A DNA stretch of 6,491 nucleotides, taken from the IMG/VR virus record IMGVR_UViG_2671180884_000025; one strand, written 5' to 3'. The notes beneath the pieces are model-generated. The model saw only the letters and a program-made list of their open reading frames with translations. It made no database searches and was not told the DNA's origin. This document shows positions 1-6,491 of this stretch, piece by piece. The position numbers and the translations under genes were made by a program. Within the stretch, counting starts at the first letter, position 1; every line of letters starts with the position of its first letter. The DNA is from a virus (taxonomy: Duplodnaviria > Heunggongvirae > Uroviricota > Caudoviricetes).

Positions 1-57
1 GAGGTGGATCCGTTTGCGGCGCTGGAAGACGCGCTGAGCTTTGCAGCACAGTCATGA
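1..57 (+). CDS. 3' end of an upstream ORF (frame 1, translates ...EVDPFAALEDALSFAAQS*). By position it may be the C-terminus of a gpT-like tail assembly chaperone; truncated at the window start.
   Basis: Open frame from base 1 to TGA at 55-57, directly upstream of the tape measure gene as in lambda G/T-H order. Too short to recognise by sequence. Confidence 0.35.
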   Translation, partial: EVDPFAALEDALSFAAQS

Positions 58-65
58 ATGATGAG

Positions 66-86
66 AACCGCTGAGGCGGTTTTTTT
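66..86 (+). terminator. Weak intrinsic-terminator-like hairpin between the upstream ORF and the tape measure gene
   Basis: Stem AACCGC (66-71), loop TGAG, stem GCGGTT (76-81), running into a run of 7 T (80-86). Short stem, so at most a weak terminator or attenuator. Confidence 0.3.
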
Positions 87-104
87 ACGCCCGGAGAAAG
101 GTGA

Positions 105-3100
105 ATGGCGACGTTACGTGAACTGATTATCAAAATTTCGGCAAATTCGCAGTCATTCCAGTCGGAGATCCAGCGGGCTTCCCGCATGGGCAGTGAATAT
201 TACCGGACCCTGCAGAATGGCGGGCGTCAGGCTGCCGCAGTCGCCCGGGAGCAGCGACGCGCCCTGGCTGAGCTGAACAGCCAGTTGACGGAAATCCGCG
301 CTTCAGCTGCCGGAACGGCGGGGGCATTTGCAGGTGCCTTTGCCACCGGACACCTGATTTCTCTGGCCGATGAATGGAGTTCCGTGAATGCCCGACTGAA
401 ACAGGCGTCGCAGTCATCCGATGAATTTTCGTCATCACAGAAAGTGCTGATGGATATCAGCCAGCGGACGGGCACGGCATTTTCAGATAATGCGGCCCTG
501 TTTGCCCGCTCGGCAGCCTCAATGCGTGAATATGGCTACAGTGCTGATGATGTGCTGAAGGTGACGGAGGCCATTTCCACGGGGCTGAAAATCTCCGGTG
601 CCAGTACGGCAGAGGCGGGCTCGGTGATCACCCAGTTCAGCCAGGCGCTGGCACAGGGTGTGTTACGCGGTGAGGAATTTAATTCGGTCAATGAAAGCGG
701 AGACCGGATCGTACGTGCACTGGCTGCGGGTATGGGCGTGGCCCGTAAAGACCTTAAGGCGATGGCGGACGACGGCAAACTGACGGCGGATAAAGTCGTT
801 CCTGCGTTAATCAGCCAGCTGGGGGTATTGCGTGATGAATATGCCGCCATGCCGGAAACGGTCTCTGACGGGATCACAAAGGTGGAAAACGCCTTTATGG
901 CCTGGGTGGGTGGCGCGAATGAGGCCAGTGGGGTGACAAAAACGCTCTCCGGCGTGCTGAACGGTGTTGCCGGTAATATTGATAATGTGGCAACAGCAGC
1001 GGGGGCGCTGGTTGCCGTCGGGGTTGCCCGGTACTTTGGCAATATGGCCTCCGGAGCGGTGTCTGCCACGGCAGGACTTGTGACGGCAGCACGTAATGAA
1101 GTGGCACTGGCGGAAGCACAGCTCAGGGGGACGCAGATTGCCACGGCGCGGGCAAGGGCAGCCGTGTACCGTGCACAGCAGGCTGTGGCGGCAGCCCGCG
1201 GGACGGAGATGCAGATTGCTGCAGAAGCCCGTCTGGCGGCCACACAGGAACGCCTGAACAGAAATATTGCTGCCAGAACCGCAGCCCAGAATGCGCTGAA
1301 CAGTACAACGGCGGTGGGCTCACGTCTGATGACTGGTGCGTTGGGACTGGTTGGTGGCGTACCCGGACTGGTGATGCTGGGGGCAGCAGCATGGTATACG
1401 CTGTACCAGAATCAGGAGCAGGCCAGGGAGTCAGCGCGCCAGTATGCACTGACGATAGATGAAATCGCGCATAAAACGCCGTCAATGTCTTTGCCTGAAG
1501 CCTCAGATAATGAAGGACGAACACGGGCGGCGCTGGCAGAGCAGAACCGGCTGATTGATGAACAGGCCAGCCGGGTGAAATCCCTGCAGGAAAAAATCGC
1601 TGGATATCAGTATGTTCTGGCTAACCCTGGCTGGACAACCGGTGACGGATTCATGATAAACCATCTGACATCGGTGAAGACCGTAACGGAAGGGCTTTCT
1701 CAGGCAACAGAGCAGCTTGCCGTTGAGCAGTCCCGTCTGGCACAGATGCAGGAAAAAGCGCAGTCCATTCAGGATGTGCTTGCCGGGCTGGAAGACCGTC
1801 GTGTGGCGTTAATTCGTCAGCAGGCGGCAGAGCAGAATAAGGTGTACCAGTCCATGCTGGTTATGAACGGTCAGCATACGGAATTCAACCGTCTGCTGGG
1901 GCTGGGGAATGAACTGCTTCAGCAGCGGCAGGGACTGGTGAATGTACCGTTACGGCTGCCGCAGGCCACCCTGGATGATAAACAGCAGAGCGCCCTGACA
2001 AAAACAGAACGTGAGCTGGCCCTGTCCCGACTGAAGGGGGAGGAAAAAGAGCGTGCCCGGCTGGGGTATGCGGCGGATGACCTCGGTTTTGTGGGGGATT
2101 CGTATCAGGAGGCGAGACAGCGTTATATCAGTAATGCTCTGGAAGCCTGGCGTAATAACGAGGCGAACAAACCTAAATCCCGGGGTGGAAAATCAGAGAC
2201 GGAAAAAGCGGAAGACAGTTTTTCCCGGCTACTGAAGCAGCAGAAAGAGCAACTGGCACTGGCGGGTAAGAATACAGAGCTGGCGAAGCTGAAGTACCAG
2301 ACTGCGCAGGGCGAACTGAAAACCCTGACGGAGATGCAGAAGCAGGAACTGCTGCGTAACGCGGCCCTGATTGACCAGCAAAAAATCCGGGAACAGTTGC
2401 GATCCCGGGAAGAGACCCTGAAGAATGATAATGTGGCTGCGCGTGCATCAAATGAAGCCGAACTGCTGGGATACGGGCAGGGAGAACGAGCCAGGGAACG
2501 CATGCGGGAGTTGCAGCAGATCCGCGACAGCTTCCGCCAGAAGGATGCGGACCTTCAGTCTCAGTATCAGACCGGGGATATCAGTGAGGATTTTTACAGA
2601 CAGGCACGGGCACAGAACGCGCAGTATCTGAGCGAACGCCTTAAGGACCAGGCAGCCTTTTATGCCGAATCGGATGCGCAGCGTGCGGACTGGCAGAAAG
2701 GCTTGCAGGAGGGGCTCAGTAACTGGGTGGATAATGCGTCCGATTACGCCTCACAGGCAGCACAGCTTGCGACGGAGGGTATCTCAGGGATGGTGAATAA
2801 CATCACGGAGATGCTGAACGGGAATAAAGTGGAATGGCGCAACTGGGCCTCATCAGTGCTGCAGGAAATATCAAAAGTTCTTATGAATGCCGCGATTGTC
2901 AACGGGATCAAGACGGCGGCAAACAGTATGTCCGGTGCAGGAGGATTTATTGGCAGTATTGGTGACTGGCTGGGCGGTGCGGTGGCCAATGCAAAAGGCG
3001 GCGTGTATACCTCGGCAAACCTGAGTGCGTACAGCAACAGCATTGTGGATACGCCCACGTACTTTGCCTTTGCAAAAGGGGCCGGGCTGATGGGGGAAGC

Positions 3101-3347
3101 CGGACCTGAAGCCATAATGCCCCTGACCCGGGCGGCGGATGGCTCGCTGGGCGTACGTGCCGTGGGCAGGATGAACGGGAGTGCGGGTCTGGTGTATTCC
3201 CCGGTCTACCACATCGCCATTCAGAATGACGGGGCCAACGGTCAGATAGGGCCGGAGGCGGCAGGCAGCCTTGTTCAGTTGATTGACCAGCGGGTGCAGG
3301 CGGTGATGCTGTCCATGCGACGAGACGGAGGAATGCTGAGTGGCTGA
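105..3347 (+). CDS. H: Phage tail tape measure protein (lambda gpH-like C-terminal region), 1080 aa
   Basis: Long ORF with an AAGGTG Shine-Dalgarno 5-6 nt before ATG 105. Gly/Ala-rich hydrophobic segments (e.g. GALVAVGVARYFGNMASGAVSATAGLV, LMTGALGLVGGVPGLVMLGAAAWYTLY), a long Q/E/R/K-rich coiled-coil-like middle, and a C-terminus (…IQNDGANGQIGPEAAG…MRRDGGMLSG) resembling the lambda gpH C-terminus as recalled. Sits immediately upstream of M/L/K. Confidence 0.92.
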   Translation: MATLRELIIKISANSQSFQSEIQRASRMGSEYYRTLQNGGRQAAAVAREQRRALAELNSQLTEIRASAAGTAGAFAGAFATGHLISLADEWSSVNARLKQASQSSDEFSSSQKVLMDISQRTGTAFSDNAALFARSAASMREYGYSADDVLKVTEAISTGLKISGASTAEAGSVITQFSQALAQGVLRGEEFNSVNESGDRIVRALAAGMGVARKDLKAMADDGKLTADKVVPALISQLGVLRDEYAAMPETVSDGITKVENAFMAWVGGANEASGVTKTLSGVLNGVAGNIDNVATAAGALVAVGVARYFGNMASGAVSATAGLVTAARNEVALAEAQLRGTQIATARARAAVYRAQQAVAAARGTEMQIAAEARLAATQERLNRNIAARTAAQNALNSTTAVGSRLMTGALGLVGGVPGLVMLGAAAWYTLYQNQEQARESARQYALTIDEIAHKTPSMSLPEASDNEGRTRAALAEQNRLIDEQASRVKSLQEKIAGYQYVLANPGWTTGDGFMINHLTSVKTVTEGLSQATEQLAVEQSRLAQMQEKAQSIQDVLAGLEDRRVALIRQQAAEQNKVYQSMLVMNGQHTEFNRLLGLGNELLQQRQGLVNVPLRLPQATLDDKQQSALTKTERELALSRLKGEEKERARLGYAADDLGFVGDSYQEARQRYISNALEAWRNNEANKPKSRGGKSETEKAEDSFSRLLKQQKEQLALAGKNTELAKLKYQTAQGELKTLTEMQKQELLRNAALIDQQKIREQLRSREETLKNDNVAARASNEAELLGYGQGERARERMRELQQIRDSFRQKDADLQSQYQTGDISEDFYRQARAQNAQYLSERLKDQAAFYAESDAQRADWQKGLQEGLSNWVDNASDYASQAAQLATEGISGMVNNITEMLNGNKVEWRNWASSVLQEISKVLMNAAIVNGIKTAANSMSGAGGFIGSIGDWLGGAVANAKGGVYTSANLSAYSNSIVDTPTYFAFAKGAGLMGEAGPEAIMPLTRAADGSLGVRAVGRMNGSAGLVYSPVYHIAIQNDGANGQIGPEAAGSLVQLIDQRVQAVMLSMRRDGGMLSG

Positions 3348-3681
3348 GATAAAAACGCTGCATCTGGTCCCGCGTGAAGGGATGCAGGTGAGTGAGAAAC
3401 CGTCGGTGGTGAGGGTCCGGTTTGGTGACGGTTATGAACAGCGCCGACCGACGGGACTGAATGCCCGACTGAAGACATTTCAGGCAGTGTTCCGGGTGAC
3501 GGATGAGGCGACCCGGCGCTGGCTGGATGAATTTTTATCGTGGCATGGTGGTTACCGTGCCTTTTTGTGGCGACCGCCGAAACATAACCGGACGGTCAGG
3601 GTGGTGTGCCGGGAGTGGAGTATTACGGATAACGCCAGGTACAGCGATTTCAGTTGTATGATGGAACAGGTAATAAGATAA
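3340..3681 (+). CDS. M: Minor tail protein M (lambda gpM homolog), 113 aa, GTG start overlapping the end of H
   Basis: Translation MAEIKTLHLVPREGMQVSEKPSVVRVRFGDGYEQRRPTGLNARLKT… aligns by eye with lambda gpM (…SVPSVRKVRFGDGYSQRAPAGLNANLKT…). GGAGG at 3326-3330 precedes the GTG at 3340; the start overlaps the H stop (3345-3347) by 8 nt, suggesting translational coupling. Confidence 0.9.
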   Translation: MAEIKTLHLVPREGMQVSEKPSVVRVRFGDGYEQRRPTGLNARLKTFQAVFRVTDEATRRWLDEFLSWHGGYRAFLWRPPKHNRTVRVVCREWSITDNARYSDFSCMMEQVIR

Positions 3682-3774
3682 GTTTTTGAGAAAAAAACCT
3701 AAAAGCATCGTTTATTAATTTGCTTGCTTGTTATTTTTGTTTTGTCTTGACATAAAGTGCTATCAAAGTTGTTT

Positions 3775-3830
3775 TTTTACATTTTGAAACAAAATAAAAA
3801 TTGAACCCGTAATTTAATTTACAATATTTT
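3775..3830 (+). promoter_or_regulatory. Putative porin promoter region: OmpR-box-like motif TTTACAATTTTGAAACA (3775-3791), candidate -35 TTGAAC (3801-3806), candidate -10 TACAAT (3820-3825)
   Basis: The motif resembles the OmpR-binding C1 site of ompC as recalled from memory (TTTACATTTTGAAACATCTA), with one extra A. TACAAT is a near-consensus -10, but the spacer to TTGAAC is only 13 nt, so the promoter may be activator-dependent with a poor -35. The whole 207-bp M-porin spacer is AT-rich. Confidence 0.4.
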
Positions 3831-3888
3831 GAGTTTTGTTCATGACATCTCTATGCATGAATAGTTCAGTTTAAATAAGGATTAAATC

Positions 3889-3957
3889 ATGAAAAAAATG
3901 ACAGTGGCACTTTCAGCTGTGGCAGCAGCTGTAATTTTTGCAGCGGGGGCGCAGGCT
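3889..3957 (+). other. Sec signal peptide of the porin (23 aa, [23 protein letters not shown], predicted cleavage before AEVY)
   Basis: Positively charged N-terminus (KK), hydrophobic core, A-x-A site immediately before the conserved mature porin N-terminus. Confidence 0.8.
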
Positions 3958-5052
3958 GCAGAAGTATACAATAAAGATGGCAATAAACTTGATGTGTATG
4001 GGCGTGCAACTGCACTCCATTATTTCTCCAGTGATAAGGGGGATGATGGAGATAAGACATACGCACGTCTGGGCTTTAAAGGTGAAACTCAGATTAATGA
4101 CCAGTTGACTGGTTTTGGTCAGTGGGAATATCAGTTCTCTGGTAATAAAGCTGAATCAGAGGGTGCTGCGGGTAATAAAACCCGTCTTGCATTTGCAGGT
4201 CTGAAGTTTGGTGAGTTTGGCACCATTGATTATGGTCGTAACTATGGTATTGCGTACGATGTTGGTTCTTATACTGACGTATTACCAGAGTTTGGCGGTG
4301 ATGGCTGGACCCAGACCGATAACTTCATGACAGCCCGTACTTCCGGGGTATTAACCTATCGTAATACAGATTTCTTTGGGCTTGTCGATGGCCTGAATTT
4401 TGCGGCACAGTACCAGGGTAAAAATGATCGGGGTGATCTCCGGAAAGCTAATGGTGATGGTCACGGTTTCTCAGCCAGTTATGAATATGAAGGTTTTGGT
4501 ATCGTTGCCGCATATATTAATGCGGACCGAACCAATAATCAGGAAAAAGGTCTGAATGGTACTCTGACGATTGAACAAACTGATCCTTTAACCGGTAAAG
4601 TGACTGAAAAGCAGATCGTTGTTGATTCCGGTAGTGTTGCAAAAGGTAAACACGCTGAGATGTGGGGAGTCGGACTAAAATACGATGCTGACAACCTTTA
4701 CCTGGCTACAACATATTCCGAAACTCAGAATCTGACGACCTTTGGTGATAAAGGAGTTGCAGATAAAGCGCAAAACTTTGAAGCGGTACTGCAGTATCAG
4801 TTTGATTTCGGTCTGCGTCCATCTCTGGCATTCCTGCAGTCTCGTGCTCAGGATGTCATTGTAGGTGGTAAAAACTATGGTGACCAGGATTTGGTTAAGT
4901 ATGTTGACGTAGGTGCGAAATATTACTTCAATAAAAATATGTCCACCTATGTTGATTATAAAATCAATCTGGTTGATGAGAATAAGTTTACCAGGGATGC
5001 GGGCATTGCAACGGATGATATCGTTGCTGTTGGTATGACTTATCAGTTCTGA
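3889..5052 (+). CDS. General diffusion porin, OmpC/OmpF/PhoE/NmpC/Lc family (16-strand beta-barrel trimeric porin), 387-aa precursor
   Basis: AAGGA Shine-Dalgarno 7 nt before the ATG. N-terminal signal peptide with AQA cleavage motif, then mature N-terminus [15 protein letters not shown] as in enterobacterial porins. Conserved blocks [24 protein letters not shown], loop-3 [78 protein letters not shown]-terminal …VGMTYQF with terminal Phe, the outer-membrane beta-barrel signature. Confidence 0.95.
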
Positions 5053-5072
5053 TGATTACTGGTAAATAAATA

Positions 5073-5126
5073 CAGGCCATCTGCCCTCACAGATGGCCTG
5101 TATCAGTGGAAGTTATATTTCCACTG
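5073..5126 (+). other. Two tandem stem-loops in the porin 3' UTR, neither followed by a T-tract
   Basis: First: CAGGCCATCTG (5073-5083), loop CCCTCA, CAGATGGCCTG (5090-5100). Second: CAGTGGAA (5104-5111), loop GTTATAT, TTCCACTG (5119-5126). A further palindrome ATCAGCTA-T-TAGCTGAT lies at 5137-5153. Confidence 0.5.
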
Positions 5127-5210
5127 GTCACTGCGATCAGCTATTAGCTGATTTAATTTTCATTTTATTACCTTCATCGTTTTTGATTTTTTAATTGAAC
5201 TATTTTATCA

Positions 5211-5234
5211 GGGGCGCATTGCGCCCCTTTTTTT
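5211..5234 (+). terminator. Rho-independent terminator ending the porin transcription unit
   Basis: Perfect GC-rich stem GGGGCGC (5211-5217), loop ATT, GCGCCCC (5221-5227), followed by 7 T (5228-5234). Ends 14 nt before the L start codon. Confidence 0.85.
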
Positions 5235-5248
5235 ATGGGTGGATGTTT

Positions 5249-5947
5249 ATGCAGGAGATCAACGAAGAAAGCCTGAATGAGTCGGTTAAATCAGAGCAGT
5301 CACCGCGGGTGGTACTCTGGGAAATTGACCTGACGGTGCAGGGTGGTGAGCGGTATTTTTTCTGTAATGAGCTGAATGAAAAAGGGGAGCCGGTCACCTG
5401 GCAGGGGCGGAAGTACCAGGCATACCCGATTGACGGCAGCGGCTTTGAGATGAACGGGAAAGGGAGCAGTGCCCGCCCGTCACTGACGGTGTCGAATCTG
5501 TTCGGGCTGGTTACCGGGATGGCGGAGGATTTGCAGAGCCTGGTGGGGGCCACGGTGGTTCGTCGCCGGGTGTATGCGCGTTTTCTGGATGCGGTGAATT
5601 TTGTGGCAGGCAATCCTGAGGCCGACCCGGAGCAGGAGCTGACGGACCGGTGGGTGGTGGAGCAGATGTCATCGCTGACGGCCATGACGGCCTCGTTTGT
5701 GCTGGCGACACCGACGGAGACGGACGGGGCGCTGTTTCCCGGTCGCATCATGCTGGCGAACACCTGTATGTGGGATTACCGGGGCGATGAATGCGGGTAT
5801 AACGGTCCGGCAGTGGCGGATGAGTTCGACAACCCCACCACGGATATCCGGAAGGACAGATGCAGCAAGTGCATGCGCGGGTGTGAACTGCGCAGGAATG
5901 TCGGCAATTTTGGCGGTTTCCTTTCCATCAATAAACTTTCGCAGTAA
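5249..5947 (+). CDS. L: Minor tail protein L (lambda gpL homolog), 232 aa
   Basis: From ATG 5249 the translation MQEINEESLNESVKSEQSPRVVLWEIDLTVQGGERYFFCNELNEKGEPVTWQGRKYQAYPI…GNFGGFLSINKLSQ closely matches lambda gpL as recalled, including its 232-aa length. The track ORF starts at 5195, but that extension spans the terminator hairpin and has no lambda counterpart, so 5249 is preferred. Confidence 0.93.
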   Translation: MQEINEESLNESVKSEQSPRVVLWEIDLTVQGGERYFFCNELNEKGEPVTWQGRKYQAYPIDGSGFEMNGKGSSARPSLTVSNLFGLVTGMAEDLQSLVGATVVRRRVYARFLDAVNFVAGNPEADPEQELTDRWVVEQMSSLTAMTASFVLATPTETDGALFPGRIMLANTCMWDYRGDECGYNGPAVADEFDNPTTDIRKDRCSKCMRGCELRRNVGNFGGFLSINKLSQ

Positions 5948-5957
5948 ATCCCGGTTT

Positions 5958-6491
5958 ATGACACAGACTGAATCAGCGATTCTGGCGCATACCCGGCGGT
6001 GTGCGCCTGCGGAGTCGTGCGGCTTCGTGATAACCACGACGGAGGGCGAGCGGTACCTGCCCTGTGTGAATATCTCCGCAGCGCCGGAGGCGTATTTTCG
6101 TATTGCCCCGGAAGACTGGCTGCGGGCGGAGATGCAGGGTGAGATTGTGGCGCTGGTTCACAGTCATCCCGGTGGTCTGCCCTGGCTGAGTGAGGCAGAC
6201 CGGCGACTGCAGATAAAAAGTGCCCTGCCCTGGTGGCTGGTCTGCCGGGGTGACATTCACAAATTCCGCTGCGTTCCGCACCTGACCGGACGGCGCTTTG
6301 CGCACGGGGTGACGGACTGTTACACGCTGTTCCGGGATGCATACCATCTGGCAGGCATTGATATGCCGGATTTTCACCGTGAGGATGACTGGTGGTGCAA
6401 CGGTCAGAACCTTTACCTGGACAATATGGAGGCAACGGGCTTTTACCGGGTGCCCCTGTCCTCTTATAGCGCGGCGATTTTTTTGATACCG
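5958..6491 (+). CDS. K: Tail assembly protein K (lambda gpK homolog, JAMM/MPN plus NlpC/P60-type), 5' partial, runs off the window end
   Basis: ATG at 5958, 10 nt after the L stop. Translation MTQTESAILAHTRRCAPAESCGFV…VALVHSHPGGLPWLSEADRRLQ…HGVTDCYTLFRDAYHLAGIDMPDFHREDDWW… closely matches lambda gpK as recalled (HxH JAMM-like motif; conserved Cys in VTDCYTLF). No stop before base 6491. Confidence 0.9.
   Translation, partial: MTQTESAILAHTRRCAPAESCGFVITTTEGERYLPCVNISAAPEAYFRIAPEDWLRAEMQGEIVALVHSHPGGLPWLSEADRRLQIKSALPWWLVCRGDIHKFRCVPHLTGRRFAHGVTDCYTLFRDAYHLAGIDMPDFHREDDWWCNGQNLYLDNMEATGFYRVPLSSYSAAIFLIP

Follow-up and report, generated by a model that had tools for sequence, protein, structure and literature searches.

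Between tail genes M and L, a lambda-like E. coli prophage contains a 1,575-bp insert with a complete porin gene and, behind it, a conserved, structured 3′ untranslated region (UTR). We analysed this insert within a 6,491-nucleotide stretch of viral DNA (IMG/VR record IMGVR_UViG_2671180884_000025), referred to here as the window. The explanation that we prefer, with slightly better than even confidence, is that the insert is a self-contained porin-replacement moron, a relocated and diverged paralogue of lc/nmpC-ipeX that silences host porin through its UTR. Such a prophage would probably replace the surface channel of the cell with one of its own.

An insert at the M/L junction

The insert and its tail-gene neighbours lie on the same strand:

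3340..3681, + strand: tail gene M, minor tail protein (Pfam Phage_min_tail, 98 bits)
3674..5248, + strand: whole cassette (moron), from filled/empty site alignment and composition
5210..5234, + strand: rho-independent terminator, a GC-rich stem (5210-5228) plus T7/U7
5237-5243, + strand: Shine-Dalgarno sequence of L, GGGTGGA, inside the right edge of the insert
5249..5947, + strand: tail gene L, with its ATG at 5249 (Pfam Phage_tail_L, 311 bits)

Boundaries were taken from an alignment with ON470597, an empty site at which the stop codon of M and the start codon of L overlap as TGATG. The filled and empty sequences diverge after CAGGT, at about position 3673, and the last three codons of M are replaced by insert sequence. 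The first-pass annotation had placed an AT-rich insert of about 1.57 kb at 3682-5248, and the alignment, which gives 3674-5248, agrees to within 8 nt. Its view that the porin gene is an insertion rather than a core tail gene is borne out by 154 phage records that hold the flanks only, with M and L adjoining and overlapping as TGATG; where the site is empty, translation of L is coupled to that of M. The GC content of the insert is 40.2% (24.6% in the upstream region, 43.6% in the porin gene, where GC3 is 35.8%, and 37.1% in the 3′ UTR), against 55-58% GC and 59-62% GC3 in H, M and L, and both measures thus drop sharply across the insert. The strong intrinsic terminator noticed earlier is also present, 14 nt upstream of the ATG of L, and 7/7 pairs of its stem are invariant among 14 variants. 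Porin identity, related phages and base composition, the three points on which that annotation had asked to be judged, all favour its reading.

Morons were reportedly defined by Hendrix and colleagues, and the classical examples in lambdoid late operons are lom and bor of lambda and the tail-region morons of HK97-like phages. The M/L insert shares with them the presence/absence polymorphism at a gene boundary and the distinct, foreign base composition, both seen here, together with its own terminator and a putative promoter. Classical morons carry a single gene, and the cargo here has two parts, a protein and a putative regulatory RNA.

About 2% of complete E. coli genomes, Shiga-toxin-producing isolates among them, and about 30 IMG/VR contigs have the filled site. 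Its M/L junction is identical in all three sequence classes and in every tail-embedded allele examined, and our literature search found no description of a porin cassette at this exact position. Where cassettes lie outside a tail module, the UTR still accompanies the porin; in allele L176 the L gene is reduced to a stub and the UTR is intact, and one allele is truncated by IS66. Some carrier prophages look defective, with a frameshifted portal gene and an internal stop in the tape measure gene, and because structural genes are broken in these carriers it may by now be the host, and not a phage, that maintains the cassette. When the C-terminal 299 aa of J from three carrier prophages were searched against all phage records, each proved different from the other two, and the matches were to J of PhiR12 or of long-tailed Stx phages; no receptor assignment was found for those proteins, and the PhiR phage literature gave nothing relevant.

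A porin with an enlarged surface loop

The coding part of the cassette comprises:

3889..5052, + strand: porin gene, 387 aa (open reading frame and Pfam PF00267, Porin_1)
3889-3957, + strand: signal peptide, 23 aa, with the mature N-terminus AEVYNK (translation)
4528..4650, + strand: hypervariable extracellular loop L5, residues ~214-254 (allele alignment and model)

The protein matches PF00267 over profile positions 1-337 of 337, at 465.3 bits against a cut-off of 23.7, and translation and alignment show both the L3 motif PEFGGD and a C-terminal YQF. The first-pass annotation had described a complete porin gene between M and L, with a signal peptide, the porin blocks and a C-terminal Phe, and each of these elements was found, the flanking genes being identified as M and L by Pfam, and L by RefSeq annotation as well. 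By sequence match, the nearest solved structures are OmpC and OmpK36 (E ~1e-128 to 1e-122). An AlphaFold model contains 16 strands and an L3 with helices, but its confidence is only moderate (pLDDT 67.6, and <50 in L3), and we therefore relied on the match to solved porins instead. Judged by its sequence, the protein is a general porin of the OmpC/OmpD/NmpC group.

The protein is 68% identical to Lc/NmpC and 57% identical to K-12 OmpC, and the M/L-type alleles form a separate group with 79-100% identity. The phage records held no porin closer than 69% identity, and a scan of species-representative genomes gave no relative above 68%, so that no UTR diversity was gained from it. All classes, to an identity as low as about 80%, have an intact reading frame, in which substitutions and indels cluster in surface loops. 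L5, which the AlphaFold model puts between strands 9 and 10 with moderate to low pLDDT, is much longer than its counterpart in OmpC or OmpF, and alleles range at this site from no insertion up to about 25 extra residues.

Upstream region and putative promoter

Four features precede the porin gene:

3739..3767, + strand: block homologous to the far-upstream ompC-micF intergenic region, 25/29 identity to K-12
3776..3791, + strand: homologue of the OmpR C1 box, TTTACATTTTGAAACA, 16/16 identical to the ompC C1 site
3838..3881, + strand: putative core promoter and short 5′ leader, with conserved blocks GTTCATGACA and CATGAATAGTTCA
3877-3881, + strand: porin Shine-Dalgarno sequence AAGGA, in the 5′ leader

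The proposal that the insert has a promoter-like region of its own holds in part: homology to the OmpR C1 box of ompC was found at 3776-3791, but a consensus scan of 3682-3888 gave no sigma-70-type promoter. The only ground on which we infer a cassette promoter is homology to the regulatory regions of ompC and lc; within the cassette, ATGAAT at 3857-3862 is a possible -10 element. The chromosomal ompC promoter, which is activated by EnvZ/OmpR, is alike in its C1 site, identical over 16 nt (the C1 oligonucleotide sequence is given in PMC2586830), and in the 29-nt block, which is 86% identical and whose K-12 counterpart lies immediately upstream of micF. It is unlike in that, of its three OmpR sites, one is clearly kept here and C2 and C3 are not clearly so. 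Additionally, alignment makes the cassette leader about 60 nt shorter than the ompC 5′ UTR, and any host-RNA sites located in that segment would therefore be absent.

Among cassettes, TTTACATTTTG is invariant across the three main sequence classes, and the C1 box is altered in two later-sampled alleles (L172, TTTACCATTTG; L179, TTTACATTTGT); lc/nmpC has CTTACATCTTGAAATA at this position. All three classes keep the GTTCATGACA and CATGAATAGTTCA blocks, and lc/nmpC keeps them in part. A search for a micF remnant on the minus strand upstream of the porin gave no micF-like RNA match, and only the promoter-proximal block is kept.

A conserved structured RNA in the 3′ UTR

Downstream of the porin gene, the following elements were defined:

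5053..5234, + strand: structured 3′ UTR (IpeX-like element), ~184 nt, from just past the stop codon to the terminator T-run
5070..5103, + strand: hairpin 1, 14-bp stem (99% of cells paired; 4 pairs changed on both sides)
5104..5126, + strand: hairpin 2, 10-bp stem (96% of cells paired; 5 pairs changed on both sides)
5135..5153, + strand: hairpin 3, 7-8 bp stem (98% of cells paired; 1 pair changed on both sides)
5154..5209, + strand: single-stranded AU-rich region with a putative seed (core 5157-5185)

The minimum free energy (MFE) fold of the UTR, at -68.1 kcal/mol (z = -8.6), belongs to a layout of three hairpins, a single-stranded stretch and the terminator; hairpin 3 has a larger loop in the class that we call the 81% class. 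Across 14 variants, 98.3% of cells are paired, compared with 36-47% when the partners are slid, and compensatory change involves 10 pairs and 32 cells, compared with 0-6 pairs and 0-13 cells in the slid controls. None of 500 shuffles matched the observed values. The 3′ UTR is a conserved structured RNA.

Two of the three hairpins had gone undescribed in the earlier reading of this DNA and the third uninterpreted, and the UTR is the most informative part of the insert.

Predicted pairing with host porin mRNAs

Within the single-stranded region, UUAUUACCUU at 5165-5174 is invariant in 13/14 variants. The predicted duplex of the seed with ompF spans -24 to +9, including the ribosome-binding site, and at -24.0 kcal/mol ranks first of 113 start regions, which also served as the background (-12.2 +/- 3.9 kcal/mol) in a simple hybridisation model that leaves accessibility aside. 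Shuffled sequences did as well in 0/500 and 1/1000 cases, and the cassette's own start region stayed at background level (-9.7 kcal/mol, z = +0.5). With MicF as positive control, ompF was ranked first at -27.4 kcal/mol. The single-stranded region of IpeX and the seed of the 81% class both ranked ompC first (-27.6/-28.5 for the latter), and for the divergent allele L179 ompC and ompF came just 5th and 8th. An AU-rich sequence complementary to Shine-Dalgarno motifs finds partners in many start regions, as phi_4381 and napF illustrate at -21 to -22 kcal/mol. The ompF target site is kept in 5,416/5,426 genomes at no less than 95% identity, and the UTR seed is predicted to silence host ompF.

Relation to lc/nmpC-ipeX, MicF and other prophage systems

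A link to Lc and NmpC had been suggested, and it is real at 68% protein identity; the relation is not close, and the location differs. On these two grounds, we rejected the M/L porin as an Lc/NmpC orthologue. In DLP12, Q and the lysis genes flank the cassette, which is on the opposite strand, whereas the present one sits at M/L and is co-oriented with the late operon; about 50 NmpC-type loci were inspected, and M or L flanked none of them. Loop L5 is also much longer in the M/L cassette. The organisation is nevertheless alike: lc-ipeX of PA-2 and nmpC-ipeX of DLP12 likewise consist of a lambdoid-prophage porin gene with a UTR between its stop codon and a rho-independent terminator, and in both lineages this UTR has about 170-190 nt, three hairpins, a single-stranded stretch containing UAUUACC, and then the terminator. 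Upstream, the OmpR-like box, GTGACATC and AATAGTTCA are shared as diverged landmarks. IpeX, downstream of lc/nmpC, is reported to repress OmpC and OmpF.

The two UTRs are barely alignable beyond seed and terminator, and the IpeX region favours ompC whereas the window's seed variant favours ompF. An nhmmer search with the UTR reached IpeX only at the terminator end (E = 0.006), and its reverse gave nothing significant. A covariance model (CM) built from M/L-type UTRs alone recovered the lc/nmpC 3′ UTRs at full length with 43-46 bits (E ~1e-7 on a rough calibration), and chromosomal porin loci scored at most 14 bits. The same model gave 29 bits on the window's reverse strand, indicating that generic hairpins supply part of the CM score.

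Rfam has no IpeX model, and its MicF model (RF00033) matches 5146-5236 below threshold, at 28.3 bits against a cut-off of 79, aligning at full length and ending on the terminator. The element resembles MicF in the segment of ompF that it addresses, from the Shine-Dalgarno sequence to the first codons (-24..+9 here, -17..+10 in MicF), and in duplex energy (-24.0 and -27.4 kcal/mol, respectively). In contrast, MicF is encoded by a separate gene divergent from ompC, and the element described here is located in the 3′ UTR of a porin gene. The common target may have imposed this resemblance by convergence.

Prophage NC-SV encodes svsR, a small RNA that lowers the phage receptor LamB and reduces adsorption (PMC12803456). 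As predicted for the cassette UTR, it is a prophage-encoded small RNA acting on an outer-membrane phage receptor, but it is unrelated, is located where cI ends (3′) and is not accompanied by a porin, and no target complementarity was reported for it (PMC12803456). We considered svsR as a prior description of the M/L element and rejected it, as a different element at cI. In LF82, prophage Perceval expresses its NmpC-type porin at 10-fold above background (PMC9928086), but this is a different cassette again.

Discussion

We propose that, in a lysogen, a host-factor-dependent promoter would drive a short-leader transcript, with regulation through the ompC-type OmpR C1 box observed upstream. This transcript would encode a general porin with the enlarged, allele-hypervariable L5 seen in the alignments and would end in the 184-nt 3′ UTR, whose structure is evident from covariation. 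The stretch between hairpin 3 and the terminator is predicted to pair, in the manner of MicF, with the Shine-Dalgarno sequence and AUG of ompF. Pairing with ompC would be weaker, and none is predicted with the start region of the cassette itself. Host porin synthesis would then fall and the phage porin take over; in sister alleles, seed variants would favour ompC, as in IpeX. Because the cassette and the late operon run in the same direction, transcription antiterminated by Q would read through the terminator into L and onward and would additionally yield porin and RNA during lytic growth. The likely benefit would be an altered receptor and antigen landscape, excluding porin-dependent phages and colicins and leaving fewer progeny lost on lysogens.

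The insert might instead provide an extra porin and nothing more, serving permeability, bile or antibiotic adaptation or antigenic variation, with hairpins that stabilise the mRNA and terminate transcription; we regard this as possible though rather doubtful. The identity of the protein and its hypervariable L5 fit such a role, and a stabiliser would likewise show tandem hairpins and a terminator. Complementarity to ompF would then arise, with the same measure of doubt, because the start regions of enterobacterial porins and AU-rich UTRs resemble each other, and the several unrelated start regions within 2-3 kcal/mol of ompF, as well as the generic hairpin contribution in the reverse-strand CM match, speak for this. 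It leaves unexplained, however, why the unpaired core is invariant in 13/14 variants while the stems vary with compensation, and why the core pairs with ompF or ompC far above shuffles when its own start region does not. Nor does it account for the equivalent region of lc/nmpC, for which porin repression has been described experimentally.

Control in cis, of the cassette itself or of L, is improbable. A UTR of this kind could act by insulation, by tuning read-through or by sequestering its own ribosome-binding site, and its terminator does end 14 nt before the ATG of L, whose Shine-Dalgarno sequence the insert supplies. Furthermore, the MFE fold joins UUACC of the seed to GGUAA just after the stop codon. 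This pairing is not kept in the 81% class, however, the seed meets its own start region only at background energy, and the UTR is intact in L176 despite the L stub. We disfavour as very improbable the idea that the cassette derives from a single capture of a chromosomal ompC-like locus and now drifts without function: frameshifted or interrupted structural genes in some carriers and the IS66-truncated allele would suit it, but the reading frame is intact to about 80% identity with changes concentrated in surface loops, the UTR stems show compensatory change, species-representative genomes hold no relative closer than 68%, and the element occurs in 107 complete genomes.

Returning to porin replacement with silencing, we may tentatively go further and regard the M/L cassettes as a programmable family, in which each allele combines its own L5 with a seed retuned to one host porin, although we consider this extension less than probable. 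On that reading, and just as tentatively, ompF would be the target of the window's class and ompC that of the 81% class and of IpeX. If this is true, the prophage picks both the receptor to be removed and its substitute, which would amount to an RNA-guided, evolvable form of superinfection exclusion and receptor remodelling within a tail operon.

Many phages, colicins and antibiotics enter through porins, which are also major surface antigens. If the preferred explanation is correct, a substitute porin and a silenced resident porin would alter susceptibility to phages, permeability to drugs and antigenicity all at once. Changes in host porin levels had been raised in the first-pass annotation, and an IpeX-like RNA with a MicF-like anti-ompF seed is a concrete candidate mechanism for them. 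To our knowledge, IpeX is the single porin-gene 3′ UTR known to act on host porins; the M/L element would extend this case to a second, diverged lineage with different seeds, and the seed variants offer a natural series for studying how 3′-UTR RNAs are retargeted. Prophage porin genes of this type may also be mistaken for chromosomal ompC in typing or resistance surveys. RefSeq labels the gene only as 'porin OmpC', and the structured 3′ UTR, present in 107/5,426 complete genomes, is annotated in none.

Structure and distribution of the porin cassette

The window is part of a lambdoid prophage late operon with an HK97-type tape measure, in which a porin cassette lies between tail genes M and L.

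Features of the window and of the cassette 3' UTR
Window start: gene T, 3' end
105-3347: tape measure gene H
3340-3681: tail gene M
5070-5103, 5104-5126 and 5135-5153: 3' UTR hairpins 1, 2 and 3, in tandem between stop codon and terminator
After hairpin 3: AU-rich unpaired stretch of 56 nt
5210-5228: terminator stem, followed by U7
5249-5947: tail gene L
Window end: gene K, start only

The first-pass annotation had proposed an insertion between M and L, and this is borne out by 154 GenBank phage records in which the two genes are adjacent and which match only the flanks of 3300-5400. In phage vB_EcoS-569R3, where the site is empty, the stop codon of M overlaps the start codon of L (TGATG); alignment to this phage bounds the insert at about 3674-5248, with the last three M codons replaced and the L Shine-Dalgarno sequence GGGTGGA supplied by the insert. 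The insert is compositionally foreign, with GC contents of 24.6% upstream, 43.6% in the gene (GC3 35.8%) and 37.1% in the 3' UTR, against 55-58% (GC3 59-62%) in the flanking tail genes. The strong terminator proposed earlier is also present (stem 5210-5228 plus U7).

The porin gene is complete, as had been claimed: the 387-aa ORF at 3889-5052 matches Pfam Porin_1 across the entire profile (465 bits). A typical signal peptide precedes a mature protein that starts AEVYNK and ends YQF, and the constriction-loop motif PEFGGD is present. Among solved structures, OmpC and OmpK36 match it (E ~1e-128 to 1e-122), and its AlphaFold model is a 16-strand barrel of moderate confidence (pLDDT 67.6). Its nearest named relatives are porins of the Lc/NmpC/OmpD type, at 64-69% identity; K-12 OmpC shares 57%. 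Variation among M/L-type alleles clusters between DRTNNQ and a downstream 10-residue motif, where the segment carries from no insertion up to about 25 extra residues, and smaller indels occur at two more sites. The model places this hypervariable segment in extracellular loop L5, between strands 9 and 10, and the pattern fits what surface selection would give.

The promoter-like region proposed earlier stood only in part: a consensus scan of 3682-3888 found no sigma-70 promoter, but TTTACATTTTGAAACA at 3776-3791 is identical over 16 nt to the chromosomal ompC OmpR C1 site, whose oligo sequence has been published (PMC2586830). Within this box TTTACATTTTG is unchanged across the three main sequence classes; the box differs in two later-sampled alleles (L172 and L179). 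By alignment the leader is about 60 nt shorter than that of ompC; we infer that the promoter depends on an activator and gives a short leader. The stretch 3739-3767 shares 25/29 positions with far-upstream ompC-micF intergenic DNA, just upstream of micF in K-12, and no micF-like RNA was found after it on the minus strand, which suggests that the cassette ancestor was excised from a locus of the ompC-micF type, with the cut just outside micF.

The site is filled in 92 of 5,426 complete E. coli genomes, in three sequence classes (at least 99%, about 86% and about 81%); the 3' UTR, searched alone, is present in 107. In IMG/VR, each of the 30 loci whose porin is 80-100% identical has M immediately upstream and, in every contig that is long enough, L on the other side; of about 50 NmpC/Lc-type loci (68%), none has these flanks. 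More distant alleles too sit between Phage_min_tail and Phage_tail_L, including one labelled Citrobacter and another whose lambda-type tail module carries a different tape measure. Allele P0016 (81% identical) lies outside the tail module at two loci. At L175:3001-4320 an IS66-family element cuts its 3' UTR just before the terminator; at L176:3001-4340 the intact cassette is followed by an L stub, in a degraded remnant near PTS, Rop and T6SS-lipase genes. GenBank phage records hold no porin closer than 69%, and species-representative genomes no relative closer than 68%. One carrier prophage in complete E. coli genomes adjoins btsS, and its portal gene is frameshifted; a second has an internal stop in the tape measure.

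A conserved RNA with predicted host porin targets

The 3' UTR is a conserved structured RNA. Its fold (-68.1 kcal/mol, z = -8.6) is far stabler than those of shuffled sequences. Covariation analysis of 14 distinct UTRs and 38 pairs (also run with 9 sequences) found standard pairs in 98.3% of cells, against 36-47% with partners slid by 1-3 columns. Both sides had changed in 10 pairs (32 cells), compared with 0-6 pairs (0-13 cells) in the slid controls; none of 500 shuffles matched the observed values. Whereas the stems vary, the unpaired core UUAUUACCUU at 5165-5174 is invariant in 13 of the 14 variants.

MicF gave a weak full-length Rfam match at 5146-5236, ending on the terminator (28.3 bits; cut-off 79). 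With a simple hybridisation model, we predicted duplexes between the 37-nt core (5154-5190) and a small background of 113 translation-initiation regions (-50 to +30), taken both from K-12 and from the carrier prophage. The predicted best target is ompF (-24.0 kcal/mol; background -12.2 +/- 3.9), in a duplex spanning -24 to +9 that 0/500 and 1/1000 shuffles equalled, although several unrelated start regions fall only 2-3 kcal/mol short; ompC ranks sixth (-19.7 kcal/mol). The ompF target segment is at least 95% identical in 5,416 of the 5,426 genomes. MicF, the positive control, ranked ompF first (-27.4 kcal/mol). Predicted targets differ among alleles: ompC ranks first for the 81% class (-27.6/-28.5 kcal/mol, equalled by no shuffle) and for the unpaired region of IpeX, the porin-repressing RNA (-26.1 kcal/mol); ompF ranks first for the 86% class (-23.5 kcal/mol), with ompC third; and the divergent allele L179 pairs more weakly (ompC fifth, ompF eighth). 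Seed CUUUCUGUUAUUACCUUUAUU of the 81% class is similar to CUUCUGUUAUAUAUUACCCUUUAUU of IpeX.

Relation to lc/nmpC-ipeX and proposed function

The upstream regions of lc and nmpC carry the same landmarks in diverged form (CTTACATCTTGAAATA, GTGACATC, AATAGTTCA), and their 3' UTRs share the fold layout of the window UTR. Sequence-only profiles link these UTRs to that of the window only marginally. A covariance model trained exclusively on M/L-type UTRs detects the lc/nmpC UTRs over their whole length, stop codon through terminator (43-46 bits, E ~1e-7 by rough calibration), with chromosomal ompC-type loci at 14 bits or less; the window reverse strand scores 29 bits, so generic hairpins add to the score. 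Rfam has no IpeX family, and the absence of an Rfam hit is therefore uninformative on homology. We conclude that the entire cassette, from promoter through porin to UTR, is paralogous to lc/nmpC-ipeX and has diverged from it; that its RNA is strictly homologous to IpeX is probable rather than proven. IpeX is reportedly carried by PA-2 lc as well, and OmpC is reported to be the PA-2 receptor (Castillo-Keller et al. 2006 and older studies).

We consider it somewhat probable that the cassette is a porin-replacement module. The lysogen would make a phage porin whose surface is novel, and the 3' end of the porin mRNA would reduce host OmpF synthesis, with ompC the target in sister alleles; because the cassette points the same way as the late operon, antiterminated lytic transcription should pass its terminator. 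A plain porin moron, whose UTR merely stabilises and terminates the message, is possible but doubtful. Against this and every other alternative stand the conserved unpaired core, stems evolving by compensatory change and the IpeX precedent. Action of the UTR in cis is improbable, the core showing only background pairing with its own start region (-9.7 kcal/mol, z = +0.5 against shuffles), a result that also counts against the other alternatives; decaying cargo is the most improbable reading.

Since phage-borne porins and IpeX are already known, the cassette is of a known kind. Four features appear undescribed in the literature searched and absent from GenBank phage records: a porin lineage of its own with a fixed M/L position, the presence of this lineage in some 2% of the complete E. 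coli genomes, its hypervariable L5, and a diverged IpeX-like UTR with the MicF-resembling seed of the window class. The main appeal is a testable one: seeds and surface loops may be retuned from allele to allele.

Other features of the window and carrier prophages

Some genomes hold multiple copies: the 3' UTR occurs at two places in 2012EL-2448 (NZ_CP027586.1, the genome of locus L001), and IMG genome 643348545 has three viral contigs (L011, L015, L016) with an identical porin on each. The L001 prophage has a DNA methyltransferase gene annotated between the lysozyme and downstream lysis protein genes (L001:3449-4384) and a YadA-C-terminal-domain protein after the side tail fibre genes, both likely further morons. 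In prophages of the 81% and 86% classes, J is followed by a gene for an outer-membrane protein of the Ail/Lom family (L170:20644-21267, L171:19835-20434), so these phages give the host two or more outer-membrane proteins. In the interval separating gene T from the tape-measure gene, 19-86 (+) weakly matches isrK in Rfam (27.1 bits, cut-off 50; E = 0.008 in the window, 0.0002 locally); its hairpins end in a terminator-like AACCGC-UGAG-GCGGUUUUUUU, and it may be an intrinsic terminator or small RNA within the tail operon. Inside the M coding sequence, 3542-3561 (+) forms a terminator-like hairpin (8-bp stem with 5 GC pairs) followed by TTTTTGTGG.

Follow-up and report, generated by a model that had tools for sequence, protein, structure and literature searches.

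An OmpR-type site upstream of a prophage-borne porin gene of the NmpC/Lc/OmpD lineage

IpeX, the RNA derived from the 3'UTR of the prophage porin genes nmpC and lc, inhibits the synthesis of OmpC and OmpF. Host OmpR control of a prophage porin that carries an IpeX-type 3'UTR has precedents in nmpC and lc, and the concept is not new. IpeX originates from the porin transcript itself, and its regulation is said not to depend solely on sequence complementarity (PMC12197685). The nmpC gene is activated by CRP and repressed by OmpR, IHF and MprA (PMC11677980; PMC5438342). Its mRNA was 2.4-fold higher in an ompR knockout, and an OmpR ChIP-exo peak, P4, was placed at 576106-576166 in old K-12 coordinates (PMC5438342 supplements). 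We converted these coordinates with an offset of ~777 bp, calibrated on the ompF peak. The centre of P4 then falls at about position 3914 of our locus L089, inside the nmpC box CTTACATCTTGAAATA (3916-3901) and ~5 bp from its centre. This box overlaps the nmpC -35 hexamer TTGAAA, which fits repression. The nmpC promoter reads TTGAAA-18-GAATAT-7-G, and a start at a G has been reported from 5'-RACE (PMC11677980). The promoter of Salmonella ompD has the arrangement TTGAAC-18-TAAAAA-6-G, in which the G lies 69 nt before the ATG, and the 69-nt ompD leader is tightly structured (PMC3333887).

The DNA analysed here, referred to as the window, is a stretch of 6,491 nucleotides from within a lambdoid prophage tail module. 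Its open reading frames comprise a tape-measure gene (105-3347), a gpM-like gene (3340-3681, with the stop at 3681), a porin gene and, from an ATG at 5249, gpL, with a gpK-like gene next in order. The window is 100% identical to a prophage in E. coli 2012EL-2448 (NZ_CP027586), whose genes are annotated successively as tape measure, tail protein, 'porin OmpC' and minor tail protein L. The tail genes have a GC content of ~60%, compared with 24% for the 207-nt intergenic region and ~44-45% for the porin gene, and a terminator scan found a strong intrinsic terminator 3' of the porin gene (5211-5234). Given this position between M and L, the GC drop and the terminator, the porin unit on the + strand (3682-5248), made up of a predicted promoter, the porin gene, a structured 3'UTR and the terminator, is a classical moron. 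The same three features bear out the original prediction that the gene is a prophage-borne porin.

The porin gene (3889-5052, + strand) encodes 387 amino acids of the OmpC/OmpD/NmpC family and passes the NCBIfam subfamily model NF007841 'porin OmpC' with 496.7 bits against a cutoff of 484. Its nearest relatives, at ~64-68% amino acid identity, are chromosomal porins of the OmpD type from Citrobacter, Enterobacter and Salmonella together with phage porins of the Lc/NmpC type, the latter at ~68%. This moron porin belongs to the NmpC/Lc/OmpD lineage. By blastn, the intergenic region 3682-3888 was found in 93 of 5426 complete E. coli genomes (~2%), always on the chromosome and at identities from 100% down to ~72%. 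Further lineages of the cassette were obtained from IMG/VR, and in every diverged prophage examined it occupied the same position between M and L. Many of the listed carrier strains bear STEC-type names.

In the intergenic region, the original prediction had pointed out a motif resembling the C1 site of ompC, which we take to be the high-affinity ompC site. The resemblance proved stronger than claimed, as positions 3776-3791 (TTTACATTTTGAAACA) match the C1 box of K-12 MG1655 (aTTTACATTTTGAAACAtcta) at 16 of 16 bases. The letters quoted for 3775-3791 (TTTACAATTTTGAAACA) were one base off and do not occur in the window; the true letters are TTTTACATTTTGAAACA. The sequence of the C1 oligonucleotide was confirmed in PMC2586830. 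Allowing up to three mismatches, 0.07 chance matches to the motif are expected in the window. The complete site extends over 3776-3795 on the + strand and has the tandem structure expected for OmpR, with two head-to-tail 10-bp half-sites, TTTACATTTT and GAAACAAAAT (consensus GTTACAnnnn / KWWGTTACAT). It also matches the OmpR ChIP-exo repeat GTTACATTTTGTTACAT (PMC5438342) at 13 of 17 positions. The window holds this single site and not the array of three sites seen at ompC and ompF.

To score the site, we derived four OmpR matrices from F1-F3 and C1-C3, leaving C1 out of two of them. The six sequences are those we take to be the established ones, and each was located in K-12 with the spacing to ompF or ompC that was expected. 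OmpR sites are degenerate and the matrices rest on just five or six of them. Under all four matrices, 3776-3795 was the best 20-mer on either strand of the window. The two matrices without C1 gave it 15.5 and 16.2 bits, within the range of 7.5-20 bits obtained for real footprinted sites. Among 5000 dinucleotide shuffles of the 207-nt region, 2.7% and 1.7% attained these scores. With a GC content of 24%, T-rich motifs are not rare in this region, and the shuffle p value is ~0.02 and not 1e-4. We also scanned 734 kb of other enterobacterial DNA (1.47 million positions). With one matrix, 18 matches scored at least as high, all of them ompF F-sites, K-12 C3 or, in other species, sites that lie where C3 does ahead of ompC-type genes. 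With the other matrix there were four, two of which were ompF sites. Across the background matches, one other locus was the sole exception to ompF/ompC sites or their orthologues. The original prediction was to be abandoned if an OmpR matrix scan gave no significant match; such a match was obtained.

Comparison of prophage copies points in the same direction. In alignments of seven diverged lineages, TTTACAT in the first half-site was invariant and the T, G, C and A of the second were conserved. The distance from the site to the ATG remained constant at 93-94 nt, though the intergenic regions are only ~70-80% identical. Several copies read TTTACATTTTGTTACAT, which equals the ChIP-exo repeat at 16 of 17 positions and contains the Salmonella ChIP-seq motif TGTWACAW (PMC3586657). 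The most divergent copy, L119, carries a different yet equally good tandem in the same place (TTTACATTCT followed by CTTACATTTT). Scored with C1-free matrices, the box reached 13.4-17.5 bits in most prophage copies, and the best upstream scores were 12-13 bits for ompD-type genes and ~11 bits for nmpC and lc. Taken together, the reading of 3776-3795 as an OmpR-type site is well supported at the level of sequence and comparison.

These comparisons also bear on the possibility that the box has no function, being inherited porin-promoter sequence or an AT-rich UP-like element that equals C1 by chance. The moron promoter would then be constitutive or silenced by H-NS. The low GC content and the ~2% of shuffles that reach the score would be compatible with such an origin, and the adjoining stretch 3792-3800 (AAATAAAAA) resembles a proximal UP subsite. 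Furthermore, the specificity of OmpR is low, and ChIP studies disagree on its motif (PMC3945435; PMC3586657). However, TTTACAT and the G..ACA of the second half-site are invariant while the A-tract varies, which disfavours an UP-like or non-functional element. The variants drift towards the OmpR consensus and not away from it, and the site scores above its counterparts in the ompD, nmpC and lc promoters. We therefore regard a non-functional box as unlikely.

Downstream of the OmpR-type site, the conserved elements outline a probable promoter. TTGAAC (3801-3806, + strand), the probable -35 element, begins 5 nt past the site and has counterparts in ompD and nmpC. It is followed after 18 nt by TATTTT (3825-3830, + strand), our preferred -10 element. 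TTGAA and AATATTTT are invariant across the lineages, and TATTTT is kept in every copy. The order of site, 5 nt, TTGAAY, 16-18 nt and TATTTT is maintained, with the 16-nt spacer occurring in L119. A consensus promoter scan called no + strand promoter in 3682-3888, and the promoter call rests on conservation and homology: TTGAAC/TATTTT agrees with the consensus at 8 of 12 positions (four of six in each hexamer), below the 9/12 threshold of the scan. By analogy with the design TTGAAN-18-hexamer-6/7-G of ompD and nmpC, transcription would start near G3838. Together, this suggests that the porin is probably transcribed from TTGAAC(3801)-18-TATTTT(3825).

The -10 element originally put forward, TACAAT, is indeed present at 3820-3825 (+ strand), 28 nt past the motif. 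As had been stated, it has no well-spaced -35 element, the hexamer 17 nt upstream being AAAATT. Its use is nevertheless improbable. It lies 13 nt from the invariant TTGAAC and is lost in L119, whereas the overlapping TATTTT is kept everywhere; its counterpart reads TAAAAT in most variants and TAAATA in L119. The choice of the promoter matters for the interpretation of the site. With a start at G3838, the OmpR-type site would occupy positions -62 to -43. With TACAAT as the -10 element it would lie at -56 to -37, and if the TTGAAA within the box served as the -35 element, the site would overlap that hexamer; in either case the predicted effect of OmpR would be changed or reversed.

The predicted start G3838 is also the first base of a conserved stem-loop in the leader (GTTCATG...CATGAAT, 3838-3862, + strand). 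According to RNAalifold, its 7-bp stem is kept in six of six sequences, with one-sided (wobble) changes only. The leader as a whole is very highly conserved, and the Shine-Dalgarno sequence AAGGA (3877-3881, + strand) ahead of the start codon ATG (3889-3891) is invariant in the alignments.

Among the described promoters, that of nmpC and lc is related to the one analysed here. In K-12 nmpC, the box CTTACATCTTGAAATA is followed by an AATATTT block and then by the leader sequences GTGACATC and AATAGTTCA. The window shares the homologous box, the AATATTT block and the leader blocks GACATC and AATAGTTCA. Judged by these shared blocks, the promoters of the phage porin gene and of nmpC/lc are distant homologues. 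Both systems also have a prophage-borne porin of the same lineage in common, and the window has a candidate ipeX-type 3'UTR. They differ in several respects. The nmpC gene and the lc gene of PA-2 adjoin lysis genes (in the K-12 prophage DLP12, between the Q homologue quuD and the lysis genes), whereas the porin gene of the window lies in the tail module. CRP sites are annotated for nmpC and lc, two of them for lc; upstream of the porin gene in the window no CRP-like site was found within two mismatches, the best candidate having three, and the whole window contains fewer matches than shuffled sequences. The nmpC/lc box overlaps the -35 element and scores ~11 bits, whereas the box of the window, with 15.5 bits, lies upstream of a separate, probable -35 element. 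The distance from the box to the AATATTT block is ~17 bp longer than in nmpC, and a second TTGAA would take the role of the -35 element. What is new relative to nmpC and lc is a stronger OmpR-type site, the absence of CRP sites, another predicted promoter geometry and another insertion point. Both the location next to lysis genes and the CRP-dependent promoter that characterise the nmpC/lc cassette are missing from the window.

The promoters of ompD in Salmonella, Citrobacter and Enterobacter, which belong to the closest chromosomal porins (~64-68% amino acid identity), resemble the window in the arrangement of TTGAAC, 18 nt, the -10 element and G, in a GAAAC half-site just before the -35 element and in a leader that opens with a stem-loop. 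They differ from it by a single recognisable half-site (12-13 bits), an upstream CRP-like TCACA element and the 69-nt leader. In a MAFFT alignment of these distant promoters, which is unreliable, the box may align with the TCACA half of the CRP-like site of ompD and L123.

With ompC, the likeness lies in the box, if one micF-proximal patch (3739-3767) is set aside. It covers all 16 bases of C1, the 20-bp tandem of two 10-bp half-sites and a score within the footprinted range. C1 itself is located at -100 to -81 in a three-site array, whereas the site in the window is single and abuts the probable -35 element in the manner of C3 and F3. The spacing agrees, with 4-5 nt between C3 and the -35 element TTGGAT of ompC and 5 nt between the site and the -35 element in the window. 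The flanks are not homologous at the blastn level, and there is no divergent micF gene. The alignment with the ompC promoter suggested along with the original prediction was upheld for the box, which anchors in MAFFT; nothing else in the K-12 ompC-micF region does. We also considered whether the region had been copied recently from the ompC promoter of E. coli and rejected this, as blastn of 3682-3888 against the 5426 genomes finds prophage copies only.

We consider it somewhat better than an even chance that 3745-3888 comprises the porin promoter and leader and that phosphorylated host OmpR, bound at 3776-3795, activates a weak promoter. As proposed, a head-to-tail dimer of OmpR-P would occupy the site at about -62 to -43, which corresponds to the promoter-proximal sites F3 and C3, and would recruit RNA polymerase to the poor sigma-70 promoter. 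The transcript would begin at the foot of the 5' stem-loop with a leader of ~51 nt, and in the lysogen EnvZ/OmpR would govern porin expression without recourse to late transcription of the phage. In this scheme, the start site, the occupancy by OmpR and the sign of regulation are what we infer. A promoter this weak would need another activator, since the CRP site of lc and nmpC is absent. Activation is favoured by the work of Maeda and Mizuno (1990), who reportedly found that a single OmpR site beside the -35 element can activate the ompC promoter.

A promoter repressed by OmpR, as at nmpC, is an alternative that we judge improbable, on a par with a box that has no function. OmpR would bind the same site, but the TTGAAA within the box (3784-3789) would be the -35 element of a promoter with its -10 near 3808-3813, or polymerase would be hindered. 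The porin would then be shut down at high OmpR-P, opposite to OmpC. The precedent of nmpC, whose homologous box overlaps its own -35 TTGAAA, speaks for such an arrangement, as does CGTAAT, a 4/6 match to the -10 consensus that follows the box TTGAAA of the window after 18 nt. Yet position 2 of CGTAAT is not the A that is crucial in a -10 element, L119 does not keep this region (GGGCAGCT), and in the box of most variants TTGTTA takes the place of TTGAAA. In addition, the separate downstream TTGAAY and TATTTT are invariant, and the ~17 extra bp between the box and the AATATTT block set the window apart from nmpC. Under the activation model, the same inherited box would thus sit in an activating position here.

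Least probable among the alternatives, by a small step, is that another regulator of the OmpR/PhoB family is the main user of the site, most plausibly RstA (PhoQP-RstBA; low Mg2+, acid), so that the porin would respond to pH or Mg2+ and not to osmolarity. Expression of nmpC is reportedly modulated by pH (Coll et al. 1994), which would suit RstA. The RstA box TACATNTNGTTACA (PMC4117788) is matched at 12 of 12 specified positions in the copies L004 and L005 and at 10 of 12 in the window, and the motifs of OmpR and RstA are alike and have targets in common (PMC7315122); however, GAAACA in the window deviates from the RstA box at just those positions that agree with ompC C1, an OmpR ChIP-exo peak covers the homologous nmpC box, and the two regulators are not mutually exclusive.

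Returning to activation by OmpR, a single site identical to C1 leads us to expect dependence on OmpR at low OmpR-P and not a steep osmotic switch. The original prediction had the porin co-regulated with the host porins by osmolarity. On our reading of the site, an osmotic response of the phage porin is predicted with less confidence than dependence on OmpR, and the sign of any co-regulation is uncertain, the sole experimental precedent, nmpC, being one of repression by OmpR. If OmpR drives the promoter, a phage porin would be under the control of the host regulator of envelope stress and osmolarity in ~2% of complete E. coli genomes, and lysogens might be affected in outer-membrane permeability, antibiotic uptake, availability of phage receptors and surface antigenicity. 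It would also mean that the same inherited box represses when it lies over the -35 element, as in nmpC, or activates when it lies one site-length upstream, as here, after a small rearrangement.

The porin transcript further includes a 3'UTR of 182 nt (5053-5234, + strand) that conservation, a consensus fold, the terminator scan and an alignment of its 3' part mark as a probable IpeX-like structured RNA. It is conserved across the variants, with a consensus fold of 41 pairs, seven of which show compensatory double changes. The fold consists of hairpins at 5070-5103, 5104-5126 and 5135-5153, an unpaired AU-rich stretch of ~57 nt and the terminator stem (5211-5227) followed by U7 (5228-5234), all on the + strand. 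As in IpeX, the RNA lies between the porin stop codon and an intrinsic terminator, and its 3' part shares AACCTTCTGTTAT...TTACC...TTTAT and the GGGGCG terminator. The last ~70 nt align with the K-12 nmpC 3'UTR (ipeX) and the remainder is not alignable. Unlike in IpeX, the hairpins are different and there is a long, explicit complementarity of 14 bp to the ompF RBS.

This candidate seed, TTTATTACCTTCAT (5164-5177, + strand), is complementary to ATGAGGGTAATAAA in the ompF RBS region (-16 to -3). We evaluated contiguous helices in place of RNAduplex, whose long-window duplexes were unrealistic and loop-rich. A contiguous helix of 14 bp was reached in 0.4% of dinucleotide shuffles, and the best contiguous helix of MicF itself with ompF has 12 bp. 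Sister copies keep 13 bp of the ompF helix, a C-to-U change giving a G-U pair. They add a 15-bp helix between TTAACTTTCTGTTAT and the ompC region ATAACAGAGGGTTAA at -19 to -5. Of the 5426 E. coli genomes, 5416 carry the ompF target region at an identity of at least 95%. The Rfam MicF model (RF00033) matches 5146-5236 over its full length but weakly, with 28.3 bits against a gathering threshold of 79 (E = 0.57). We therefore rejected the 3'UTR as MicF, of which only the seed and the terminator have a resemblance.

The ompC-micF locus, where OmpR activates both a porin and an RNA against ompF, nevertheless offers a parallel, in that the window likewise combines an OmpR-type site, an OmpC-family porin and an RNA whose candidate seed, UUUAUUACC.UCAU, would be directed at the ompF site of MicF. 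In the window, the RNA sits within the 3'UTR of the porin gene and shares its strand, whereas micF is a divergent gene. We tentatively suggest, as a possibility that we consider rather less probable than activation by OmpR itself, that the cassette is a porin-swap module on one transcript, in which a phage porin driven by OmpR or RstA is joined to an IpeX-related sRNA from the 3'UTR whose unpaired seed would pair with the RBS of ompF (14 bp) and, in sister copies, of ompC (15 bp). If so, the logic of ompC-micF would be contained in one mRNA, and the phage porin would replace the major porins of the host. This could, for example, exclude phages that depend on OmpC or OmpF, or alter permeability or antigenicity in Shiga-toxin-producing strains, and it would supply a base-pairing mechanism that was unsettled for IpeX. 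The ompC-micF logic in one transcript presupposes an OmpR-driven promoter and is a lead, not a result. Unless the pairing model for the 3'UTR holds, the advance over nmpC and lc is incremental.

Upstream of the OmpR-type site, the lineages share a further conserved block at 3745-3763 on the minus strand, which reads GTCTTGACATAAAGTGCTA on the + strand and has the invariant columns TCTT..A.AAAGTG. As a marbox, it matches the pattern with two mismatches; 1.5 such matches are expected by chance, and this assignment was rejected as not significant. A micF gene or remnant on the minus strand was likewise rejected, since the likeness comes down to one 29-nt patch and there is no Rfam match there. 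This patch (3739-3767) is 86% identical to positions 1558-1530 of the K-12 locus L001, with E = 0.005 in a small database. The block at 3745-3763 resembles a marbox and the micF-proximal, marbox-containing part of the K-12 ompC-micF intergenic region.

Upstream of the OmpR-type site (the 20-bp tandem at 3776-3795 that precedes the porin gene), the copies share a further conserved block (3745-3763, -), in which TCTT..A.AAAGTG is invariant. Over 29 nt, the segment of the window that spans this block (3739-3767) shares 86% identity with the micF-proximal, marbox-containing part of the region between ompC and micF in K-12. When a marbox match was tested within the block 3745-3763, it was not significant.

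The cassette copy that diverges most from the others lies at 2342-2503 of IMG/VR UViG_2711768044_000001. It carries the box (TTTACATTCT and CTTACATTTT in tandem), followed after 5 nt by TTGAAT and, after a further 16 nt, by TATTTT, and the leader is lengthened by 6-7 nt. TAnAAT is absent from this copy at the position where the original prediction had placed the -10 element (TACAAT, 3820-3825, in the window).

A possible origin of the OmpR-type site emerged from a MAFFT alignment (A6) of L034, the nmpC-type copy L123, and the upstream regions of the variants. In this alignment, GATCTTGATCACAC, a CRP-like half-site of ompD and of L123, was placed against GATCTTGTATTTACAT of the tail-module copies. 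This pairing is a hint that the OmpR-type site could derive from a converted CRP site, with MAFFT alignment of such distant promoters being unreliable.

Downstream of the porin gene, the 3'UTR (5053-5234, +) forms a conserved structured RNA, in which hairpins bearing compensatory changes are accompanied by an AU-rich unpaired segment and a terminator with a U7 tract. It is distantly homologous to ipeX, the 3'UTR RNA of nmpC. Its seed (5164-5177, +) is predicted to pair with the ompF ribosome-binding site in a helix of 14 bp (p = 0.004, shuffle test); a 15-bp helix is also predicted between the ompC ribosome-binding site and the sister copies L003, L004, L005, and L008. The Rfam model of MicF, the host small RNA against ompF, gave a weak full-length match at 5146-5236 (+; E = 0.57), and family membership was rejected because the score of 28.3 bits fell below the gathering score of 79. 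This segment resembles MicF only in its terminator and in the seed directed against ompF, UUUAUUACC.UCAU.

Porin length ranges from 364 to 387 amino acids across the sister copies L003-L008, and the porin of the window carries a long insert of 31 residues, which together suggest that a surface loop has diversified. In L007 (NZ_CP116169.1), the cassette persists in a decayed prophage whose tape-measure and L genes are reduced to fragments, and IS66-family and other transposase genes flank the cassette. Both the porin gene and the box ahead of it remain intact, a pattern consistent with selection acting on the moron itself.

The cassette occurs at two places in strain 2012EL-2448 (NZ_CP027586.1), and an identical porin is found on three viral contigs (L096, L100, L101) of the single IMG genome 643348545, implying that a strain can harbor multiple related prophages, each with the cassette.

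Finally, a terminator-like hairpin (aaccgc-tgag-gcggttttttt; 19-86, +) separates the tail assembly genes from the tape-measure gene. It coincides with a sub-threshold Rfam match to isrK (27.1 bits versus a gathering score of 50, E = 0.008), and its position within the tail operon is odd for a terminator.

Follow-up and report, generated by a model that had tools for sequence, protein, structure and literature searches.

A structured 3' untranslated region closing a prophage porin moron is a predicted IpeX-family, MicF-like regulator of host porins

We analyzed a 6,491-nt stretch of DNA (the window), whose content is the tail region of an Escherichia coli lambdoid prophage, and within it the right-hand 196 nt of an inserted porin module, or moron. 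Our main finding is that positions 5053-5235 probably represent a diverged IpeX-family, MicF-like repressor of host porins that is carried in the porin moron, and that the same terminator closes this moron. Judged from sequence comparison, the element is thus of a known kind, namely, the IpeX family of phage porin 3' untranslated region (3'UTR) regulators; what is new is an unannotated member in a different phage module. IpeX is reportedly an RNA from the 3'UTR of the nmpC/lc porin genes, which belong to the cryptic prophage DLP12 and to phage PA-2, in an account by Castillo-Keller, Vuong and Misra from 2006 (J Bacteriol 188:576). The features of the window are compiled in Table 1.

Table 1. 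Positions of the genes, the predicted RNA elements and the candidate pairing sites in the window
Feature	Position	Strand	Evidence or remark
Tape-measure gene H	105-3347		
Tail gene M	3340-3681		
Porin moron between M and L (upstream region, porin gene, structured 3'UTR, terminator)	3672-5248	+	
Porin mRNA 5'UTR motif AAUAGUUCAGUU	3860-3871	+	Complementary to 5193-5204
OmpC-family porin gene (387 aa)	3889-5052	+	Pfam Porin_1, E 1.8e-139
Hairpin HP1, 14 bp (5070-5083 with 5090-5103), loop CCCUCA at 5084-5089	5070-5103	+	-24.5 kcal/mol, z -9.1; three compensatory pairs
Hairpin HP2, 10 bp	5104-5126	+	-11.2 kcal/mol, z -5.9; four compensatory pairs, 100% of cells pair
Linker GUCACUGC	5127-5134	+	Nearly invariant in the class-A alignment
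Hairpin HP3 (palindrome), 8 bp (5135-5142 with 5146-5153)	5135-5153	+	-8.7 kcal/mol, z -3.9; one compensatory pair plus G:U changes
Predicted seed UUUAAUUUUCAUUUUAUUACCUUCAUCG, with invariant core UUAUUACCUU at 5165-5174	5152-5179	+	Antisense to ompC -13 to +12 and to ompF -16 to -4 plus +3 to +9
Distal AU/U-rich stretch, candidate Hfq-binding module, with AAUUGAACUAUU at 5193-5204	5180-5209	+	
Intrinsic terminator, 8-bp stem with 7 G-C (arms 5210-5217 and 5221-5228), loop AUU, then U7 (5229-5235)	5210-5235	+	-15.9 kcal/mol
New Shine-Dalgarno sequence (GGGUGGA) and start codon (5249) of L	5237-5251	+	Supplied by the moron, replacing the M/L overlap
Tail gene L, followed by a further tail gene	Start ATG 5249		Phage_tail_L, E 3e-93

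The window is 100% identical to NZ_CP027586.1 and to other genomes, mostly from STEC or clinical strains, and in a 100% identical E. coli prophage the porin gene carries the RefSeq label 'porin OmpC'. Its open reading frame (ORF) ends at 5052 and is followed by a second in-frame TGA at 5053-5055. Relatives devoid of the porin gene are ~94% identical to the window up to ~3671 and then again from 5249; in these relatives, for example LC567839, the M stop and the L start overlap as TGATG. Since homology breaks near 3671 and resumes exactly at 5249, positions 3672-5248 were assigned to the moron, an extra gene between conserved neighbors that is absent from close relatives. Phage morons are extra genes with their own terminator located between conserved lambdoid late genes, such as lambda lom and bor, and their boundaries typically carry a terminator. 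The porin moron resembles them in being inserted between otherwise adjacent, translationally coupled neighbors, in its absence from close relatives, in the strong terminator at its end and, likely, in being expressed from the prophage. It differs in carrying a predicted regulatory RNA besides the protein gene and in rebuilding the ribosome-binding site of the downstream tail gene. Inspection of the region upstream of the porin gene revealed no match to the sigma-70 consensus; an OmpR-box-like 16-mer at 3776-3791 is identical to one in the ompC upstream region.

Positions 5053-5235 were found to contain three hairpins and, on their 3' side, an unpaired AU-rich stretch (5154-5209) that leads into a canonical intrinsic terminator. 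The fold of 5050-5240 is stable, at -71.8 kcal/mol versus -38.8 ± 3.8 kcal/mol for dinucleotide shuffles (z -8.7), and none of 200 shuffles was as good. The original prediction had placed two tandem hairpins without T-tracts at 5073-5100 and 5104-5126, a palindrome at 5137-5153, and a canonical terminator at 5211-5234, 14 nt before the L ATG. All four structures were recovered at these positions or within 1-3 nt of them: 5073-5100 is the core of HP1, the palindrome corresponds to HP3, and the terminator stem begins at 5210 with a U-tract that ends 13 nt before the L start codon. That prediction was silent on the unpaired stretch 5154-5209, which is functionally the most telling, and on the conserved CCCUCA loop. 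The G+C-rich stem-loop with a U-tract directly after it has the sequence of an intrinsic (Rho-independent) terminator, and its stem is unchanged in 11 of 11 variants. By these sequence features, the terminator is the right-hand end of the porin moron and the predicted 3' end of the RNA.

To characterize the distribution of the 3'UTR, we conducted a distant BLAST search of 5,426 complete E. coli genomes. The UTR was found in 107 of them (~2%), many of which are STEC, in identity bands from 100% to 72.8%, and IMG/VR contained further copies. In all six divergent loci inspected, it was located between the porin gene and tail gene L. A blastn search against phage genomes returned only terminator-sized chance matches, and a scan of species-representative genomes with a seed-plus-terminator pattern, which leaves out the seed variants of the window and of P7, matched only Escherichia (E. 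coli and E. albertii) along with a few likely chance matches in unrelated MAGs.

Eleven distinct homologous UTRs, versions from other E. coli prophages, were aligned and are referred to as class A. For the 38 proposed base pairs, standard pairing was observed in 99.3% of the cells of this alignment. Changes on both sides were detected in eight pairs; of 500 column shuffles, only three reached this number, and shifting the structure by 1-3 columns left 0-3 such pairs. All three hairpins are thus kept across the 11 variants by compensatory and G:U changes; HP3 is longer in other variants through a 10-13-nt insertion. Several helix positions alternate between G:U and A-U or G-C. As the G:U pairs would be A.C mismatches on the opposite strand, the helices belong to an RNA of the + strand, and this pattern is taken to show that 5053-5235 is transcribed in that direction, at least within the porin mRNA. 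The same data bear on the idea of a DNA-level element (protein-binding palindromes, a recombination site or a repeat) or a small coding gene, to which the three perfect or near-perfect palindromes and a 33-codon ORF at 5093-5194 could point. Such an explanation is extremely unlikely: the helices tolerate G:U, not A.C, and are hence strand-specific RNA helices; a genome contains one or two copies of the sequence, which invariably follow the porin gene; and the ATG of the ORF is lost in variants (CAGATGG to CAGGCGG), with the 10- or 13-nt HP3 indel breaking its frame.

A search of Rfam with the UTR produced no match that reached a gathering threshold, and the matches to RAGATH-17, Hrs12, STnc290, DapZ and similar families were terminator or AU-rich artefacts. 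A weak similarity to MicF (see below) pointed to porin regulation, which led to the comparison with IpeX. Rfam 15 contains no IpeX family, and the DLP12 region gave no real match in it. Plain sequence identity between the window UTR and IpeX is low and blastn does not link them; their relationship rests on architecture and covariance models instead of BLAST. We distinguished four classes of phage-porin UTRs, namely, class A, which includes the window, class B (DLP12 nmpC), class C (a third lambdoid class, L043), and class D (P7/JL22 nmpC). The order HP1-HP2-HP3-seed-terminator is identical in all four. Their common layout starts with a long hairpin that has AUA...UAU as its closing pairs, continues with a second (AGUGG...CCACU) and a third hairpin and ends, after an AU-rich unpaired stretch with U(A/U)UUAC, in a GGGGCG...CGCCCC terminator.

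A covariance model trained solely on class A matched precisely the three other sets of phage-porin 3'UTRs, with 51.8 bits (E 4e-10) for P7, 45.4 bits for class C and 41-42 bits (E ~1e-7) for DLP12 IpeX, these E-values being rough; the sole other near-match was the K-12 micF locus (14.8 bits, E 0.07). Conversely, a model trained on classes B, C and D only, whose alignment was guided by the class-A model, identified positions 5049-5233 with 59.8 bits and an equally rough E of 3e-12, as the single match in the window and in a 25.8-kb prophage locus. In an alignment fitted to the model, which leans towards structure, helices 1, 2 and 4 could be formed by classes B, C and D, with 15 compensatory pairs; a MAFFT alignment of these classes misaligned HP1 and HP3 and gave spurious long-range pairs in RNAalifold, and the model-guided alignment was used instead.

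The element follows the stop codon of an OmpC-family porin gene of a phage and extends to the Rho-independent terminator of that gene on the same strand, a position that is also that of IpeX in DLP12, and sequence plus structure match in both model directions. From these sequence data, we conclude that the window UTR belongs to the IpeX family as a diverged member. The original prediction had proposed a 3'-UTR-derived small RNA, marked as speculative, and this proposal finds support in that the UTR appears as a homologue of the IpeX RNA of DLP12/PA-2. Both RNAs lie directly behind the porin gene and end at its intrinsic terminator, both consist of three hairpins, one of which has a CCCUCA loop, an AU-rich unpaired stretch with UAUUACC and the GGGGCG..CGCCCC terminator, and pairing with the 5' region of ompC is predicted for both. 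They differ in several respects. The window module is located at tail genes M/L, whereas that of nmpC/lc is in the Q-S late region; the CCCUCA loop is on HP1 in the window and on HP2 in IpeX; the best ompC pairing is at -32 to -2 for IpeX and at -13 to +12, the Shine-Dalgarno (SD)-AUG region, for the window seed; and the window has ~30 nt of extra distal sequence, complementary to the 5'UTR of its own porin.

The best-conserved unpaired segment is flanked by HP3 and the terminator and includes the seed core UUAUUACCUU, which is unchanged across class A. Positions 5152-5176 have GAAGGTAATAAAATGAAAATTAAA as their reverse complement, and the ompC initiation region reads GAGGGTTAATAACATGAAAGTTAAA; direct reading of the two sequences gives a pairing across the SD, the AUG and codons 2-4 that includes two G:U pairs and is interrupted by one bulge and one mismatch. 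For ompF, UUAUUACCUUCAU (5165-5177) can pair with AUGAGGGUAAUAA at -16 to -4, which is the site covered by MicF, and UUUCAUU with +3 to +9. Among 5371 E. coli genomes, 5359 share the ompC target region at an identity of 99% or more.

Pairing energies were predicted with duplexfold on the -40 to +25 regions, an approach that ignores intramolecular structure and accessibility, and were compared with those of shuffled sequences, for which the longer single-stranded stretch 5152-5210 was used. In this setting, where the AU-rich composition of the seed and of the porin initiation regions inflates chance complementarity, the window stretch gave -23.6 kcal/mol on ompC (0 of 500 shuffles as low) and -24.9 kcal/mol on ompF (2 of 500). 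Similar values were obtained for the L007 variant on ompC (-28.5 kcal/mol, 1 of 500), IpeX on ompC (-26.7 kcal/mol, 0 of 500), P7 on ompF (-26.2 kcal/mol, 1 of 500), and MicF, the control, on ompF (-27.4 kcal/mol, 0 of 500); classes B, C and D each also score on ompC and/or ompF. A second control consisted of 48 real initiation regions from the fetched loci, a small set, none of which scored as low as ompC (-21.5 kcal/mol) or ompF (-18.9 kcal/mol) with the 28-nt seed alone. On the phage's own porin site, the seed reached -7.5 kcal/mol and 37 of the 48 controls were lower, so that the seed distinguishes the host porins from the porin it travels with.

These observations bear on the view that the UTR is the 3' end of an mRNA only, in which the hairpins block 3' exonucleases and the terminator insulates the tail genes, with no function in trans. 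The strong hairpins, the canonical terminator and the habitual presence of a terminator at moron boundaries are as this view would have it. We nevertheless consider it unlikely, since it leaves unexplained that the core is invariant while the stems drift and compensate, that an unpaired stretch is antisense to ompC/ompF sites, and not to those of the phage porins, in all four classes, and that the CCCUCA loop is kept on unrelated stems. In addition, a trans effect of the homologous IpeX is described in two publications (PMC12197685, PMC5069750). The hairpins may stabilize the mRNA, as the original prediction had offered, but such a role by itself is not sufficient to account for the predicted features.

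The similarity to MicF extends beyond the target site. The best Rfam match was the MicF model (RF00033), which aligned weakly over its full length (1-94) with 5146-5236, sharing UUUAUUACC.UCAU and a CUAUUU before the terminator, at 28.3 bits against a gathering threshold of 79 and with an E-value of 0.19 over 2.2 kb or 0.019 over 221 nt. As in MicF, an unpaired UUUAUUACC.UCAU seed is followed by an intrinsic terminator with a U-tail, the seed contains a stretch complementary to the SD and start codon of ompF, this SD region is the predicted target in both cases (-24.9 kcal/mol for the window versus -27.4 kcal/mol for MicF), and there is genetic linkage to an OmpC-type porin gene. However, MicF is an independent gene located divergently upstream of ompC, whereas the window element follows a porin gene in the same orientation, has three extra hairpins and shows no evident promoter of its own. 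The window element also matches ompC, in contrast to MicF, for which energies as low on ompC were reached by 14 shuffles out of 500 and by 13 of the 48 controls.

One might then suppose that the phage carries a micF copy, i.e. an independent ~90-nt MicF paralogue at 5146-5236 that has its own promoter and is merely located downstream of the porin. The full-length Rfam alignment, the shared ompF pairing site and the fact that K-12 micF was the only non-porin match of the class-A model speak for such a copy. We regard it as very unlikely, given the low Rfam score, a conserved unit that includes three upstream hairpins absent from MicF, and the possibility that similarity limited to the seed arises by convergence on the same target. 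Furthermore, no promoter-like site was found upstream of 5146, and a promoter spanning HP3 would be broken by its 10-13-nt indel. A search within the UTR likewise detected no sigma-70-like consensus match, and the by-eye candidates TAATTT and TAACTT have no -35 element and would be destroyed by the HP3 indel. As no internal promoter was found, a separate small RNA (sRNA) would need to arise by processing. Taken together, the window element is predicted to work like MicF but is not a MicF.

A CCCUCA hairpin loop is present in all four UTR classes, on HP1 in class A and on HP2 in classes B, C and D, and the respective stems are wholly different in sequence. Some class-A variants have CCCUUA, which still pairs via G:U. 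Its complement, UGAGGG, is the ompF SD and also occurs within the ompC 5'UTR, the ompC SD being GAGGG. The phage porins' own SDs (UAAGGA and AAAGGGC) do not contain UGAGGG. These matches make an anti-SD contact by the loop plausible.

The distal stretch offers a different connection. Positions 5193-5204 and the 5'UTR motif at 3860-3871 form a 12-nt inverted match with one G:U pair, for which 0.01 occurrences are expected by chance, and the pairing is kept in variants. A cis-acting element could be envisaged on this basis, in which 5193-5204 and its neighbors pair with the porin's own 5'UTR, towards the SD, and control translation or stability of the phage porin, either through contact between the 5' and 3'UTRs or through feedback exerted by a released RNA. 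We rate this reading, in either form, as possible and yet doubtful. All class-A variants give -13 to -18 kcal/mol, there is one change on both sides (U-A to A-U, L007 versus L003) besides several wobble-compatible ones, and the pairing of the single-stranded stretch with its own 5'UTR was matched by 0 of 200 shuffles and, for A3, by 0 of 48 controls. In classes B, C and D, however, the pairing is weak or absent (-7 to -9 kcal/mol), the helix in the window's own copy contains a U.U mismatch, and independent changes are few. As the seed and the anti-SD loop would remain unexplained, the cis pairing more likely comes in addition to the repression of host porins than in its place.

Hfq-type sequence features are also present, namely, the U7 of the terminator and UAUUUUAUCA before its stem, and we infer the candidate Hfq role of the distal stretch from the general architecture of Hfq-dependent sRNAs. 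Processed 3'UTR-derived sRNAs of this type, such as CpxQ, SroC and DapZ, have in common with the window RNA a terminator shared with the parent mRNA, a U-rich tail and an AU-rich seed, and the window RNA likewise probably depends on cleavage of the parent transcript. It differs in that the parent gene is a phage moron and that the predicted targets are host paralogues of the parent gene's product.

In the mechanism that we favor, repression of host porins, the RNA would act within the full-length porin transcript or as a processed fragment, possibly cleaved near 5154. The seed would block translation by pairing with the MicF site of ompF and, in the host ompC mRNA, with the start codon and the ribosome-binding site. 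Host porins would thereby be lowered while the phage porin, whose own site is unmatched, is made, and in a porin-expressing lysogen the phage porin would replace those of the host. The CCCUCA loop may add an anti-SD contact, and the U-rich tail and terminator would serve Hfq binding. In the lysogen, porin transcription would stop at the terminator, before L, whereas late transcription modified by Q would read through. The role of the terminator as an insulator with read-through by Q-modified polymerase, as put forward in the original prediction, is consistent with established lambdoid biology.

According to four articles on IpeX (PMC12197685, PMC5069750, PMC8313858, PMC8065619), IpeX is made from the phage porin promoter within the porin transcript and then processed, it lowers OmpC and OmpF, and it needs Hfq for some targets, reportedly not for ompC. 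As relayed in two of these, the effect on ompC is Hfq-independent and not explained by simple complementarity (PMC12197685, PMC8313858), which is hard to reconcile with a plain mechanism of the MicF type. The complementarity between the window and ompC is in tension with this view; either such pairing went unnoticed or the effect has another cause.

A more general possibility, which we put forward as no better than speculative, is that Escherichia phage porin genes share a modular 'porin-swap' RNA of which IpeX is one member, with an anti-SD loop, a register-shifting MicF-like seed and, in the class of the tail module, a segment that pairs with the porin's own 5'UTR. If so, the C-rich CCCUCA loop would explain the reported Hfq-independent effect on ompC, the linear MicF-like seed would evolve between registers on the ompC and ompF initiation regions, and the distal segment would tie host-porin silencing to phage-porin expression. 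As a corollary, MicF and the phage elements would be of shared ancestry, derived from an inverted porin 5' end captured beside a porin gene.

Since 2006, to our knowledge, IpeX has been regarded as a lone phage sRNA that is poorly understood. Should our reading hold, the IpeX family would comprise at least four diverged classes, distributed over lambdoid prophages, where they occupy two genome modules, and P1-like phages. The family-level analysis suggests a base-pairing mechanism, which the ompC/ompF-antisense seed and the anti-SD loop in every class would make concrete. About 2% of the complete E. coli genomes (107/5426), with many STEC among them, would then harbor an unannotated regulator of two major porins, the levels of which set antibiotic permeability and the availability of receptors for many phages.

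The porin moron, a cassette inserted between the tail genes M and L, has altered both junctions, as revealed by comparison with porin-less relatives. The final codons of M are substituted by moron sequence, the TGATG overlap between M and L was lost through the moron, and the cassette provides L with a new Shine-Dalgarno sequence, GGGUGGA. A second in-frame ATG is present at 5243, and the porin ORF terminates in tandem in-frame stops, TGA TGA (5050-5055). Upstream of the porin gene, TTTACATTTTGAAACA is an exact copy of a 16-mer found upstream of chromosomal ompC, which constitutes the OmpR C1 box; the variants present in other prophages have the sequence TTTACATTTTGTTACA. Since the phage 16-mer is identical to the ompC box, the porin gene may be under EnvZ/OmpR control. 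A scan of the window retrieved no sigma-70 consensus promoter upstream of the gene.

Locations of the features analyzed (L-numbers designate the fetched loci)
Feature	Location	Description
Moron junctions with M and L	window 3660-3690 and 5236-5251	compared with porin-less relatives
16-mer TTTACATTTTGAAACA	window 3776-3791	~100 nt before the start codon of the porin gene; matches ompC upstream region
5' UTR motif AAUAGUUCAGUU	window 3860-3871	pairs with AAUUGAACUAUU in the distal 3' UTR (5193-5204)
Linker GUCACUGC	window 5127-5134	between 3' UTR hairpins HP2 and HP3
DLP12 IpeX	L002:4368-4530, - strand	compared with the K-12 ompC 5' UTR
P7 nmpC 3' UTR	L009:3617-3798	same kind in JL22 (L010)
K-12 micF locus	L012:2058-2174	near-match of the class-A covariance model

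Two elements of the porin mRNA are conserved in class A, which comprises the 3' UTRs of the window and its relatives. The linker GUCACUGC is almost invariant in this class and recurs at the equivalent position of class C, a lambdoid 3' UTR. Furthermore, the 5' UTR motif and AAUUGAACUAUU are complementary over 12 nt, including one G:U pair (chance expectation, 0.01). Every class-A variant preserves this pairing, at predicted energies of -13 to -18 kcal/mol; a single position has changed in both partners, and several changes are compatible with wobble pairs. Its counterpart is weak in classes B (DLP12 nmpC) to D (P7/JL22 nmpC). The pairing could represent a contact between the 5' and 3' UTRs or a feedback on the parent mRNA.

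The P1-like phages P7 and JL22 contain a porin 3' UTR of the same kind as that of the window. The seed of the P7 3' UTR includes UUAUUUAUUACC, 12 nt identical to the seed of MicF, the chromosomal antisense sRNA that represses ompF, and its predicted pairing with ompF spans ~20 bp and has an energy of -26.2 kcal/mol; among 500 shuffles, one was as low. Outside porin 3' UTRs, micF was the sole near-match of the class-A model (14.8 bits, E = 0.07), a counterpart to the weak match of the window to the Rfam MicF family. This likeness may stem either from common descent or from convergence on a shared target. In IpeX, the known RNA in the DLP12 nmpC 3' UTR, the unpaired stretch AUAUAAACCUUCUGUUAUAUAUUACCCUUUAUUU shows near-continuous complementarity to positions -32 to -2 of K-12 ompC, with a predicted energy of -26.7 kcal/mol that was reached by none of 500 shuffles and none of 48 control initiation regions. 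This predicted pairing contrasts with reviews according to which complementarity alone is insufficient to explain the action of IpeX on ompC (PMC12197685, PMC8313858).

The prophages carrying the cassette differ in their state. In NZ_CP027586.1, whose prophage is 100% identical to the window, the portal gene, located outside this region (L001:2930-5514), is annotated as frameshifted, and this copy may therefore be defective. The prophage of strain DETEC-P1056 (NZ_CP116169.1) is wrecked: L is frameshifted, the tape-measure gene is represented by a fragment, and insertions of IS66 and transposases are present. Despite these surroundings, the porin gene is intact, as is its structured UTR, which hints that the cassette is retained for the benefit of the host.
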